A DNA stretch of 64,000 nt from a virus, in the IMG/VR virus record IMGVR_UViG_3300044742_000232, positions 1 to 64,000 of that record; one strand, given 5' to 3'. The position numbers and the translations under genes were made by a program. A model generated the notes under the pieces. The model saw only the letters and a program-made list of their open reading frames with translations. It was not told where the DNA came from and did not search any database. This document shows positions 1 through 64,000 of this stretch, piece after piece (the stretch's first letter is position 1; the number at the start of each line of letters is the position of its first letter).

Positions 1-2
1 CC

Positions 3-830
3 TTGTTCTGGGATATGCATAACTTCAGACCCAGGATGTTCTCTACTTATGGAAATAGCAGCATGTTTATAAACTCTATCCTTTTCTGCATCATTTCCAT
101 TCATATGTATTAATGCGGGTTTTTTAGATTTTACGAAGCTTTTAATACGGCCTAAGACACTCCAAAGCAGAGTTCTTCCTGTTTTTCCTCCAGCTGGCTT
201 AGATTTGATCTTTCTATCGACCCAAAAATGAACTTTATAAGAGTTTTCAGCTGCCCCTATATTGTCATATCTAATAGTAACGTTATGATTACCATGAGTA
301 TACTTTTCCGCAAACCCTTTATATTTTCCGCCTTTTTTCTTCTCTACTTCTTCATTCATCTTCTTTTTAAAATTCACAACAACCTTTTTCTTTTGATGCT
401 TCACTTTTGCATCATATTTCTGTCCAAAACTCTTGGCGGCTCTATCATAAAGATGCCTTTTATAATGCTGAATCAATGGATTAGTATCATAAGCTTCAAA
501 ATGATAAGCATGAGGGTTGATTTGTTTCTTGAACTTATGCGCTGAATCTCTAACGCTAAGAAGAATCTTCAGCCCCGTAACTGGATTGAATTTTGGTTTG
601 AGGGCGCGGCTAAAATCATCATTAACTTTGAAATCAACATCATAAGCGTTCTTTCCACGATGGGTATACATAACATTAACATGTTGACCATCCACATGAT
701 AATGATGCTCAAACCCAGCAGTTGTTTGTTTGAAGTTAGAATTAAAGTCGCTTGTGGTCTTTTTCTTGAACAAAAGAAGCTCGCCAAATTTGTTTAGTAA
801 ATCTCTGACAACCTTCTCAGTAATAAGCAT
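3..830 (-). CDS. Partial basic protein with two tandem related domains, putative internal head protein (runs off window start)
   Basis: Not in the ORF track. Manual translation from ATG at 830 (MLITEKVVRDLLNKFGE...) stays open to the window edge. TATAAATA lies upstream. LITE and MNEE resemble gp21 cleavage sites. Confidence 0.7.
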   Translation of the reverse strand, partial: MLITEKVVRDLLNKFGELLLFKKKTTSDFNSNFKQTTAGFEHHYHVDGQHVNVMYTHRGKNAYDVDFKVNDDFSRALKPKFNPVTGLKILLSVRDSAHKFKKQINPHAYHFEAYDTNPLIQHYKRHLYDRAAKSFGQKYDAKVKHQKKKVVVNFKKKMNEEVEKKKGGKYKGFAEKYTHGNHNVTIRYDNIGAAENSYKVHFWVDRKIKSKPAGGKTGRTLLWSVLGRIKSFVKSKKPALIHMNGNDAEKDRVYKHAAISISREHPGSEVMHIPEQ

Positions 831-868
831 TAAAATTCAAATCTTTCTGTGATTTTTTACTGTCAATG

Positions 869-876
869 TATTTATA
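869..876 (-). promoter_or_regulatory. T4-type late promoter TATAAATA
   Basis: Exact T4 late consensus about 40 nt upstream of the ATG at 830. Confidence 0.7.
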
Positions 877-1417
877 CCTCAAATTCGCCCTGATTCTTCC
901 TGAACTTCCACCATACCTTTTTAGGTTTCTTAGGTTTTGGCCGTCTTGGAGGTCTAGCCTCACCAGGGCCTCTATAAGCTCTTCGGAAAGCACCATCATG
1001 ACGTGCCCCAAATCCGTGTTGTTCTTGATTGTAATCTCCAATTCGCGCCCAAGCATCAAATCTTGTATTATTAAAACGGCCGTTGGTCCGATGAAAAAGA
1101 GACTTCCAATTGCCTGCTACTCGCTCGCGTGTTTGAGGGTCTTCTATGTGAGAAATATGATCGGCAGCGACTTGAAAATGTCGTCTTTGAAGCTCTGGAA
1201 TGCTACCACGTCCCTCTTGAACAGCAGGATTATCAATCGCGCCACGAAGCCTTCCAGCCAATCTACGGCTTCCTCTTGGCATACCGCGAATGATTTGTTC
1301 ATGATGACCGATAATTTCATCATGATTCCATTCAGGGTTAGCGTTGCGATCTATCCGCAACCAATGAGCTAAAGTGTGTAAGGCACGGCGGCCAAACTCA
1401 CCCTCATTTAACTCTGC
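872..1417 (-). CDS. Basic protein; probable -1 frameshift extension of the 1408..3351 CDS
   Basis: The frame is open from the A9 run (AELNEGEFGRRALHTLAHWLRID...) with no start codon before a weak TTG at 1360. Confidence 0.6.
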   Translation of the reverse strand, partial: AELNEGEFGRRALHTLAHWLRIDRNANPEWNHDEIIGHHEQIIRGMPRGSRRLAGRLRGAIDNPAVQEGRGSIPELQRRHFQVAADHISHIEDPQTRERVAGNWKSLFHRTNGRFNNTRFDAWARIGDYNQEQHGFGARHDGAFRRAYRGPGEARPPRRPKPKKPKKVWWKFRKNQGEFEV

Positions 1418-3351
1418 TTTTTTTTTATGAAATCAGCCTCATATTGCTGCTCAACGATATCCATAGCTTCTTCTTGAGAAAATCCATTTTCAATTAGATC
1501 ATAGAATTCTTCAGTCGCTTGTTGCTCAATATCTTCTCCACGGAAAGCATTTGCCCAAGGCGGGCGAACACCCTTGCTTTTAGCTAATTTGCCATATCTA
1601 GATGAGGAAGCCATATTTGATTTAGCTCTTGATATTGCTGAATCTCTTTCGCTGGATAAGGCACTTGAAACACCAGCATGAACACCTTTTGCTATAGCTA
1701 CACCTCGCTCATGTTCTCCATGCGCCGCTGCAACAGCTTTACCAAGAGCCTTTTTATTACCACCTTGAGCTATCGCATCCAAGGCAGCTTTACCAACGGA
1801 GTGAGTAGCATCAGAGTGTTTTGGAACATTTCTTGCATGACTTGCTAAGGTAGAATCAATACCTTTAGCTTGATTTAGATTGCTCTCTGCATCTCTACTT
1901 TTACTATAAGACCGCGCAGCTAATTTATCGTGAAATTTTTGTCCGCCTAAAAGTCTTGGTCTGTTATCGCGTATGAAACTCCGAACATTGTTTCTTACAC
2001 TATTAAATGCCACTTTCGCATTACGCAACATGCCTGGACCAGCAGCAGCTTTTTTCGTAGCAGCTGGTGTAGACGCTGGTTTAGACCAATATAAAGCGCG
2101 ACTTTGTGGAACAAGTGATCTATTCTTTGCAATTGGCGGTTTTGGTTTGTTGGCGCTTAGTCTTGGATCAGGCATAGAACCAGCACCTTTTTGCTTTTGC
2201 ATAAATTGCTCTGCTAGCTCTGCATAACCATCCAAGAACCCTTCCTGAATCGCGTTCTTGGCGTTCTGGAGGCGCTGTGGACGAAGATTCCCAGTCCTGG
2301 ACCATTTATGAAGGCGAAGGTGATAATCATCAAAATCGCCTGAAAGGATATCAACAATCTCATCTTCTGTGAAAACTTTAGCTAGATCATCCACAACAGC
2401 ATAGATATAATCTTCTGTCATAAGTGATGTGGTATCAGCCATTCTTGTCGCGGACGGCACAAAGTAATGAGACGTAGTATCTTTTGGCTCGTCTTCTTTG
2501 TCCTTCTTGTCTTCTTTATCTATTTCTGTCTTTACCATTAGTAATTCTTCCTCATTTAGGGATAAACCGTCCTCAAATATACTTATAATTTCTTCTTGAC
2601 TAAAGCCTTCTAAAAGCATGTCTTTTACCATGGGAGCAAAGTCTTCATCCCAAGTTTTATCTAATCCTTGTTTCAAGCGCCTTGCTTTTCTCATATGGAA
2701 TTCTGCCGCCTTTCTATAAGCTTTAGCTTTCTTTTTCCTTGCTTTCATTATTGCCGATGACTCATCATTTGACATGTTTTTCATGACTTTTTCACGAGGA
2801 ACATGTTTGCCGAGTTTACCTGTTTTTTTATCTTTTGCCTGCACATGCGTCAATTTTCTTGCTTGCTGGCGTGATTTTCTTGCAGTATGGACATGCAGAG
2901 AAATCTTTGCTTTGATTCCCTCTTCTCTATCCATAGCATCTTGCGCGTCCTTAACAGCACGCTTTCTAGCTACAGCTTTTTCAGCGGCATCTTGATATAA
3001 GGAAGCCAATTTCATATGTTTTTGGATATGCTCATCATTTTCAGCTGGAGCTTTGAGCCGAATTATAATACTCTGAGCTTTCTTGGGGTCCATCATTTTT
3101 TCATGCGTCAGATGCTTGAAAAACGCCTTCTCATTGGCTGGCTTTAGACCTTTGCCATAATAGGTTTTAGAGGGAGCATGGTAAGCATATTCACCTTGAG
3201 GGTCTTGAAATGCTTTATGATTCTTCCATTTATTATAGAGGGTTTGCGCACCAAGAACCAACGCGCCTCCAGCCAAACCAAGGAGAGGATGCGCCTCGTC
3301 TAATCGCTGTTTTTGTCTGACTGTCTTTATGACAATCTTAGAAACTGTCAT
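1408..3351 (-). CDS. Lys/Ala/His-rich protein, putative internal head (polyprotein-like) protein
   Basis: Basic blocks alternate with acidic linkers carrying LDEA, LLEG, LNEE, MTED, IQEG, LIEN motifs like gp21 (I/L)-x-E sites. Confidence 0.6.
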   Translation of the reverse strand: MTVSKIVIKTVRQKQRLDEAHPLLGLAGGALVLGAQTLYNKWKNHKAFQDPQGEYAYHAPSKTYYGKGLKPANEKAFFKHLTHEKMMDPKKAQSIIIRLKAPAENDEHIQKHMKLASLYQDAAEKAVARKRAVKDAQDAMDREEGIKAKISLHVHTARKSRQQARKLTHVQAKDKKTGKLGKHVPREKVMKNMSNDESSAIMKARKKKAKAYRKAAEFHMRKARRLKQGLDKTWDEDFAPMVKDMLLEGFSQEEIISIFEDGLSLNEEELLMVKTEIDKEDKKDKEDEPKDTTSHYFVPSATRMADTTSLMTEDYIYAVVDDLAKVFTEDEIVDILSGDFDDYHLRLHKWSRTGNLRPQRLQNAKNAIQEGFLDGYAELAEQFMQKQKGAGSMPDPRLSANKPKPPIAKNRSLVPQSRALYWSKPASTPAATKKAAAGPGMLRNAKVAFNSVRNNVRSFIRDNRPRLLGGQKFHDKLAARSYSKSRDAESNLNQAKGIDSTLASHARNVPKHSDATHSVGKAALDAIAQGGNKKALGKAVAAAHGEHERGVAIAKGVHAGVSSALSSERDSAISRAKSNMASSSRYGKLAKSKGVRPPWANAFRGEDIEQQATEEFYDLIENGFSQEEAMDIVEQQYEADFIKKKQS

Positions 3352-4907
3352 TATTGACCTTTCTTGGTCCTAGCATTTTGAAACATCTTTCCACGACTGC
3401 GATTATTTTCCCATTTCTTTCTGTTCCAAAACATAGTTCTAGAACTTGGAGGAACGGCTCTTGGATCGTTTTTATAGTGATCTTGATGAGGTAGGTCTGA
3501 ATCGGCGGTGTCTGCCCCAATTTCCCAAGCTTTATGTAGCTCATCCCATCTATTAATATGTCCACCACGGGCAAGATAATAATCTACTCCATTATATTGG
3601 CGTCCTTTATCATCACGCACAATTTCAGGCTGTTGCTGAATAACTTTTGGTTCAGGCATCGGAGGAAGTGGTGGCATCGGAGGCGGTCTTTTTTGGGCCT
3701 CTCTACCTGTTTTTTCTCTTGGAATCAAAGTGCCTGGAGAAGGTGTAGCACTAATATTTCCTCCAGCTAGGCGCTTTCTAGCTCTTGCCAGGGTTTTAGT
3801 TTCTTGTGGTTTTGTTTCAACAGGCGTGAATGTTGTTGCTGATGGTGGCGCTTTCACAAGAGCTTTAGCAATAAATGCACGTTCCTTGGCCGTTAGTTTA
3901 GTTGGCTTTGGTGGCGGCGTTGGTTTTGGAGCTAGTGTTTTTGCAGCTTTAGTTTTACCCTTTGCCTTTGGTTTCTTAGGTTTCGCTTGGGGGGCTGGTT
4001 TCTTTTTCTTAGTCGCAGCAAGTGCTTCTCTTTGAGATTTGACTTGAGCGCGAATGGCTTCAAGCTCGGCTTTGTGTTTCGCAGCAACAGCGGCTCGCTC
4101 TTGGCGTCTTACTTTTGCATGATACTGCTTTACACTGTCCCATTTTTTACGCTCTTGCACTGCGGTTTTCAAAGTTCTGGCAAGAGTATAAGGATGAAGA
4201 GTGCTCGCCGCAGCTTCAAATTCTCTTAGTTTTGGTTTTTTCTTACCACCCATAATATGCTTATGAATAATTTCTTTAGCATTAGTGGGCTTATTCTGTT
4301 TTGTACGTCTGGCACGTTCTGCACGGGCTTGCTGGCCAATTGAGTCCTTGCGTCTGGCTAGCTGTCCAAGCGTTCTTGCTGGTGTTCTTGCATTGACCAC
4401 ATAATTCTTTGCGGCTTCATCCAAACTCTCTTGTTGAGAAGCACGTTTGGCAGCAAAAAGTGGCGCATAATGCTCAACATATTTGTGCATAAATGAATTG
4501 AGATGAGGACCACCCTCTTGAGTAACATTATTAGGTTGCCAACCCTGACGATGCATTTCAACATTAGCAAGGGTAGCAGCATGTCTTAGAGTTGGAGGAA
4601 TGTCATGAACACCATCATGTAGATTATTTGAGTTCATTCTTTGATGCATTCTATTGACATGGTTCATCAGATGAGGAACATCACGCCAACGTCTTGCAGT
4701 TGAGTGTTGTTTTACTACTGGAGCAGATGCTTTTTGATCTACATGAAAAAATCGGCTACGTCTTATATCTCTAGCTTCAGCAATTCGTCTTATTAACGTT
4801 CGCGCCGCACTTGATTGATCCTTGTTTGAGGTGTCATCAATTGTTGGTTCTAAGTTTATAAAAGATTGTTGTTTCACTTGTCGCCTTTTTTTTGCCTTCT
4901 TTTTCAT
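3351..4907 (-). CDS. Lys/Pro-rich basic protein, putative internal head protein
   Basis: AAGGA RBS; IAEA, LDEA and LREF motifs; histone-like Lys/Pro/Ala tracts. Confidence 0.6.
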   Translation of the reverse strand: MKKKAKKRRQVKQQSFINLEPTIDDTSNKDQSSAARTLIRRIAEARDIRRSRFFHVDQKASAPVVKQHSTARRWRDVPHLMNHVNRMHQRMNSNNLHDGVHDIPPTLRHAATLANVEMHRQGWQPNNVTQEGGPHLNSFMHKYVEHYAPLFAAKRASQQESLDEAAKNYVVNARTPARTLGQLARRKDSIGQQARAERARRTKQNKPTNAKEIIHKHIMGGKKKPKLREFEAAASTLHPYTLARTLKTAVQERKKWDSVKQYHAKVRRQERAAVAAKHKAELEAIRAQVKSQREALAATKKKKPAPQAKPKKPKAKGKTKAAKTLAPKPTPPPKPTKLTAKERAFIAKALVKAPPSATTFTPVETKPQETKTLARARKRLAGGNISATPSPGTLIPREKTGREAQKRPPPMPPLPPMPEPKVIQQQPEIVRDDKGRQYNGVDYYLARGGHINRWDELHKAWEIGADTADSDLPHQDHYKNDPRAVPPSSRTMFWNRKKWENNRSRGKMFQNARTKKGQ

Positions 4908-4931
4908 TCTTTTTTCCTTGAAACTGTTGTC

Positions 4932-5570
4932 TTATTTAGGAATAACGTAGATTGTGTCCATTTCAGAAGCTCCTATGTTCTCATATCCATATTGAGCAAG
5001 AAACTTATCAATATCTTTATGTCCATGCTCACAAAAAATGACTGGATGATGTTCTTCAAGAACCCTTGTCGCTCCTTTTAAAACCTTATCTTCATATCCT
5101 TCAACGTCAATCCAAAGAAAATCCAGATGCCTCAATTGAAACGAATCAAGCGCAAACATAGGAATATCGCTGTATTCTTGATCAACAACTTTGTGCATTC
5201 CTGTATTACACATATCAGAACGACGAACTGATACCATTTTATTAACTTCTCCAAGTGCCGCTTGCATTTTGATGATATTATCTTTTTGACAGTTATTAAC
5301 CAAAGCAAAGTAGTTCCATGGATCAGGCTCAAAAGTGTAAACAACTTTGAATTTATCAGCCAGTAGTCTTGGATACATGCCATGATTACCTCCAGCCTGA
5401 ACTACGCAATCAAACTTTTTAACATATCTTGCAATTGCGTTTCTATGACTTGTGAGCCAGTTATGTTTTGGACCATCCCAAGCTTGAGTATCAGATATTT
5501 GCCAGCACCAGGGTTTGATGCCATCAATTTCTTCTTCTCTTAGGTAGAAAAGAGGTTCATATTCATGCAA
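4932..5570 (-). CDS. FkbM-family SAM-dependent methyltransferase
   Basis: VVQAGGNHG, FEPD, AALG and IDVEGYE motifs. Start moved to TTG at 5570 behind a GAAAGGA RBS, because the ORF-track start lies inside a terminator. Confidence 0.8.
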   Translation of the reverse strand: MHEYEPLFYLREEEIDGIKPWCWQISDTQAWDGPKHNWLTSHRNAIARYVKKFDCVVQAGGNHGMYPRLLADKFKVVYTFEPDPWNYFALVNNCQKDNIIKMQAALGEVNKMVSVRRSDMCNTGMHKVVDQEYSDIPMFALDSFQLRHLDFLWIDVEGYEDKVLKGATRVLEEHHPVIFCEHGHKDIDKFLAQYGYENIGASEMDTIYVIPK

Positions 5571-5591
5571 AATAAATGGAATCCTTTCAAT

Positions 5592-5616
5592 AAAAAAGCC
5601 GCCAATAGAAGGCGGC
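5592..5616 (-). terminator. Rho-independent terminator
   Basis: GCCGCC-TTCTATT-GGCGGC followed by T6. Confidence 0.75.
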
Positions 5617-5653
5617 AAAACAGGAAGCTTCTTCTACTATAACTATTTATTCT

Positions 5654-5896
5654 TCATTTGAGTCCATCAAACTGCCCTTTATTGAATATTACAAGCTTGG
5701 CTATGATACCAAGCTGTGCTGTATAGCTATCCACAGCAAAAATCGCAGCGGTAGCCTCATGAATAAATGCTTCCTTGACGTTATGCTGCCGCAACACCTT
5801 TTGCAGGCGTGCGACGATGATCATGATATTCCCTTCTGTTCCGGGAACGTCACAGTTTAGGGGGATATCAAACCGAGGCATGCTTTTTCCTTTCAT
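5654..5896 (-). CDS. hypothetical protein
   Basis: ORF in the minus-strand gene run. Confidence 0.5.
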   Translation of the reverse strand: MKGKSMPRFDIPLNCDVPGTEGNIMIIVARLQKVLRQHNVKEAFIHEATAAIFAVDSYTAQLGIIAKLVIFNKGQFDGLK

Positions 5897-6218
5897 TCAA
5901 TATATACTCCAATTGAGTTGCCAATTTAGAAAACGCAATATGACCTCCATCATTTTGTTCCATAATATTTCCAACTTCCATAGTTGATAGACCAGTCATT
6001 TTCGCAACCTCAACTAGAGCATCAGCCACAGAATGTATCACATGAGCTTTGTGATCCAAAAACAGCCCAATAGGACAATAAAATGGACCTTCTTCATATC
6101 CGAATTCACCACTATTATGGGGACGATTTAGTAGTTTCATGGTCCCGAAACATTGTTTATAATCTCCATTGAGAAGATCAATCCAGGCTTGAAGATTTGT
6201 CTCTTGTTCCGGTGTCAT
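5868..6218 (-). CDS. hypothetical protein (YCPIG motif)
   Basis: Start reassigned to MTPEQ, downstream of the terminator. Confidence 0.55.
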   Translation of the reverse strand: MTPEQETNLQAWIDLLNGDYKQCFGTMKLLNRPHNSGEFGYEEGPFYCPIGLFLDHKAHVIHSVADALVEVAKMTGLSTMEVGNIMEQNDGGHIAFSKLATQLEYILNERKKHASV

Positions 6219-6236
6219 TTTTTCCAATTTCCTCAT

Positions 6237-6278
6237 AAAAAAAGGTTGCACAGTCCAAAGGAGAACCATGCAACCTTT
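6237..6278 (-). terminator. Rho-independent terminator
   Basis: AAAGGTTGCA/TGCAACCTTT stem running into a T-tract. Confidence 0.65.
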
Positions 6279-6312
6279 CCACCACCGCAGACCAAACGCC
6301 CTCAGGAAACTC

Positions 6313-6537
6313 CTAGCCGCCAACGAGATTGGGAATGAGAATCGTTTCCTCTTTCATCTCATCAAAGTCACTAACAGGCCGACCTGACCCTTTTGGGTTT
6401 GGGTCCATTGCCCGATGTGTTTTTTTCCAAAGCACCAAGTCATTGAAAAGTTCCCTGGCTTCCTGCAACTGTTTTGGGTTGTCTAAAGCAAATTGACTGT
6501 CCCCAGACCCATCTAGAACTTTCATCACGCGCGCCAT
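6313..6537 (-). CDS. Small protein ending in Gly-Gly (possible ubiquitin-like modifier)
   Basis: 74 aa, AGGAG RBS, C-terminus ILIPNLVGG. Confidence 0.55.
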   Translation of the reverse strand: MARVMKVLDGSGDSQFALDNPKQLQEARELFNDLVLWKKTHRAMDPNPKGSGRPVSDFDEMKEETILIPNLVGG

Positions 6538-6640
6538 ATCAGATTTCTCCTAAAAGAAGGTTAGAGAAGATGAGCGGAGAGAGGGAACACCCCGCTCATC
6601 TAACGGAGGCTTGTCCTGCTAGGGACGCTAGACATTTACC

Positions 6641-6853
6641 CTAAGAGCCTAAGGCTGTCAAGACAGTTTGTTCATCTTTTTTTAAAAAATATGCTGGTGT
6701 TTCTCCCTGAAAACCACCTGATTTATTGAGATGTTGACATAGTTTGTAAGCCATGTTTTGATTATTATTTTTATAGACACGAATAACTTGATTTGTTTTC
6801 TTCTCAACAATGCAGACTTTTCTTTTGCCTATTTTTGTCACTTCATACTTCAT
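6641..6853 (-). CDS. hypothetical protein downstream of gene 41
   Basis: Start overlaps the gene 41 stop (TAATG). Confidence 0.6.
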   Translation of the reverse strand: MKYEVTKIGKRKVCIVEKKTNQVIRVYKNNNQNMAYKLCQHLNKSGGFQGETPAYFLKKDEQTVLTALGS

Positions 6854-8241
6854 TATTTGACATCCTCAAAAATACTTTTATCCATAGTTTCCCAATCCAG
6901 TTTTTGTCCAAAAGTAGTGGCATCCATCACGGGTCTTTCATCTATGATATCATCCTGTGCTGATTGTTCCGTGTCATAAAGTCTCATTTTTTTCTTATCA
7001 ACGCCAACCATAAATTTCCTGAAGTAATTTGGGTCCGAATATCTGTTCTTTAGCTGTTTCACCATGATTTGATTCATTTTTTCCAAGTCTTCGTTCGTGA
7101 TCAGAGTAAACATCAGATCGGTTGTTTGAGGAAGACCAACGCTATCGGAAGTGTTCTCCATATCAGGATCAGAGTTACGAAACCCTTGTCTATTGATTTG
7201 TGTCGCTGTAAAAACTGGAAGATTATATTCAACTGCAATACCCCGTAGTTCTTCCGCAACAGATTTCATATACATGTAAGTGTTGACATTACTCCCATAC
7301 TTCATTCTTGAAGACGCACAGATGTTTAAGTAGTCCACATAAATGATATCAGGAACAAAGTTCTTTTTGAGCTTCAATTCATCCAGGAGATGCCGGAAGT
7401 GATTAGAGCCAGCGCCAGAAGTTGGATACTCCTTGATAATTAGCTTTCCGTCTGTCTTCTGTTTCACTTTCATGATCTTGGCTGTATATTCTTCCTTGGA
7501 GAGCTTTTCTAGGTCTTCAATAGGAACATCCAACAAGTTTGCATCAATACGTTCGGCAATCCGTTCTTGAGCCATTTCTAGAGTGATATAAAGAACGTTA
7601 TGACCAGCTGAAAGATTGGCTGAAGCAAAGTGACAAAGAAACAGCGACTTACCGACCCCTGGAGGAGCCATAACAATAGTAAGAGTTTTTCTTGCAACTC
7701 CCCCGCGCGTAACTCTATTGAAAGTGTCTAGATCAAATGGTATCTTGTTTTCAGTTAGATGATACAATTCCCAACGTGAAACATAGTCATCAAAGAAGTC
7801 ATGACCGATTGCAGGATCGAAGGAAACGGCAAGAGCATCGGCAAAAAGTTTTGTAAGAACACCTTTATCCCCGAGCTTTCCAGCTTTATCATCAAGATAA
7901 GTAATTGATTTGCGAATGACATTATAGAGCGCCTTTTCTTTGCAAAATTCTTCCGTTCGCTTTACTAACCAATCAAGTTCAGTTTTCTCAGACACTTCCA
8001 GACTGCCAATTGTGGTTTGGCAGTCTGTGAAGTCTTCCTTTGATAAGTTTTCTTGGTTCGCTAGGTCTATATAGCAAATTTCTTTAGATGGTAGTGAATT
8101 GTATTTTGTTATAAAGTCCTGAACGATTGTGAATATAAGTTTGTCTGCGTTCTTATGAAAATACTCCGATTTCAAATAGGGGATTACTTTTCTAGCATAT
8201 TCCTCGTTGTGGAGGAGATGTGAAAGAATCAAATTTTCCAA
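6853..8241 (-). CDS. 41: Replicative DNA helicase gp41 (DnaB-like)
   Basis: Walker A APPGVGKS, LYITLEM, IIKEYPT, VDYLNI, TATQINR, KQLKNRY. Confidence 0.97.
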   Translation of the reverse strand: MENLILSHLLHNEEYARKVIPYLKSEYFHKNADKLIFTIVQDFITKYNSLPSKEICYIDLANQENLSKEDFTDCQTTIGSLEVSEKTELDWLVKRTEEFCKEKALYNVIRKSITYLDDKAGKLGDKGVLTKLFADALAVSFDPAIGHDFFDDYVSRWELYHLTENKIPFDLDTFNRVTRGGVARKTLTIVMAPPGVGKSLFLCHFASANLSAGHNVLYITLEMAQERIAERIDANLLDVPIEDLEKLSKEEYTAKIMKVKQKTDGKLIIKEYPTSGAGSNHFRHLLDELKLKKNFVPDIIYVDYLNICASSRMKYGSNVNTYMYMKSVAEELRGIAVEYNLPVFTATQINRQGFRNSDPDMENTSDSVGLPQTTDLMFTLITNEDLEKMNQIMVKQLKNRYSDPNYFRKFMVGVDKKKMRLYDTEQSAQDDIIDERPVMDATTFGQKLDWETMDKSIFEDVK

Positions 8242-8244
8242 TAA

Positions 8245-8571
8245 TTATCTCTCATGTTCAATCGCTTTATCTAAAGGTTGTGTGCGCCAGTCGGGCCAAG
8301 AGCGCAGTTCGTTTTTCTTCTGCTTGGCGACCAACGCAGTGATAATATCGTCTGGAGAGGCACCTTGGCGCCAAGCTCCATCTAGAGCTAGTATAACAAT
8401 ATCCATCCATTCTGACAAGTCATCTGGTTTGGATTCAACCTCAACTAGCTCCTTACGGATGTGATCAACAACTCCTTTAGTCCGATCACCTGGACCAAAT
8501 GTCTTCTTTGACCAAGCGCACTGCCGTTCTAGATGTTTTCTAAAATCAAAATCAATAACAAATCCAGCCAT
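8245..8571 (-). CDS. DUF550/MazG-like dATP/dGTP diphosphohydrolase
   Basis: WSKKTFGPG...HIRKELVEV...EWMDIVILALDGAWR...K.KKNELRSWPDWR signature. Confidence 0.8.
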   Translation of the reverse strand: MAGFVIDFDFRKHLERQCAWSKKTFGPGDRTKGVVDHIRKELVEVESKPDDLSEWMDIVILALDGAWRQGASPDDIITALVAKQKKNELRSWPDWRTQPLDKAIEHER

Positions 8572-9155
8572 TATCTCACTTTCTTGATCGCATTGAATAT
8601 ACCTTCATTGCCATTCATCTTGTTTTGATCAACTGGATGATATTGAGTGAGGCGCGCTTGAATTTTTTCATTCTCTTCAGTAAGTCTTCTATTTTCATCA
8701 ATAAGTACAGCAGCTTTATTTTGTAGATTCTTATGCTCTTGGTCAAGCTTTTGATACTTGGCTAGAGCCTTGATCAATCCTCCAAACATATGGAAAACAT
8801 ATTTATCTGAGGCAACAGATTCAACTGCTTTTGCGAAATCTCCAGTATAATTACCATCAGCAAAAACTGTAGCTACTTTCTCTCCAGTCTTGGGATTGTT
8901 GAAATTAATATCATTATTGCACCTGAAGTCGGCAACAAGTGTAATTTCAAATCTATCATCAGTTTGACTAGCTATTTGAACATTCGTTAGTTTTGGCATT
9001 GGTTTTGGAGGAGTATTATAAAATTGATTTCCTGCAATCGGTTCGACATATTGATTCTGCAACCATTCAGATGCAGATACTTTCTCCTTTTCGCCATAGT
9101 AAGAGATAAATTCATCCTTATTCACGTCATATGATGAGTGTTTCGTCTCAGCCAT
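8571..9155 (-). CDS. hypothetical protein with C-terminal coiled coil
   Basis: Overlaps the flanking genes; heptad pattern. Confidence 0.6.
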   Translation of the reverse strand: MAETKHSSYDVNKDEFISYYGEKEKVSASEWLQNQYVEPIAGNQFYNTPPKPMPKLTNVQIASQTDDRFEITLVADFRCNNDINFNNPKTGEKVATVFADGNYTGDFAKAVESVASDKYVFHMFGGLIKALAKYQKLDQEHKNLQNKAAVLIDENRRLTEENEKIQARLTQYHPVDQNKMNGNEGIFNAIKKVR

Positions 9156-10161
9156 TATTTTTCCTTTCTAGTGAATATTTGTTTTTAATCCAGGTAGCGA
9201 AATCAGTGTGTTCTAGCACTGTGTTCCAAAATTCGTCATTATTTACAATGTCAGCACGTTTATGTTTCTTGCTGGTGCTGTCACCCCTGAGTATCAAAGA
9301 GTGACCAGCCTTCTCAACATAACCAGCCTCAATAGCCAAGTCTAGCATACCTGACCACTTTTGTATACCACCATCATGCATAACAGTGATGGGAATGACA
9401 GATTTTTCTTTGACGTATCTAGACTTCTCAACGTTGATAATAAAGTGATAACCGATAACGTCTTTCTCTTCCTTCTCTTGACGGCGGCCGAGCATCCAAA
9501 TGTTATCTGAGCTATAGATTGATCCTGTGCCACCACCAACCACTTGTTTTGAAAACATCTCCAGTGTTTGATAGCTATGATTGACAACAATACAAGGCAA
9601 ATCTTTCATTGGAAAGTAGGGCTGAACCATTCGGAAAAACGATTTGAGAGCCTTCGCGCGGGCGCCAACATCAGCAACACTTTTGCCAGCAATTGCGTCA
9701 TCTAGTTCTTTTTTGGAAGCCAGACTACCAACCGAGTCAATAACAACTACAACTTTATCACCACGCTCAATCTTTTCCAATTGTCCGACCGCATCAATTT
9801 TCAACTTTTCAACGTTTACAAGAGGTGAATGCACTACTCTATCAGTTGCAATGTCAAACATCTCAAAGTAAGAAGGCGGCGTTCCAAACTCTGAATCATA
9901 AAAGAGCATTACACTGTCTGGATGTTTTTTTAGATAAGCAGACGCCAATAGCAAAGCAAACATAGACTTGAAGTGTTTGCTTGGTCCGCAGAGTTGAGTG
10001 ATTCCAGGCATCAAACCGCCTGTGATACTACCCGCGAGTGCAACATTGACCATGGGATAATCGGTTTGCACCATATCCCGTTCTTCATAAAACTTACTTT
10101 CGCCTAATATTGCAGTCTCTTCAATCGTTGAGTTTTGTAATAGTTTTTCTCTGAGCTTCAT
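9148..10161 (-). CDS. uvsX: RecA-like recombinase UvsX
   Basis: GPSKHFKS, FYDSEFG, IDSVGSLASKKE, GGGTG..YSSD, KSRYVKEK. Confidence 0.97.
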   Translation of the reverse strand: MKLREKLLQNSTIEETAILGESKFYEERDMVQTDYPMVNVALAGSITGGLMPGITQLCGPSKHFKSMFALLLASAYLKKHPDSVMLFYDSEFGTPPSYFEMFDIATDRVVHSPLVNVEKLKIDAVGQLEKIERGDKVVVVIDSVGSLASKKELDDAIAGKSVADVGARAKALKSFFRMVQPYFPMKDLPCIVVNHSYQTLEMFSKQVVGGGTGSIYSSDNIWMLGRRQEKEEKDVIGYHFIINVEKSRYVKEKSVIPITVMHDGGIQKWSGMLDLAIEAGYVEKAGHSLILRGDSTSKKHKRADIVNNDEFWNTVLEHTDFATWIKNKYSLERKNNG

Positions 10162-10232
10162 ATTCCTCGTTTCTTCTCTCTTTCTTTCTTATCATTTTTT
10201 CTTTATGTTTTTTGTATTGATTTATTTTCTTT

Positions 10233-10415
10233 TCAGTTACTTTTCTGTTCCATGTCATTTTCTTTAACTTCCATTATTCCATCATCATTCATTGTCCATT
10301 TAAATTTAGGAAATGCTTCATTGCATTGATCTACAAGTTCACTAACACATACTGAACAACCACCATCTGCACAAGCAATAATGGACCCAACTATTTTTGC
10401 TTCTTCAAGTGTCAT
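10233..10415 (-). CDS. small hypothetical protein (ADGGCSVC)
   Basis: CxxC motif; in the gene run. Confidence 0.5.
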   Translation of the reverse strand: MTLEEAKIVGSIIACADGGCSVCVSELVDQCNEAFPKFKWTMNDDGIMEVKENDMEQKSN

Positions 10416-10565
10416 TTATTCATTATCCATGTTCTAACTTTATCTGCTTCGGCAACACTTTCAAAAATTATATCCCAGGTGTTACCATATCCTGGACCAA
10501 CAGTTATCATATAATGAATATTGTAAATATGACAATATTCTCTGATACTATCCATCAAATAAAAG

Positions 10566-11066
10566 CTATTTACTGACACTATTGTTTGGAGCTTTTCCAC
10601 TGGCAATTTCCTTTTTAGCGTCTGACATACAACGATAAATATTCGCGCAACGACTACGACCAGAAGGATGAGAGGATGTTTCAGGACCAGCAAAAGACAG
10701 GCAAATTGCTTCTATGTCTGTTTCCTTGAGCCAACCATTCCTCACACCATGCTTAGCCGCATAACAATCAGCTGCATGTTCACTTGAACCTACGAAGCCA
10801 TGACCACATTCATGAAAGAAAACAAACTTCCGAACGATTGGTTTTTCACGCTTCAAAACATAAGGGTCTAGAACAACAGCACCAGGGACATAAGCACCCG
10901 GAGAGTTGTTTGGAAGCCTGCGATAAATGATATTATGTTGTGGGCACTTAGCAACAAAATCACCAAACTTGTGTGTATCCGCAGCATCAACCGGACGAAT
11001 AGCAAGCATTAGAATAAGAACAAGAATAATAATAAGAATCACTAAAAAACCTAGTTTTCTATTCAT
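10566..11066 (-). CDS. Secreted or membrane-anchored HExxH metallopeptidase-like protein
   Basis: N-terminal hydrophobic signal, FFHECGH, E..ADC. Confidence 0.65.
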   Translation of the reverse strand: MNRKLGFLVILIIILVLILMLAIRPVDAADTHKFGDFVAKCPQHNIIYRRLPNNSPGAYVPGAVVLDPYVLKREKPIVRKFVFFHECGHGFVGSSEHAADCYAAKHGVRNGWLKETDIEAICLSFAGPETSSHPSGRSRCANIYRCMSDAKKEIASGKAPNNSVSK

Positions 11067-11070
11067 TTTT

Positions 11071-12084
11071 TTACTCCACGTCTATACTGTCTTCGTTTCT
11101 TGAGCGGAAGTAAGATCGGATTTGGTCGCGCAGTTTTATTGATCGCGCGCCATGATGGACATTGAGTCTGTAAAGACCCTGAGGATCGCGTGATATGTCT
11201 ACATTGGGGTCATACTGATTGTCCACAAGAATTTTCCACCGATCTACATATTTTCTATCTTTTTTATTACCATGCCAGTGATGTGTAATAAGTCCAGGAA
11301 CATAACCGATATTTCTACGCAGTCTTTGTTCAGCTATTTCCTGCCAGTTCATAAGATGTTCGCGATAACTATTTGTTACCCAAGCTGGAATAGACCTATG
11401 CACTTGACCAATCAAAGCCATTGCCATATGGTGATCAGCAGAGCCTAGAATTGCTTTATCAAAAAGATTGATCTTCTCTAAGGCTGTTCGGCGCGCCGCC
11501 CAAGCATAACCACAGTGCCAGAACCCGCTTCCTTTTGCTCCACTCATTACACCTCCATAATAATCTCTATTATCGCCCTTGAACTTTGGAGTGTAACCTG
11601 GACCTACTGGCGGACCATAATCATTCTGAAAATAAGACCAGACGAAACCGTTTTGTTGTTGGATAGGCTCATATCTTGGTCCTAAGTCAACAACATGAGA
11701 AAACATTTGAACAATATCATAATGTTGAAGTTGATGAACTGTTTCCATAATAATATCTTGTCTTTGGAAATGAACATCAGCATCACACCAACCAACATAC
11801 TTCCAATCTTTATCCAACTGACAAAGGTATTGAATGCCAAGGTTGATCAGATTCTCTTTATGCCATAACTCTTGATCGGTTCTAAATTGCAGATGCATCG
11901 GATTGCCAGCTTGAGTCAAATGAAATGGTCTGTCACCATAAGCACATTCAACAACTAGCAACTGAGCCCCGACATCCTGCATGTGTCGCGCAAATTCTTG
12001 AAACAAACGTGCGCGAGTATGATATCTAACTGGATTAGAGCAAACAGCGATTATGTAAAACTTTTCAGTAGGAACAGTGAACAC
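11071..12084 (-). CDS. GT-A fold glycosyltransferase-like protein
   Basis: WHKENLINLG, WCDADVHF (DxD), GSAD, HHWHG. Confidence 0.7.
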   Translation of the reverse strand: MFTVPTEKFYIIAVCSNPVRYHTRARLFQEFARHMQDVGAQLLVVECAYGDRPFHLTQAGNPMHLQFRTDQELWHKENLINLGIQYLCQLDKDWKYVGWCDADVHFQRQDIIMETVHQLQHYDIVQMFSHVVDLGPRYEPIQQQNGFVWSYFQNDYGPPVGPGYTPKFKGDNRDYYGGVMSGAKGSGFWHCGYAWAARRTALEKINLFDKAILGSADHHMAMALIGQVHRSIPAWVTNSYREHLMNWQEIAEQRLRRNIGYVPGLITHHWHGNKKDRKYVDRWKILVDNQYDPNVDISRDPQGLYRLNVHHGARSIKLRDQIRSYFRSRNEDSIDVE

Positions 12085-12099
12085 TAATTATATATCCTC

Positions 12100-14583
12100 T
12101 TACTCAAAAAATCCTTCTAAGGTTGAGTTATCGCTTACATTCCAGCCTATGGCATCCAAAATTGATGTAATGGGGTTCAAAAATGTCTTCTCAAACATCA
12201 GATCATAGTCTATAAACTTGTCCAAATTTAGCTCTTTTGGTAAATGCCTTGGCGCAGCAATTACAGGTGATAACGACGGATTTGGTGTTTTTAGATAGAT
12301 GAACTTTATTTTATCACGATCATAAATCAGACTATATTTGTTCGTCAATCCGTTTTTTGACACCAGATTATTGTAAATTATTGAAGCTTTTGTATGTATC
12401 GGCGTGTGTTTTTTATAGAGTGTCACGCCATCTTTGTATTTAGTTATCCCATTGACACCACGAGGGAAAGCAATCTCATCAAACGTGCTTTTTTTGAACT
12501 CCTCACGATATTCTGCAATGAACTGCTTTATGTCAGCTTCCGTGCCATTAAAGATCAGTTTGATAGCTTTTTTCATGGCATCTCGGGACTTCTGGGGGAT
12601 AACAGAACGCACGACTTCAATCCCAACGTGCTTTATTTCCGCTTCCTTATAACGTATACCTTCTAAGTCCCAGACGTTGAGAATATATCGCTTCTTTGTC
12701 GTCCAAATTGCTTTGTCAATGATGGATTCGCGCTTCATCTTCAGACAATTTTCATAGGCATTCATTCTGCCAGAAAACTCTTGGAATCCTTTCTTGATCA
12801 CTGGCTGAAAAACTGTCTCAGCATCGCGGGCCAAGATATCAATCGTCTCGGCATGAGTAGCATTAGGATAGAGCTTCTGAACGTAATCCTTGAGTGTAAT
12901 ATAGCATGAATCTGTATCCATTGCAATAACATAATCAACGTTCGCTGTATTCAACAGACCATTAAGAAAAACGTTAAATTCCCTCTCAATCCAACGAATC
13001 GCTCGCTGCCCACTCATGGTGATGGCAGAAGAAAGCCGCCAATCATACCAACGAAAGTATTGGTTAGCGAGTCCTCCATAAAGAGAATTTAGCTGAATTT
13101 TCTTGGCTTGCTGGAAGTTCCAATATTTCTGTATCTCTTTCTCATCAGCCTTTACAGCCTTCAACTCCAGCATTTTTTTCTTATATTGCGCGCGAAGCTT
13201 GAACTGTCTTTGCATTAGTTCAGGAAGAAACCCATGCACATCTTTTCTAAACCTAGCACCATTACTACATTGCGTATAGCTCTGATTTACATAAATCGTG
13301 CCATTACAAATCCCTTCATAAAAAGATTCTGACATCTCCTTATGATCAATGAACGTTTCAGGAGAGATGTTTCCCCACATGATAAGATGAGGGTAAAGAC
13401 TTTCCAAATCAAATGAAACAACCCACTCATACAAACCTTTCTCCGGTTGTTTCACAAACGCACCAGGAATGCCCATAGGTTCAGTGCGCATACTGCTCGG
13501 AATAACAATGTTCTTATCCAACAAATAGTTATGAATAATCACATCCCAAAGCAGCACAGAAGTCAGAGAATCAATATAATTAACCTTAGCATCATAAGCA
13601 ATCGTATAACAAAGCTCTAAATATTTGTTCTTTTGATCAATATCAGCAACACGATCAATATCTGTTATGTTATAATCAACAAATTTCTCATAGTTCTTTT
13701 CACACAACTCATCTAACGAAGCATACTCAGAAAAATCTAGCTTTCTTTTACCAGTTTCATGAAAAGCAACATTATCCAGACTATAAGATTCTAGTTTGTA
13801 AGGTTTGAACTTGATATACAAATCATAGTAGTCAAGAATTGCGACACCGACAGGAATATAAATTTGTTGCTCTCGACCTTTGATTTCGATCCGTTTTTCT
13901 CTCAAAAGACCCCAAGGAGAAAGACGTTGCGCCGCCGCATCTCCAAACAAAAGACGTATGCGATTGACAATGAAAGGAATATCATACTTCTCTACTGCCC
14001 ATCCTGTCACTACATCAGGCCGAAACTCATCATTCGCCCAGAAGCTAATGAACTTGGCCAGCATATCCTTTTCGTCTTTGCACTTGATATACATCACGTT
14101 CTTAGTTTTTGGTGTATATTCTCCCTTCCAACCAAAAACTAGACGCTGATTTTTTAGACCGATACCAATCAAAGTAATAGGTCCATTCGCCTTTTCTACT
14201 TCGGCAAATGAACCATCATCAGCTTTACCAGTTTCAATATCAAGATTATGCACCATAATCTTGTCTGGATCATATTCTATATCTTTGAAATTATCGTTTA
14301 TGTAGGTATAAACAAACCTCTCCAGCCCGAATAGCTTGAAGTTTGGAACCTCGGAATACTTTTTATAAAACTCTCTAGCTTTATAGATGCTGTCAAATTG
14401 TTTTTTCTTAACAAACTTCCCATGAACAGTCTTATAGGCCGACTTTAGATCGGTTGGCCCATAAGTGAAAAGATAAGGTTTATAAGGAACCTCTTGCTTA
14501 TAGCGCTTCCCATTAAGATACCCGTTGACAAGAATTTTGTTCTTATGGATAGCAACATTCGTATAGAAATCAGACATTTTCAA
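12100..14583 (-). CDS. 43: Family B DNA polymerase gp43
   Basis: Exonuclease DIET; polymerase SFDLESLYPH, KKIQLNSLYG, MDTDS, KKRY; C-terminal clamp-binding LEGFF. Confidence 0.98.
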   Translation of the reverse strand: MKMSDFYTNVAIHKNKILVNGYLNGKRYKQEVPYKPYLFTYGPTDLKSAYKTVHGKFVKKKQFDSIYKAREFYKKYSEVPNFKLFGLERFVYTYINDNFKDIEYDPDKIMVHNLDIETGKADDGSFAEVEKANGPITLIGIGLKNQRLVFGWKGEYTPKTKNVMYIKCKDEKDMLAKFISFWANDEFRPDVVTGWAVEKYDIPFIVNRIRLLFGDAAAQRLSPWGLLREKRIEIKGREQQIYIPVGVAILDYYDLYIKFKPYKLESYSLDNVAFHETGKRKLDFSEYASLDELCEKNYEKFVDYNITDIDRVADIDQKNKYLELCYTIAYDAKVNYIDSLTSVLLWDVIIHNYLLDKNIVIPSSMRTEPMGIPGAFVKQPEKGLYEWVVSFDLESLYPHLIMWGNISPETFIDHKEMSESFYEGICNGTIYVNQSYTQCSNGARFRKDVHGFLPELMQRQFKLRAQYKKKMLELKAVKADEKEIQKYWNFQQAKKIQLNSLYGGLANQYFRWYDWRLSSAITMSGQRAIRWIEREFNVFLNGLLNTANVDYVIAMDTDSCYITLKDYVQKLYPNATHAETIDILARDAETVFQPVIKKGFQEFSGRMNAYENCLKMKRESIIDKAIWTTKKRYILNVWDLEGIRYKEAEIKHVGIEVVRSVIPQKSRDAMKKAIKLIFNGTEADIKQFIAEYREEFKKSTFDEIAFPRGVNGITKYKDGVTLYKKHTPIHTKASIIYNNLVSKNGLTNKYSLIYDRDKIKFIYLKTPNPSLSPVIAAPRHLPKELNLDKFIDYDLMFEKTFLNPITSILDAIGWNVSDNSTLEGFFE

Positions 14584-15016
14584 AATTTGGGGCTGCCAAC
14601 TCTTTTGTCATTAATATCCAATCGCCATGAAATCCAACCGGGAGAAATCCACGTTTCTGAAAAAGTTCATTCTCTTTCGTCATCAACATAACGAAAGTTC
14701 CCCCTAATTTCTTAATTTCTTCCAAACGTTTTTCTGTGAGAAGACGTGCAATACCTTTATTTCTTTCCTCCTTGTCAACAACGCATCCATTTAGCTCATA
14801 AACGCCATGCAAAATGTGGCTCTGTATAAAGCCAGCAAATCCAATGACAAACTTCATTTTATCTACTGCCACATAATATTCTGGCTTCCAAGAAGAGTTG
14901 TCAAATGTCGTGTTTACTTCAGCGAAGATTCTATCTGCTACGTCCGTGCCCCATTCATTATAGAGCAAACGATAGATATCAGGAGTATCAATGATCTGTG
15001 CTTTTCGGATGATCAT
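14570..15016 (-). CDS. GNAT acetyltransferase
   Basis: VVDKEERNKGIARLL motif A, FQKRGF. Confidence 0.85.
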   Translation of the reverse strand: MIIRKAQIIDTPDIYRLLYNEWGTDVADRIFAEVNTTFDNSSWKPEYYVAVDKMKFVIGFAGFIQSHILHGVYELNGCVVDKEERNKGIARLLTEKRLEEIKKLGGTFVMLMTKENELFQKRGFLPVGFHGDWILMTKELAAPNFENV

Positions 15017-15654
15017 GTTTTCACTCCATTCTTAATGACTTTACTTGCAAACCAATGTTTTTGTTGGTCACTGACATGGTTTGACCGCACCCACTTAGCA
15101 CAATGACAGTGGAAGGTGTCAAGATAAATTTCGTCTGTCCTACGAACAACAAAGCCTTCCTGAGTCTTTAGATTTAGCTTAGCTGCAACTGACGTTAGAG
15201 CCTCAAAAGAAAAAGGGCCGCGATAAAGAACAGGAACAAGGGCAAATTCATGCTCTGTGCAATATTTTACTGTGTCATCCCAAGAAAAACACTCATTTTC
15301 TTTCCAGACAGAATGGACATAAAAATAGGACACCAAATCCTTGTAATGGATTGTGTGTTGAGCATACATATTTTCTCCGCAAACACGGATATCTTTTTCA
15401 ATCACTGATCTTTTCTTTGCCCAAAAAGCTGCCATCCAATCGCGGGATTCGTGCTTTCTGATGCCATTGATAGAACGAGCGTGCCAGTGATCACTATAGA
15501 GTGTCGTGTTCTCTCCATCCATTTTTTCAGTGCAAACAATTTCTTCTGAACGAAGATTATCAATGTCTATGAGTTTTTCATCATCATAGGCATAACCTGG
15601 AGAAAAGGGGAGATGTGGAGTTCTGGGATATTTCACACTGCTCATGTTTATCAT
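15013..15654 (-). CDS. ATP-dependent RNA ligase family protein
   Basis: KYPRTPHLPFSPG, adenylation motif TEKMDGEN, GEN, EGFVVR, AKWVR. Confidence 0.85.
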   Translation of the reverse strand: MINMSSVKYPRTPHLPFSPGYAYDDEKLIDIDNLRSEEIVCTEKMDGENTTLYSDHWHARSINGIRKHESRDWMAAFWAKKRSVIEKDIRVCGENMYAQHTIHYKDLVSYFYVHSVWKENECFSWDDTVKYCTEHEFALVPVLYRGPFSFEALTSVAAKLNLKTQEGFVVRRTDEIYLDTFHCHCAKWVRSNHVSDQQKHWFASKVIKNGVKT

Positions 15655-16016
15655 ATCCTATTTAGGTCTAGATCACAAAGGAATTTAGCAGATTTCCAGT
15701 GAAATGCAAGGTGTTTATCGCCGCGATAGACTTCATTTCTGGGCACAATGTAAACAGAAACAAAGAACCCAAATTCATAGTCCATATAACGACGTGCATC
15801 ATCTGAGAACCATCTTTTGAGTTGTTTTATTGAATGAAACCCATAGTAAAACTCATTTGGATTTTTACCATCGGCTCTAATTTTTTGTTTTATTGTATAT
15901 GGTCCTGGACATCTTTTAGCATCATTTCTGTGTGGACCTGGACCGGCATGATATGGTCCTAATTTCTTTTGATTTTCTACTCGGTAAATTTTTGTGTATT
16001 TTCTACCATGAGTCAT
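15651..16016 (-). CDS. hypothetical phage protein
   Basis: IYRVE..GPY...YGF.S..QLKRWF; overlaps neighbours. Confidence 0.6.
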   Translation of the reverse strand: MTHGRKYTKIYRVENQKKLGPYHAGPGPHRNDAKRCPGPYTIKQKIRADGKNPNEFYYGFHSIKQLKRWFSDDARRYMDYEFGFFVSVYIVPRNEVYRGDKHLAFHWKSAKFLCDLDLNRI

Positions 16017-16224
16017 AATCGGTTATGTCTTTGAATACACCGTGGGGTTGATCTTCATTTCTTATTGAAACAACTGCGACTTGACCGATGACACTATCTC
16101 TAGAGAGATCGATTCTAATGCGCATCATTTTAGCATTGAATTTAGGAGGTTTGTTTTCCTGGACAAAGGCCCAAAGAGCACAAACCTCCTTATAATTCAA
16201 AACAATTTCAGAAACTTTAGACAC
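16003..16224 (-). CDS. hypothetical protein
   Basis: Immediately follows the DUF2828 gene. Confidence 0.55.
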   Translation of the reverse strand: MSKVSEIVLNYKEVCALWAFVQENKPPKFNAKMMRIRIDLSRDSVIGQVAVVSIRNEDQPHGVFKDITDYDSW

Positions 16225-16226
16225 AT

Positions 16227-17651
16227 TTATTCCAAATTGTATCTATCAACCAGCAAAGTTTTTAGCATGATCTGATAGGGACTAAAAGCTTCCATATCAG
16301 CTGCCAGAACGGATTTCAGAATAGAAGGTGAAAATCCGCTCACTAGGGCTGTGCCATTAGCATCAAACTTCACCGGAACGTTGTCATAAGAATTGATGTT
16401 CCAGAAAGTTACTTTTGGCATTTTGTAACCAGCCTCGGTATATTTGCGATCAATCATCTCAATCGCAGAGTCATCATGCCGCACACAATGATCAAATTGC
16501 ATGTCCGACAGGATTAGAAGCATCTCAGGCATTTCTTCCTGAGGCACACGACCTTGAACAGCAGTTTGGAGAATCTTATCCAAAGCCGCATGTAGATTGG
16601 TGTTCATCTCCCATTTGGACTTCACCATCTGATCAATCTTCTGGAGGATATTACCCTTCAGATTGAGCAACTGAGGAACAGCAGAGAAAGTCAAGAACGT
16701 ATCCTTGAACTTACCCTTGTTCTTATCAGCGCAATAAAGACCAAGTGAAACCGCAACCTCAATAGCCGTAAGGCCAGACTTGCTCACTGGCGAAGTCATA
16801 GAGCCTGAAACGTCCACAAGAGGAAGAACGCTGACATCACCCATATAGTTGGGCAGTGCTTCCCATTGAGCCTGGATTAGGTTGTTCTCGGTTGAACCAT
16901 ACATAACTCCATAGGGAGAAATCTTACCCTTCAGAACGTCATAGGGATAAACAGCACCCGAATTGACTTTGACACCAACAGCGCGCTCTTCCTGTGGCTT
17001 CATTAGCTCCGCTACATACTCCGCATACTTTGGAGTATGACGAAAGAATGCTTTTTTGTAACGTGCCGCAGCAACAGAAGGCACATGAGAGAAATTGATA
17101 TTATCCCAATCTTTTGCGCACATCTGAGTTTCAACCACGCGCGTTAGCTCAACTAGAAGCTTGCGGTAGTATTTTGGGCTCACGCCAAGAAACTGCCGTA
17201 GCTCTTCCGCGTTGGGGCCTTTGCGGGGCATCCACTTGGCGCACAGACCGTTGCCACTAGCTAGAGCCTCCGACATGAGCGCAAAGGCTGCTTGGCGCAC
17301 CTCGGACGTTTCCAGGGCGAACAGATCGTCCCAGCGGCCAAGCTCTGGAGTCTTGGGAATGAGCTTTAGAACAGCGTCCCGGTCATTCTTCTCAAGGTAT
17401 TTGAGCAGATCACGGAATATCTGACGCTCACCGGCACCGCCACGGATATCACGCACCCATTGCGCAATTCTCAAAGCAATGTCGCGATCTTCAGCCATCG
17501 CAGCAGCAAAGGCCGGAACCACGTCTTTGCCCCTGGAAGCACCAATCTTGAAGAAAAGATCAACACAAGGATTTGCAGTAGATTTACGCGCCTTCATAAA
17601 GTTTTCAGTGCGCGCCTCTTGATTCAATACAGCATTCACAAACGTAGTCAT
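16227..17651 (-). CDS. DUF2828/TROVE(Ro60)-like helical-repeat plus vWA protein
   Basis: RDIRGGAGER, GRWDDL, AKWMPR, C-terminal MIDAS DVSGSM, LSDMQFD, FWN, VSGFSP. Start set at MTTF behind a GAAAGGA RBS. Confidence 0.85.
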   Translation of the reverse strand: MTTFVNAVLNQEARTENFMKARKSTANPCVDLFFKIGASRGKDVVPAFAAAMAEDRDIALRIAQWVRDIRGGAGERQIFRDLLKYLEKNDRDAVLKLIPKTPELGRWDDLFALETSEVRQAAFALMSEALASGNGLCAKWMPRKGPNAEELRQFLGVSPKYYRKLLVELTRVVETQMCAKDWDNINFSHVPSVAAARYKKAFFRHTPKYAEYVAELMKPQEERAVGVKVNSGAVYPYDVLKGKISPYGVMYGSTENNLIQAQWEALPNYMGDVSVLPLVDVSGSMTSPVSKSGLTAIEVAVSLGLYCADKNKGKFKDTFLTFSAVPQLLNLKGNILQKIDQMVKSKWEMNTNLHAALDKILQTAVQGRVPQEEMPEMLLILSDMQFDHCVRHDDSAIEMIDRKYTEAGYKMPKVTFWNINSYDNVPVKFDANGTALVSGFSPSILKSVLAADMEAFSPYQIMLKTLLVDRYNLE

Positions 17652-17678
17652 TGTCAGTATCCTTTCGTTTTTATACAC

Positions 17679-17794
17679 ACAGAATGAAAAAATTCAAGGT
17701 TGTATTTTTATATACCCCTTGTTTGTGGAATTGAACCACTAATCTCCCGGTTAGGGAAGATATTTACCATTTTTGTTTTGCGGAACTCATTCTA
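17679..17794 (-). ncRNA. Array unit 7: structured RNA with tRNA-like T-arm
   Basis: Stem AGAATGAG/TTCATTCT, TTCCGCAA motif, internal TGGTA and GTGG-TTCAATT-CCAC. Confidence 0.7.
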
Positions 17795-17801
17795 AAATCT
17801 T

Positions 17802-17874
17802 ACAGTATCACATCTTACTACCGATTTCAAGTCAGTTGTCTTGTTAAGACTTTTATGTTGCGGAAGTGATACTA
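17802..17874 (-). ncRNA. Array unit 6: structured RNA with Ser(UGA)-like anticodon stem-loop
   Basis: Stem AGTATCAC/GTGATACT, TTCCGCAA, ACTGA-CTTGAAA-TCGGT. Confidence 0.75.
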
Positions 17875-17883
17875 AAAAATAAC

Positions 17884-17976
17884 ACTGGTTGCCGGCGACT
17901 TTACGCTATCTTTCATCAGTTTGAATGGCACCCGAAGGCACCTTTGATTTGGTTTTGGTTTGCAGAAGGCAGCCAT
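17884..17976 (-). ncRNA. Array unit 5: structured RNA with cUUCGg hairpin
   Basis: Stem TGGCTGCC/GGCAACCA (with one C-A mismatch on this strand), TTCTGCAA, GGTGCC-TTCG-GGTGCC. Confidence 0.65.
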
Positions 17977-17988
17977 AAACTTTTAGAA

Positions 17989-18159
17989 ACAGATTGTCTT
18001 TTTTTACTTGCGGTCGGCGCATTGCTCCTTTTTACGGGAACCGCTCGCCCCACCCTTTCACCATCACCTGTGAAAGCGTCATCAAAATACTCCGTGAAGA
18101 GGTCTTCTACCTTAGGACCGTTATTTTTCAAAAACTTTTTAGTTGCTGAAAACAATCTA
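17989..18159 (-). ncRNA. Array unit 4: structured RNA with long multi-hairpin insert
   Basis: Stem AGATTGTT/GACAATCT, TTCAGCAA, internal CTTTCAC/GTGAAAG and GCGGT/ACCGC stems. Confidence 0.7.
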
Positions 18160-18172
18160 AAAAAGGTATATA

Positions 18173-18268
18173 TCAGCATCATATAAGTTGCCGATTTGAA
18201 CGGCTCCTTCTGATTAAAAGTCAGATGCTCTACCATTGAGCTAGTTTTTGTTTGCGGAAATGATGCTA
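18173..18268 (-). ncRNA. Array unit 3: structured RNA with tRNA-Lys(UUU)-like D, anticodon and T arms but no acceptor stem or CCA
   Basis: Stem AGCATCAT/ATGATGCT, TTCCGCAA, GCTC-AATGGTA-GAGC, TCTGA-CTTTTAA-TCAGA, GCCG-TTCAAAT-CGGC. Confidence 0.8.
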
Positions 18269-18273
18269 AATTC

Positions 18274-18281
18274 TATTTATA
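18274..18281 (-). promoter_or_regulatory. Possible late promoter TATAAATA inside the RNA array
   Basis: Exact T4 late consensus 5 nt upstream of unit 3. Confidence 0.45.
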
Positions 18282-18284
18282 TCA

Positions 18285-18343
18285 ACTGGATAACTTTTTT
18301 GCTAATGTTCGCAGCATTATTTTTGGTTGCTGAAATTATCCAA
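18285..18343 (-). ncRNA. Array unit 2: structured RNA with Arg(GCG)-like anticodon stem-loop
   Basis: Stem TGGATAAT/GTTATCCA, TTCAGCAA, TAATG-CTGCGAA-CATTA. Confidence 0.75.
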
Positions 18344-18348
18344 AATTC

Positions 18349-18407
18349 ACTGGTTGGGGTTTTACTATTATTACCAAATAATATTTTGTGCTGCTGTAGC
18401 CAACCAA
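18349..18407 (-). ncRNA. Array unit 1: structured RNA with imperfect anticodon-like hairpin
   Basis: Stem TGGTTGG/CCAACCA, TACAGCAG, TATTA-TTTGGTAA-TAATA. Confidence 0.65.
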
Positions 18408-18503
18408 GCTCTCATAATCTAACTTCTATATCGTTGTTTGTTACTCCAATAAGGAAATCAATTTAGATTGGCTTGATGACAAGTGAAGAACCAATCTGAC
18501 AAT

Positions 18504-18532
18504 AGGATACTATAGGCTAAAGGGAATGTCAA
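18504..18532 (-). promoter_or_regulatory. Sigma70-type promoter upstream of the RNA array/DUF2828 operon
   Basis: TTGACA-17 nt-TATCCT. Confidence 0.75.
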
Positions 18533-18550
18533 CTAGAATCTTACCAATCC

Positions 18551-19579
18551 TCAATTATTGACACCAGCCCAATATAACACGCGCGTCCCACTCTTCACCT
18601 TGCGGTTTGTGGACGTGGACTGAATGAATATGTCATAATCCCCATGGTCGCCGGGAATGAGCTTCACATTACCAAACTCAGGCAAACCGAGAAGTGATCG
18701 CGTTCCAGCCCCAGAATAAACCTTTTGTGTGGTCTTATTCTGAATACAGATTCTCTTATAATCTTGAACATTACTCTCAGTCTTTGACAACTCATAGAAA
18801 GCGCAACCTTTCTTATAAATTCCAATCTTATTCATGCAAAACTCAAAGATTTCTTTATCATGATCCTTGGAACCGACTTTCAAAAGTTGCACATCCTTAG
18901 TGATATCTTGAGCCACCTTTGCAACTGTGCTTGGTTTCACATCAGCTAGGTTGCTATAGAATGCTCTTGTGCTCTTCACACCTCGGGAGCGGGCTTCATA
19001 AAAGTCCTGAGTAGCAGCCATTGTAGTATAGGTGGCAGCTTCCATACCTTCTTCAGTTTGATCCCATTCCAGAATATTTCCTTCAGGAATTCCAAACTTC
19101 GCTAGGATTCTTTTCTGGCCTCTTGGAACGCGAAAAACAAAAGTCCAACGATCTGTGGCTTGAAGTTTGCGAATTTTTTCTCCTAGAATATAACCACTAA
19201 TCTTGGAAGAATTCTCTTCTCCATCAGTAATGATATTGAGAAGAAATATTACTTCTGGATCGTTTGCATCAGGTGCATCTTGTAGAATAGAAATAAGCTC
19301 ATTCACACTATCAAACAATGGCGTGGAATATCCATCTGTGATATATGAACGTTCTGGAATTGGTTGAAGAGCTACGATACTTGAATTGATCGTTTCTCTT
19401 TCAACTCTTCCTTGAGAACCAACACCACACTTGACTGTGCTAACGATTGTGTCTTGATTATTTTTGGACGCCGCTTCTTTGATAGCAGCAATCATATCAT
19501 TGTAATCTCTAGCTGCCGCTTTGGCTAGATGTGTCATAGAACGGCTGTGATCACGGCTAAAGCCTATGTAATTTTTCAT
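18551..19579 (-). CDS. vWA domain protein
   Basis: MIDAS DHSRSM, TPLFD, IITDGEENSS. Confidence 0.85.
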   Translation of the reverse strand: MKNYIGFSRDHSRSMTHLAKAAARDYNDMIAAIKEAASKNNQDTIVSTVKCGVGSQGRVERETINSSIVALQPIPERSYITDGYSTPLFDSVNELISILQDAPDANDPEVIFLLNIITDGEENSSKISGYILGEKIRKLQATDRWTFVFRVPRGQKRILAKFGIPEGNILEWDQTEEGMEAATYTTMAATQDFYEARSRGVKSTRAFYSNLADVKPSTVAKVAQDITKDVQLLKVGSKDHDKEIFEFCMNKIGIYKKGCAFYELSKTESNVQDYKRICIQNKTTQKVYSGAGTRSLLGLPEFGNVKLIPGDHGDYDIFIQSTSTNRKVKSGTRVLYWAGVNN

Positions 19580-19629
19580 ATTTTTTATTCTCCGTATTAG
19601 TTATATTGTTGTATTAGTAGATACTGTAT

Positions 19630-20118
19630 TTAGGTCGCGATAGCACTACCAACAGGAGGAGGACTCGGACCAATAAATTGTCCATCTTTTACCGTTCCTT
19701 TGAAGCCCACGCCAAGTGAATGATCAGGTAGAGCTTTTACACTCTTTCCTTTGTTTGCCAGACGCACCTTTGTCGTAGCAATATTTTCAGCCGTTTGAGT
19801 GATCCATTTTTGAATAGCACCATTGATCAAATCGGAAACCAAGGAATAGGGGAAGGCTGCATTTGGACCGATGATAGCCATCTTTCCTTTGATCAAAAAT
19901 TCATCACCAAGGAGGAGAATCGAGAAGTGTTGTTCTCCTAGACCAGTGATAGAAATCTTGATATGGTATTGGCCTTCATCCTCTCTTGTGACATTATAAA
20001 GAGCCTGCGTAAAGTCAATATTTGCAGCATTCTTCACAATGAAGTCACGTAATCCAACTTTCAAGGTGTCCACAAGATCATCAATCATAGGGATGTTCTC
20101 CTTTTTAGATTTGGTCAT
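19630..20118 (-). CDS. hypothetical protein
   Basis: AAGG RBS, 162 aa. Confidence 0.6.
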   Translation of the reverse strand: MTKSKKENIPMIDDLVDTLKVGLRDFIVKNAANIDFTQALYNVTREDEGQYHIKISITGLGEQHFSILLLGDEFLIKGKMAIIGPNAAFPYSLVSDLINGAIQKWITQTAENIATTKVRLANKGKSVKALPDHSLGVGFKGTVKDGQFIGPSPPPVGSAIAT

Positions 20119-20170
20119 TTACCTTATAAAACATTATATAAAACTAATCAACAACAAATATGACCTGTCC

Positions 20171-20608
20171 TCATAATTTTTCATAGCCAATTTCACTTGA
20201 ATAAATGACGTTTTGGATACCAAATTCAGCAATAGCACGCTGACAACCAACACAAGGTTTACTCAGGCCAAAAATAAACTTTTCTTTGGCTGAACTTTCA
20301 TATTTCATTCGGCATATATAAAGTGTTGACTTTGCTAACTCTTTGAGAGACAATTGTTTTAGAGCCAAAAGAATAGCTTGTGTTTCTGAATGAAGATAAA
20401 TGGAATCACTGTTCTTACCATACTTGGCCTGGAAGGGATGAGTCTTGCGACGGTTGATCCCTATAGCCACAACATCGCCCTTGTAGACCACAGCGCTCGC
20501 CAGACGCGCTTGAGCCACGGGCGGCACTGTGACAGCCACCTTAGACAAAAGCGTTAAAAACTTCTGATGATTGTTGTTTGTCGGAAAAAAGTTCGGCATC
20601 TTGAGCAT
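20171..20608 (-). CDS. Zn-dependent cytidine/dCMP deaminase-fold protein (TadA-like fold)
   Basis: ASAVVYKGDVVAIGIN, HSE, SKPCVGC. Confidence 0.8.
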   Translation of the reverse strand: MLKMPNFFPTNNNHQKFLTLLSKVAVTVPPVAQARLASAVVYKGDVVAIGINRRKTHPFQAKYGKNSDSIYLHSETQAILLALKQLSLKELAKSTLYICRMKYESSAKEKFIFGLSKPCVGCQRAIAEFGIQNVIYSSEIGYEKL

Positions 20609-21047
20609 CGTTATCCTTGTTCACAAAAAACGCAAGAGTGCTTTTATAATTTTTCATACATCCTTTTACGAAACTTGTTATTTCATCTTTTGTCATTACA
20701 ACCTTATTTTTTTCACAATCAACGTATATTAAACCATCATGAAATAGACGATGACAACATGCACACAGTATCACACATTTATGCATTTCTTCTATAATAG
20801 ATTTTGTAGAAAATCTTCCGGCCAAAAGCCTTGAAACTTCGTCAACTTTAGTTGATGGATCAATGTGATGAAAATCAAGACAAATAGGCACCTGTCTCCA
20901 TCCTCCACATGCTACACAACATTTCTTTGAAAGATAGTCATTAAAAGCAACAAATCGGCGGTCGTATCGTGTTTTTTGATGTAGATTACGTTTTTCTCTT
21001 TTTTCTCTTTTTTTCTTTTCAATTTCAATATTAATAAGTTCAGTCAA
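20541..21047 (-). CDS. HNH endonuclease
   Basis: CVACG...LDFHHIDP...KCVILCACCHR. Confidence 0.8.
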   Translation of the reverse strand: MTELINIEIEKKKREKREKRNLHQKTRYDRRFVAFNDYLSKKCCVACGGWRQVPICLDFHHIDPSTKVDEVSRLLAGRFSTKSIIEEMHKCVILCACCHRLFHDGLIYVDCEKNKVVMTKDEITSFVKGCMKNYKSTLAFFVNKDNDAQDAELFSDKQQSSEVFNAFV

Positions 21048-21063
21048 TACTATAACACTCCTT

Positions 21064-21540
21064 TCATTTAGACCAACGTTTCATGTAATCTCTTATTTGA
21101 GCCTCAATTAAATATCTATACCGAGAATGCCAATATTTATGATGGGTAGGACATAAAGGTATCAAATTATTTGGAGCATTGTTTTCATGATTTTCATCTA
21201 AGTGATGAACCTCAACTAACTTGCTTTCTTGACATATAACACATGATTTATCATGATAGCGAAAGCATAATGCTCTATATGACGATAACTTATGATCTGG
21301 AATTCTCTTAAAATACTTATTTGAACAAGAATAAGAACACGTTGTTCCTGTTTTATAATTTTTGATTGGGTTTCTACAAATTGGACAGTAAACTATATTT
21401 TTTGAGTTCAAATAGCACGATTGTTCGTGTTTCATAATATTAGCAATAGTTCGCGCTTCACCACAAAAAATGCAAATTTTATGCGTATTAAGTGCTATTA
21501 ATCTAGCATGATTAATTGTATTCTTAGTCAGTTGAAACAA
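21064..21540 (-). CDS. HNH endonuclease with N-terminal Zn-binding motifs
   Basis: CVIC...VEVHHLDENHENN..NNLIPLCPTHH. Confidence 0.85.
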   Translation of the reverse strand: MFQLTKNTINHARLIALNTHKICIFCGEARTIANIMKHEQSCYLNSKNIVYCPICRNPIKNYKTGTTCSYSCSNKYFKRIPDHKLSSYRALCFRYHDKSCVICQESKLVEVHHLDENHENNAPNNLIPLCPTHHKYWHSRYRYLIEAQIRDYMKRWSK

Positions 21541-21757
21541 AACCGCCCATATTGATGCGGAAGATCAAATGTTTCAGCTGTTGAATACGAGTTTCTTGAG
21601 CTTCTATTGCATCAGCACGGCGGCGCAAGATTTCTGATTCTGGTATAGCTATAGTTTGAGTACATTGCAAACCGGGGTCTAGGTCTTTTGAAATTTCTTC
21701 CAAAAGTTTGATATCTTCATGTTGAAGCTGGTAAAGGGCTTGGTAAGACATTGACAT
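21524..21757 (-). CDS. hypothetical protein
   Basis: In the gene run. Confidence 0.5.
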   Translation of the reverse strand: MSMSYQALYQLQHEDIKLLEEISKDLDPGLQCTQTIAIPESEILRRRADAIEAQETRIQQLKHLIFRINMGGFVSTD

Positions 21758-22358
21758 CCTCTTTCACTGTTCCTCCGAGAGCGGAACTTGATAATGCTTG
21801 CGGTTGTATTTTTTCTTCAGGCGGGTTCGTTTCGGCTTGAACGGGCTGTTCTTGCTGAATAATTCCGTCGCTCTGATTTTCTGGTGTTTGGACAAGCGGT
21901 TGCGGTTCTTCTTTTTCATCTTGAAGTCGTTTTCGTTCTAGTGCCTCTTGGAGTGTAATGAAACTCCCATCTGGTTGTTTTCTAGCAATGCCTTTTGGCC
22001 AACGAGCTAGATTTTTCAGATTACTTGGCATATGTCCTTTCTTTGGACCTGATTTTCCTCTTACTTTTTCTGAAAAAGCCACGGTTTCTGGAGATGGTAT
22101 CTGAATTTTTGCTTCCGTTTTCTTTTCTAATGATGCATTGTGCCGCTCAACAATATCCCTACCAACAGCTTGTTCAACGAATCCATTGTATTGAGGACCA
22201 CCTACCCATCTTTGCATCGTGGCAAGCTTATATCCTTCTCCTTTCTTTGGAGCCGTTGAGACATAACAGGTATAGAAAGTTTCAGGATAGCCACTTACTC
22301 CAATCACTGTCTCATTATGTTCGTGTAAATACCATTTTACCTTCAATACATCATCCAT
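21717..22358 (-). CDS. hypothetical protein with Gln/Pro-rich tail
   Basis: 213 aa ORF. Confidence 0.6.
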   Translation of the reverse strand: MDDVLKVKWYLHEHNETVIGVSGYPETFYTCYVSTAPKKGEGYKLATMQRWVGGPQYNGFVEQAVGRDIVERHNASLEKKTEAKIQIPSPETVAFSEKVRGKSGPKKGHMPSNLKNLARWPKGIARKQPDGSFITLQEALERKRLQDEKEEPQPLVQTPENQSDGIIQQEQPVQAETNPPEEKIQPQALSSSALGGTVKEDVNVLPSPLPAST

Positions 22359-22541
22359 CAGATTCTTTTTCTCCTAAACATTCAATACAATATAGTTTCA
22401 GTTCGTCTCTACATTCTTTCTCAGTTTCAAATGGTCCATAACGCTCGGACCATGATTCATCAAAAAACCACCAGCCATCATCATCTTCATGAACCGGATC
22501 ATGAACCCAGTCTTCACCATACTTTGGCTGTTCAATAACAA

Positions 22542-22955
22542 TCACTTTGGTCGTCCTTTTATCTTGCCGATAGTATACTTGCTCTCTAAGGTCCATTCTG
22601 CTTTTTCCTTGAAGCTTATGATTTTGATGTTAGAAAGCGTTGCGCGAGGTTCTTTTATTTCTTCTTGATTGAGAACTGTGAGTAGTTTCCACTCCTCTAA
22701 AAGAGATGCAATTGTGTTTCGTCTAGCTTTATCTTCACTCGTAAAACTTGTTTCTTTACCATCTAAAGCAAATAGTTCCTTGAAGTGAAGCAGGTAGTAA
22801 AGCCCCTTTTTGTGGAGGATATGAACGCTCTGATATAGTTTCTTATCTTTCTTAGAAGCTATTCCTACCCGCGTAAGAGTTTCCTTTATTTTCAGGAAAT
22901 CATTTTTGTCGTTGAATTTTATCTCAACACCTAAACCATTTATCAACATAATCAT
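22542..22955 (-). CDS. regA: Translational repressor RegA
   Basis: DFLKIKETLTRVGIAS...LYQSVHILHKKG.YY..HFKELFALDG. Confidence 0.96.
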   Translation of the reverse strand: MIMLINGLGVEIKFNDKNDFLKIKETLTRVGIASKKDKKLYQSVHILHKKGLYYLLHFKELFALDGKETSFTSEDKARRNTIASLLEEWKLLTVLNQEEIKEPRATLSNIKIISFKEKAEWTLESKYTIGKIKGRPK

Positions 22956-22960
22956 TCCTT

Positions 22961-23359
22961 CTAAATGTCTTTTTTCAAACCTCCTCTATTACTACGCTGT
23001 TTGATTTCTTTGAGTTGTTCAGACGATAGAATAGCTAGGGCTTCTTTTGCTTTTTTTACGTTATAACCAAAGAAAGTTTGGATCAATTCCACATCATCAA
23101 GTTTTTCTGAACGATGTATTTTACTAAATCGTTTCCTTGGTCTGACTGTATTTAGAAGATAGACATACTGGTTTCGTGGAGCGATCCTGTGATTTTTGTC
23201 CATATTATAAGCATAGAAAAGGGTATCTTTATGATAGGACAGCATGAGGTTGATGAAATAGGGGGCATAATCTTTATCAATGCGCTCATCGTCCCGAAGA
23301 TCATCTTTCTTGACGTTGATGCTGTTGATAAAGCGATACTTGTCTAGCCCTTCATCCAT
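22961..23359 (-). CDS. 62: Clamp loader small subunit gp62
   Basis: FINSIN, YAPYFIN..LS, YLLNTVRPRKRF, GYN..KAKEAL; position between 44 and regA. Confidence 0.9.
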   Translation of the reverse strand: MDEGLDKYRFINSINVKKDDLRDDERIDKDYAPYFINLMLSYHKDTLFYAYNMDKNHRIAPRNQYVYLLNTVRPRKRFSKIHRSEKLDDVELIQTFFGYNVKKAKEALAILSSEQLKEIKQRSNRGGLKKDI

Positions 23360-23695
23360 TTTTTGTCTTTCAAATAATCCAAAGTATTGAAGCACTCACT
23401 ACAAATGCTCATATTATAGACTTGCTGCGCGCCTTCATCATTCTTAGCCAGATACTCTATTTCATGATCTTTGGAGTGCATCCGGCCGCACATTCCGCAG
23501 CTTATTTTCGTTTGAAATAAGTTTGCAATTTTATCAAAAAATCTAAACATGCGTCCTTATAATTCCTTTGTTCTTCTGGTGAGTCCCATAAAAGAACGTT
23601 ATTTTTACATTTTATTATTTTACAAATAGCATCTCCAATCTCAGTTGCCATTTGTTCAGTTGCAAAGCCACAGTCTCTCATATGTTTTTCTGTCA

Positions 23696-24640
23696 TCATA
23701 GCCATTCTCCTTTCAAGTGCAGCATCAGGTCCACAAGGCAAGCTGTCATGTTTATCTCATGGTTGAGAGAGAACGCAGCTTCATATTCATATTTTCCGAT
23801 CAACAGGACTGCCATAGGTTGTCCGATTTTTGTTAGGCTGGATAACATATTGCTGTAGAGATTATGATAGAAATCATTTGAGTCCATCGTATTTTCTGCG
23901 ACCCATTTTCTTATATCAGTAAAATTCTGCTCCTTCACAAAGCCAATCAGCTTCTTCAGGGAAACGTCAGTGAAATTACTAAGGATACCAGCGTCTATCT
24001 TACCACAACCGGCATAACCTTGCAATTCCATCAGCATCTTGCGCCAGTCAGGAAACCTCTTTTCTATGACTTTGGCAAGGATTTGTTTGTCATATTTGAC
24101 CTTTTCTTGATCCAGGATTGAAATAACCCGATCAAGAAACTGACAAGCAAGATCAACCTTCTCCTGAAGCTCTATCGTGAAATCTATAGTCTTGCATCTG
24201 GAATGAAGCGGCTCAATGATCTTACCAGGATAATTGCAAGTAAGAATGAACCCGCAATTATTACCATACATGTCCATAAAACCACGGAGAGCGGGTTGAA
24301 AAGAATTAGGATTGAGATTATCGGCTTCATCCAAAACGACGTATTTTCTACCTCCATAAAATGAAACAGAGGTAGCATAATTGAGAATATCATTGCGTAA
24401 AGTATCAAGATTTCTATCAAGGGAAGCGTTGTAGAACTTATAATCGCTGGCCAACTCATCTAGCATCGCCCTTGCTGCCGAGGTTTTACCAATACCAGGA
24501 GAGCCACACAAAATCAAGTGTGGAATGTTCTTGTCCTTGACATAATTTTGGAAAAGAGATTTGATGCGTTCCGGTAGAATAGCATCAGTTACAGTCTTAG
24601 GACGAAATTTCTCCGACCACAAATACTCATCGCGAAGCAT
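23696..24640 (-). CDS. 44: Clamp loader large subunit gp44
   Basis: LWSEKFRP, GSPGIGKT, LDEAD, PLHSRC, FPDWR. Confidence 0.96.
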   Translation of the reverse strand: MLRDEYLWSEKFRPKTVTDAILPERIKSLFQNYVKDKNIPHLILCGSPGIGKTSAARAMLDELASDYKFYNASLDRNLDTLRNDILNYATSVSFYGGRKYVVLDEADNLNPNSFQPALRGFMDMYGNNCGFILTCNYPGKIIEPLHSRCKTIDFTIELQEKVDLACQFLDRVISILDQEKVKYDKQILAKVIEKRFPDWRKMLMELQGYAGCGKIDAGILSNFTDVSLKKLIGFVKEQNFTDIRKWVAENTMDSNDFYHNLYSNMLSSLTKIGQPMAVLLIGKYEYEAAFSLNHEINMTACLVDLMLHLKGEWL

Positions 24641-24643
24641 AAT

Positions 24644-24967
24644 TTATCCAATATTTCGTTTCTTCCATTTTCCATCGTCATCCATCAAACCAATCTTCTG
24701 ATAATTCTTCTTCAGTTGATTCAATGAGTAGCCTTCTGGTAATGAAATACATGTTATTCTTTTGATTTCCCCAGTTTCAGAAATTTCCTTGGTGAAACAA
24801 TCTAGAACACCATCCTCCTCAATCATTTTCTTGTTGAGACGGATTTCACGAAAGGTCTTATCATGCTCCTCGTTGCCGAAAGTGACATGAATTTCTTCCG
24901 CATGATAGTCTTCTAACAACCTTTCTATGTTGATGTAAACTATAGCCATGTTCTTCCCCTTGTTCAT
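24644..24967 (-). CDS. hypothetical protein
   Basis: In the gene run. Confidence 0.55.
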   Translation of the reverse strand: MNKGKNMAIVYINIERLLEDYHAEEIHVTFGNEEHDKTFREIRLNKKMIEEDGVLDCFTKEISETGEIKRITCISLPEGYSLNQLKKNYQKIGLMDDDGKWKKRNIG

Positions 24968-24973
24968 GGTGTT

Positions 24974-25324
24974 TCACATACCGTCTGGAAAAAATAGACA
25001 GATCAGCATTAGACCGCCCATGCCATCAGGACGCATACAAGCATGTGGATTAGAATCACCGGATTTTCTAAATTTGAAGTTATGAGGAACAGCGACCGTT
25101 CCATGCTTGGTTGTTACAACTAATTGTGGCAGTTCTGTGGGGTTTGTTGGTTTAGTAAATGAACTATCGGTAATAGGTGCGCAGTCCAGTTGATGACAAC
25201 ATTCCTTAGGATATTGCCAGCCAGAAGGGGACTCATGCGCGCGCACACTTGACGCAAATATTAGGCCGAGAACGCTTAGAAATAGTAGTGGTATTAGCTT
25301 TTTCATTATTAGTTTCTTCTCCAA
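24974..25324 (-). CDS. Secreted Cys-rich hypothetical protein
   Basis: Signal peptide ending VRA-H, GWQYPKECCHQLDC, S.D..PHAC, CLFFP. Confidence 0.65.
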   Translation of the reverse strand: MEKKLIMKKLIPLLFLSVLGLIFASSVRAHESPSGWQYPKECCHQLDCAPITDSSFTKPTNPTELPQLVVTTKHGTVAVPHNFKFRKSGDSNPHACMRPDGMGGLMLICLFFPDGM

Positions 25325-25520
25325 TTACAAAGACCCAATCGTCACCAAAAATATCTTCATATGCTAAAATCAAAACGTTTAGACTAGAACCATCTTTTTC
25401 CAATGACCAAAGCATATTATCTTTCAAATAGACGCCTTTTATGTCAGACCAAGCTTCGCGAGTGACCATCCCTCCTTCTTTCAGAAAATTGAAAGCTTTA
25501 TCAAAGGAGAGTTGAGCCAT
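25233..25520 (-). CDS. DUF2829/Tad2-like protein (candidate anti-Thoeris sponge)
   Basis: SFDKAFNFLKEG.MVTREAW...EDIFGDDW pattern. Confidence 0.6.
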   Translation of the reverse strand: MAQLSFDKAFNFLKEGGMVTREAWSDIKGVYLKDNMLWSLEKDGSSLNVLILAYEDIFGDDWVFVIGEETNNEKANTTTISKRSRPNICVKCARA

Positions 25521-25526
25521 ATCACT

Positions 25527-26198
25527 TCACCCGAATTTTGAATGCTTTTCTTCCAGAGTAATGTAATACTCTAGATCGTTCGTTTGAAAATGACTTACGC
25601 CTTTGGTAGATATGCCTATGCTGTATTCTTGCGGAATAATCTTATAGAGATATTCCGCTCTAAAGACCGCAAAAAATATCTTATCTGTTTCCCCAACCTC
25701 AACAGAGAACGAATCACCCCTCGGATCGCGCACGTCCAGAGCTTGAACATAGAGTTTTCCTTGTTCCCCAACTACAGCTATTTCCGGCGCAGACAAAGCA
25801 CTTGTCGCACTCAGCACAGCTTTTAGGTTCGCTTGCGTCAACGTCAGAACAATGTCTTTCGCTGGCATCACGAAGCGTTTTTCAGGTGGCTTGAATATAG
25901 CATCTTCGTCAGTGTATGTATAGTTGATTCTTTGCTTCCCTGAAAAAATCTTTACCTGTGTTTTCTCAAATGACAACTCAGGTTCTTTGAAGAGAGAAAG
26001 AGCACTTAGAAAACGAGATATATCACCGATTGCAAAACGTTTGTCAAAAGACTGGGTTAGTTTTGCTCTACCATAGACTGCCTTTGACGTTGAAAGTGTT
26101 GCAATAGAATCTCCTACTGGAAACAGAAGAGAGTTATTGATTAGAGAAAACGATTTGATAATACTAAGAGTTTGCGGTTTCAGTTGCATTTTTACCAA
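25527..26198 (-). CDS. 45: Sliding clamp gp45
   Basis: LKPQTLSIIKSFSLINNSL, FAIGDISRFLSALSLF; synteny with 44/62. Confidence 0.93.
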   Translation of the reverse strand: MVKMQLKPQTLSIIKSFSLINNSLLFPVGDSIATLSTSKAVYGRAKLTQSFDKRFAIGDISRFLSALSLFKEPELSFEKTQVKIFSGKQRINYTYTDEDAIFKPPEKRFVMPAKDIVLTLTQANLKAVLSATSALSAPEIAVVGEQGKLYVQALDVRDPRGDSFSVEVGETDKIFFAVFRAEYLYKIIPQEYSIGISTKGVSHFQTNDLEYYITLEEKHSKFG

Positions 26199-26428
26199 AA
26201 ATCTCCAAAACTTTCATCAGCCAATTCACTTTTACCAAAACATTCTTCCCAATCTTCACGATTATTATGTAAACCTATAGCCCACCATTTAGTGTTAGAG
26301 GGATATTTTTGGCTTTGATATTGAAAATCTTTTTGTATTTCTTCCTTCGTATTTCCATGACAAGTCAAATATGCTCTACTATAAGAACTAGGAGTAGCTG
26401 GCACATCACCTTCATATGTAATTTTCAT
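26192..26428 (-). CDS. hypothetical protein
   Basis: Overlaps neighbours. Confidence 0.5.
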   Translation of the reverse strand: MKITYEGDVPATPSSYSRAYLTCHGNTKEEIQKDFQYQSQKYPSNTKWWAIGLHNNREDWEECFGKSELADESFGDFW

Positions 26429-27273
26429 TTTTTTCCACCTAATTTGCTTGGGTCCGCTGTGGGGGACACTCCAGCCATCGCAATATCAGCCAGCGAGCCA
26501 CCGAACGTGTAGCGCCCTACGTGGCTCAGCTGCATCCATGGGCAGAGCCAGACCTTGCCCCCGAACTTGCCTACATCGTAACAAAACTTATAATCCTCAC
26601 TGAGATAACGCTTTGAAACAGGATCAATAGCAGCATCAAAATACATCATGATTTCTCGGGAGCCATCAAACTGCGCAGTTCTTACATGATCAGGACGATA
26701 CATCAATTCTGGATAAGCTTCTTTATATCGTTCAAGAGTCTGTCTTTTAATCATCATGAAACCAGTGCCAATTTCTAAAACTTCAGCCGGTTCAGAAATA
26801 GCAATCTGTTGTTGGCCAGTATTCTTTGGATTGAAAACATAATCCCCAACATACTTTTCTAGATCGTTAGGATTGGTATCAGCAAGTCCTTTATCAACAG
26901 CTTGCTTGATCTTTTCCCAGGAAATACACTTCTTTGGATATGGTCCGCCGATAACATCATAAGGTGAGTCATCAGATGCCAAGGCCAGCAAAGCAATTAC
27001 ATCATTAGGATTGAAACCGATATCACTATCAATAAACATAAGATGGGTAAAATCACTTCTCATAAACTCATCGCAAATATAAGCTCTTGCGCGAGTAATG
27101 AGACTTTCATTCATCAAAAAATATGCATTGAGCGGAATACCATAACGTGTGCAAAGAGAAGACAGGTCCATGCAAGAGCGAGCAAAAAGTGCAGCACACT
27201 GACCGTCGTAACAAGGGAGGCCCAAGAAGAGTTTTCTTTTTTGAAGCTCATCACCCGATATGCGAATTTCCAA
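26425..27273 (-). CDS. GT-A fold glycosyltransferase-like protein
   Basis: LFLGLPCYDG, NESLITRAR, LMFIDSDI (DxD), GTGFM, LSEDY.FC. Confidence 0.75.
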   Translation of the reverse strand: MEIRISGDELQKRKLFLGLPCYDGQCAALFARSCMDLSSLCTRYGIPLNAYFLMNESLITRARAYICDEFMRSDFTHLMFIDSDIGFNPNDVIALLALASDDSPYDVIGGPYPKKCISWEKIKQAVDKGLADTNPNDLEKYVGDYVFNPKNTGQQQIAISEPAEVLEIGTGFMMIKRQTLERYKEAYPELMYRPDHVRTAQFDGSREIMMYFDAAIDPVSKRYLSEDYKFCYDVGKFGGKVWLCPWMQLSHVGRYTFGGSLADIAMAGVSPTADPSKLGGKK

Positions 27274-27799
27274 ATTTAATTCCTTTTTTATTCAAATAAT
27301 ATTGCTTTTTAGCATCACTTATCTTTTTCCTTGTTTCTAATGATCGTTTTTTTCCAGTATTGGACAAAGCACGTTTTGCAATTATATCAGGATTAGAATT
27401 TATTTGTAATGCATGTTCTTTTGTAAAATGATATTGTTTTAGTCTTGGATTTAGTTTTTGTTTATCGCGCCACGCAATACCTGTTCTATCACAAACTTTA
27501 GAATCAGTTTTATTCAACCATCTCTTACTAAAAACAACATTTAGTCTGGATAATGCTTTATGTTCCCATTGTCTAGCTTTTTCTCCTGTTTCAAATGTCC
27601 GTCTCACCTGAATTATGTCAGGTTCACCACAATACTCTATTTGTATTGCTATTTCTTTAGATGAAGTAAAATACGTTACCCATAAATTTTTGGGATTGGC
27701 AATGCGGCGGCGTGAATACTCACAGCCATAATACCATTTATCTAATTTAGACCAACCAATCAAATATGTGTACGGTAAATACTCATCATTCATCAGCAA
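27251..27799 (-). mobile_element. GIY-YIG (Seg-like) homing endonuclease with NUMOD3-like tail
   Basis: YTYLI...WYYG, YFTSS, WLN, GKKRSLETRKKIS. Confidence 0.75.
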
Positions 27800-27984
27800 T
27801 ATATACTTTCACATCATCTTCCCCGATAAGGGATTTCAGTTCGTGTTCCATTATGCTAACATCTTCTTCTAACATTGGTTTGACTGTAGCAAATTCAAGA
27901 TCAGCAGTTCCAAGCAAAGAACTTACCTCTGTAGAAACAAACTCATGACGAGCCGTGACATAATCAGTGACTTTTTTGATTTCA

Positions 27985-28347
27985 TCATTTAGTTCCTTCT
28001 TCGTGATCGCCACTATGATTATCATCTGTCGGTTCCTTTTTCACTTCATTCCGCTTCAGCTTGTCGTGATAGTATAGCAGCATCAGACAGTAATGTATAG
28101 TCTTAAATAGGTCTTTTTTATTGAAGCCGTCCTTCTTTCCATAACGGTAAAGATACTTGATAGCCATGTTCCTATGGATCGGCGCAGGATCATCGTCTAA
28201 AGCTTCCCATAAGTCAAAAACTTGAAGACCGTTCTTTCCAAAATAGTGCTCGGAATAGGTTGATTCAATGTATTCTCTAATCTGTTGAATCATCTTGTCT
28301 TCGTCATACTTATAAGTGATGTTATTCATTGTGAATAATTTATTCAT
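27985..28347 (-). CDS. DUF3310-like conserved T4-like phage protein
   Basis: YIESTYSEHY, AIKYLYRYGKKDG..KKDL.K.IHY. Confidence 0.7.
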   Translation of the reverse strand: MNKLFTMNNITYKYDEDKMIQQIREYIESTYSEHYFGKNGLQVFDLWEALDDDPAPIHRNMAIKYLYRYGKKDGFNKKDLFKTIHYCLMLLYYHDKLKRNEVKKEPTDDNHSGDHEEGTK

Positions 28348-28936
28348 TTTTTAATCTCTCGTTTTTGAAACCAGGGGGTATCCATCTAATACTTGGAGGA
28401 ATGTGTCGCGAAATACCTGAAACATCATCATGTCTTTTTTCCCAAATAAACCATCCATAAGAAGTAGTTCCTCCTCCTTTTACAGGATAGCCATCAGGAT
28501 ACATGGATAACCTTTCGGAAAAAACCAAAACTTCGCTTGGGGGATGATACTGAAAAATCTTGAAATATCGTTTTTGTCCTTCTAAAAAAGCTAAGCGCAA
28601 AAGCAAAGCTACTTTCTTGTTAGAGATATGAAGAGCATGATAGAGGATATCTTCGGCTATATTATAAGGAGGATTTGTTACTACATTATCATATGGTTTC
28701 TGGATATCAAAAAAGTCCTTTACCTCCCCATATCCATAATCATACTTGCCAGAAGAAACTACTCTTTCAGGTCCATATTGTCTTATAAGCTCTTCTGACA
28801 TTGCCCCCTTTCCACAACAAGGCTCAAGAATAGAACCATGAAAAGTGACATGATGTAAAAGAGCTATTGTTCCCCAAGCTGGAGTTGGGTAAAAATTTGG
28901 ACCAGCTTTTTCAACTAATCTACGATTTGTGACCAT
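28340..28936 (-). CDS. DNA amino-methyltransferase (N6-A/N4-C)
   Basis: FYPTP, ILEPCCGKG, VTNPPY, LLLRLAFLEG. Confidence 0.85.
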   Translation of the reverse strand: MVTNRRLVEKAGPNFYPTPAWGTIALLHHVTFHGSILEPCCGKGAMSEELIRQYGPERVVSSGKYDYGYGEVKDFFDIQKPYDNVVTNPPYNIAEDILYHALHISNKKVALLLRLAFLEGQKRYFKIFQYHPPSEVLVFSERLSMYPDGYPVKGGGTTSYGWFIWEKRHDDVSGISRHIPPSIRWIPPGFKNERLKNE

Positions 28937-29349
28937 TTCAATATCGGTATATTATACTTGTTTGCTAATTTTATTTCATTTGCAACACCTTTTGAAGTAT
29001 CCCAACCTTCAACGTCCAAGATCACAACATGAGTGCAGCGTTTCAACATAACTTCATCATATTTTGCCCAAAACGTAAACTCACCAGAAAAACCAAACTT
29101 CCGATGAAGTTCATAAGAGTAAACAATGGGAGAAAAAACGTTGTAATCATTTTTCATCATCAAGGCTGTTATCACTTCAGCCTGAATAAACCTATGATGT
29201 TCAACGTTTTTATTATCATGAGTAAAAGGAGAAGCCAAATAAATCAAATGATCATTAGTTGGATCAATTCCACCGAGTATTACTTTTTCTCTTTTTAGAT
29301 CATCTTTTTTAAAGTAAATTTTATGATGTTGGGGAGCAAATGGTGTCAT
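28915..29349 (-). CDS. DUF1937 / nucleoside deoxyribosyltransferase-like protein
   Basis: IYLASPFT, VFSPI, GWDTSKGV..EI. Confidence 0.75.
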   Translation of the reverse strand: MTPFAPQHHKIYFKKDDLKREKVILGGIDPTNDHLIYLASPFTHDNKNVEHHRFIQAEVITALMMKNDYNVFSPIVYSYELHRKFGFSGEFTFWAKYDEVMLKRCTHVVILDVEGWDTSKGVANEIKLANKYNIPILKWSQIVD

Positions 29350-29840
29350 TTCTTTCTCATCAACTTTCTAGATTTTCGCTTTGCAATATCAAGTTCCAAT
29401 TTTGTTACATGCGTCGTATAGATAACACCATTCAGATGATCTAGTTCATGCATATAAATTCTTGCAGTCATACCATCAAATTCTTTTGTTATAGTTTCTC
29501 CATTTGGTTGTGTATAACGAACCTTGATTGTGCGAGGCCGATTGATGTTCAGAAACAAACCTGGAAAGGTAAGACACCCTTCCACCATCTTGATCAACTC
29601 TGTGGTTTGATCAACGATCCGTGGATTGAAGCAACATAGAACAGGATTGCTGTGCATCACAAAGCAGCTATAGGGCAAGCCGCATTGATTAGCAGCGAGC
29701 CCCAGACCCTTGTGCTGGATCATAGTTTCAGTCAAATCTCGCGCCAGCTGGATAGGATCAGTTGGCGGATTGGAGAAATCAAACCGCTCTGCTTTTGTTG
29801 TAAGGATAGGATCGTTTGCTTCAACTAACTCATAAATCAT
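29346..29840 (-). CDS. def: Peptide deformylase
   Basis: GLGLAANQ, EGCLT, HELDHLNG. Confidence 0.95.
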   Translation of the reverse strand: MIYELVEANDPILTTKAERFDFSNPPTDPIQLARDLTETMIQHKGLGLAANQCGLPYSCFVMHSNPVLCCFNPRIVDQTTELIKMVEGCLTFPGLFLNINRPRTIKVRYTQPNGETITKEFDGMTARIYMHELDHLNGVIYTTHVTKLELDIAKRKSRKLMRKK

Positions 29841-30100
29841 GTGTCTTTTGGAGCCCCTTTGTATTCCTCAAATCTATCAAACAATCTAAGAATATCGCCA
29901 TCCAAAAGAACATGACGGCTATGAAGAAGCTCAACGATTTGACCCACAAGATAACAAAGGTTATTTGTTTCATAATAAGCTTGATCGCCCAATTCTTTAT
30001 AATCACCATGCTCCCGAATTTGTTCACTTACAGCATCGGCAATTGTTACAGGATGTGGCTTAGATTTGTTTCTACTAGCTCTTTTGCTTACCAATTCCAT
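29837..30100 (-). CDS. hypothetical protein
   Basis: Coupled to def. Confidence 0.5.
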   Translation of the reverse strand: MELVSKRASRNKSKPHPVTIADAVSEQIREHGDYKELGDQAYYETNNLCYLVGQIVELLHSRHVLLDGDILRLFDRFEEYKGAPKDT

Positions 30101-30110
30101 CTATCACCAT

Positions 30111-30569
30111 TTACATTAATCTGTAATCTGTTCCAAATTTATTCGCGAGAGCTTCAAAATTAACAAGAGTGATTCCAACATTGAAATCAATCTTCACAGC
30201 GTTATTAACAGGAAGTGCATAATCGTCTACAACGGCCCACTTATCTACTTCAGCATGACGTGTAAGCCATTCTGAGATACCATCCATACGATTGAGGATA
30301 CCTAGCGGAAATTTAGTAATCAAATCATCATGAAGCATTTCTTTTGTGAAGCCATTCGTTATTGCTTGCCTCATCATCAAATCTAATCCACCATCATTAT
30401 GCGATGAATTATAGACAAGTTTCAATTTATAAAAATCAACAAGTTTTTTGATCATGGAAACAGCGACAGGATCATATAGATAAACTCCATGACTGTTTCT
30501 AGGTATGCCATTATAATACATACGGGCCGGAATCAAAGGCCCATCAACGTCAAGAAATAATATGTTCAT
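30111..30569 (-). CDS. HAD-superfamily phosphatase (RNA-repair-associated type)
   Basis: FLDVDGPL, NSSH, R..GI..WL, WAVVDD. Confidence 0.75.
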   Translation of the reverse strand: MNILFLDVDGPLIPARMYYNGIPRNSHGVYLYDPVAVSMIKKLVDFYKLKLVYNSSHNDGGLDLMMRQAITNGFTKEMLHDDLITKFPLGILNRMDGISEWLTRHAEVDKWAVVDDYALPVNNAVKIDFNVGITLVNFEALANKFGTDYRLM

Positions 30570-30807
30570 TCTTTTTCCAGTTTTTCAATTAGAGCGCGCA
30601 ATTCTTCACCTTTTTTTATATCTGCATCCGAGCCGACTTGTTTAGCGCCATGACTTATCGGCCAGAAAGATAATTGTTTTATCGTTCTCTCCAATAATGT
30701 AATATAGTCCTTATACGCTTGCTGCAATTGCACGTTCATCTTGTGCCTTTATCGGCTAGTCTCAGAAGTGCTTCTTCGTTCATATCATTTCTCCAGATTG
30801 AAATATT

Positions 30808-30836
30808 ACTATACTGTCATCCACCGTTTTTGTCAA
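30808..30836 (-). promoter_or_regulatory. Sigma70-type promoter
   Basis: TTGACA-17 nt-TATAGT. Confidence 0.75.
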
Positions 30837-31240
30837 GCATCAAAGTAATCAAAGCGCCAGATTGTTAAAGGTTTATGTGATCTTTCTGTCAGGTCTATTG
30901 TGTGCTTCGTTCCTTTTGAGTGACTATCCCAAAAAACAATCACCCGATCAGCATATTCCACCATCTCAGCATTCCTTTTGAAACCAGCAGACTTTCCATA
31001 CTTCTTCCAATCTGGTAGAAACTGCTTGACAGGAACCTTGAAAAACTCTCCATATAACTCTCCCATCCGATCAACACCAGCAGCGCCACCTGAAATAATC
31101 TCAGTAATCGGATATCTCTTATGATAATCCTTCACACACTCAAAAAACCAAGCTATCTCTTCATCGGTGAACTTTCTTGGAGGATAGGTTAGATTATCTC
31201 CAGCAGTCACACAACGCGAACCGGCTATAAGGACTTTCAT
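30833..31240 (-). CDS. SLOG-family (DUF2493/YspA-like) protein
   Basis: IAGSR, IISGGAAGVD, WKKYGKSAG..RN..M, FWD..SKGT. Confidence 0.85.
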   Translation of the reverse strand: MKVLIAGSRCVTAGDNLTYPPRKFTDEEIAWFFECVKDYHKRYPITEIISGGAAGVDRMGELYGEFFKVPVKQFLPDWKKYGKSAGFKRNAEMVEYADRVIVFWDSHSKGTKHTIDLTERSHKPLTIWRFDYFDA

Positions 31241-32949
31241 ACTGTTACCATTTGTGAGAAGTTATGAATTTTGCGAAACTCTAGAACCTTATCAAACTTA
31301 TCAAGAAACTGATCTGATTTGTGACTGATAACTAGCGTGTTTGTGTCGGGAGAAAGTAGTTTTATGATCTTAATCAAGTCATCCATACCATCATTATCCA
31401 AAGAGCTATCAAGAATCTCGTCAAAGATTAGGATATTGGTGCGAGCGGCGTTTCTCAACCGGCTAATCTCACGCCAAGTGAACATCAAAGCTAAATCAAT
31501 GCGCTTCTTTTCTCCTTCCGAAAAGGACTCATAATTAAACTCATCCCGAAATCTGGATTTGATCTTCTCATTGAAATTTTCATCCAAAGTAAACTGACAA
31601 AAGAAGTTCATCAACTCTAACGACTTATTAATGAGAGAATTCATAATAGGGATATATTGAGAAACGATTCGTGACTTTATACCACCATCCTTGAGTAATA
31701 CCAATGCCGAGTTGTAAAGTTCTCGTATCTTGATTTCTTCTTCTTTTTTAGTAAGGAAGGTCTGTCTCTCTGTTTCAAGTATGCCAATATCTTCCCCCTT
31801 TGTCTCATTCTTCGCTTTGCGCTTTTCAATCTCTTTTTCAATTTCCTTTATTTGCTGTTTATAAAGCTTCAATGCAGTTGATTTCTTTGTCAACTCATAA
31901 GTCGTTTCCATAGCCGTCTTAGTCAGTTCCCGGATACGACTCTCAGCTGTATTTACCGCATCTCTATTCTTTTGTTCTACATCCTTGACAATCTTATCTA
32001 GCGCCTCAATCTCAACCGTCTTGCTGATAATCACATCCTGACGATAAGCTTCATTGATTTCTTGTTTACATGTGGGACAGGTTGTGTTTTCTTCATAAAA
32101 GGCAATAGTATCATATAGTTTCTGGAGCTTATCGTTGGCTTGTTCACTGAGAGCAAGAATTTCATTAGCCTTCAAGGACTCTTTACGAGTCTTAGAGATT
32201 TGGGTTTCGGTTTGATCCTGCCTTACTTTTAGAAGTTCAATTTCTATGTTTTCGGCCGCGACCTTAATTTCATAATCCTTGATTCTATTCAGACATTCAT
32301 CAATCAGCACTTGATTATTCTGTTGCAATTCAAGAATGTGCTTCTTTGTCAAGTCAATTTTGGAATCACAGATAGCAATAGCTTGTTCAATATCAAGTAA
32401 GGCTGTTTTGTTTTCAGATACCTTATCTTTCAGTAGTGTAAACATTATGGAGAAGACTTGAGTATCAAGTAGGTCTTCAATCACTTCACGTCTAGCTTGA
32501 GCAGCCAGCTTCATGAAAGGCTGATAGTTCGCGGACCCAAGAATAACAATCTGTGTAAACGTTTTGAAGTTCATCTTAAGGATTTGTTTCTCAAGAATCG
32601 CTTGGTAATCTAGAGTTCCGGTTGTCTGATCTATAAGTTCTTCATTTCTGTATATCTCAAAGACATTAGGTTTCATGCCCCGGCGCACGAAGTATTTCTT
32701 ATCATTGATTTCAAACTCAACCTCCACCACCATATTCTTTTGAGTGATGGAGTTGATGAGCAGCGGTTTGTTGGTATTGCGAAACGATCTGTTATATAAA
32801 ACAAAGCATAACGCATCAATGAGCGTTGTCTTACCACAACCGTTTGGACCAACGATAAGAGAGGTTTTGTTAGCTGATAAATCTATCTCAGAGAAAGCAT
32901 TCCCATATGAGAGTAGATTTTTCCAGCGCAATAATTTAAAAACGATCAT
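31237..32949 (-). CDS. 46: Recombination endonuclease ATPase subunit gp46 (Rad50/SbcC-like)
   Basis: GPNGCGKTT, CPTC hook, FSEGEK, FDEILDSSLD, ISH. Confidence 0.97.
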   Translation of the reverse strand: MIVFKLLRWKNLLSYGNAFSEIDLSANKTSLIVGPNGCGKTTLIDALCFVLYNRSFRNTNKPLLINSITQKNMVVEVEFEINDKKYFVRRGMKPNVFEIYRNEELIDQTTGTLDYQAILEKQILKMNFKTFTQIVILGSANYQPFMKLAAQARREVIEDLLDTQVFSIMFTLLKDKVSENKTALLDIEQAIAICDSKIDLTKKHILELQQNNQVLIDECLNRIKDYEIKVAAENIEIELLKVRQDQTETQISKTRKESLKANEILALSEQANDKLQKLYDTIAFYEENTTCPTCKQEINEAYRQDVIISKTVEIEALDKIVKDVEQKNRDAVNTAESRIRELTKTAMETTYELTKKSTALKLYKQQIKEIEKEIEKRKAKNETKGEDIGILETERQTFLTKKEEEIKIRELYNSALVLLKDGGIKSRIVSQYIPIMNSLINKSLELMNFFCQFTLDENFNEKIKSRFRDEFNYESFSEGEKKRIDLALMFTWREISRLRNAARTNILIFDEILDSSLDNDGMDDLIKIIKLLSPDTNTLVISHKSDQFLDKFDKVLEFRKIHNFSQMVTV

Positions 32950-33015
32950 CTGAGTTGTTTATAGCTACAAAAAAGATAACAACGAAAATTGCAATGATGA
33001 ACAAAGCTACTAATG

Positions 33016-33261
33016 TCATTTTATAACATCACTCATGACTAATTGTTTCATTACTTCCACAACAATCTTTTCGGTTAGTAGCTCTGGATCATAATCTGTT
33101 TGGTTGATAAAAACTCCAGTTTCATAACCGACATAACGATCCTCTGCATGTGAGGAATCGCGATCATATCCTACTTCATATGTCGTATCCCGAAGAGCAT
33201 TTCTAATAATATCAGCAACGATATCCCAATTCACTTCTAACATAATATACCTTTTTATCAA
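33016..33261 (-). CDS. hypothetical protein
   Basis: ORF just after the tRNA. Confidence 0.5.
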   Translation of the reverse strand: MIKRYIMLEVNWDIVADIIRNALRDTTYEVGYDRDSSHAEDRYVGYETGVFINQTDYDPELLTEKIVVEVMKQLVMSDVIK

Positions 33262-33270
33262 TAATATTAT

Positions 33271-33350
33271 TGGTTGCGGGCCTCGGAGTTTGCACCGAGT
33301 TGCCTTCGGGTATGAACCGAAGTAAGATCACTAGCTACCTTCCACCCGCC
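33271..33350 (-). tRNA. tRNA-Met(CAT), initiator-like and atypical
   Basis: GGCGGGT/GCCCGCA acceptor with a 1:72 mismatch, TTCGG-TTCATAC-CCGAA anticodon arm, CTCGG-TGCAAACT-CCGAG T arm, encoded ACCA. Confidence 0.8.
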
Positions 33351-33357
33351 ATTCTAC

Positions 33358-33678
33358 TTAGTTTGCTTTGTCCCAAAACTCATCACATCGTTGCAGAGTC
33401 ATTAGGAGTTGTTCGCGACCATTTGGATTTTCTGTATGGATAGACCATTTCACACGCGGATGAGCATTATGTTTAGCCAGATGCTCCAGATAGTTTGCCA
33501 CGGCGATAGATTTGTCTTCGCCACCTAAGTCGTGATCAAAAGAAATCTCTTCTATCTGTGCTCCTATTGGATTCACAATATGTCGGGAAAAGATCACGAA
33601 ACAGTCATAACTTGTCTGCGCCCAAATCCAAGAGTCATCGGGCGGCTTGCGGTTGTCGTCAAACCAAATTTTAGGCAT
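33358..33678 (-). CDS. Cyclic-phosphate-processing receiver-like domain protein
   Basis: IWFDDNR.PP, ISFDHDLG, IHTENPNG. Confidence 0.75.
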   Translation of the reverse strand: MPKIWFDDNRKPPDDSWIWAQTSYDCFVIFSRHIVNPIGAQIEEISFDHDLGGEDKSIAVANYLEHLAKHNAHPRVKWSIHTENPNGREQLLMTLQRCDEFWDKAN

Positions 33679-34246
33679 CTTTCTTCTTCTCCATCGCTAT
33701 TACACCATATCTCGTTTTGTAGCCAAGCATCGGTTGAAAACTATCAGGACTAATAGCAAACATATAATCAAGAGGAATATACGGACAAACCTTATAACCT
33801 TTACTTTCTATTTGATCCCATTCGTTTGCTAGTTCCGCACACACAGTATCAAACAATTGTTTTTTTGCAGCCTCAACTCCAATTGTTGCTTTCAAATCTT
33901 GGGCAAACTCTATAGGATTAGATTCTTTCAACGCCCTTGTCATTGCAAAGACAGTTTGATCTTGTATTTGAGCTTTTGGACCAGTCATAATAAAATCTGG
34001 ATGAAAGAACCTCGGATAACGATTCATCATTGCAATCGTGCATTCAAACATGCTTGTATTTCTCAAGATATTGAAATCCATATTCTCTTTATATTGAGCT
34101 ATCAGCGTATTGCTTATCATCGCCAACGATTTGAAGGCTTCCGCAAATGTGAGTTCTTCGGTGGCGCTGGCAAAGGCGGCTCCAGCGGGCATGGCAGCAG
34201 CACCAAGAGCCGCAGGCGTGAGAACTAAGAAGTTGCGGCGCTTCAT
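33671..34246 (-). CDS. Twin-arginine signal peptide fused to an internally deleted gp23 major capsid paralog
   Basis: MKRRNFL plus hydrophobic core; blocks MTGP, TRALK...EFAQDLKA and CPYIPL...PDSFQPMLGYKTRYG match this genome's gp23. Confidence 0.8.
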   Translation of the reverse strand: MKRRNFLVLTPAALGAAAMPAGAAFASATEELTFAEAFKSLAMISNTLIAQYKENMDFNILRNTSMFECTIAMMNRYPRFFHPDFIMTGPKAQIQDQTVFAMTRALKESNPIEFAQDLKATIGVEAAKKQLFDTVCAELANEWDQIESKGYKVCPYIPLDYMFAISPDSFQPMLGYKTRYGVIAMEKKKDA

Positions 34247-34261
34247 GGGGTTCTCCTCTCC

Positions 34262-35317
34262 TTACTCCATCATCATCGCGCCATTATACAGGTCCGTCAT
34301 CAGTTTATCAAGCCTGTTTTTATCAACTTGCACATTTGATTCTTCCACGAACTTTCTGATAATCGCCATCGTGTTTTCCGGCTGACCATCGAAAGTGTCA
34401 ATCACCGCAGAGGACAAAACTTTATCCTCAAGGATTTTCACGTCTATCGCATACTTCTCCAGCGCATCAATAAACATGTCAAAATGATAGGGATTAGTCT
34501 TAGCCATCACCAGCACTTTCACATAACAATCCTGGAACGTATCAAAGTCCCAATTCAACACTTGATCCAAAGACTGCCCCTGATCGTCATAAACAATCTT
34601 GTGATATATTTCTTTTGGGTTGCGAATGAATTCCAATTGAAGAGTATCCGTGTCTAGAGTGTGGAATCCTTTGGGGGAATCGTAGTCTGCCCATGTGATC
34701 TGGTAAGGTGCTCCAAGATAAGTGATTGCACCGTTACTCTGTCTTTTATGAATGTGACCTGACGCCACAAGGCTAAATTTAGTAAAAAGAGAAATATCAA
34801 GGCCACGATCAATAACATATCCAGCATGTGATTCAAATCCTTTCAGTTCCAAGTGGCCAAAGCAAATTTTCGCGTCTGTTTTTTCAATAAGCTCTAAGGA
34901 ACGTTTTTCATTATCTAAACAAATCCAAGGCAGAAACAAAATCTTCGCCCAAGTAAACTTCATCTCCGTTGGTTCTGTGATGATTGAGAACTTCAATCCC
35001 TCACGACTTTGCATCAACTCATTTATAGAGTTTACTTCCAGGGAGTTGGTATGATATGCGTCATGGTTGCCTATAATGAAATAGACATAGTTATTGTGTA
35101 GCTTTTCTATAAAGTGTCTACGAACAAAATTTATTGTAGATATGTTTGCATACTTGCGACGATCAAACACATCCCCGAGAACAAATATATCCCGAATGCC
35201 ATTTTTCTTGATATAGGGGAAAAATTGCGTCTCTAGGAATTTTTTAGTATGCTCTAGAAGAACTGGGTTGTCATTCCTTGCCCCAAAATGTAGATCACTT
35301 ATTATCGCTACGCGCAT
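34262..35317 (-). CDS. 47: Recombination endonuclease nuclease subunit gp47 (Mre11/SbcD-like)
   Basis: SDLHFG, LGDVFDRRK, GNHD, GHLE, SGHIH. Confidence 0.96.
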   Translation of the reverse strand: MRVAIISDLHFGARNDNPVLLEHTKKFLETQFFPYIKKNGIRDIFVLGDVFDRRKYANISTINFVRRHFIEKLHNNYVYFIIGNHDAYHTNSLEVNSINELMQSREGLKFSIITEPTEMKFTWAKILFLPWICLDNEKRSLELIEKTDAKICFGHLELKGFESHAGYVIDRGLDISLFTKFSLVASGHIHKRQSNGAITYLGAPYQITWADYDSPKGFHTLDTDTLQLEFIRNPKEIYHKIVYDDQGQSLDQVLNWDFDTFQDCYVKVLVMAKTNPYHFDMFIDALEKYAIDVKILEDKVLSSAVIDTFDGQPENTMAIIRKFVEESNVQVDKNRLDKLMTDLYNGAMMME

Positions 35318-35756
35318 CGTTCTCCTCTACATTATATTCAAACTCTTTTGGACCATCTACTGTTTGCATCGTAACCTTCATAGTTTTTGAAGTCTTTTCT
35401 CCATCAAAAGTCACATTCGCAGTTTCCTCTTCAACCAGCATACTCACGGGTGAAGGTTTTGTTATCGCGGTTTGGGCATCATCTTCTTCTTGACGTAACC
35501 GTTTCCAATGCTCGCGCAGCAGCCAAACAATGATCCGGCCTTCAGCATATTCAGTTACGATTTGATTGCGACAGAACTTATCAAATTCCTCAAAGCTCCC
35601 TTCAATGGAGCCATCTTCTTTCAATATGATTTCATAACCTGTATTTGGGAGTTTGACAAGCACAGGTAAGATATAAAAGGTTTCGGGAAAAATCACCCCT
35701 TTGCGGACATTGCTATAAATCTTCTTGATCCAGCCAAACATAAGGATGCCTCCCAC
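35295..35756 (-). CDS. hypothetical protein
   Basis: In the gene run. Confidence 0.55.
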   Translation of the reverse strand: MGGILMFGWIKKIYSNVRKGVIFPETFYILPVLVKLPNTGYEIILKEDGSIEGSFEEFDKFCRNQIVTEYAEGRIIVWLLREHWKRLRQEEDDAQTAITKPSPVSMLVEEETANVTFDGEKTSKTMKVTMQTVDGPKEFEYNVEENDARSDNK

Positions 35757-35970
35757 GAAAAGGGTTTAGCGTTGTTTTGTTTTAGCCCTTTTATAGGTTT
35801 TGTCAAGATAATTTTGCCGCGACGTGCGATATTTTATTATCTCTTCCTGACAAGCAGAAACAACGGATTCCAACATCATTATAACGTTGTCCTTTACATG
35901 CTGTGGAGAGGTAGGACTTCTTAGTGTCTCAATCCAATTTTCAATAATAGGCGGGACAGTATACTTAGTA

Positions 35971-36378
35971 TTAGGTGCAGCCAACTTCTTCTTTCTTTCT
36001 TTTCTTTTTGAAAACAGATATGTCAAGCTTATACTTATCAGCAATTCTTAGCATATCATTCTTCCACAAAGTTTTCCACTCTTTACAATCAGCAGGACCA
36101 TCATGAGCATTTTGTAAATCTTCAAGTAAAAATCTATAACGAGGATCGGTCATACAAGCTGGTAATTTTACTTTCTCTCTTTCTGCATTTTCTACTAAAT
36201 TATTAATACCACCAACAATAGTAGCAGCAAACTTTAGTTGTTTCTGATTTGTAAGAAGCCAGCCAACAGCACAGCGACGACCATCCTCAGTTACATATTG
36301 ACATCCTTTATCCCAAGCCTCTTTTCCTTGCTCCAAAAGAGAGATAGCTACTTTATCAAAGATTTGCTGATGTTTCAT
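35971..36378 (-). CDS. hypothetical protein, paralog A1
   Basis: QQIFDKVA..LL.QG, C.Y...GRRCAVGWLL, LQNAHD; start MKHQQ. Confidence 0.7.
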   Translation of the reverse strand: MKHQQIFDKVAISLLEQGKEAWDKGCQYVTEDGRRCAVGWLLTNQKQLKFAATIVGGINNLVENAEREKVKLPACMTDPRYRFLLEDLQNAHDGPADCKEWKTLWKNDMLRIADKYKLDISVFKKKRKKEEVGCT

Positions 36379-36782
36379 TGTGTCACTTTCTTCTTTCCTT
36401 TTAGAACTGATGAATTCAAACGATATCTTTTTGCAATTGTAATCATTTCTTCTTTCCAATTTTCTAACCAATTAGAACTATAGCTATTATCATGAGCACC
36501 TTGCAGGTATGATAAAAAGTCTTCATTTTTCTCGTCTCTAATAAAATTAGGTAGTTTGACTCTTTCATCTATCGCTGCTTGCTTGAGAGTCGAGAGGCCG
36601 CCAAAGGTCTCGCTGGCGAATTCTAGAGCCTTACCAGACAACAGCCAGCCGATAGCACAACGCTCTCCCTTAGCGTTGAGATAGTGACACACGTTGCTCG
36701 TGCCACTTACGGCGCGGCACCCTTGCTTCAAAAGAGCGCGTGCAACCTTATCAAAGGCTTTCTGTCTCATTTCTTTTGACAT
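36375..36782 (-). CDS. hypothetical protein, paralog A2
   Basis: QKAFDKVA..LL.QG, C.Y...GERCAIGWLL, LQGAHD; start MSKEM. Confidence 0.7.
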   Translation of the reverse strand: MSKEMRQKAFDKVARALLKQGCRAVSGTSNVCHYLNAKGERCAIGWLLSGKALEFASETFGGLSTLKQAAIDERVKLPNFIRDEKNEDFLSYLQGAHDNSYSSNWLENWKEEMITIAKRYRLNSSVLKGKKKVTQ

Positions 36783-37144
36783 TATAATGTTCCTTTCACA
36801 AAATCCACCATACGATTGTAAATGATATCCTGATGATACCGATTTTTTACACATTCATCATCTATGTTACAACATGAACACCATGCACCAATCATTCTAA
36901 CTTTATCATTGAAAGTCCACAAATCACCTGTTTCATCAAACCCAAGAGCCTTTGCCAGCTTCTTCGTTGGCAAAGCTCTATAGCTGATTCCGCAGTCTTT
37001 TCTTGCTTGTTGCAGCACGCCTATAGCACAATACTGAATACCATGTTTACTCTTTCTTCTCAATTTACCTTTACAACGATGCCTTGGATCAGCCCACAAC
37101 TGGATTGCGCGGCTGAAGACCACATTCAAGATCGTGCTACTCAT
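36782..37144 (-). CDS. hypothetical protein (YCAIG motif)
   Basis: Coupled to gene 55. Confidence 0.55.
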   Translation of the reverse strand: MSSTILNVVFSRAIQLWADPRHRCKGKLRRKSKHGIQYCAIGVLQQARKDCGISYRALPTKKLAKALGFDETGDLWTFNDKVRMIGAWCSCCNIDDECVKNRYHQDIIYNRMVDFVKGTL

Positions 37145-37710
37145 CGCTTGGGCTTCCTTCTTCTACCGCAGAACTTTTCTACACCTTTCGCCTTGACTCT
37201 AGCAGATTTCTTCTTCTTGTTCAACTGGTTTTTTTCATATTCTTCAATAAAAACTTGATTATTTTCATAAAGTTCTCGGTCTATCAAAGCTCCCCCAACA
37301 TAGCTATCATTCAAGTCAAAGTAGTTTTCCATATTTTTGTAGCGAATGTATTGCTGTTTTTTCTCTTTGTCTATCCTGCGGCGAAAGGAAAAGTAAGTGA
37401 TCTGCGTGAAATATCCAAATGGGTTCTTTGACTTTTTTGGATCAAAATTGTTCAAGTAAGTAATGGAATTCTCAATACCATCAGAAATCATCTCATCTTT
37501 CCAGTGTTGACTATAACCTTTGAACCAGGGATGATTAGCTAAGTTTCTTGCGATCAAAAGAAGACACTCGCCAACATAGGGCGGAATCTCGGCTTTTTGG
37601 TTGAGTTTTTTCAGTCTCCTAACTTCTTTCTTATAGGAAACCATTGCTTTGTAAAGGTCTTGATTATTGATATAATTGTTGACGACTTTTTTCTTCTTAG
37701 TAGTCTGTAT
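37141..37710 (-). CDS. 55: Late-transcription sigma factor gp55
   Basis: NYINNQDLY, YVGECLLLIA.NL, F.GYS..WKDEMISDGIE, NPFGYFTQI. Start placed at ATA 37710 after an in-frame TAG. Confidence 0.93.
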   Translation of the reverse strand: MQTTKKKKVVNNYINNQDLYKAMVSYKKEVRRLKKLNQKAEIPPYVGECLLLIARNLANHPWFKGYSQHWKDEMISDGIENSITYLNNFDPKKSKNPFGYFTQITYFSFRRRIDKEKKQQYIRYKNMENYFDLNDSYVGGALIDRELYENNQVFIEEYEKNQLNKKKKSARVKAKGVEKFCGRRRKPKR

Positions 37711-37741
37711 GGTCTAAAAATCCCCTTCTGAAACTAAATAA

Positions 37742-37779
37742 GTCTTGACTATAGCAGAATTCTATAGTATAGTCAAGAC
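37742..37779. promoter_or_regulatory. Palindromic bidirectional sigma70 promoter pair
   Basis: TTGACT-17 nt-TATAGT on both strands within the inverted repeat GTCTTGACTATA/TATAGTCAAGAC. Confidence 0.75.
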
Positions 37780-37783
37780 ACTT

Positions 37784-37836
37784 GATCCCCAAAGGACTCG
37801 GATTCTGCCTTCCTAGAATCCCCCTTTGGGGTTATC
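37784..37836 (+). ncRNA. Hairpin at the start of the putative plus-strand transcript
   Basis: CCCCAAAGG/CCTTTGGGG enclosing GGATTCT/AGAATCC. Confidence 0.4.
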
Positions 37837-38273
37837 TGTTTGCGCTTTATGACTTGATGCGGTCTACAATCTCGGCATCCTACAACCTTTGGAAAGAGAG
37901 GCAATGTAGAAAAGCGGCGCACTTGTCCTCTTTTCAATTTAACTGAAGAAGTTAGTTGGAAGTTGTATTTATCTAAGGTCCACCTATCGGACCAGTCTAA
38001 CGAAAAGTTTTTCTAGTTCCGTCGTTAGAAGCATCTCTGAGATTGCTTCAATTGTCTCAGAGTCTAGCTGGTAAAAAGCTGATGTAATAGGCTCAAAGGA
38101 ATCCCAAGCCTTTCCCATTTGTGGTTATCAATTGAAGTAATGTCCTGGCTCCATATACTGGTAATGGACTGCTTTTCCTTTACTAGGAAAAGTATGTCTT
38201 CACCATGCCTGGATAGTAGTGGTTCTTTCTTTTACCTGGGAATCCGTCTAGACATGCACTATAATTCATTCCT

Positions 38274-38720
38274 TTAGATTCCTGTTACTTGATTGATATC
38301 TATTCTTACAACTTCTCTAATTCTCATTGCAACTCCATTGGGTGTTTGATCATACATAGAATTTGGATAAAATAAATATCTTGAAGTATAATAATCAATA
38401 TCAAAGAATTTCGCTACTGCATTGAAATCGGAAGAACATTTGTAAAATATACCAAGTCCAGGTCCACAATAAAATCCTCTTTCCTGAAACCAAGGATCAC
38501 TACCAGCCCAGCCGCAAGCACATGCAGCAGTTCCACATGGTACTTCTTTAGCCATAACATTTCCAACACCAGAAATATACTTTGTAAAATTTGAAATACC
38601 AATAAAACTTTGAATCCAAGTAGACATATCAAATTTACAGATAGGAATTGGTCCAGCTTTTTCATATGGACCGTTACCTTGAAGTTTGTCGGCTAGTCTG
38701 ATGAGAGCTTCTTTGTTCAT
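38274..38720 (-). CDS. hypothetical protein, paralog B1
   Basis: LRLADKL.G.GPY, FDM..W, CGTAACACGWAGSDPWFQERGF. Confidence 0.75.
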   Translation of the reverse strand: MNKEALIRLADKLQGNGPYEKAGPIPICKFDMSTWIQSFIGISNFTKYISGVGNVMAKEVPCGTAACACGWAGSDPWFQERGFYCGPGLGIFYKCSSDFNAVAKFFDIDYYTSRYLFYPNSMYDQTPNGVAMRIREVVRIDINQVTGI

Positions 38721-38726
38721 GGCTTT

Positions 38727-39203
38727 TTAGAGTCCTGTTACTGAGTTGACTTCTTTGGCTTCTTCTTTTTCTCTTGCTTCAATGTTTTTTATAAATGTTC
38801 GTATCTCCTGTGCTTTTTCTATGGGGTCTTCAGAATAATCGCCTGAAAAAATTAAATTAGCATCGTCGTAACAATCTAGCCCAAAGAAATGTTGACAAGC
38901 TAAAAAATCCTGTGTATTGGAGTCTTTGTGATAAACGCCATTGAAGGTTGTATAGAAACCTCTTTCCTGGAACCAAGGATCACTTCCAGCCCAGCCCGCA
39001 GCACAAGCAGCTGTTCCACAGGGTAGATTCTTTTCTACAACTTCCACGATTTTATCATTCATTCTTACATCTATTGTTTTAGGGTCTTCAACAACCCATG
39101 ATCCCATATCGAATCTTTCTGTGGGAACAGGACCAGCTTCTTTATATGGTCCTGTTCCCTCCAACTTGTCAGCCAGACGGAGTAATGCTATCCTGTTTGC
39201 CAT
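38727..39203 (-). CDS. hypothetical protein, paralog B2
   Basis: CGTAACAAGWAGSDPWFQERGF; near-identical DNA block shared with B1. Confidence 0.75.
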   Translation of the reverse strand: MANRIALLRLADKLEGTGPYKEAGPVPTERFDMGSWVVEDPKTIDVRMNDKIVEVVEKNLPCGTAACAAGWAGSDPWFQERGFYTTFNGVYHKDSNTQDFLACQHFFGLDCYDDANLIFSGDYSEDPIEKAQEIRTFIKNIEAREKEEAKEVNSVTGL

Positions 39204-39236
39204 TTGGAAACCCCTTCCGTCATGGCTGAGTTGTTT

Positions 39237-39659
39237 TTAGTAGACGAAATGCGAGTAGAATTGTTTGTGGATTGGTCTTGCTTCTCTTTCGCGCCATTCA
39301 TTCACTGCGCGTTTCAAGGCACGTTTTTGAAAGCGTTGAAACTTTCTGCCTTGATTAGAACAGCCGCAATTGGCTTGGACCATATACATCTGTGGCATGA
39401 ACGTTGTATCAAAGTAGAATGTATGCTGACTTGGTTTATGCCGCATTCTCCAAGGATATTCTCTAACAGCAACATGCTCCCAGTCTTGCGGCTTGTTATA
39501 GAGGGACCAGATGATAGGGCGAGCATCCAACCGACCATACTTTTTGAACCACCACTTCCATTCAAAAGTCGGTAGTTTTGGTTCTGGTTTTACTGGCGTT
39601 GTTTCTGGAGCGACGAGTGTATCAACTTCCGCGAGCATGTCTTTGGCCATTGACTTCAC
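39237..39659 (-). CDS. hypothetical protein
   Basis: AAGGAG RBS. Confidence 0.6.
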   Translation of the reverse strand: MKSMAKDMLAEVDTLVAPETTPVKPEPKLPTFEWKWWFKKYGRLDARPIIWSLYNKPQDWEHVAVREYPWRMRHKPSQHTFYFDTTFMPQMYMVQANCGCSNQGRKFQRFQKRALKRAVNEWREREARPIHKQFYSHFVY

Positions 39660-39709
39660 TCCTTTGACTACTGGAACACTTCAACCCGTAGATGATGAAA
39701 GTCAAGTTG

Positions 39710-40138
39710 TCAAGAGGAAAGTTTGCGGTGTAGGATAGATTTGAATTCTATGGAGAAATGAAGATTTGATTTATCTTTATGGGATGCAAACATTGGAGCT
39801 ATTTGTGTCGGTGTATATCCAGCTAGACCACAGCCAATGTTTGTGATAAGAAAGTCCCAATCTGGATGGAGTTCGGAAAAGGCAAGAAAAATATTGACAT
39901 AAGACTGAATTGTTTCAAGAGCTAATGGTTTGAGGGAAGCATCTTTTGTTGGGATGGCATACGAATTACCCTGAAGCCCTGCCCCTTGTCCATAGATAGC
40001 TCCATGGTTTTTATAGGCAAAAGCAGCAGCGCCTTTTCCATGTCGGCCAGCTTCATTGGACCCAAAGACGAAAATTTTCCGCCTTTCAATAGCGAAAAAA
40101 ACTAGGTCGTTTTCTTCCTGTGGTGATGGTTCTGTCAT
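39710..40138 (-). CDS. Conserved phage protein with macro-like fold (IFVFGSN family)
   Basis: IFVFGSN.AGRHGKGAA, SYAIPTK, T.IGCGLAG. Confidence 0.75.
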   Translation of the reverse strand: MTEPSPQEENDLVFFAIERRKIFVFGSNEAGRHGKGAAAFAYKNHGAIYGQGAGLQGNSYAIPTKDASLKPLALETIQSYVNIFLAFSELHPDWDFLITNIGCGLAGYTPTQIAPMFASHKDKSNLHFSIEFKSILHRKLSS

Positions 40139-40310
40139 CTTACTTTCTCAGGCGTGAGGGTTTTCTTGAATCCATTCATAATCAGAGCATAAAGTTTCAG
40201 TGCGCCAGATTCGGAAACCAAGAAAATAGTAGTCAGTAACAGTCATGGGTTCCAAATAATTAATTTCTTCATAGACTTGCCAGTAGTTGTAAGAGGTTTT
40301 TCTGAACATT

Positions 40311-40751
40311 TCACTCTCCCCACATCTTTTTAGATTTTTCTGGATCAAACTTACGCCAGAGTTTCTTAGCTTCATCTGATGTTTCTCCCCCTGGACCTTG
40401 AGGCCAAAGCTCCAGACCCGTTGGTTTGGTGTCATCTCTTATCATAGAGTAGACAGCTGTGCCAATACCCTGTTTTTGATGTTTTTCCTCAACACTAGCG
40501 TTCATGACAGAAAGCACAGGGCGACCAAAATGAGTGTTAGAACGCACATAAAACCGGCCAATATGATTAGTTCTATTTTTTGCACCTCTAAACACTCTGT
40601 AGTCCAGATTTCCCCGTCCTGGAGTAACTTCCACATGATATTTTCCTCCTAGAATTGGTCTTCTTTCCCACTTTTGTTCACGCGGCCAAGTCATCCATCG
40701 TTCAAAGTTTTTCCAGTGATCTTCTTCAAGCCATTCAGAGAAGCGTTTCAT
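40311..40751 (-). CDS. GNAT-like acetyltransferase with T4-type capsid-targeting sequence
   Basis: N-terminus MKRFSEWLEE; VEEKHQKQGIGTAVY motif A; S..AKKLW. Confidence 0.65.
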   Translation of the reverse strand: MKRFSEWLEEDHWKNFERWMTWPREQKWERRPILGGKYHVEVTPGRGNLDYRVFRGAKNRTNHIGRFYVRSNTHFGRPVLSVMNASVEEKHQKQGIGTAVYSMIRDDTKPTGLELWPQGPGGETSDEAKKLWRKFDPEKSKKMWGE

Positions 40752-41188
40752 TAGTGCATTTTCTCAGAGAGATTACCTGGAATCTTATCTTGATGCTTTT
40801 TCATGGCATCCAAAAAGTCTTGGTTGTCCTGTGATAAGACTGTTTTCAGATTGGCATTGATCTTCTTCATGTTGGTGTCCTGATGAGGTTGCACGAAGAC
40901 GATATTATAATGTATCGTATTGTAGTAGTAGGTGCAAAATTCGTTGGTCACAGGGCTTATAGCAAGGATGTGATCCTTTTTCAAGAGCAAAACTTGTTCA
41001 TTTTCGGCAGTGAAAGGCAGATACTTGACAAGGTTGACAGCTGGCACTCCATTGACATCTTTTTCCTCTATCAACATCGGGTATTCAAGAATCAAAGTAT
41101 CGGTATCAATGTCATCAGAATGAAAGCGGGCTGTGATTTGGTCCCCATTGATCAGACGGATATGAAGTATAGTGTTAGCGTGATCCAA
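40751..41188 (-). CDS. Conserved T4-like protein downstream of uvsW (Sm-like N-terminus)
   Basis: IRLINGDQI, YLPF, F..YY. Confidence 0.6.
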   Translation of the reverse strand: MDHANTILHIRLINGDQITARFHSDDIDTDTLILEYPMLIEEKDVNGVPAVNLVKYLPFTAENEQVLLLKKDHILAISPVTNEFCTYYYNTIHYNIVFVQPHQDTNMKKINANLKTVLSQDNQDFLDAMKKHQDKIPGNLSEKMH

Positions 41189-41206
41189 TTAGTTTCTCCA
41201 TCTTTA

Positions 41207-42694
41207 TTAGAGGTTGACATTGTAGATTTGGTAGTCAAACCTTTCTTCTATATAATATTTGAGCCTTTCAGCGGCATGAAACAAGGTATAGTTCTTATGT
41301 TTCTTTGTAGAAAGATCATCAGCAATATCATAAACAACACATTCTGTTTTATCTTCGGACTTTCTCATTCCTCGGCCTAAACTTTGTAGTATTAGGATAC
41401 GAGATTTGGATGGGCTCGCAAAGATGATGTTATTAATATTTATGATAGAAATGCCTTCTGAAAACGTTCCCTGAGAGGCTATAGTAATGGAGTTTTTGGA
41501 GTTGTCAACAATGGACCGTATTTCGTTTCTTTCTTCCGAATCCACTTTTCCATGAATAAAATGAACTGGTCCTTTGTGTATTGAAGAATATCTACTCATT
41601 TCTTCTAGAATATCATAAAGTAGTTGACCGTGTTTCTCTACATATCTATAGAGAATAAGAGTGTTTCCTTCTAAAGAATAAGCTAGATTGGCAATAAACA
41701 TGTTTCTTTTTGAATGCGCAACCAGCCAATCTATCTCCATTGCATATTGATATTGTTTCTTTACTTTTTTCTGAGCATCAAATAGGAGCTTAGCATTCTT
41801 TTCAGGATGTTTTAGAATAATTGATTTTATTCGCAAATTGGATACGAAGCCCCGATCCATGAGCGTTTTCGTGTCTGTGGTCTTGTATAGCGGTCCTAGC
41901 AAGCCTTCAAGCGCGATCTGGGATGTTTCCGACCCATCCAGAGAGCCCGTAAAACCGAACTTATAAGCAATGGTTGTGGTTTTGCACATTAGCTCCACAA
42001 GGGACTTGGCTTTGACATGGTGAGCTTCATCGGTAATGATGGCATGAAACTTCTGGAACCAAGCGGCCGGTTGTTTGAAGACGCTTTGCCAAGTTGTAAT
42101 TGTGACTTTTTCGCCACTATCTTTCTCTTGACCTGAGTATATTTTGTGAATAGGTTCTTTATATCCATAGGTAGCAAAATCCCCTTCCAGCTGATGGATA
42201 AGAGTCGTATTAGAAACTACAATAAGGGTAGGTTTATTCAGATAGCGTGTTACCAGATACATGATAAGGGACTTGCCGCTACTGGTAGGACTGATGCAAA
42301 GCGCTCGCCGTTTTCGGATGCAATGGACAAAAGCATCAATTTGGTAGTCTCTTGGGGTGAGACTTTCTGGAAGGTTGAGGGAGGTTATGAATTCTTTTGC
42401 TTCAATGAGAGAGAAGTTGGAATCAAAAAAATCTCCCTCCAAAAGAAGTTCATAACCTTGTTCTTGACAAAACTTTTTGACGTAATGTAGAAGTCCAGCA
42501 TAAAGGGTGCGCTTCTTGACTGAAAATAAGTGAATATATCCCTGCCACAGCTTCTTTTTATATAGTGGATGATACTGATAATTGGGCACTCTAAATTTGA
42601 AAGTATCATCCAATTCATGTGCTATTGCTTCACTACAATCAATCTTTATATAAACGTGATTGAAGAAATGAACTGTTACGTTTTCTGTGGACAC
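41207..42694 (-). CDS. uvsW: SF2 DNA helicase UvsW
   Basis: PRDYQ, SPTSSGKS, DEAH, GFTGS, QSLGRGMR. Confidence 0.96.
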   Translation of the reverse strand: MSTENVTVHFFNHVYIKIDCSEAIAHELDDTFKFRVPNYQYHPLYKKKLWQGYIHLFSVKKRTLYAGLLHYVKKFCQEQGYELLLEGDFFDSNFSLIEAKEFITSLNLPESLTPRDYQIDAFVHCIRKRRALCISPTSSGKSLIMYLVTRYLNKPTLIVVSNTTLIHQLEGDFATYGYKEPIHKIYSGQEKDSGEKVTITTWQSVFKQPAAWFQKFHAIITDEAHHVKAKSLVELMCKTTTIAYKFGFTGSLDGSETSQIALEGLLGPLYKTTDTKTLMDRGFVSNLRIKSIILKHPEKNAKLLFDAQKKVKKQYQYAMEIDWLVAHSKRNMFIANLAYSLEGNTLILYRYVEKHGQLLYDILEEMSRYSSIHKGPVHFIHGKVDSEERNEIRSIVDNSKNSITIASQGTFSEGISIININNIIFASPSKSRILILQSLGRGMRKSEDKTECVVYDIADDLSTKKHKNYTLFHAAERLKYYIEERFDYQIYNVNL

Positions 42695-43233
42695 TTGTTA
42701 TACTTTTTAGTATGATGATTTTCTCCCCTGGTGCCACATTTACTATGATCACGTTGAAAACGCCCTTCATCCCAACATCGTTTTAGAGAGTTTCCTTGTT
42801 TTTTTCTATCAACTCTTTTAGACAGTATAGACTGTATCTGGCTGTTTGAAAAAACACAGTTTGGTGAACGACCTAGATACCATTGATCTGGAATTGTTTC
42901 ATTAGGATATATGATTTTTTCTTGTTTACCGTTTGTGATCCATCGTGTATCTTTAGTAGTGGTTCCCCCATCACCATCTTCATTTCGTAGATTGGCCCAT
43001 TCATCTGATTTTATTACATTGAATTTATGCGAATATTCTAATGCTATTTTTCTAAATTCTTCCTTATTTTCTGTTTCAAATAATAACGTGGTTTTTATAT
43101 TCTTTCCATGCTTTTTTATATATCGTTTCCAATATTTGCCGCTACCGTTATATTCATAATAATTTGGTCTAGATGTTTTACATAGATACTTTAGGCCAGT
43201 ATCAATATGTTCTTTTATCAAAAGTCTAAGCAC
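42676..43233 (-). mobile_element. GIY-YIG-like homing endonuclease between uvsY and uvsW
   Basis: TGLKYLCKT, YNGSGKYW, WANL..E.GDGG, WITNG. Confidence 0.75.
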
Positions 43234-43679
43234 TATTCTCCATTCTTGAATTTCTCAACATCAAATATCAATCTGAGATGAAAACTCCTATTCTTTATCA
43301 TTCCTATAATTTCTTCCAGAAAGTCCATTTTATCTTTTATGCTTTCTACTTTTTCTTTTAGTTCTTGTAATTCATCATCTGCATCTAGATAAATGTCCAA
43401 TTCTTTCCTTGTAATAGCAGCACCTTTAGCTGGTCCTTTTTTGGCCCAATCATACTTCGCTTTTGTTTCTTTTGAAGCTCCCTGGTCATAGTGATTATAT
43501 TTGAGAAGTTTCAGCTTGGCATAAGTTTTTTCAGCCTCGCGAAGTTCAATCTTAGCAGCAAGGAAGAGTTCATAATATTTGTGATGTAGTGTTGCGATGT
43601 TTGCTGTCTGTGATTGAAGTTGAGTCACATATAGCTGACGATCAACACTCCAGGCGACATGTAGTTCTTTGATATCCAT
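43233..43679 (-). CDS. uvsY: Recombination mediator UvsY
   Basis: LHHKY, YLDADDEL, FLE.I..I.NRSF; synteny. Confidence 0.88.
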   Translation of the reverse strand: MDIKELHVAWSVDRQLYVTQLQSQTANIATLHHKYYELFLAAKIELREAEKTYAKLKLLKYNHYDQGASKETKAKYDWAKKGPAKGAAITRKELDIYLDADDELQELKEKVESIKDKMDFLEEIIGMIKNRSFHLRLIFDVEKFKNGE

Positions 43680-43706
43680 GTAAGAATCCTTTGGTTATAA
43701 TGAGTA

Positions 43707-43735
43707 AGTATACATGAAACATATAGAAAAGTCAA
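43707..43735 (-). promoter_or_regulatory. Sigma70-type promoter for uvsY
   Basis: TTGACT-17 nt-TATACT. Confidence 0.8.
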
Positions 43736-43741
43736 TGGGGC

Positions 43742-43771
43742 TTGACAAGTAACGAGGTTTTATGGGATAAC
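43742..43771 (+). promoter_or_regulatory. Divergent sigma70-type promoter
   Basis: TTGACA with a weak -10 (GATAAC) at 18 nt spacing. Confidence 0.5.
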
Positions 43772-43776
43772 GATGT

Positions 43777-43901
43777 TGGTCCCCTGCTTGAATCGGCGGG
43801 TGTAGCGACTCTACTCAGTGCCTTGGAGCGTTAGAGCTTCCCCGCTGCTAACGCACACTCCCCAAGGACGATACGCAAGCTTGTTGGTTGGTGGGGGACC
43901 A
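43777..43901 (+). ncRNA. Putative ~125 nt structured RNA with pseudoknot
   Basis: Nested stems TGGTCCCC/GGGGACCA, GCTTG/CAAGC, CCTTGG/CCAAGG, GCGTTAG/CTAACGC; loop CCCGCT can pair with GGCGGG. Confidence 0.55.
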
Positions 43902-43928
43902 CTTTTCATTTTTCAACCGGAGAAAACC

Positions 43929-44429
43929 ATGTCCAAGTTAGCTACTTTTGCTCTTGCACTTATTGTATCAACTCCAGTTTTTGCTCAAAATGTCATCACA
44001 ATTGAGCGCAAAGAAACTTGGACAATCAAAGAATATGAGGAGGTGTCTAGAACTGCTGGCGTTGGCACCTTAGAGAAGTTGAAAACTCTCCCTCCAGGAT
44101 TTCATCATTTCCTGCCGGTTGTGAATCCCGTCCAAATCTATAGTGATGGAATGATTGTTTGTCGGGAAATGAAAAATGCCATCTCCTTTGGCAAAAGATT
44201 ATGGAATGGAGATGATCCAGAACAAGCTGTAAAAAAAATTGTGAAAGATAATGGGGGAGATGAAATTTGCTATAACAGGCCGGGTCTAGTTCTTACTTCC
44301 GCAGAAATTGCTATTCGGGGAGATGATAAACCAGGGACGCCCAATAGAATATATATTACAAAATGGAAAGACCAACATGGCAACTACCATTTTACTGGTA
44401 GCCCGTGTCATACCAAGAATTGTATGTAA
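43929..44429 (+). CDS. Secreted hypothetical protein
   Basis: GGAG RBS, signal peptide MSKLATFALALIVSTPVFA. Confidence 0.7.
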   Translation: MSKLATFALALIVSTPVFAQNVITIERKETWTIKEYEEVSRTAGVGTLEKLKTLPPGFHHFLPVVNPVQIYSDGMIVCREMKNAISFGKRLWNGDDPEQAVKKIVKDNGGDEICYNRPGLVLTSAEIAIRGDDKPGTPNRIYITKWKDQHGNYHFTGSPCHTKNCM

Positions 44430-44825
44430 GGAAACTGGTGTTATGCGGACGATCAGAAATATCTTTGGAACAGTGACATTTCTGTTTCTTATTTTTACTG
44501 TGCTGTTTTGGTTGAATGCCTATGGTCATTATAGTTCAGGAGGCGAAGGAGGCCAAAAAGAAGGCTATGTTTCTCTCCAGCTTTCTATGATTCCTTCATC
44601 AATTGCAATGATGTTTTTGGTGCTTACAATAATATGCACTGTCATAATCAACCGTAGCAATGAAGGTGAAACGCCAAATGTCAGAACACGCCACACGCGG
44701 AGAGGTTCATAACAAGCATCTGATCTATAGAACATCAGATGAAACAGAAGAATTTCGTGGCACATGCATTTTCTGCGGCGCTACAGATATGTCTTATGAA
44801 GAAAGTAAAGACGAGTGCCCCAATC

Positions 44826-45950
44826 CTAAGCGGCTGACTTACCGTGAGGGAATTGCTTTGAGCGGCGATAGACTGCACGTTCAGCGGATGAATAACGACT
44901 GATTTCTCTCACTTGTCCGACCGTGCAACCAATGTTTTTAGCAATCCATTGGGGCGGTTTTCTATTGCTGAGAGCTAGGAGAATGCGAGCGATATCCAAG
45001 TTGGTTAGTCCCGGCAGACTATCTCTCCATTCATGTCTGCATTTCTCACAGATGAAACCTCCACTCAAAGGGAGTCCTCCAAAAGACTGGCATTGCGGAC
45101 ATTTTTTGGGCGGCCATTTCTTCATGTTGTTTCTCTCTACGTTGGAACATTCCGCGCAGAAAAAAGTGTTCCAGTTCCATTATGAATTGTTATCATTGTT
45201 CCTGCTTTTCCTATAGAATCAGCATTCATTTTTCGAATTCTTGCTCCTCCTCCAGCTTTTATTAATATGTCACTTAGTTTTTTACGAATAGTATTGATTT
45301 GTTCCAGACGCACAAGATGCACACGACTTTCTATTTCAATAAAATCATAGCGAAGTTGCGATGGTAAAACGAAAACAGGAGTTCGCTTGACTTTACAATA
45401 CTCACAATCACAGCCACGATTGCCGCGCCGTGTATGTCGTTTCAGTTCATTGGCAAGCAGCAAAGGAATCATTCTCTCATTCGCTGCTTGCTCAATCCTT
45501 GCTTCAAGCGCTGTCAGAGGCGTCTGGTTTGTTATCATCGCCGCCCCTTGAAACTTCATCCGTCGTCTTGGCGAGTTTGGCATAAGCATTGGCGATTTCC
45601 AGGGCGTTGAGCGTGGCATGGGACGCTAAGGTGAGTTCCAAATCAGTTTCCAAGCGTTTCAATCTCTCTTCCATTTTCTTCAGAGTTTTTACCCGTGCTG
45701 CCGAGACGCCGGGTTTCTGCAACATTACTTTTCTATCATTTGGATCAAACACAGGAGGTGAGTCTGGTTTGTTTTGTTTGTCATATTCAATTGATATCTT
45801 GTCTCGGACATTCAAAGCATTATCAAGAATAGATATGCGTTTCTTGGCCAATTCATCAGCACGAATAGCTATAACGCCAGCTTCTATTCTTTCTCCGAGC
45901 CCCGCAATAGTTTGATCAATTTTAGATTGCAGAGTTGAGATATCAGTCAT
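44826..45950 (-). other. Three small hypothetical CDS (44826-45125 Zn ribbon/HTH-like, 45137-45619, 45504-45950 coiled coil)
   Basis: ORF track; CxxC pairs in the first. Confidence 0.5.
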
Positions 45951-46106
45951 GTTGTGTGATTCCCCTTTATTTTGAAACTGGAGGAAACAGCGGCTCCCTG
46001 GAAAGATTCACGAATGCCAAGTTTCCAAACCTACCACTAGCCCAGCGTGGCACAAGGCACTCAACCGTGTTTCCGAGAACTGGACTAAAGGAAAGAGGAG
46101 TTCCTG

Positions 46107-46658
46107 TCAAGGTGTTTTTCTAATTGATGTTCCAAAAAGCATCGTCCGGTTTTCTCCCTTTACAATGAAGAGTTTTTTACCTGTCTTTAGGTAGGCATCT
46201 ATGAACGTTTTCCAAGGTCTTTTTTCTTTCCAGTTATCGTTGCGAAACTTATCCACATAAAAAACTAGGTTGCATTCTTCATCTGTTGTTGTGCCCATAA
46301 CAATACGACTTACTCTAGGCCACATTTCGTCTGGCCCAAGTCCCTGTAACCAAAGACAACTAAAGTCCCGGCAGGATTGAGGACGATTTTCATAGATCAT
46401 ACATTTGTTGCAACTCTGATCGGCATGGGGGCACCAAACATCTCTGCGCTTCCCGAATTCAGGAATCGCTAGAATCTTGCAGCATAGTGAGCAGTCACCA
46501 CATTCACGTCGGTTTGAATGATTTGAGTGCTTCGCCGGCGCTGTTGAAACTGTTGTTGTTTCGTTTCTTTCGCTTGCGTCGGGTTTCTTCAAGTTGCTGT
46601 TCACGTAGTTGCTCCGATTTCTGTCTTGCAAAACGGGGAGCACGGCCAGAAATACCAT
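46107..46658 (-). CDS. YkgJ-like CxxCxxCC cluster protein (start uncertain)
   Basis: CGDCSLCCK, C.IYE.RP.SCRDF.CLW. Confidence 0.75.
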   Translation of the reverse strand: MVFLAVLPVLQDRNRSNYVNSNLKKPDASERNETTTVSTAPAKHSNHSNRRECGDCSLCCKILAIPEFGKRRDVWCPHADQSCNKCMIYENRPQSCRDFSCLWLQGLGPDEMWPRVSRIVMGTTTDEECNLVFYVDKFRNDNWKEKRPWKTFIDAYLKTGKKLFIVKGENRTMLFGTSIRKTP

Positions 46659-46694
46659 GCTTATGACTTCCCATTCCTCCTCTACCTTTTATCA

Positions 46695-46883
46695 TCAGAA
46701 TCCTACTGGAGCCATATCGTCTGATTTACAGCGCGGGCATTTGGCCGGTTTTGGATTGCGATAATAAGCATCACGATCTTTTGGTAAGGGCTTTTTATGA
46801 TCCTTATGACCACACGATTGACACTGCCAGTATGGTTTTGGGTTTTCTTGGGCCATAGCGTATTTACCTTTTTTTTCATACAT
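46695..46883 (-). CDS. Small Zn-ribbon protein
   Basis: CQSCG and CPRCKS. Confidence 0.55.
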   Translation of the reverse strand: MYEKKGKYAMAQENPKPYWQCQSCGHKDHKKPLPKDRDAYYRNPKPAKCPRCKSDDMAPVGF

Positions 46884-47574
46884 AACAGTTAATCACCTCT
46901 ACCTTGATACCGTTTTTGTGTGAGGGTGGAAACCAATCGTATTGTCCGCGCTCCGGTAGTCCCTCTTTGAATGCCGCCCATTGTTCATCTGGGATTATTT
47001 TCTTTGGTGCATCATCTCCTAGATCGTCGCCAAAGAGCCATTTAGTTAGACCCCGATATTTTTGTCCTATGTTTTGATAGTTCAGGATGCTAATAGATGG
47101 GTCTACCGACGCCCATGAAAACTCCGTTGCGAGCTTGGTGTCAAAGTAAGCTATGCGCGTCAGAGCTTCAAGAGGAATTTTTCCGAGGTGCGCGCAGTTG
47201 CCCATGGCTTGAATAGACTTTTCATAATCACCAGCCCATTCATGAAGTTTTTCGCGAAAATAAGCTGTACGTTGTTTTATATCCCATTCTGGTTTGAATT
47301 GCCTGTTGTATTGTGTTAAGCAATCTTCATCTGGAACAAAATTGAAAGGGTTCAGTTTGAAAGTATCAATCTCAATAACTGCACAAAGGGTTGATCCTCC
47401 ATTTGTTGCATTGATTGCAAAGTATGGAGCATAAGCGTTTGTCAGATAAACGCAATCGGTGCGGCTAGGAAAATCAACGCAATCCCATTCTGACCGTCGC
47501 TTGCCCCGAGGTTCAATTCCCCGCCGCAGAATACGTGAGGCGGCCTTTGCGCTGGTGCCGTGATAGAGCTTCAC
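46876..47574 (-). CDS. ADP-ribosyltransferase/Tpt1-fold-like protein
   Basis: LYHGTS...I...GI.P, VYLT...YFA, VIEID, IP. Confidence 0.55.
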   Translation of the reverse strand: MKLYHGTSAKAASRILRRGIEPRGKRRSEWDCVDFPSRTDCVYLTNAYAPYFAINATNGGSTLCAVIEIDTFKLNPFNFVPDEDCLTQYNRQFKPEWDIKQRTAYFREKLHEWAGDYEKSIQAMGNCAHLGKIPLEALTRIAYFDTKLATEFSWASVDPSISILNYQNIGQKYRGLTKWLFGDDLGDDAPKKIIPDEQWAAFKEGLPERGQYDWFPPSHKNGIKVEVINCYV

Positions 47575-48047
47575 TTTGGTTTACCTTCTCCCGGAATTTT
47601 TGCCAGCAGGGAAGATGCCAGTAACCATTTGCTACTGGTATCACTCCCTTTCCTTTACCGCAGCCTTTACAGATTCTAGGGCGCGGTTTTGTTTTCATTT
47701 TTTAGTACCTCAACTAAGGCTTCAAGAGCCCTTGTTATGTTACCTGCATCATCTGCCCTATGCAATGATGTTTTCCGATAACCAACAAGATCGCTTTGAA
47801 TTTGTAAAGCGTAATTGTATAGGGTGTATCCTTCTGCTTTCTGGAGGATTCTTTTCCAATCATCTTTTGATCTCATTTGCGGCCCATCCTACAACAGCTA
47901 AGGTGTTCTGTTCATCACACATACAGACACAGTACGTTGTTCAGAACAAGTAATGTTTTCGTGATCAGAAGTAACATAAACGTGATTTCCGGAAGTCTGT
48001 TGAACATGGTAGTCTGAAAAAGTCACAAACGAGATAGGAAGTGTGTC

Positions 48048-49039
48048 ATGACCTTGTATGTTCCGACCGTGCATCTCAATGGCACATCCAAGGAAGCTCT
48101 TATTGAGCAACAAACAGAGATTCATAATGCGGCAATGATTCTTTTGAAGAAACTCGCTGATGCTACGCCGCACGACAGGGATTATTACGTGCAGAAAAAT
48201 CCAAAGGCTGGAGCGGAAGCAAGAAAGGCTCACAGTGAATGGATGACTATTGTGAGGGATATTATAACTCAAAGTGAAGCCCGCGCAATCGCCATTCAAG
48301 AGCAACCCGCGCAATTGCCATTCAAGAGCAAGGAGAATGAGTGATGAAATGGGTAATGCTGCATCCGAAAGCAACGTTAGCTCACTTGGGATTTATACCG
48401 AGTTTTCTAGATGAGAATGATCCGCGTCGTGCAGTTGAGCAGTTGCATGAAAACTATCAACATGGTGGCGGTTGGATACCTTTAGATGGGTTCAAGCTCA
48501 TAAGAAGTATCGTTCTAAGGTATCCAGGTGATCCGCCTCTAACACCGTTGGCGGCAACTCATCTTCGCCAAGAGCTTATTGTCGTCTATGATAATGCCGT
48601 TGTTGCGGTCTTTCAACCCGACCGTAGCTTTGTAGCAGCGATCATGGACTAAAAGGAGAGCACAGATGAAACGCCGCCAAATCCGAGTTGATGGACTGGA
48701 CCCCAATGGTATCCGGCGCGTGTTTGGTTATGCCGATATGGAAGAGGATGCACGTCGCGAGGCCATGTTTGCTGCCGCCGAGTATGTAGAGCGTCGGCCG
48801 GATACAAAGCCTCTGGAGAAGTGGAATTTTGTTCCGGGAAGAGGAAGGTGAAGAAAAACACACATGTCTTTCGAGTTTGTGCTGTCTGTGGTTTGCGCCA
48901 TGGTGTTACCTATGGGTTTCGCAGCACATTAACTCGTCTTGGCATTCCAGGTGACAAGGCTGTGAAAGAATGTGTTATCAAAGCTGCCGCTGAACGTGAT
49001 CCAAAGATACGCGCGAAGAAAAAGGAGGTGAAAGGATGA
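48048..49039 (+). other. Run of small plus-strand hypothetical CDS (48048-48344, 48341-48652, 48666-48851 and a small gene ending at 49039)
   Basis: Overlapping stop/start codons with strong RBSs (AGGAG). Confidence 0.6.
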
Positions 49040-49761
49040 GACAGTTTCCTCTTGAGTGGCCGGAAGGCTTTGCGCGCAAGAAACCTCATGAGCGCCGCAA
49101 GCACAAGTTCCAAACGAAGCTCTACAGGGTTGTTCCTGAGTTCAGAGACTACTTGACTTCAATTGGTTGCACTGATCTGGAAATCAGCTGCAACATTCGC
49201 CAGCCGTTTGGTGAACTGGAGGCGGAACAGGATGACTTTGTAGCCGGACTGATCAATAACTATCTCCAGGAGCATCTGACGGGCAAAATCTATATCCGCA
49301 ACTTTGAGAAATGGATTGCGGATATCACGGAGAAACATAAAGACCGTTATTTGTCTGTTGATCCGGGAGTCGTGGTCCGTTACAAGCGCACGACAAGAAA
49401 GAATGGGCTCTTAGTGAAACGGGATATTGTTTTACCCTGTGACAAATGGCTAAGGGTTAGGGATAATCTGAAAGCCATTCTCGGAACTATCAAACACCTG
49501 GAGAAGATATCCGACTGGGGCGTGCCTGACATCCAGGAGCGCACCTATGAAGCTATCGCCGTGCCTGCCCTACCGGCGCCTCCGTCCTGCTGGGCGATCC
49601 TGGGCATCCCACGAGGCGCTACAGAGGTGGAAATCAACAATGCGTGGCGAGCCAAGGCCAAACAAGTTCACTCTGACGCTAACCCTCTGGTCGGACAGGA
49701 AGCCATGAAAGAAGTGAACGCCGCTCGGGATAAAGCGCTGGAAGAAGTTCGCGCGTTGTGA
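49036..49761 (+). CDS. Protein with C-terminal DnaJ J-domain (HSD instead of HPD)
   Basis: PLEWPEG N-terminus; WAILGI...EINNAWR.KAKQVHSD...M.EVNAA. Confidence 0.8.
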   Translation: MRQFPLEWPEGFARKKPHERRKHKFQTKLYRVVPEFRDYLTSIGCTDLEISCNIRQPFGELEAEQDDFVAGLINNYLQEHLTGKIYIRNFEKWIADITEKHKDRYLSVDPGVVVRYKRTTRKNGLLVKRDIVLPCDKWLRVRDNLKAILGTIKHLEKISDWGVPDIQERTYEAIAVPALPAPPSCWAILGIPRGATEVEINNAWRAKAKQVHSDANPLVGQEAMKEVNAARDKALEEVRAL

Positions 49762-49773
49762 TAGAAAGAAAGG

Positions 49774-51664
49774 GTGTATGCCAGGGTTGAAGCCGTTTTG
49801 GTCTGGCCGACCGACCTTGGCATACACATAAAAGGAGAAAGAATGCCGCGCGTTATCAGATACAATAAAAGGTACGCTGAAGAAATGGCAGCGTCGGCTA
49901 GTCCTGAACTGGTGCTGAAGTTTGTCATTCCAATGCCTATTTCAGCTTACCAGGAAATGGCACGACAGGCCCGCGCAAAGAACATCTCTATCGCGGAGTA
50001 TGCAACGTCAATTCTTTCTAACACCATCCAAGTGAGACAAAAAAATGTCACAAAGCATTCCAAATAACATGCTGCCTGAAGCATGCGCTACTCATCATCC
50101 GGTAAGTGGCAAGGCAATCATGATCATTCGCGAGATGCAAGGCTACTTCGGTCTTCCTAATGTGTTTCCTGTGGCTGAGTTCAATGACAAGATGAAAGCC
50201 ACGGATGAAGTCAAGAAAACAATGCTGCGCCGTTCTATGTTTGGATGGGACAAAGAATAACCAATGGGACATCTCTTATATCAAATCCTAAAAGATATTG
50301 ATGATTATTATAGCATCCTGGATTGGGTTTTGTCACTCGATCTTGCTACGATTTTTTTGATCATTGTTTTGGTCAATTTAGCAGGCGCACTTTTTTACGT
50401 CGGTCGAACAATACATAAGGAGTTTTTATGATCCGCATAGCAAACATGTCGGGGTCTCCCAAGTATTTTCATTGGACTTTTGTTGATGCTTCCAAGTTCA
50501 AAAGTATTGAGAAATATATCAAAGATGAAGAATGGGTTTGGGATTGTCAAAATGGCGACGAATGCACAACTTTTTGGGTGATAATAATGAATGATGATAC
50601 TCCTAAGTTTTATAGATCAAAGCATAGCTGGGAATGGGAACGCTATGGACAAGAGGACTCGCATCTGGTAAACATCTTTGACATCATGGAAGTTGGAAGG
50701 GATGATGTGGTAGGATCAGCACGAGAAAACTTGAGGTTTGTGATATGAGTGAAAGACATATTGTTTATCGTGATCGCGTCCAAGAATATTGGATGAACGA
50801 CAAAGATAATAAACATGATACCGCTTTGGTGATTGTCGGGGATCATGTTGAGCCGCCTATCAGTGCTATGGATCAGGTGAAGGTTGTCACTCTGAAGGAT
50901 GGTTCTGAAAGTGTCAAATGCTATCTGGTGGACGTTCTAGAGGACTTAGAGAAGAGTTCCCTGTTGCATTGGACGTTTCAATCTAAAGACAAGGAGGAAA
51001 CGGTAGTTGTTTTGACTCTGCGTCATCACTAAACCAACAACGGGAGTTAGAAATTATGGCTGATCGTGGTGTAAGGCTCGCGCGCATCTTACAAGAAACA
51101 CTTAATGAATGTGTCAGCCATCCAGATAAACGTATTTCTCAGATTTGTGGGCTTCGGCTTTGGTGCTTTCTGTTTGTGCCATCTCTTTTTCTCTGACGGT
51201 TTCGCATGTTTATGGGCCACCGAAACCAATTTTGTCAGCAGAACAAATGCAATGAACCTTCTGGAGAAAACAGTAGTAAAAGATCGCATTCCTTTGGGAC
51301 ACTGAAACTAACTATGGCAAACAATTTACCGAAAAATTTCAAGTTCTCCAGCAAGTTGTTTCTGGAGTGGCGACCTGGATCATTTGAAGAGTTCCCCGAT
51401 GGTGTAAAAGAGGAGCTAGATGATATTGAAAAGTTTGATACCCGATGGAAAGCATTTTATCGTGTTTTTAGACATTACCAAGAAAACGAAGATTATCTAG
51501 TTGATGTTGATGAAATTATCGTGGCAATGAAGAAGCAAGGTTATAGTGCCTATGCTACAATGATGTTTCTGAAACGATTGCGCCGGTTGAACTTGGTGCG
51601 GTTCACGTTTGACGATGAAGCTTTGATGGGGAAGTTGGAGCGAATCAGCTGGCTTCTGAACTGA
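49774..51664 (+). other. Run of small plus-strand hypothetical CDS (49774-50067, 50045-50260, 50428-50748, 50745-51032, 51206-51664)
   Basis: ORF track; co-oriented with RBSs. Confidence 0.55.
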
Positions 51665-51674
51665 GGGTAGAAAA

Positions 51675-52175
51675 ATGGAAGAAACTCTTGAGAATCGCGC
51701 AAAAGAACTTGCAATTCGTGCGCATGGCAATCAGAAACGTAAATACACTGGAGAACCTTATACTGTTCATCTAACCGAAGTTGTAGAAATTATCAAAACC
51801 ATTCCTCACACAAAGGAGATGGTTGCAGCTGCTTGGTTGCATGACACTTTGGAAGATACCGATTTGACATTGAAAGAGCTTGCGGATGAATGTGGTATCA
51901 TCGTAGCAGGGATGGTGAACGCGCTAACCGATTGTTCTAAATCAAATGGAAATCGTAAGAGGAGAAAAGAAATAGATCGTCAGCGCCTTTCTGTATCGTT
52001 ACCGGAAGTCCAAAGTATCAAGCTTGCAGATATTATTTCCAATGCGAGTTCAATTGAAGAACATGATCCAGACTTCGCTGTTGTTTGGTTGAGAGAAAAG
52101 GCACTCATGCTGGAAGTTTTAACTAAGGGCGATAAGACACTAATGGAAAGAGCTAGAAAAGAAGTAGGAAAGTAA
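51675..52175 (+). CDS. HD-domain hydrolase, RelA/SpoT small alarmone hydrolase (Mesh1-like)
   Basis: AH..Q.RKYTGEPY..H, AAWLHDTLEDT, V..LTD, IKLAD..SN. Confidence 0.88.
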   Translation: MEETLENRAKELAIRAHGNQKRKYTGEPYTVHLTEVVEIIKTIPHTKEMVAAAWLHDTLEDTDLTLKELADECGIIVAGMVNALTDCSKSNGNRKRRKEIDRQRLSVSLPEVQSIKLADIISNASSIEEHDPDFAVVWLREKALMLEVLTKGDKTLMERARKEVGK

Positions 52176-52176
52176 G

Positions 52177-52551
52177 ATGATGCGCATCCCATCACAGAAA
52201 GAAGTAGATGAGTTTCGTCATTGGATTAAAATGCATGATGAAGGCGAAAGATTTATAAAAGAACTTATAGCACGTTATGATACATTATTTAATGATCACG
52301 TTCAAGACTTTAAAAGACTTGAAACTAAAGATATGACTCCTGATTTAGACCCGAATGAACAACATATTCGGAGTATCCTTGCTGAAACTGTTCATACAGC
52401 TTTTAGAAAAGGGTGCGATGGCGGCGGTTCGTTTCAAGTGTGGACGGCTATTAGGAACATGGATAATGATCAATGGGGTAATGCAATTGAGTGGATGATT
52501 TATTGTTTGGATGTATCTGGATATGAAATTAAACAGAAGAAAAAGAAGTGA
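52177..52551 (+). CDS. hypothetical protein
   Basis: In the gene run. Confidence 0.55.
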   Translation: MMRIPSQKEVDEFRHWIKMHDEGERFIKELIARYDTLFNDHVQDFKRLETKDMTPDLDPNEQHIRSILAETVHTAFRKGCDGGGSFQVWTAIRNMDNDQWGNAIEWMIYCLDVSGYEIKQKKKK

Positions 52552-52775
52552 AACGTTATTTTCTCACTATTTTGTTAGGCTTAGCAGTGGGATTGTATTT
52601 TGGGATGAACAAATACTGTCATTCTCTTGCTTACAGTAATATGTATCGCCCCTATAATCTACATCGTCCGCCGCAGGGATTGGAGTATCGGTTTGATGTG
52701 GACCTGGAAACGAGATGGCACCTGCTCCATGGGTGTCAGGCAAGAATGACAGGCGAGTATGTGAAGATTAACTAG
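52548..52775 (+). CDS. small membrane protein
   Basis: N-terminal hydrophobic segment. Confidence 0.5.
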   Translation: MKRYFLTILLGLAVGLYFGMNKYCHSLAYSNMYRPYNLHRPPQGLEYRFDVDLETRWHLLHGCQARMTGEYVKIN

Positions 52776-53290
52776 AAAGCGTTGATGCGGAAGTTATTAT
52801 AAACGAATGTGGCTTCGGAAGTGATGAAAGAAACATCGGGTGCTGTGCTTTCAAAAACCATCTGAGAAAGTGAGATTGGAAAGGCATCAATTAGCAAGCA
52901 CTCAAACTTTGGAATCTTTGTTGAGTCTAGAATCATAATTGAAATATCTGATTTGATACCATGTCCTGAAGCTTTGGGCTGGTTTTTTATTTCTCTATAT
53001 TCGCTCCAGTCTTCGGGGAATCCTAGTTGCCGTATCCAGTTGTAAATTTCAAGATAGTTCTGCAACACTTCGTCCACCTTGAATGTAACAACAAGCTGGT
53101 CAAAAATAATGTGATCGCCAGCATGAGGGATAACAACAAATGGATTTTCATAGGCAGCTGGATTTAGTGTCATCGCTGGCACATTAACTTTCTGCGCGAA
53201 GAAGTTTATAGATGGACATTTTTTGATGCTGAAAATAAAGTTCAGCGGGCTTAGAAAGTTTGGCGAAAGCGGTTGTGTATCTAAAATCAT
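52772..53290 (-). CDS. 3: Tail completion / sheath stabilizer gp3-like protein
   Basis: NFLSP..F.F...P...FF.Q.V.VP, GD...F..L...F.VDE...NY.EIY.W, FP.SLS; start MILD; late promoter upstream. Confidence 0.85.
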   Translation of the reverse strand: MILDTQPLSPNFLSPLNFIFSIKKCPSINFFAQKVNVPAMTLNPAAYENPFVVIPHAGDHIIFDQLVVTFKVDEVLQNYLEIYNWIRQLGFPEDWSEYREIKNQPKASGHGIKSDISIMILDSTKIPKFECLLIDAFPISLSQMVFESTAPDVSFITSEATFVYNNFRINAF

Positions 53291-53308
53291 GAACAATGAA
53301 ATCCTCTG

Positions 53309-53337
53309 TTGACAGGAAGTGCTGAATCCTGTATTAC
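53309..53337 (+). promoter_or_regulatory. Sigma70-type promoter
   Basis: TTGACA-17 nt-TATTAC. Confidence 0.6.
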
Positions 53338-53344
53338 TATTTAG
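53338..53344 (-). promoter_or_regulatory. Late promoter CTAAATA (gene 3)
   Basis: Same motif precedes genes 22 and 23 and other virion genes. Confidence 0.7.
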
Positions 53345-53386
53345 TAAGCTGAGCCTACCAAAAACCGAGAAGGGGAAACAAAGGAA

Positions 53387-54837
53387 ATGGCAGCAGCACC
53401 AAAAACAAACCAAGTCATAACAGCATTTGAAGCCATTGAAATTGTCCAAGAACAACTGGATTACGTTATTCTGAGGCTTGCTAGTATGCGCGATGAGGCT
53501 TGTTTGAAAAGGGTTGAAAGCTCCCATCTCACGATCAAAAATCTCCTACAAGACCTGAGAGAAGCTGGAAGATGAATATATTTTGGAAGAAGATTCATAA
53601 GGTGAAGATTGATTTTACTCCCCAAGAAGGAATCACTCCTCTTCTCGTGGCCAAAATTATGAAATGGTGGGTAACTTGTAACATTTGGAATGGAGCCATG
53701 TTTGATGTTGCTTCTTATAGTCATCTTATAGAAGAGATTCCCAATGAGCAGTTCCCTCATTTGACATTTTATGATGTGGAATATGATGAGCATAGGGTAA
53801 TTTTCAGGCGACGTAACTATAAACAAACAGAATGGAAGCCAAGGTAAAAACGATGCCCTTCAATCATCCAGTTCCGTCTTTGAAGTATGTTACATTTCTC
53901 GATGCTTTTGAGGAAATGGTTACTCAGAAGCAAAAAGAAATCAATGACATGAGAGAAATGGAACAGGTCTATAGTATCTGTTCCAACGCTCTCAACTTTT
54001 CGGAAATCAGTGTTCCCGTAAAAGTTATTTGGGGTCCAGGTTGGATTCGGATGCAATCTAATCTTACCAAAGAGACTTGCATTGATACATATAAATTTCT
54101 TCGGGAAATCATAACTACACGATTATTTGAAGCTGGACTTATTGGTTCAGATAAGATTCCTGAAGCACGTTTTGCAACTTATCTAATCTTTTTCACTTGG
54201 CGCATCGAGAGAAAAGGAAAGATGCGCCCAGTGGAAGTTGATTTGCGTCTAGAGATTCCTTATGCATATCGTGATAAAGTAGGCGCTTCAAAATATATTG
54301 ATATAACAACTCGGGAAGAAACTAATAGATATACGATTCCAAGGTTTCGCTGCACAGAACCAGGATATGAGCATGAGTGGGAATAACACAGCTATCTTTG
54401 AGATTACGTCTGACATAGCAGAATTTTTTTCTGTTATGACTGTGTTATTAGCAAAATTTATACATATAGAACATTTGATTGAAGACCATCCTAATGCAAA
54501 TTTATTGATTTCTGGAGAAAGAGCTTTATTACTTCATAACAAACTTACGCATGCTTGGAAACAATATAATAAAATAATATGTCACAAAGATAAAGATGCT
54601 TATGATCTTATCCGTCATCTTCATAAAAAAGTGAAGGAGATAAATTCTGTTATTTCATTAGCTCAAGTAACTTATAGACCAATAACAAAAAATACATCCA
54701 TTATAAAAATACGACTCAAAATAAGATTTATTCATCAGCTACAAAAATTGGTAGGAGAAGTGCCTGATTTTGAGAGTATTGAAAAAGAAGTTATGGATTA
54801 TATGGATTCTTTGGCACGAATGACTCGCACGCCTTAG
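53387..54837 (+). other. Four hypothetical CDS (53387-53575, 53572-53847, 53832-54386, 54367-54837)
   Basis: Overlapping co-oriented ORFs behind a promoter. Confidence 0.6.
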
Positions 54838-56333
54838 GACCAAGTAATATAAATGGCGCCATTACCTCCAGGCTGGCCGCCACCGTTGCCCTGGCCTCTT
54901 GCGCCAACAACAATGGTTACGTTTCCACTTGGACCGCTACCACCAAGATAACGGATTTTTGCATAACCTCCAGAACCCCCAGAACCACCAGTTACTAGAA
55001 TAGGCTCAAACTCAGTTCCTAAGTTTGCAAAATGTCCCCCGCCGCCGCCTCCAGGTTCAGAACCTTCCCGAGTTATTGGACCACCAGCACCACCAGAAGC
55101 AGGTGCATTTCCTCCGACACCTAAAACGGTGCCTGTATATCCGACGATATTTACATCACCGCCTGAAGCATTTCCGCCGAGTCCATTTACACCATCTCCA
55201 TCATCAGTTCCCCCGGTGCCTTTTTTTCCACCTCTTGCAAAGATAGCGTTATTGAAAGAAGAATTACCTCCATCTTGGCCATCGTTTTGCGTAGCGGCGG
55301 AATCACCACCTCCTCCACCCCCGCCCCAAAGCTCAATTTGTAAAACCTTGTAATTGGTTGGAATACGGAATGTATAAGTCCCTGGAGTCGTATAGCGTCC
55401 ATCTGCAACTTCAGGCGTTATGGCTGTTATGCTGACATTTGCAACATGGAGATAATTACTCCATCCAGCAAATACTTTCATTGTTGTTCCATTCTCCATC
55501 CCAATCGGATAAAGCTTTGTTGTTTGAGATTGGTTAGCAATATAGAGTTTTGGATTGACAACAAATCCAGCATTAGTATCTAGAGTGATATTGGTGTTTG
55601 CAAGAATGATACCTAGATTAACTGTGAGGACAGCGGATGTTTTAGCATCTGTATAAACTTCGTTAGCATCAACACTTAGATTGATAGTTGGAAGATAATC
55701 AACTATTGTTTGATAAGAATTAGATACAGTATTTAGAGGAATATTAGAAACATAGCCATAAGTGGGATGACCATGCACCATAATAAGACAGTTTGATAAA
55801 GCAAGAGCGGAAAGGTTAGCAACAACTTGGAGAACAACAGATTGATTATACTGGGAAGCTTCTTCTGGATTGGTGTTGGCTTTGTCAAAAACAAACTTAT
55901 CGGGTAGGCTAATCTTTCCAGGATGCGCGCTGTTGATCTGCCAAAACTGGAGTTCCCGAGTGTTGACTAAAGACACACTTTCGGCTGGATTGAAAGTGAA
56001 GATCAAACTTTCCGAAAGAGAAAACAGGGAGTTGGAAGCTGGAGAGCCGAAGTGTTTGCCCTGGAAATATTTTAGATTATCAAAGCTTCTGTTGAACGTA
56101 TTCGCGAAAACTGTTGCCTTCAGAGTGTCTATCTGAAAGAATTGAGCCGCATCATAATCAGAAAAGAAGTCTTGAGCAAAGCCGCAATTGAAGTTATGAT
56201 AAAGAGAATTTTCAACTTCTTGGGCGAGCTTGTTGAAACCGATAACATAGATTTTATTATGAGGAGTGTCTATGTAAATCCAGGGACACGTTTCTACAGC
56301 AAGATCGTTTACAATATGAAAATTATTTGCCAA
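54834..56333 (-). CDS. Virion protein with C-terminal glycine-rich domain (fibre/decoration-like)
   Basis: YTTPGTYTF.IP...IELWGGGGGGG...G.G..G.IYITW; late promoter upstream. Confidence 0.75.
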   Translation of the reverse strand: MANNFHIVNDLAVETCPWIYIDTPHNKIYVIGFNKLAQEVENSLYHNFNCGFAQDFFSDYDAAQFFQIDTLKATVFANTFNRSFDNLKYFQGKHFGSPASNSLFSLSESLIFTFNPAESVSLVNTRELQFWQINSAHPGKISLPDKFVFDKANTNPEEASQYNQSVVLQVVANLSALALSNCLIMVHGHPTYGYVSNIPLNTVSNSYQTIVDYLPTINLSVDANEVYTDAKTSAVLTVNLGIILANTNITLDTNAGFVVNPKLYIANQSQTTKLYPIGMENGTTMKVFAGWSNYLHVANVSITAITPEVADGRYTTPGTYTFRIPTNYKVLQIELWGGGGGGGDSAATQNDGQDGGNSSFNNAIFARGGKKGTGGTDDGDGVNGLGGNASGGDVNIVGYTGTVLGVGGNAPASGGAGGPITREGSEPGGGGGGHFANLGTEFEPILVTGGSGGSGGYAKIRYLGGSGPSGNVTIVVGARGQGNGGGQPGGNGAIYITWS

Positions 56334-56449
56334 ATATTATCCTGAGTTAGTGAGTATGAATACGCCTGCTATTGCTGCTAAAAGACCACATAAAAATCCA
56401 ATGATAAAAATAACTTCCATTGTTTTGATCCGTGTTTTTCTTGGTTTTG

Positions 56450-56456
56450 TATTTAG
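56450..56456 (-). promoter_or_regulatory. Late promoter CTAAATA
   Basis: Motif upstream of the Gly-rich virion gene. Confidence 0.6.
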
Positions 56457-56530
56457 ACGTGGGTTCCTCAACTAAAAATCACGAGGGAGGCGCTTTTTTA
56501 GTCCGTCACCCACAAACCGGAAAGGTTGTT

Positions 56531-57046
56531 TTAGAATTCTGTTCTTGATAGAGTTTGCTGTTGCAGTGAACCCATGGAACGATGCTTACAGCCCATCGCC
56601 ACACAATGCTCCTTCATACCGGCAGCAAGACTATACTTCTTTGCAAGATGCGTGTTGCTCTTGTCAATGAAGCATTTGCCATCCCGATTTCCAGATGTAT
56701 TCGTTGAAATATTTCCGCAGTCAAAAATCTCAGGCGACAGCGGAACACCTTTGCCTTCTACTGCCTGCGGAGGATACCAGAAGCCGGTAGTTCTGTCATA
56801 GTAGTAGGTATATGCGCCGTTGACTTTGACCTTGGCAACGATTTGAGTTTTTGCTGCCTTGGCGATTTGGTCTTCTACGATGCATTGCTTTTGATAGTTC
56901 TCGTTATTATTCAAGCCAGCAATAAGTTTAGAAAGATATTGATCGTGTTGAGTAGAGCGAACATTTGACGATTGTTGATGAATCAATAACTCCTCAACAA
57001 TTTTCTGCCAATCCTTTGGGAGCATTTTCTTTGAAGTGAAGACCAT
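56531..57046 (-). CDS. hypothetical protein
   Basis: GGAG RBS, own TTGACA promoter near 57120. Confidence 0.6.
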   Translation of the reverse strand: MVFTSKKMLPKDWQKIVEELLIHQQSSNVRSTQHDQYLSKLIAGLNNNENYQKQCIVEDQIAKAAKTQIVAKVKVNGAYTYYYDRTTGFWYPPQAVEGKGVPLSPEIFDCGNISTNTSGNRDGKCFIDKSNTHLAKKYSLAAGMKEHCVAMGCKHRSMGSLQQQTLSRTEF

Positions 57047-57208
57047 ATCTTTTCTCCGTTGTTGGGTGGGTAGGCTTTCTAAGATGGATGCTTTGTAACA
57101 TGACTATACTGTAATGTCAATTGGAAATATTGATGGGTATTAAAAAAAATGGCGGCCTGATAAAAGACCGCCGAGTTTGGGGCAAAACTTTGGGAGTTGT
57201 TTTCTCTC

Positions 57209-57472
57209 CTACTGTCCGGTGCCTCCAACGCGCCGATCTTGGAAGTCCCAGAACAGTACCGGGTTGCCGGAACTGTAGGGATCACGGACGGTGCGGACCT
57301 TGCCAGCCTTGGTGCCAGCACGGTTGATCCACATGTCATAGAAGCCCGGCCCTGGCGCGCTGGAAGAGCCCATGGACTTCTTGTTGTCCTTGGCCGTCTG
57401 CGCCTGAACGCCGCTGGAAACTGCAACCAAAGAGGCTGTAGCAACCAGCACGGCCATCACACTGATCTTCAT
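57209..57472 (-). CDS. Small secreted protein
   Basis: Signal peptide ending VQA-Q; GGAG RBS. Confidence 0.65.
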   Translation of the reverse strand: MKISVMAVLVATASLVAVSSGVQAQTAKDNKKSMGSSSAPGPGFYDMWINRAGTKAGKVRTVRDPYSSGNPVLFWDFQDRRVGGTGQ

Positions 57473-57521
57473 ACAATTTTCTCCATTGAGTTAGGGGCTT
57501 TCAATCTCGCCCATAAAAGTC

Positions 57522-57550
57522 AATATAAAGAATCGGGGAACGAAAGTCAA
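57522..57550 (-). promoter_or_regulatory. Sigma70-type promoter
   Basis: TTGACT-17 nt-TATATT. Confidence 0.65.
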
Positions 57551-57564
57551 GCGTTCACAAAAAG

Positions 57565-57593
57565 TTGACTGAGAAGTCTATGTATGATAAAAT
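57565..57593 (+). promoter_or_regulatory. Sigma70-type promoter, probably yielding a leaderless mRNA
   Basis: TTGACT-17 nt-TAAAAT; ATG begins 7 nt after the -10. Confidence 0.7.
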
Positions 57594-57599
57594 GTAAAA

Positions 57600-58436
57600 A
57601 TGGATATTGTTTACAGATTCTTGAATCTCAGTAGTGGAAAGAGCTACATTGGGCGAACGAATATGGGGCTTGAGCCGCGTTTTCGTGCTCATGTTTATGC
57701 TTGGCAGCGTTGTAAAAAGAGACGCATGTGCAAGCTGTATTGGGCCTTTCGCAAGTATGGAACAGAGTGCTGGAAGCTTGAGGTGTTGGAGGAGTGCGCC
57801 AGTCTAGAGGAATCCAAGATCAGGGAAATAGAGTTGATTGCGGAATATGATGCTATCAAGAGCGGATATAACATGCAAAAAGGTGGCGATAGTGGATTGG
57901 CGGGAATGAAGCTAAGGAAAGGGCATAAGAAGGCTATTTCATCTTCAAGGAAAATATGGTTTCAGACTGAGGATGGAGATAGATGGAAAGAGGAGTTACG
58001 AAAAAAAACTAAAGGAAATAAGTATGGCGCTTTGCGAAAAAATACAAATCTATCTGAGGAAACCAAAAGAAAAATTAGTGAAGGTAATCGCGGTAAGGAA
58101 AGAACAGATATACAACGTGAAGTATTTTCTGATGAAATGAAACGTAGATGGGATTCTGGTGTTTACGACAATAGACCAGCAATGTCTGAAGAAACAAAAA
58201 GAAAAATAGCAATATGGAATGTTGGTAAGAAAAATACTGAAAGACAGAAACGGGTTGCAACAGAAGTTAATCAAAAGAAATGGGAAATAACTTTTCCTGA
58301 TGGGCATACTGAAGTTGTTATAAATCTAAGAAAATGGTGTCTAGAGAATGGATTAGATCAAGGTAATTTATCGCGCACACATTCTGGTAATGGAAAATCA
58401 AAACATAAGGGGTATTGGGCAAGAAAATTGGAATAA
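57600..58436 (+). mobile_element. GIY-YIG homing endonuclease with NUMOD3 repeats (segD-like position)
   Basis: IVY...SGKSYIGRT, GYN..GG, repeated SEETKRKI; convergent with gene 23. Confidence 0.88.
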
Positions 58437-58460
58437 AAAAAGGGAGCCGCTAGCTCCCTA
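58435..58460 (-). terminator. Rho-independent terminator after gene 23
   Basis: AGGGAGC-TAGCG-GCTCCCT followed by a T-tract. Confidence 0.8.
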
Positions 58461-58489
58461 ATTTTATAAATACAATTACATAAGGTAGG

Positions 58490-59863
58490 TCACATAAGAT
58501 GTTGAACGAGGAACTTTCTGTAATAAACGTTTGAATCTACTACGATTGTGCCACCACCAGCAGTTAGACCTTGAGCGAATGGGTTAGCAGTCATACCATA
58601 ACGTGTCTTGAATCCGACCCGAGGTGTGAATGAATCTGGACGAACCGCATTCATTAGCTGTAGAGGAACGTAGGGGCAATAGAAGATACCAGCATCAAAA
58701 GCTGACTGTCCTTTATAGCCGACGTTGATATACTGGCCACCTGAAGAGTATGGATCAATGAAACACTTAATCTTTCCGTTCAGGACACCAATAAAGGTAG
58801 AACCTGTATCGTCTGGATTTAGGTTATTTTGTAGAGCAGGCGTATAATCAAGAACCTGTGCAGCTTGTAGAGCGGAAGCTACGTCCGAAGTCATAATGGC
58901 AATATTGCCTTTCCCTCTACGGGTAGACTTCGCTAGAGCGTTACATTCACGATCTAGTTGATACATTAGACCTTTCCATTTCTCAACGGACCAACGGCCA
59001 TTTGAGTCGGTATCAAGATCAAAGAAACCAGCAGTTGTAGTGTCTTCCTGACAACCAACTGTAGCAGCTAGGTTGACGGTGCGAACAACTTCACGATTGA
59101 TTTCCGCAAGGATTTCAGTTGAAAGAATGTTGATAAGTTCAGCGCGAGCATCCATACCATGAACTGCTTTCAAGTCTTGTGCGAGTTCTAGCGTGTATTC
59201 CGCAGCTAGCGCACGAGTTTTGGCAGTAACAGTATTTTTCTCAATGCTGAAAGCCATCTGAGCAAAATCAGAGTTAGAATCAGTTCCCAACGCTTCACCT
59301 TGCGCTGTTGACATTGCACCACCGTAGTTGTAGATGCCGGTCGCAGCGAGGTTTGAAACAGCAGTTGAGTTACCAGGGAGTGATCCAACATGCTTCAAGC
59401 CAAGGGTGTTAGCGCCAGAAAGGATTGAGCTAAACATCGTGTTGACTTCGTTATAAAAAGTCTCTGAACCAGTCTGGTTAGTATACCGAGAACGCATCGC
59501 AAAGATAAGACCAGTTGGACCTGTCATAGGCTGAACGCCAACAATGTCATAGGCAACTAGATTAGGAGCGGCACGTCTAACCATTGAGATTAGAATTGGG
59601 TCAAAGGTGTCAATTGCACCTGTTGAAGGATCGGAGCTAGAACCAGCCATCATGTTTACAGGAATGGCGGCTTCGTCCAATCTCATGTTCTGTGGAATGT
59701 GAACACGATCCTCACTAAGAGCCTGTTGAGTATTTTCCAACATAATCGCGGTACACATTGCGCGATGGTTGTCCCGAATCTTGGGCATCTCCTTATGATT
59801 AAGGATACCATCCCATTTTTGCTTCAGTAGTTCCATTTCATTTAACATTCTCTTCTGAGACAT
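58490..59863 (-). CDS. 23: Major capsid protein gp23
   Basis: GVQPMTGPTGLIFAMR, TRALAAEYTLELAQDLKAVHG, FYCPYVPL, GFKTRYG. Confidence 0.98.
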   Translation of the reverse strand: MSQKRMLNEMELLKQKWDGILNHKEMPKIRDNHRAMCTAIMLENTQQALSEDRVHIPQNMRLDEAAIPVNMMAGSSSDPSTGAIDTFDPILISMVRRAAPNLVAYDIVGVQPMTGPTGLIFAMRSRYTNQTGSETFYNEVNTMFSSILSGANTLGLKHVGSLPGNSTAVSNLAATGIYNYGGAMSTAQGEALGTDSNSDFAQMAFSIEKNTVTAKTRALAAEYTLELAQDLKAVHGMDARAELINILSTEILAEINREVVRTVNLAATVGCQEDTTTAGFFDLDTDSNGRWSVEKWKGLMYQLDRECNALAKSTRRGKGNIAIMTSDVASALQAAQVLDYTPALQNNLNPDDTGSTFIGVLNGKIKCFIDPYSSGGQYINVGYKGQSAFDAGIFYCPYVPLQLMNAVRPDSFTPRVGFKTRYGMTANPFAQGLTAGGGTIVVDSNVYYRKFLVQHLM

Positions 59864-59896
59864 TTATTATAACTCCTAATTGGTCTTTCTTAGTTT

Positions 59897-59903
59897 TATT
59901 TAG
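59897..59903 (-). promoter_or_regulatory. Late promoter CTAAATA (gene 23)
   Basis: About 33 nt upstream of the start, before an AGGAG RBS. Confidence 0.75.
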
Positions 59904-59923
59904 AAATTCTATTTTTTCAACAG

Positions 59924-60985
59924 TTATCGTTTGATCATATGAGACAGAGTCTTGGCATATACATCCATTACTGGGTCTAGCTTCTTCTCTTCCTCAGTAT
60001 CGTTTTCAATAACGTCTTCCTGAAGAATACCAGTTGATTTGTCACCTTTTGTTGGGAAATACTTATTCTTTACAACAAGTAGTTTCCGCTCAAAAGTTTC
60101 TGGGGTTTCAAAATCGATTCCCTCAACAAGTGTCTTGAATTTCTCTTTTTGAGTAAGAACAAGACCTTCAGTCATTCTATTAATAAGTTCTTCTTTATCA
60201 ACAGATTCTAGACGCTCGGCTAGTTCTAGGTTCTGATTGATTGCGTCATTGAGTTGAGCTTCTAGAGCTTCAACTTTCTCGCCAAGAGCTTCAATGACAT
60301 CTACTTTGTCATCAGGAAACTCAATGTTGTGGTTATGGAGAACTTCTTTTAGATCATAAACCAACTCTTCCATGATTTCTGATTTGAGAGTTGATTCAAT
60401 CGCAACTTCGTTTTCTTGAACCCAAGCTTCTGTGATATAATCAAGATACTGGTCCAATTGTTCAGTTAGCGTTGTAAGAGCTTCGTCAACTTGTGCGTCG
60501 GCCTCTTCCTGTAGCTCTTCTCTCATCTTCTCACGCTCAAGAGCAACGCGAGTGGAAAGAGCGGCTTCAAAAATAGTTTCGGCTTTCTCTCTGAATTCAT
60601 CGGAGAGTTCTGTCTCGCCGCCGAAAATTTCTGTGATAGCTTCTTTGATGCTTTCTGTCATACCAGCTGAAGCAAAAGAAGGCTTCATTGCAAGAGTTCC
60701 AGCATTATGAGCAGCAGCACTATCGGGAATATTTTGAGCTTCTTGGCCGATCATCTGAAGCATCTGATCAAGGCAGTTGATAGCCATATCCTGAGGCATA
60801 ATACCAATTAGATTGACAGCCATTTTCATAGCTTCCATTTTATTGGAAGGCTTCATTGCGATGCTTGCTGCATTATCAGAAGCTTGGTCTTCGTCAACCG
60901 TGTCTTCAACATTCTCAATTTCATCGTCATCAAGAACTTCGTCTTCTATTAAAGTTTCTTTCTTTACCATTTTCTTTCTAGCCAT
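59924..60985 (-). CDS. 22: Prohead core scaffold gp22
   Basis: Acidic coiled coil; LSDEF..KA..IFEAA, YLDY..E.W..EN. Confidence 0.93.
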   Translation of the reverse strand: MARKKMVKKETLIEDEVLDDDEIENVEDTVDEDQASDNAASIAMKPSNKMEAMKMAVNLIGIMPQDMAINCLDQMLQMIGQEAQNIPDSAAAHNAGTLAMKPSFASAGMTESIKEAITEIFGGETELSDEFREKAETIFEAALSTRVALEREKMREELQEEADAQVDEALTTLTEQLDQYLDYITEAWVQENEVAIESTLKSEIMEELVYDLKEVLHNHNIEFPDDKVDVIEALGEKVEALEAQLNDAINQNLELAERLESVDKEELINRMTEGLVLTQKEKFKTLVEGIDFETPETFERKLLVVKNKYFPTKGDKSTGILQEDVIENDTEEEKKLDPVMDVYAKTLSHMIKR

Positions 60986-61019
60986 GTTTATTTACAACTC
61001 CTGAACGAATACTATGTGT

Positions 61020-61026
61020 TATTTAG
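61020..61026 (-). promoter_or_regulatory. Late promoter CTAAATA (gene 22)
   Basis: Motif upstream of an AGGAG RBS. Confidence 0.75.
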
Positions 61027-61032
61027 CGTTTA

Positions 61033-61911
61033 TTAGACTTCACATCTGTTTATTTGAGTGATATGATGCTGGGCTTTACTCCAGTGATGCTTGGCTTGTG
61101 CTCGGGAAACTTTAGTGGGACCATTGTGTTTTTCCCATTCCAATATTCCCTGATAAGCATTTCTATGAAAATCAAGCTGTTTCTGATGATGAGCTAGATG
61201 AACTTCTTTTCTTCCCTTTGGCCCCAAGTCATCAGACCAACCTTCTTGCTGTATGCCGTTAATATAATGAGAAAATAGTCCAAGCATCTTTTCTTCGCGC
61301 TCACGCCTTGGCATTTTCTTAACAGTTTCAGCCACTTGCTCTACATGTTTCTCCATATAAGTGCCTTTTGTAGCATCAAAAACCCATTCTACACCTTCCA
61401 TGATACCGTTTACCCAACATCCGGCGCCTGAGGGTTCAACAACACAATCAACAGTGAGAAGTTTGAAATCGTTTTGGACTTCTTGTAAACCTTTGTCATT
61501 AGGCTTTACTGAGCCAAGACCACGGGTTGACATGCCTAGTTTTCCGCCAGTTTCAATGATGTTTTTCATTAGCTTACCGGAAGCGCCTTCATCTAGGATC
61601 AAAGCCTTACCAATAACGTGATTACCATCCCATTTTAGGGAAGTAATACGATGGGAGATTTTCTCTTCATTGATTTTTGGGCCGTTTGCAGGATGCCCAA
61701 ACTCACCAAAAGCACTGCCATTGTTGACTTTATCTTTTAGAAAGCTCTCAACAATCGGCTCCATCAACGCTCTAGAATAGACTCTGTTATTGCGATTTGG
61801 AGTATCAACAGAGATATAGGGGCCAGAAACATAAAGGTGCTTCCGGCCGTCCTTTTCCTCGGTCAGATATTCCAGATCGTTAGTAACCTCAGTTATTAAG
61901 CGCAATGACAT
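61033..61911 (-). CDS. 21: Prohead protease gp21 with His-rich C-terminal extension
   Basis: LITE, NRNNRVY, GEFGHP, SHRI, GMSTRGLGS, D.V..PS. Confidence 0.95.
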   Translation of the reverse strand: MSLRLITEVTNDLEYLTEEKDGRKHLYVSGPYISVDTPNRNNRVYSRALMEPIVESFLKDKVNNGSAFGEFGHPANGPKINEEKISHRITSLKWDGNHVIGKALILDEGASGKLMKNIIETGGKLGMSTRGLGSVKPNDKGLQEVQNDFKLLTVDCVVEPSGAGCWVNGIMEGVEWVFDATKGTYMEKHVEQVAETVKKMPRREREEKMLGLFSHYINGIQQEGWSDDLGPKGRKEVHLAHHQKQLDFHRNAYQGILEWEKHNGPTKVSRAQAKHHWSKAQHHITQINRCEV

Positions 61912-61913
61912 TA

Positions 61914-62168
61914 TTATTCACTATTACCCTTGACGTTGGTTTCGATATAAGAAATAGTAAGACCGGCACCCGTGCGCTGGCCTGGACCCATAATGCGATC
62001 AGCATAATCTCTGAGGCCAGAAGCAATCATTTGACAAGCAACAAGCTCAATATTAGTGTTGCCACCGGAGCCATATTGAATTCCTGCCACGTTAGCCATA
62101 GCTGCCCACAAAGAAGCAGAAATTGTTAGAGTATTTGCACCAGTATCGGAAGTAACGACTTTAGCCAT
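61914..62168 (-). CDS. small late hypothetical protein
   Basis: CTAAATA at 62211-62217 and AAGGA RBS upstream. Confidence 0.6.
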   Translation of the reverse strand: MAKVVTSDTGANTLTISASLWAAMANVAGIQYGSGGNTNIELVACQMIASGLRDYADRIMGPGQRTGAGLTISYIETNVKGNSE

Positions 62169-62213
62169 GAATTAGAAAGTTCCTTTTTTATAGTTGTAAG
62201 TTCTGTGTTTTAT

Positions 62214-62819
62214 TTAGTCTTTATCTATATTCTTCTTGATTTTTGGAGGATTCTTGTCCTGCCATTCCCCATGATTATAGTCTCTACTCCAGGGTTTTGG
62301 TTCTTCCAGGGAGCGAGCTTTTGTTTGATAGTAAGGAGCATAAAGCGCGCGGGCGACAGGCCCATAACCTTGACGTTTTTGCTTCATTCCTTGAGCTGTT
62401 TTATAGGCTTGGTTTGCGCGCTGGTATTTGTGTAAGTGTTTCAGGGATTCTGGATCAGTCAGAGGATGCGCAATATGTATACTACGTTTTCCTTTTCTTA
62501 CTTGATTAAGGTAAGCATTATAATGTTTCTCTGTTTTCTTTGCATGTTTATCAATAGCATCGTCTAATTCATCATCATTATGTGGATTTTCAGTAAGAGA
62601 TTCGTCACGTTCTAAGTCTCTTCTGTATTTGTCTAGCGCATGTTGAGCAGCACTTTTATGACCATATGCTCTTTTCAAGTGAGCTAAGGAAGCCCCAAGA
62701 TCAGATGAGGTATGAAACAAACGACGATGATTTGTTTCTAGCTTTTGATGATATTCAGCTTTTTTCTTTTGCTTGGGGGAACCTGTTGGAAGTCCAAGTA
62801 TTTTTCGTAAAAACTGCAT
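62214..62819 (-). CDS. His/Lys-rich protein, putative internal head protein
   Basis: Central LTEN gp21-like site; located in the head cluster. Confidence 0.55.
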   Translation of the reverse strand: MQFLRKILGLPTGSPKQKKKAEYHQKLETNHRRLFHTSSDLGASLAHLKRAYGHKSAAQHALDKYRRDLERDESLTENPHNDDELDDAIDKHAKKTEKHYNAYLNQVRKGKRSIHIAHPLTDPESLKHLHKYQRANQAYKTAQGMKQKRQGYGPVARALYAPYYQTKARSLEEPKPWSRDYNHGEWQDKNPPKIKKNIDKD

Positions 62820-62826
62820 ATCATTT

Positions 62827-63183
62827 TTATGTTTGAGAAGTCATAAAGGAGTGAATCTTACCAAGCTCAACAACAACGAAAGAGTTGGTTGACATGGTAA
62901 TAACTAAACTACCGGCAGTGTCTAGATTGATAGTTCCCTGATGACCGACATAATCATGATAGCCAGATTGTGTATATCGGCCGACAACATTTGATCCGCG
63001 CAATACTGAAACCAAACCATCTGTGCCCCACCAAATACGTCTAACTGTTGCTCCCGACAGGATTTCATCACCAGTTGCAACGTTGCTAACTGAGTTGTTG
63101 CCTACGATTGTGATGCTGACATTGGAAACGGCATGGAGAGTAACAGAACTGTTCTTCCGATTTGCCATAATTCTTTCAACCAT
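62827..63183 (-). CDS. beta-rich hypothetical protein in the head gene cluster
   Basis: 118 aa, V/S/T-rich. Confidence 0.6.
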   Translation of the reverse strand: MVERIMANRKNSSVTLHAVSNVSITIVGNNSVSNVATGDEILSGATVRRIWWGTDGLVSVLRGSNVVGRYTQSGYHDYVGHQGTINLDTAGSLVITMSTNSFVVVELGKIHSFMTSQT

Positions 63184-63186
63184 TTA

Positions 63187-63963
63187 TTAACTAACGCTCC
63201 TTATGCTCCAAAAATCTGCTGACAGATCGGGATTGGTTAAGTAGGCAAAATGCAAGTAATAATAACCTTTATCACCAACACCATCACCCCATGAATTTCG
63301 GATGATAAAATGCTCGTCTTTTGTATAACCTACACACATCATAGCATGACCACCGAGAGGATCGGTGTGGGCTCCAGGCATCGGCACAAAGCCACCGTTC
63401 TTGTCACTCCAATAGAAATTCTCATAAATAGTAGAGCCAAAAACAAATGAATGCCCCGCCGCCAAGCAAGTTTTTAAGCTATACAGATCAGTGTTATTCA
63501 GTCTAAGATATGTGAGTGCTTTGTATTTCTTTGCATCAGTATAAGCTTGATGTGGTGGCTTGATTGCGAATTTTGAGATATCATAAGGCCAAACGGATTC
63601 ACGCGCAAAACCATGAGTTGCAACAGATTTGATACCATCACGAAGTTCTGCCCCGGAATCTTCTAGAGCATCGCCTTCCATTTCTCTTTCATTGTAATAG
63701 ATAAAAAGACGAGATGGTGTAAAATCAGGTAGACTCGTGTCTTTGATGCGTATAAACTCAATCATGCCAGCAATCGCTTGCGCGGTGCATGATCCGAGTT
63801 CATCTTGGTCATAAACAGGGGGACAGTGTTTGCGCAGATCAACAGACTCAGGAAGAGCAATTCGTTTTTCTAATTTAAGGTGGAAGTGTTCATATTTGTA
63901 GTCGCGAAAGTCAGGCTTATCGCGCCTCCATCCAAATTTGAACTTTGCTCTTGGTTTAGTCAT
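63187..63963 (-). CDS. Papain-like C1A cysteine peptidase
   Basis: LP.SVDLR, DQ.ELGSCTA (Gln/Cys), GGHAM..VGY (His), RNSWG (Asn). Confidence 0.93.
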   Translation of the reverse strand: MTKPRAKFKFGWRRDKPDFRDYKYEHFHLKLEKRIALPESVDLRKHCPPVYDQDELGSCTAQAIAGMIEFIRIKDTSLPDFTPSRLFIYYNEREMEGDALEDSGAELRDGIKSVATHGFARESVWPYDISKFAIKPPHQAYTDAKKYKALTYLRLNNTDLYSLKTCLAAGHSFVFGSTIYENFYWSDKNGGFVPMPGAHTDPLGGHAMMCVGYTKDEHFIIRNSWGDGVGDKGYYYLHFAYLTNPDLSADFWSIRSVS

Positions 63964-64000
63964 CTTAGTATATCTTCTTTGGGTCTTTCTTTAGTCTTCT

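What the first reader, a model, noticed from the sequence alone, without database searches (positions are those of the whole stretch)
17820..18319. Array cargo includes tRNA anticodon arms (Lys-UUU, Ser-UGA, Arg-GCG): possible decoys for anticodon nucleases
Seen: unit 3 has a D arm (18227-18241), the anticodon arm TCTGA-CTTTTAA-TCAGA (18209-18225) and a T arm (18190-18204), but no acceptor stem or CCA. Unit 6 has ACTGA-CTTGAAA-TCGGT (17820-17836) and unit 2 has TAATG-CTGCGAA-CATTA (18303-18319). All three are canonical 5 bp stems with 7 nt CU-NNN-AA loops. Unit 1 has an imperfect TTTGGTAA loop and unit 7 a T arm. Established: PrrC cuts tRNA-Lys(UUU), and other defence toxins cleave specific anticodon loops. 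The tRNA mimic in bacterial YrlA keeps the D, T and acceptor arms and lacks the anticodon arm, the opposite of this topology. Inference: non-chargeable anticodon decoys or substrates displayed on a Ro-like scaffold to absorb host tRNases or modification enzymes. GCG may mimic ICG.
Basis: partly seen in the sequence, partly recalled or inferred. Interest (0 to 1): 0.88.

Follow-up and report, generated by a model that had tools for sequence, protein, structure and literature searches.

The report
Anticodon arms on phage Y-like RNAs
A T4-like phage carries a row of small RNA genes beside a Ro60-like protein gene; they share one docking "handle" and display copies of tRNA anticodon arms, probably as baits in the phage-host fight over tRNAs.

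Summary
On the minus strand, 18410-17677, seven stem-closed units lie upstream of a DUF2828/DUF7788 gene. Six share the motif UUCNGCAA.

- Unit 3 is a tRNA body without an acceptor stem: D arm, Lys-UUU anticodon arm and T arm (Rfam tRNA 47.1 bits, model positions 8-63 of 71).
- Unit 6 carries a Ser-UGA anticodon arm.
- Unit 2 (GCG) is doubtful.

Chance does not explain it. The 64-kb window has 6 such hairpins on both strands, and 3 lie in the 734-nt array (P about 9e-7).

Among 145 unique cargos from related loci, found with a handle-only model, 37 carry a 5-bp stem with a CU-NNN-AA loop. Shuffles give 0.55.

The anticodons vary. In the closest relative, unit 3 is nearly unchanged outside the anticodon arm, but that arm is UAU instead of UUU. 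Unit 6 there reads ACG instead of UGA.

I read the array as partner RNAs of a Ro60-like protein, a variant of YrlA-type Y RNAs, that display anticodon arms. The decoy role is plausible but untested.

I found no paper describing it. Earlier notes of this scan report the same pairing on other DNA.

The parts
18504..18532 (-). Promoter-like site TTGACA-17-TATCCT ahead of the array
   Evidence: 10 of 12 matches, though the region's count of such sites (4) is not above shuffles (2.9). The same hexamers and spacing are present in the relative L085 (read by eye).
18347..18410 (-). Unit 1: closing stem UUGGUUGG/CCAACCAG, degenerate handle CUACAGCAGCA, hairpin with the 8-nt loop UUUGGUAA
   Evidence: CM R1 30.6 bits, E = 4.6e-5. 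The fold is not better than shuffles, z = 0.26.
18283..18346 (-). Unit 2: handle UUUCAGCAA, cargo UAAUG-CUGCGAA-CAUUA (18319-18303). The anticodon-like arm is doubtful.
   Evidence: CM R1 58.4 bits. The minimum-energy fold prefers another pairing. The loop is not conserved in L085.
18171..18271 (-). Unit 3: handle UUCCGCAA plus a tRNA body without an acceptor stem. D arm 18241-18227, anticodon arm UCUGA-CUUUUAA-UCAGA 18225-18209, T arm 18204-18190.
   Evidence: Rfam RF00005 47.1 bits, model 8-63 of 71. Fold z = -3.19. The arm is swapped in L085.
17987..18162 (-). Unit 4: handle UUUCAGCAA plus a cargo of about 145 nt, structured, of unknown kind
   Evidence: Fold z = -2.25. Nearly identical in L085. 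Lies on contigs of three RNA libraries. No Rfam family matches.
17885..17979 (-). Unit 5: handle UUCUGCAA, closing stem with one mismatch, cargo with a UUCG-capped hairpin
   Evidence: Motif match. The fold has the closing stem, z = -0.85. Conserved in L085. Not found by R1 or by the handle HMM.
17800..17877 (-). Unit 6: handle UUCCGCAA, a small hairpin, then anticodon arm ACUGA-CUUGAAA-UCGGU (17836-17820)
   Evidence: CM R1 42.8 bits. Fold z = -2.38. The arm is replaced by ACGUUU-CUACGAA-AAACGU in L085.
17677..17797 (-). Unit 7: handle UUCCGCAA, a hairpin, a T arm (17739-17725) and a capped stem. It ends about 25 nt before the start codon.
   Evidence: CM R1 22.3 bits. Fold z = -2.42. The T arm covaries in L005 (read by eye).
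16227..17651 (-). DUF2828/DUF7788 protein (phrog_850 'RNA-binding protein'), the presumed Ro60-like partner
   Evidence: Pfam PF25043 E = 1.3e-47 and PF11443 E = 5.1e-22. Weak vWA_Ro60 match, E = 0.12. Full-length homologue of Mycobacterium phage LeBron gp53, annotated 'Ro-like RNA binding protein'.
15013..15654 (-). RNA ligase gene. This is context only and not a conserved neighbour.
   Evidence: PF09414 E = 6.6e-29. Shared with 1 of 85 related loci.

Best explanation
The 0.73-kb stretch encodes seven small RNAs, probably made from one promoter together with the downstream gene. Each unit has a closing stem of its 5' and 3' ends. Next to it lies an asymmetric A-rich internal loop that carries the conserved motif UUCNGCAA (the 'handle'), followed by a variable cargo.

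By analogy with Ro60 and Y RNAs, the handle is the docking site for the DUF2828/DUF7788 protein encoded downstream. This step is inferred, not shown.

The cargo is often part of a tRNA. Here it is a D-anticodon-T body (unit 3) and a lone anticodon arm (unit 6). In relatives it can also be a YrlA-like body (T arm, capped acceptor, D arm) or a complete circularly permuted tRNA look-alike.

The anticodon arms keep the canonical loop frame CU-NNN-AA, while the three middle bases change between phages. So the RNA-protein particle presents anticodon loops as baits to proteins that read them. The most likely readers are host tRNA-cleaving defence nucleases, which would be trapped or diverted. The existence and conservation of the display are shown.
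For: Handle and stems:
- The motif occurs 6 times in the window, all in the array, against 0.55 expected; 0 of 100 shuffles reach 6.
- In 42 aligned units the 8-bp closing stem is 96.7% paired, and 5 pairs change on both sides. The cargo hairpin has changes on both sides in all 5 pairs. The covariation score is 0.348 against 0.121 in shuffles (0 of 500 reach it) and at most 0.076 when the partners are slid.
- 185 of 186 covariance-model hits in 84 related loci lie on the gene's strand. The handle-only HMM gives 198 hits on the gene strand and 6 on the other.

Anticodon display:
- 37 strict loops in 145 unique cargos found with the handle alone, against 0.55 +/- 0.74 in shuffles, maximum 4 of 300.
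- 3 of the window's 6 such hairpins lie in the array.

Variation:
- Unit 3 of the window and of L085 differ at 7 of 17 arm positions and at 2 of 79 elsewhere, Fisher p = 4.8e-5. All stem changes are compensatory and the anticodon goes from UUU to UAU.
- Unit 6 goes from UGA to ACG with a new stem.
- 3 of 20 close unit pairs differ in anticodon.
- Contigs of three RNA libraries carry the same seven differences from the window's unit 3 arm.

Context:
- In relatives the gene sits inside large tRNA clusters: 234 Rfam tRNA hits in 20 loci and 716 free tRNAs in 84 loci.
- The homologue LeBron gp53, annotated 'Ro-like', has a YrlA-like RNA beside it at 39.8 bits.

Literature, passages read:
- Y RNAs dock Ro60 by a stem plus a motif and carry tRNA-like modules (PMC4201824; PMC12135203).
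- A Ro60-like protein of a Felixounavirus counters a defence system (PMC11482910).
Against: - No experiment bears on binding, cleavage or protection.
- 108 of 145 unique cargos have no strict anticodon-type loop, so any function cannot rest on anticodon arms alone.
- The arms' stems are not copies of the phages' own tRNA anticodon stems. The smallest distance is 2-8 of 17 letters.
- The RNAs may lack the base modifications that some anticodon nucleases need (recalled, not tested).
- Some enrichment could be inherited if the cargos descend from tRNA genes.
- Unit 2 is doubtful.
- The protein matches neither Pfam TROVE nor any solved structure by sequence. Its fold could not be predicted here.
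- Bas63 gp130 works when expressed alone, against a system not known to cut tRNA. I did not verify that gp130 belongs to this family.
- The RNA ligase neighbour is found in 1 of 85 loci.
- The host is unknown, and the record is about half a genome.
Confidence: 0.4

Rival explanations
1. Tether rather than decoy. As in the Ro60-Y RNA-PNPase particle, the tRNA-like modules recruit tRNA-handling enzymes (repair ligase or kinase, modification enzymes, RNase P or Z, CCA-adding enzyme) or damaged tRNAs to the Ro-like ring. The particle would then inspect, repair or degrade tRNAs during infection.
For: - Y RNAs tether Ro60 to PNPase, and YrlA is a substrate of tRNA enzymes (PMC4201824). A phage Ro60 forms such a complex with host PNPase (PMC12135203).
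- Here an RNA ligase lies two genes downstream.
- Relatives place the gene inside tRNA clusters.
- Many cargos are whole tRNA bodies rather than anticodon arms.
Against: - The ligase linkage is found in 1 of 85 loci.
- Lone anticodon hairpins with changing anticodons are not what a general tether would need.
- The arm swap in an otherwise near-identical unit points to specificity for particular anticodons.
Confidence: 0.25
2. The displayed anticodons capture specific RNAs by base pairing, for example loop-loop pairing with tRNAs of complementary anticodon or with short codon-like sites. The Ro-like protein is brought to those RNAs in this way.
For: The loop frame that forms the U-turn is kept, while the three exposed bases vary. 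That is the pattern expected of a pairing surface.
Against: - No complementary partner was sought or found.
- Three base pairs give little specificity.
- There is no precedent in the Ro60 literature that I read.
Confidence: 0.08
3. The array is mainly a cis-acting leader. The structured units stabilise or regulate the DUF2828 messenger (for example by autoregulatory binding next to the ribosome site), and the anticodon-like loops are simply stable hairpins inherited from tRNA genes.
For: - In most relatives the last unit ends 10-25 nt before the ribosome-binding site.
- No terminator-like site on the minus strand separates the array from the gene.
Against: - Units also lie downstream of the gene and scattered among tRNA genes, for example L014 5783-6507, L004 5432 and L023 1924.
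- The loop frame is conserved far above chance, with covarying stems.
Confidence: 0.1
4. Decayed tRNA genes: remnants of a tRNA cluster with no function of their own.
For: - Relatives have large tRNA clusters at this position.
- The D arm of unit 3 is identical to real tRNAs of many organisms (short contigs at 18209-18244).
Against: - The shared handle is conserved.
- The stems covary.
- Nearly all hits lie on the gene strand.
- The pairing recurs in distant phages.
- Compensatory changes keep the swapped arms paired.
Confidence: 0.05

Closest known systems
Bacterial and phage Ro60 (Rsr) with YrlA-type Y RNAs (Chen et al. 2014, PMC4201824; Rfam RF02553)
   Same: - Small RNAs are encoded next to, and on the strand of, a Ro-like protein gene.
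- The 5' and 3' ends form a stem beside an internal loop with a short conserved motif.
- The cargo mimics tRNA.
- In relatives some units have the YrlA order (T arm, capped acceptor, D arm) and reach 39.3 bits on RF02553 (L048). A unit beside LeBron gp53 reaches 39.8 bits.
   Different: - The protein is DUF2828/DUF7788 and is not matched by Pfam TROVE.
- The motif is UUCNGCAA, not GNCGAAN0-1G.
- There is no RF02553 match at E <= 10 in the window's array, and the matches in relatives are below the gathering score of 69.
- Here there are seven tandem units.
- Cargos include lone anticodon arms, a D-anticodon-T body without an acceptor stem, and complete permuted tRNA look-alikes. The passages of the paper that I read describe none of these.
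Thermus phage phiLo Ro60 with Yrl1/Yrl2 (PMC12135203)
   Same: - A phage-encoded Ro60-type protein has Y-like RNAs encoded just upstream.
- The RNAs have a stem-bulge-stem layout with a short motif in the bulge.
- The authors propose a role in escaping host defence (passages read).
   Different: - phiLo Ro60 is a recognisable Ro60 with a solved ring structure and a CGAA motif.
- It has two RNAs.
- No anticodon display is mentioned in the passages I read.
Bas63 gp130, a Ro60-like counter-defence protein of a Felixounavirus (PhageMaP preprint, PMC11482910)
   Same: - It is a Ro60-like phage protein beside genes annotated as tRNAs, and the authors suspect some of these are Y RNAs.
- It has a counter-defence phenotype.
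- Phages of E. coli and Salmonella with genomes of about 86-88 kb carry full-length homologues of the window's protein, about 37% identical. Calling these Felix O1-type is my recollection, not a tool result.
   Different: - I could not confirm that gp130 itself is the homologue.
- gp130 acts when expressed alone.
- The system it counters (Ppl) is not known to cut tRNA.
- The partner RNAs were not characterised.
Phage tRNAs that rescue infection from tRNA-cutting defences (PARIS, retron Eco7/PtuAB, Septu; PMC11555353, 10.1101/2024.01.02.573894, PMC13096335; seen as search listings and abstracts only)
   Same: Phage-encoded RNAs with particular anticodons that answer host nucleases aimed at particular tRNAs.
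   Different: Those are complete tRNAs that can be charged and replace the cut ones. The RNAs here lack an acceptor end and cannot be charged, so they could act only as baits, inhibitors or adapters.

Membership tests
Ro60/Y RNA particle, YrlA type (Rfam RF02553) | RNA gene lies next to, and on the strand of, a Ro60-family (TROVE + vWA) protein gene | tested here: inconclusive
   Adjacency and strand are met: 185 of 186 model hits lie on the gene strand. The protein, however, is DUF2828/DUF7788. TROVE PF05731 gives no match and vWA_Ro60 only E = 0.12. Homologues are annotated 'Ro-like RNA binding protein'.
Ro60/Y RNA particle, YrlA type (Rfam RF02553) | 5' and 3' ends pair into a stem that adjoins an internal loop | tested here: met
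   The 8-bp closing stem is 96.7% paired with covariation. Folds of units 2-7 show the stem.
Ro60/Y RNA particle, YrlA type (Rfam RF02553) | Conserved Ro-binding motif GNCGAAN0-1G (CGAA) near the 5' strand | tested here: not met
   The conserved motif here is UUCNGCAA, with invariant C15, G17, C18 and A19 in alignment A1. The motif of the known family is quoted from PMC4201824.
Ro60/Y RNA particle, YrlA type (Rfam RF02553) | tRNA-like domain made of T arm, capped acceptor stem and D arm, with the anticodon stem replaced by the Ro-binding stem | tested here: not met
   In the window, unit 3 has the D arm, anticodon arm and T arm but no acceptor. No RF02553 match at E <= 10. Some relatives' units do have the YrlA layout (L048 at 39.3 bits, below the gathering score of 69).
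Ro60/Y RNA particle, YrlA type (Rfam RF02553) | The RNA is bound by the Ro protein | not testable with these tools
   Needs pull-down, CLIP or gel shift.
tRNA (Rfam RF00005) | Complete cloverleaf with an acceptor stem and a 3' end that can be charged | tested here: not met
   The match covers model positions 8-63 of 71 only. ARAGORN finds no tRNA in the array. The handle's closing stem stands where the acceptor stem would be, set apart by about 18 unpaired bases on the 5' side.
Decoy or bait for anticodon nucleases (functional class) | Displays a canonical anticodon stem-loop (5 bp, 7-nt loop, pyrimidine-U at 32-33, purine at 37) | tested here: met
   Units 3 and 6. Family-wide, 37 against 0.55 expected.
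Decoy or bait for anticodon nucleases (functional class) | Is bound or cut by a host anticodon nuclease and protects the phage | not testable with these tools
Dictyostelium Class I RNA (Rfam RF01414) | Reaches the family's gathering score | tested here: not met
17.7 bits, E = 1.4 against a gathering score of 41.5, on L048. No match at E <= 10 in the window's array.

The most novel reading that the evidence does not exclude
A re-targetable RNA bait library. The phage's Ro60-like particle carries exchangeable anticodon-arm cassettes, and swapping a cassette (UUU to UAU, UGA to ACG) re-aims the particle at whichever tRNA-specific nuclease the current host uses. If so, the set of displayed anticodons in a phage would reflect the tRNA-cutting defences it has met. 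This would be an RNA-based counter-defence whose specificity evolves by cassette exchange.
Probability: 0.22. Interest if true: 0.9.

Novelty: new variant of a known kind. Interest (0 to 1): 0.72.

Why it matters
Ro60 and its Y RNAs are conserved from bacteria to humans, yet what the tRNA-like part of bacterial Y RNAs is for remains open.

This phage family offers a sharper handle on the question:
- The protein partner is very widespread. It occurs in 711 phage records, and all 8000 candidate proteins that were scored matched.
- The RNAs are modular.
- In some units the displayed part is cut down to a bare anticodon arm whose three reading bases change between close relatives.

That makes a concrete, testable prediction: the particle meets proteins that read anticodon loops. 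It also links the locus to tRNA-cutting phage defences such as PARIS, retrons, Septu and PrrC.

If the bait idea is right, the displayed anticodons could be used to predict which host tRNases a phage resists, and the handle could serve to present chosen RNA baits. If it is wrong, the family is still an undescribed branch of Y-like RNAs, with cultured phages carrying the same gene family in which to study it.

Tried and rejected
- A first unit finder, based on the core motif plus any complementary 7-10-mer within 500 nt, was too permissive: 831 units on the gene strand against 521 on the reverse strand. I dropped it for a covariance model and a handle-only HMM.
- Even the later search for the 3' partner strand was loose at 7 of 8 pairs. 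A decoy strand found a partner in 98 of 203 cases. I therefore counted only the 166 units with 8 of 8 pairs, which gave 145 unique cargos. The 35 units with 7 of 8 pairs and 21 duplicates were left out.
- The count made on model-R1 units (48 against 0.34) is biased, because R1 contains an anticodon-like loop. I rely instead.
- The PDB profile search with 16 family members found nothing below E = 0.8.
- Pfam TROVE does not match in the record.
- The RNA ligase, GNAT and small-gene neighbours are not conserved, so I dropped 'conserved repair operon' as an argument.
- Anticodon preferences of the units against free phage tRNAs with the same loop frame were: UGA 6 of 28 against 5 of 199, p = 0.0006; UGU, UCU and UUU p = 0.02-0.05. 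These are suggestive only, because the sequences are related and many tests were made.
- The parts of the array without cover in the RNA-library contigs (units 1-2 and 7) say nothing, since the relative differs there. The contigs also cannot show transcription, ends or strand.
- Small shares of words in sediment and groundwater runs were not used to name a habitat.
- The accession guess for Bas63 was wrong: MZ501111 is Bas51. So gp130's membership in the family is unverified.
- Supplementary tables of PMC4201824, which list its 22 phages, are closed. They may include relatives of this family, which bears on the novelty claim.
Full report
WHAT IS THERE. All genes around the finding run on the minus strand. 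Between a 342-aa ORF (18551-19579) and a DUF2828/DUF7788 gene (16227-17651; PF25043 E = 1.3e-47, PF11443 E = 5.1e-22; phrog_850 'RNA-binding protein') lie about 900 nt without a convincing ORF. Read on the minus strand, this stretch holds seven units built alike. Each has a variable closing stem formed by its two ends. After the 5' strand comes a conserved single-stranded motif (UUCCGCAA, UUCAGCAA or UUCUGCAA) followed by a run of A. Then come a variable cargo, a short A-rich 3' linker and the 3' strand of the stem. The motif TTYNGCAANNNAAAA occurs 6 times in the 64-kb window, all inside the array. Shuffles give 0.55, and 0 of 100 reach 6. The first unit has a degenerate motif. A promoter-like TTGACA-17-TATCCT lies upstream at 18532-18504. 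It recurs in the closest relative. I saw no terminator-like site on the minus strand before the gene.

THE OBSERVATION. Rfam's tRNA model matches 18243..18190 (-) at 47.1 bits over model positions 8-63 of 71. That covers the D arm, anticodon arm (loop CUUUUAA), variable region and T arm, with no acceptor stem. ARAGORN finds only one tRNA in the window, tRNA-Met at 33271-33350. It finds the same single tRNA in the whole 90,474-nt record, which CheckV rates as 49% complete. Unit 6 folds into a small hairpin plus ACUGA-CUUGAAA-UCGGU, z = -2.38. Unit 7 has a T arm, GUGG-UUCAAUU-CCAC. Unit 2's UAAUG-CUGCGAA-CAUUA is in the sequence, but its minimum-energy fold pairs the handle with the cargo instead. 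Hairpins with a 5-bp stem and a CTNNNAA loop number only 6 in the whole window on both strands. Three lie in the 734-nt array, against 0.017 expected (P = 8.5e-7).

THE FAMILY. tblastn finds the protein in 711 phage records, 707 of them at 80% coverage or more. All 8000 candidate proteins that the protein search scored matched it. In IMG/VR, 455 of 465 candidate stretches encode a relative, and I kept the best 80 loci (62-87% identity). Nearly all carry the same kind of unit just upstream of the gene.

I aligned 40 gene-proximal short units with two window units (A1). The 8-bp closing stem is 96.7% paired, and 5 pairs change on both sides. The 5-bp cargo hairpin has changes on both sides in all 5 pairs. 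The covariation score is 0.348, against 0.121 in shuffles (0 of 500 reach it) and at most 0.076 when the partners are slid by 1-3 columns.

A covariance model built from A1 (R1) finds six units in the window, all in the array, plus one weak match elsewhere at E = 7. In 84 loci it gives 186 matches at E <= 1, and 185 lie on the gene's strand. These include a unit in Synechococcus phage BUCT-ZZ01 (L001) and one in Ralstonia phage RSP15 (L004). There is none in KVP40 (L003) or Cronobacter phage S13 (L002).

In relatives the gene sits inside a large tRNA cluster. There are 234 Rfam tRNA matches in 20 loci. ARAGORN finds 721 tRNAs in 84 loci, 716 of them free on the gene strand and 5 inside units.

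R1 contains an anticodon-like loop, so I re-found units with an HMM of the 22-nt handle alone. This gave 198 hits on the gene strand and 6 on the other strand in the loci, and 5 in the window's array. I then located each 3' strand by complementarity (201 of 203 found, 166 with 8 of 8 pairs).

In the 145 unique cargos with 8 of 8 pairs:
- 37 hairpins have 5 bp and a CTNNNAA loop, against 0.55 +/- 0.74 in 300 dinucleotide shuffles (maximum 4).
- T-loop hairpins number 22 against 0.19.
- 7-nt loops in general number 150 against 58.8.

The anticodons are UGU 9, UGA 8, UUU 6, UCU 4, UAU, GUA and CAU 2 each, and GUU, GGA, GCG and GAA 1 each. So homologous arrays are strongly enriched and the anticodons vary. 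The test could have refuted the reading and did not.

Two cautions apply. The sequences are related, so the counts are not independent events. And 108 of 145 cargos have no such loop.

The arms are not copies of the phages' own tRNA anticodon arms. The smallest distance to any free tRNA arm with the same anticodon is 2-8 of 17 letters. The loop frame is what is kept.

OTHER CARGO KINDS. Relatives carry YrlA-like bodies with a T arm, capped acceptor and D arm. L048 1220-1337 scores 39.3 bits on Rfam YrlA, below the gathering score of 69. Others carry complete circularly permuted tRNA look-alikes: anticodon arm, T arm, capped acceptor and D arm inside the closing stem (L006 z = -4.12, L008 z = -3.19). 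Others again carry D-anticodon-T bodies like unit 3. L051 has the same UUU arm as the window. The window's unit 4 holds a structured module of about 145 nt and unknown kind.

THE CLOSEST RELATIVE. L085 has the 342-aa ORF at 79% identity. It comes from the same sample as L005, whose DUF2828 is 87% identical. It carries the orthologous array.
- Unit 3 is almost the same letter for letter, except in the anticodon arm: UCUGA-CUUUUAA-UCAGA becomes UCACU-CUUAUAA-AGUGA. That is 7 differences in 17 arm positions against 2 in 79 elsewhere (Fisher p = 4.8e-5). Every stem change is compensated, and the anticodon changes from UUU to UAU. It folds the same way.
- Unit 6 keeps its handle and first hairpin, but the arm becomes ACGUUU-CUACGAA-AAACGU, changing UGA to ACG.
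- Unit 2's loop becomes an 8-nt non-canonical loop.
- Among 20 pairs of units whose flanks are 85% identical or more, 3 differ in anticodon.

This pattern, a fixed frame with changing reading bases, is the strongest sign that the anticodon itself matters.

EXPRESSION. Contigs of three metatranscriptome libraries from three studies (X16, X17, X20) cover units 3-5 at about 90-95% likeness. They carry the same seven differences in the unit 3 arm as L085. These are assembled contigs from RNA libraries. They show presence, not transcription, ends or strand. I count this as a weak hint only.

THE PROTEIN. By sequence it matches no solved structure and not Pfam TROVE. There are weak matches to VWA_2 (E = 0.052) and vWA_Ro60 (E = 0.12) at residues 279-349. 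It aligns over its full length with Mycobacterium phage LeBron gp53, annotated 'Ro-like RNA binding protein' (E = 2e-55). That protein is also DUF2828 + DUF7788 and has a YrlA-like RNA just downstream (39.8 bits). The Ro60 likeness therefore rests on annotation, on this transitive link and on papers. It does not rest on a fold test made here.

COMPARISON WITH WHAT IS KNOWN.
- Chen et al. 2014 (PMC4201824, passages read) found YrlA RNAs next to TROVE proteins in 254 bacteria and 22 phages. They have a GNCGAAN0-1G motif and a tRNA-like domain that lacks the anticodon arm.
- The phiLo study (PMC12135203, passages read) shows a phage Ro60 binding two upstream Y-like RNAs with a CGAA bulge.
- Iyer et al. 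2021 (PMC7824862, passage read) note ROT/TROVE proteins in jumbo phages.
- The PhageMaP preprint (PMC11482910, passages read) finds that the Ro60-like gp130 of Bas63 counters the Ppl system, even when expressed alone. It guesses that neighbouring 'tRNA' genes are Y RNAs.

In my searches, no passage, abstract or listing that I saw describes this handle, arrays of such units, lone anticodon arms as cargo, or arm swapping. The supplements of PMC4201824 were closed, so an earlier listing of some member phage cannot be excluded.

Earlier AI notes of this scan report the same protein-handle pairing, and anticodon-arm cargos, on many other genomes. I treated them as leads. One lead, likeness to Dictyostelium Class I RNA, did not reach significance here (17.7 bits, E = 1.4).

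VERDICT. The array is real and conserved. It is best filed as a new variant of the Ro60/Y RNA kind. It works like a YrlA-type Y RNA system, but it fails the family's motif test and Rfam threshold, and in this window it fails the cargo layout as well.

The anticodon display is genuine for units 3 and 6. It is a family trait, and it changes between close relatives. That it acts as a decoy or trap for anticodon nucleases is the reading I favour (0.4). It is inference only. A tether for tRNA-handling enzymes (0.25) is the main rival.

Noticed in passing
window 17987-18162 (-); L085 5430-5600: Unit 4 carries a structured cargo of about 145 nt and unknown kind. It is almost identical in the closest relative and lies on contigs of three RNA libraries. 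No Rfam family matches it.
   Followed up: partly
L085 5610-5685 and 5885-6235: The relative has an extra stem-loop without a handle between units 4 and 5, and an extra 116-aa ORF between units 6 and 7. An RNA-library contig shows the same 82-letter insertion at window 17979/17987.
   Followed up: no
L006 2858-2981; L008 2788-2911: Complete circularly permuted tRNA look-alikes sit inside a handle stem. Each has an anticodon arm, T arm, acceptor stem closed by a tetraloop, and D arm. The opening lies between the D arm and the anticodon arm.
   Followed up: partly
whole record G000 (90,474 nt); loci L001-L084: Relatives hold on average more than 8 tRNA genes per 7-kb locus around the DUF2828 gene, all on its strand. 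This record has a single tRNA (Met), but it is only about half a genome.
   Followed up: partly
L087 3044-3152 (Mycobacterium phage LeBron): A YrlA-like RNA (RF02553, 39.8 bits, below the gathering score) lies just downstream of gp53. That protein is annotated 'Ro-like RNA binding protein' but is a DUF2828/DUF7788 protein by Pfam. The handle there looks different from UUCNGCAA.
   Followed up: partly
window 18551-19579 (-): The 342-aa ORF just upstream of the array has no Pfam match and belongs to phrog_26613. It recurs next to the array in L085 and also in Synechococcus phage BUCT-ZZ01 (L001). I did not test that.
   Followed up: no
window 18209-18244 (-): The D arm and the adjoining part of unit 3 match short contigs from many unrelated organisms' tRNAs in every run laid. 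This segment is therefore indistinguishable from a real tRNA.
   Followed up: no

Follow-up and report, generated by a model that had tools for sequence, protein, structure and literature searches.

We analysed a window of 64,000 nt (positions 1 to 64,000 of IMG/VR record IMGVR_UViG_3300044742_000232) from a soil T4-like phage, in which an intact ORF of 191 aa on the minus strand, here called mini-gp23, lies between gene 47 and gene 46 (SbcC-like: phrog_77, E 9.9e-146), with two more small ORFs separating it from gene 46. As the earlier note had described, the predicted protein starts with MKRRNFL and has an Ala-rich core and an AFA site. The features of the locus, together with the full-length gp23 of the same phage, are as follows:

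34262..35317, minus strand: gene 47 (SbcD-like), the upstream neighbour (phrog_100, E 1.9e-95).
34283..34311, minus strand: sigma-70-type promoter-like site TTGATA-17-TATAAT (11/12 matches), in the 3' end of gene 47 and ending 37 nt before the mini-gp23 ATG.
34253..34261, minus strand: Shine-Dalgarno sequence GGAGAGGAG, read from the sequence; it adjoins the stop codon of gene 47 and precedes the mini-gp23 ATG by 6 nt.
33671..34246, minus strand: mini-gp23 gene, P0002 (ORF list and translation; Pfam Gp23 51.4 bits; family profile A2 185 bits).
34169..34246, minus strand: predicted Tat-type signal peptide, residues 1-26, with n-region MKRR and a putative AFA/SA cleavage site read from the sequence.
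34226..34243, minus strand: twin-arginine motif K-R-R-N-F-L, residues 2-7 (RR in 16/18 leader-bearing family members).
33977..34036, minus strand: candidate block 1 (residues 71-90, IAMMNR..MTGP), corresponding to residues ~92-115 of the phage's own gp23, at the end of the N-arm and the start of I-domain linker 1.
33812..33970, minus strand: block 2 (residues ~93-145), the returning strand and P-domain spine helix (BLASTP; gp23 HMM 187-237, iE 1.8e-8).
33692..33799, minus strand: block 3 (residues ~150-185; CPYIPL...GYKTRYG), the C-terminal P-domain beta-strands (BLASTP; gp23 HMM 373-407, iE 2.5e-12).
33358..33678, minus strand: downstream gene of 106 aa (phrog_1479), whose ATG overlaps the last codons of the mini-gp23 gene (ATGCCTAA).
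58490..59863, minus strand: full-length major capsid protein gp23, P0001, 457 aa (PF07068 451 bits), 24 kb from mini-gp23.

The mini-gp23 gene has its own strong ribosome-binding site and a translational overlap with the next gene. The TTGATA-17-TATAAT site, a consensus match only, is the best of 12 promoter-like sites in 32800-36200, where such sites are not enriched overall (12 vs 9.5 +/- 3.0 in shuffles); both hexamers are also present in the relative L004, and TATAAATA is absent within 15 kb of the mini-gp23 gene. No RNA runs were listed with this stretch, which gives no evidence either way on expression. Two soil metagenomes contain it in full and may be its source. The GC3 of the leader is 0.61 vs 0.34 for the rest of the gene, a level reached by 3.9% of 649 equal windows, and in the sister gene the leader is again the part with the higher GC3, though less markedly (0.40 vs 0.25); we read this bias as an amino-acid/codon effect and set aside a foreign origin of the leader via recent capture. 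In the nearest relatives, L004 and L005 (gp47 87% identical), there is no mini gene after gene 47, and the phrog_1479 gene follows gene 47 directly. The mini-gp23 gene forms a compact accessory cassette whose insertion falls exactly at the junction of gene 47 with the gene that follows.

The profile match to gp23 is clear. PF07068 (Gp23) matched mini-gp23 with 51.4 bits (cut-off 24.4, E 1.5e-13) in two collinear stretches, at positions 135-187 and 320-354 of 376, and phrog_138 (major head protein) matched with E 9.4e-12; Pfam, PHROG and NCBIfam together gave Gp23, a weak Tat match and nothing else. By BLASTP, residues 154-184 align with residues 396-426 of the phage's own gp23 at 61% identity (E 3e-12), and residues 94-145 with residues 207-257 at 38% identity (E 7e-7); this gp23 is itself 64.8% identical to that of Stenotrophomonas phage DLP6. 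Three collinear gp23 blocks had been proposed, of which blocks 2 and 3 stand on these matches, while block 1 alone gave no significant HMM match to gp23. Block 1 finds its support at the family level, where P0084 matched the gp23 HMM at 72-110 (iE 1.7e-3) and, in the A2 alignment, its 'QPMQGP' is aligned to the family 'MTGP' column. The comparison of the family with gp23 by hhalign gave E 6.6e-30 for the top block.

Block 2 maps to T4 gp23 254-306 in 6uzc, and block 3 maps to mature T4 gp23 380-416 in 8t9r_A; the domain names used here are taken from the available part of PMC9546572. In that part of the paper, T4 gp23 residues 292, 306 and 307 belong to the spine helix, and gp31-bypass mutations are given at 292, 306, 307 and 455, the last of which is placed within block 3 by our own +65 conversion (65-residue propeptide). 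Residues ~116-206, 258-395 and 427-457 of the phage's own gp23 have no counterpart in the 191-aa protein, and mini-gp23 has no insertion (E-loop-equivalent) domain, A domain, C-terminal tail or recognisable propeptide. The earlier note had taken the missing segments to be probably the insertion/E-loop and the A domain; HMM, BLASTP and PDB mapping bear this out and place the blocks that are kept in the P-domain core. Residues invariant in gp23 are kept within blocks 2 and 3 in 33-94% of the minis aligned there, with the exception of His235, which is kept in only 4/25 and which a 47-residue offset equates with T4 His282, a contact of the portal whisker in the available text of PMC9546572. The conservation of motifs in the minis may simply reflect the folding core, and the ESM Atlas model of mini-gp23 is poor (pLDDT 0.47; TM 0.45 to a gp23 cluster). 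According to the alignments, mini-gp23 derives from gp23 by internal deletion, with the order of the blocks unchanged, the P-domain core kept and a putative remnant of the N-arm.

An exhaustive HMMER search gave 130 matches at E<=1e-3, of which 49 are small proteins whose alignment covers the core as a single stretch and three more are tandem forms. The family comprises ~50 small proteins of 112-264 aa with the same deletions, and two- and three-domain tandem forms. Mini-gp23 itself can be aligned without a break across the ~115-aa core, has both of the internal deletions that set the family apart from gp23, and matched P0003 over residues 1-183 (E 1.2e-50) and P0005 over residues 1-182 (E 4.9e-17). 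PF07068 is matched at E<=0.01 by 49/50 aligned members (P0002 included); block 3 falls at ~371-407 of the gp23 HMM in 49/50 members and block 2 at ~187-243 in 29/50 (both iE<0.01). A protein of 2447 aa (P0004, 14 stretches) was dropped from the set as a repetitive protein of surface type whose 'DPSSFQPFLGY' repeat matches by chance.

Mini-gp23 had been taken for a paralog of this phage's own gp23, which does not hold in any recent sense: since it scored 50.4 bits against its own gp23, 49.0 against the best foreign gp23 and 188 against another mini protein, it is not a recent copy of its own gp23 and belongs to an old family. In a 'quick' tree of 55 rows, in which 26/52 forks are open and the outgroup is limited to five gp23 sequences that are close to one another, the mini family forms one side of a 100* branch against these five sequences, and the median end branch is 0.9, compared with 0.1-0.34 for the five gp23 rows; one clade of 12 members is entirely leaderless. 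The scores and the tree point to an old, fast-evolving and unnamed family of gp23 derivatives keeping only the P-domain core, and P0002 is almost certainly a real functional member of it. That the gene is a non-functional remnant, either a gp23 duplicate in decay after internal deletions or an ORF that arose by chance, is hardly credible and is already contradicted by the conservation of the family. Such a remnant would fit the rarity of the family and a word-index search without a close homologue, but the frame is intact, with a strong Shine-Dalgarno sequence and the overlap with the next gene, ~50 diverged clusters share the deletion boundaries, and gp23-invariant residues are retained. Moreover, ORFs are intact in ~50 clusters at <=50% identity, as they are in 10/10 close variants of the sister cluster, among which the changes are mostly conservative.

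At the N-terminus, mini-gp23 carries R-R-x-hydrophobic-hydrophobic, then an uncharged, Ala/Gly-rich h-region of 25 residues (peak 10-residue Kyte-Doolittle 1.93) and an A-x-A end. A leader is present in 18/50 aligned family members and absent in 32/50; 18/18 leaders are twin-basic (16 RR, 2 KR) with an AxA-like site, and 0/18 are Sec-type. Given the K/R usage of the family, the probability of at least 16 RR among 18 is 3e-9 (binomial), and K is the commoner residue in the mature parts (183 K vs 163 R). The RR pair is kept in all three nearest relatives, P0003, P0005 and P0006, and in 10/10 close variants of the sister cluster, and the h-regions of the 18 leaders are Ala/Gly/Thr/Pro-rich with a hydropathy of 1.4-2.4. 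The leader is Tat-like, as the earlier note had suggested, in motif, hydropathy and conservation in homologues, on which our reading is based, but it stays below the cut-offs of the curated models: TIGR01409 gave 10.1 bits vs a cut-off of 16.7 (E 0.88), PF10518 gave no match at E<=10, and across the family at most 3/50 members match PF10518 (E<=0.01) and 4/50 match TIGR01409 (E<=1).

On this pattern the leader is probably a working Tat signal. That it is instead a Sec signal or a membrane anchor left uncleaved is a minority reading, to which the curated Tat HMMs below threshold, the short length of 26 aa and the lack of a phage tatA in the 90-kb record (49% complete) would lend themselves. It is opposed by the twin-basic pair, which none of the 18 leaders lacks and which is RR in 16 of them despite K exceeding R in the mature parts, by the hydrophobic residues that follow the pair as in RRxFL/RRxLL, and by the modest hydropathy of the Ala/Gly/Thr/Pro-rich h-regions. 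No other credible RR-leader ORF was found in the 90-kb record. Periplasmic adaptation of the mature parts was considered and rejected, as leader-bearing members, with 1.31 Cys per 100 aa, do not differ from leaderless ones, with 1.21 (P 0.75), nor do the two groups differ in Cys parity or pI (5.57 vs 5.42). Because 32/50 family members are leaderless, the predicted export is a derived feature, gained or lost repeatedly.

The distribution of the family is patchy. A sister copy (P0133, 52% identical) is located on the sister contig at a different locus, between two genes that overlap each other in this phage's window, and there is one mini copy each in this phage and its relative. In another phage (L037), mini-type genes are located inside the head module, beside a short gp23-like gene, which suggests a structural role for at least that clade. 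The word-index search with a single query returned only mini-gp23 itself, the tool being too insensitive for this family, and with the family profile it returned 6 matches, 3 of which had already been placed in the family. Scans of viral contigs with P0002, P0009, P0011 and P0019 gave no mini gene, a metagenome scan with P0009 gave only a full gp23, and megablast of 33000-35400 against phages gave no match. By tblastn with five members (P0002, P0133, P0032, P0009 and P0007) against 50,697 phage records, only full-length gp23 was found, and seven promising rows (H1, H4, H66, H82, H83, H86 and neighbours) each fell within a capsid gene of 1.4-1.7 kb; these queries cover 5 of ~50 members and do not by themselves establish absence from cultured or deposited phages. 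In GTDB, which was scanned with a 10-member sub-alignment (pattern Px[VI]GFKTRYG; 80 loci kept), 0/80 gp23-centred loci had a clear mini gene within 6 kb. The HMM scan of the ORFs in these loci gave 72 large gp23-type matches and 6 small ones, 5 of which read as fragments of full-length gp23, with gp23 A-domain or spine-helix sequence at the start and, in three cases, a start in the very first bases of their locus; the remaining one is a weak match of 85 aa (E 3.9e-4). The mini-gp23 cassette is accessory, mobile and fast-evolving, which is conflict-like behaviour.

Among known proteins, mini-gp23 has significant homology to T4 gp23 and its vertex paralogue gp24 (PF07068; PDB 6UZC, 7VS5, 5VF3, 8T9R, 1YUE). 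It shares the spine helix, the C-terminal beta-strands and most gp23-invariant residues with gp23 and, like gp24, gives its genome a further gene derived from gp23; unlike gp23, it has only ~40% of the length, has lost a gp23-invariant His, carries an export-type N-terminal leader and lies outside the late head-gene module, in surroundings of early type. The early T4 envelope proteins Sp (spackle), Imm and antiholin RI are small, signal-bearing and made during infection; they serve in conflict between phages or in the timing of lysis from outside the cytoplasm, and use Sec-type or SAR-type signals. To our knowledge, none of them is derived from a virion protein. Mini-gp23 resembles them as a small phage protein with a predicted signal sequence, but has no sequence similarity to them in Pfam or PHROG. 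With bacterial Tat signal peptides it shares R-R-x-F-L, the weakly hydrophobic Ala/Gly-rich h-region and the A-x-A end, whereas it differs from them in sitting on a capsid-derived cargo without cofactor in a lytic-type phage. In the accessible text of a Tat review (PMC13673990, 2026), 'phage' is mentioned 4 times, never for a phage-encoded Tat cargo. Our literature search, supplements aside, turned up no report of a capsid-protein gene that is miniature or leader-tagged and, within the portions of the papers that were accessible, no phage-encoded capsid decoy or stand-in.

The earlier note had suggested three candidate roles: a decoy for capsid-sensing defences, an assembly poison against competing phages and superinfection exclusion. 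If the leader is functional, mini-gp23 could be an envelope-level exclusion factor, its mature P-domain fragment countering phages that enter or co-infect the cell from a place in the periplasm or on the inner membrane, much as early T4 proteins such as Sp and Imm do. The Tat-type leader with its cleavage site, a promoter-like site that suits early expression and the accessory, mobile and fast-evolving nature of the gene all agree with such a role, which we nevertheless regard as unlikely. The family core function is probably cytoplasmic, because 32/50 members are leaderless, including one whole clade of 12; mini-gp23 is also without similarity to any exclusion protein, Pfam and PHROG giving gp23 only. 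We know of no periplasmic target of a capsid P domain, and capsids stay outside the cell.

A head-assembly accessory, in which the P-domain module would bind gp23 P domains, the scaffold or GroEL/gp31 and would tune or tether prohead assembly at the membrane, appears rather improbable. Blocks 2 and 3 are P-domain elements making inter-capsomer contacts, and the gp31-bypass sites of T4 gp23 fall in the same blocks (PMC9546572, available part), and the mini-type genes in the head module of L037, the tandem 2- and 3-domain forms and the single copy kept in this phage and in its relative speak for it as well. Against it, the gene is located in the recombination/replication region behind a sigma-70-type site, outside the late module, and the conserved RR favours Tat recognition over a plain anchor. 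Moreover, with no clear mini gene near gp23 in the 80 GTDB loci and only full gp23 from five members by tblastn in the phage records, the family is far too patchy for a core assembly role.

The reading we favour, at less than even odds, is that mini-gp23 is a capsid mimic or decoy. It would be transcribed early from the near-consensus sigma-70-type promoter, long before late gp23, and would fold in the cytoplasm. Since the A domain, which forms the capsomer core, is missing, it would be unable to build capsomers, and it would show the most conserved gp23 surface to a partner that normally reads that surface, without building or triggering anything. The partner would most probably be an immune protein of the host that senses capsids. 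In the branch with leaders, the host Tat system would recognise RRNFL and move the protein out of the cytoplasm, with cleavage after AFA, so that the Tat route would take the mimic out of the cytoplasm.

Capsid-sensing immunity systems such as CapRel SJ46, Lit/Gol and MCP-binding Avs are triggered by major capsid proteins, according to the portions of the sources available, and are possible targets of mini-gp23. Avs-type defence sensors were reported to bind conserved capsid core folds, with variable extensions unbound (bioRxiv 10.64898/2026.01.04.697583, available part). The activator of Lit is Gol, a region of 29 residues within the first quarter of gp23 that the accessible text of PMC3014915 calls the most conserved of gp23. 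In the mini family, no part is less conserved than block 1, which also has a deletion. Block 1 is the part of the mini protein nearest to the presumed place of Gol, and a decoy of the Lit/Gol type is unlikely because the candidate Gol equivalent is both poorly conserved and deleted in part.

A decoy that leaves the cytoplasm seems self-defeating unless its partner goes along. One version of the mimic reading is a Tat 'hitchhiker' eviction, in which the mimic would bind a cytoplasmic capsid sensor, drag it to the periplasm and disarm the defence before late gp23 is made; we consider it a long shot. As Tat exports folded complexes, the partner would be co-exported; leaderless relatives would be plain cytoplasmic sponges and tandem forms multivalent sponges. 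Such an eviction would account both for signal peptides that are exclusively of Tat type and for the gain and loss of leaders on a single conserved core.

Capsid proteins are major triggers of bacterial immunity, and this phage retains the best-conserved portion of its head protein in a pared-down copy that looks early-expressed and has moved as a cassette. A third of the family carries a leader, and only ever of the folded-protein (Tat) export type. Export would make mini-gp23 one of few Tat cargoes encoded by a phage and would mean that a virion fold has been put to new use in the cell envelope; a mimic would offer a direct way to find the partners that read the conserved gp23 core. In either case, the family provides ~50 natural variants for simple tests.

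The small gene between genes 47 and 46 of this phage is intact and encodes a conserved derivative of gp23 that is P-domain-only and carries a Tat-like leader; it is a cassette that has been moved about and lies in an early-type context. The features of the window that bear on it are:

33671..34246, minus strand: mini gene, open frame of 191 codons (ORF translation)
6 nt 5' of its ATG, minus strand: Shine-Dalgarno sequence GGAGAGGAG (sequence reading)
34283-34311, minus strand: sigma-70-type site TTGATA-17-TATAAT, 11/12 matches, the best in 32800-36200
58490..59863: gene for the phage's own gp23, 457 aa

The frame opens 15 nt past the stop codon of gene 47 (SbcD-like, PHROG match E 1.9e-95), and the ATG of the next gene (phrog_1479, 106 aa) overlaps its final codons; gene 46 is SbcC-like (E 9.9e-146). 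A pseudogene reading is effectively excluded. The record is an IMG/VR contig of 90,474 bp rated 49% complete, and among public runs only two soil metagenomes hold this DNA in full, which may be its source. Its own gp23 shares 64.8% identity with that of Stenotrophomonas phage DLP6 and about 58% with that of Methylophilales phage Melnitz. Adjoining gp23 on the opposite strand is a 278-aa ORF (57600-58436, plus strand), the start of which (…YIGRT…) resembles a GIY-YIG homing-endonuclease motif. At 57079-57568 two overlapping Arg/Ala/Pro-rich ORFs, on both strands, fill a segment that in translation looks unlike the AT-rich remainder of the window. The matching place on a related viral contig (L025:11315-11638) has a gene for a 107-aa protein bearing a Sec-type signal peptide.

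The match to gp23 proposed in the earlier note was borne out, with Pfam Gp23 scoring 51.4 bits (cut-off 24.4, E 1.5e-13) over two stretches and phrog_138 also matched. By BLASTP, residues 154-184 of mini-gp23 aligned with 396-426 of the own gp23 (61% identity, E 3e-12) and, collinearly, 94-145 with 207-257 (38% identity, E 7e-7). Block 1 (IAMMNR..MTGP) is not significant for mini-gp23 by itself and is backed only via one family member (P0084, gp23 HMM 72-110, iE 1.7e-3). The family profile matched residues 254-306 of the T4 gp23 structure (6UZC numbering) and 380-416 of the mature chain 8T9R_A. According to PMC9546572, the capsomer core of T4 gp23 is the A domain (e.g. 381, 387, 420) and the HK97 E-loop role is taken by the insertion domain and linkers. 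Taken with this domain context, the block mapping indicates that mini-gp23 keeps the P-domain core; the insertion and A domains are missing, as had been proposed, and so is the C-terminal tail.

A word-index homologue search returned the query alone. When 1.84 billion representatives were searched exhaustively with HMMER, 130 matches reached E<=1e-3, and 49 of these were small proteins (112-264 aa) with the core aligned in one stretch; the best, P0003, was 50% identical over its full length (E 1.2e-50), and P0005 was among the best (E 4.9e-17). Three further matches were tandem forms, P0017 (449 aa, three domains), P0023 (316 aa) and P0039 (298 aa, two domains each), which are leaderless fusions of mini-gp23 domains whose repeats each open with an 'HP(L/I)xxN'-like motif common to many single-domain leaderless members. 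One match, P0004 (2447 aa, NCBI/ENA, 5.9-Mb contig), is a repetitive surface-type protein of giant size and was rejected because its E value of 3.6e-18 was owed solely to a 'DPSSFQPFLGY' repeat present 14 times. The remaining 77 were of gp23 length or shorter pieces aligned solely at the C-terminal block, and 29 of them formed our gp23 reference set.

Among the 50 aligned members, mini-gp23 included, 49 matched PF07068 at E<=0.01, with block 3 at gp23 HMM ~371-407 in 49 and block 2 at ~187-243 in 29 (iE<0.01 for both), so that the deletion boundaries are common to the family. A quick ML tree was built on 55 rows and resolved poorly, 26 of its 52 forks being open; in it a branch labelled 100* split the 50 minis from five gp23 sequences; end branches had a median of 0.9, and those of the gp23 rows were 0.1-0.34. 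The own gp23 was the best gp23 match of mini-gp23 by a narrow margin (50.4 vs 49.0 bits). Shared boundaries, tree and near-equal scores therefore identify the mini gene as an old family member, and its supposed origin as a recent duplicate of this phage's own gp23 is rejected. Of the minis that align at blocks 2 and 3, 33-94% retained the residues invariant there in gp23, with one exception: His235 of the own gp23 (~59159-59161, minus strand), invariant in 30/30 gp23, was kept in 4/25 minis and is the sole such residue given up by the family. By a 47-residue offset it corresponds to T4 His282, which contacts the portal whisker (PMC9546572). A sister cluster (P0133-P0141) comprised ten variants at least 90% identical, most of whose substitutions fell in one ~30-residue part of block 2, where they make up two alternative haplotypes; this suggests recombination or local diversification.

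In 18 of the 50 members the protein opens with a leader: its n-region is basic, the stretch behind this is uncharged and rich in Ala/Gly/Thr/Pro (peak hydropathy 1.4-2.4), and its end is AxA-like. All 18 had a twin-basic pair immediately N-terminal of the hydrophobic part (16 RR, 2 KR; for 16/18 RR, P = 3e-9 given the 183 K and 163 R of the mature parts), and none had a Lys-only, Sec-type n-region. RR was present in all three nearest relatives of the query and in 10/10 close variants of the sister cluster. Leaders were clustered on the tree, not monophyletic (6 changes vs 15.2 in shuffles, 0/500 as low), and absent throughout one clade of 12. Counting against Tat, TIGR01409 gave mini-gp23 only 10.1 bits of the 16.7 needed and PF10518 nothing at E<=10; across the family they matched 4/50 and 3/50, the mature parts showed no compositional shift, and neither tatA nor a second RR-leader ORF was found in the 49%-complete record. 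In the available part of a 2026 Tat review (PMC13673990), phage appears in unrelated contexts only.

Two IMG/VR contigs (L004, L005) with gp47 87% and gp46 89% identical to those of this phage carry a 109-aa gene 12 nt past gene 47, and the mini gene is nowhere on them. A sister gene, P0133, 52% identical, lies on L025, which is from the same sample as L004, and also on L026; there it separates the homologues of two genes of this window, 53832..54386 and 54367..54837, which here overlap with nothing inserted. Flanking genes are 49-89% identical, so that 52% is at the variable end and no outlier. The sigma-70-type site lies in the 3' part of gene 47, which is conserved, and ends 37 nt 5' of the mini gene ATG. 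L004 (~4005-4035) has the same near-consensus site in the last codons of its gene 47, and in both phages this may give the genes behind gene 47 an early start of their own. Such sites were not enriched overall in 32800-36200 (12 vs 9.5 +/- 3.0 in shuffles). TATAAATA, the T4 late motif, occurs only three times in the window, never within 15 kb of the mini gene.

A full-text literature search found no description of a miniature or leader-tagged capsid-protein gene. We propose that mini-gp23 would be synthesized early, fold in the cytoplasm, be transferred by Tat, lose its leader after AFA and be unable to form capsomers. That it acts as an envelope-level exclusion factor is rather unlikely. A role as head-assembly accessory seems less probable still; it is favoured by the gene layout of contig L037 (IMGVR_UViG_3300032061_000007), where mini-type genes precede a gp23-like gene and a head-tail adaptor:

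7200-9733 region of L037: two tandem mini-type genes of ~260 aa, one being P0016, with the gp23-like gene behind them

Both mini-type proteins combine blocks 1-3 with an additional domain at the N terminus; directly downstream come a 314-aa gp23-like protein which includes the A-domain part (phrog_138, E 2e-20), the adaptor and then a virion protein, and the capsid fold there seems spread over several short paralogues within the head module. Of the roles weighed we tentatively favour mimicry, in which mini-gp23 may present the conserved gp23 surface to a partner able to read it; capsid-sensing immunity is the most likely such partner. Avs sensors reportedly bind capsid proteins by their conserved core folds (bioRxiv 10.64898/2026.01.04.697583), and 'hitchhiking', in which partners are co-exported via Tat, is named in a title cited in PMC13673990. 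On this reading, members lacking a leader would serve as sponges in the cytoplasm, and in the others the leader would carry the mimic, perhaps its partner too, out of it.
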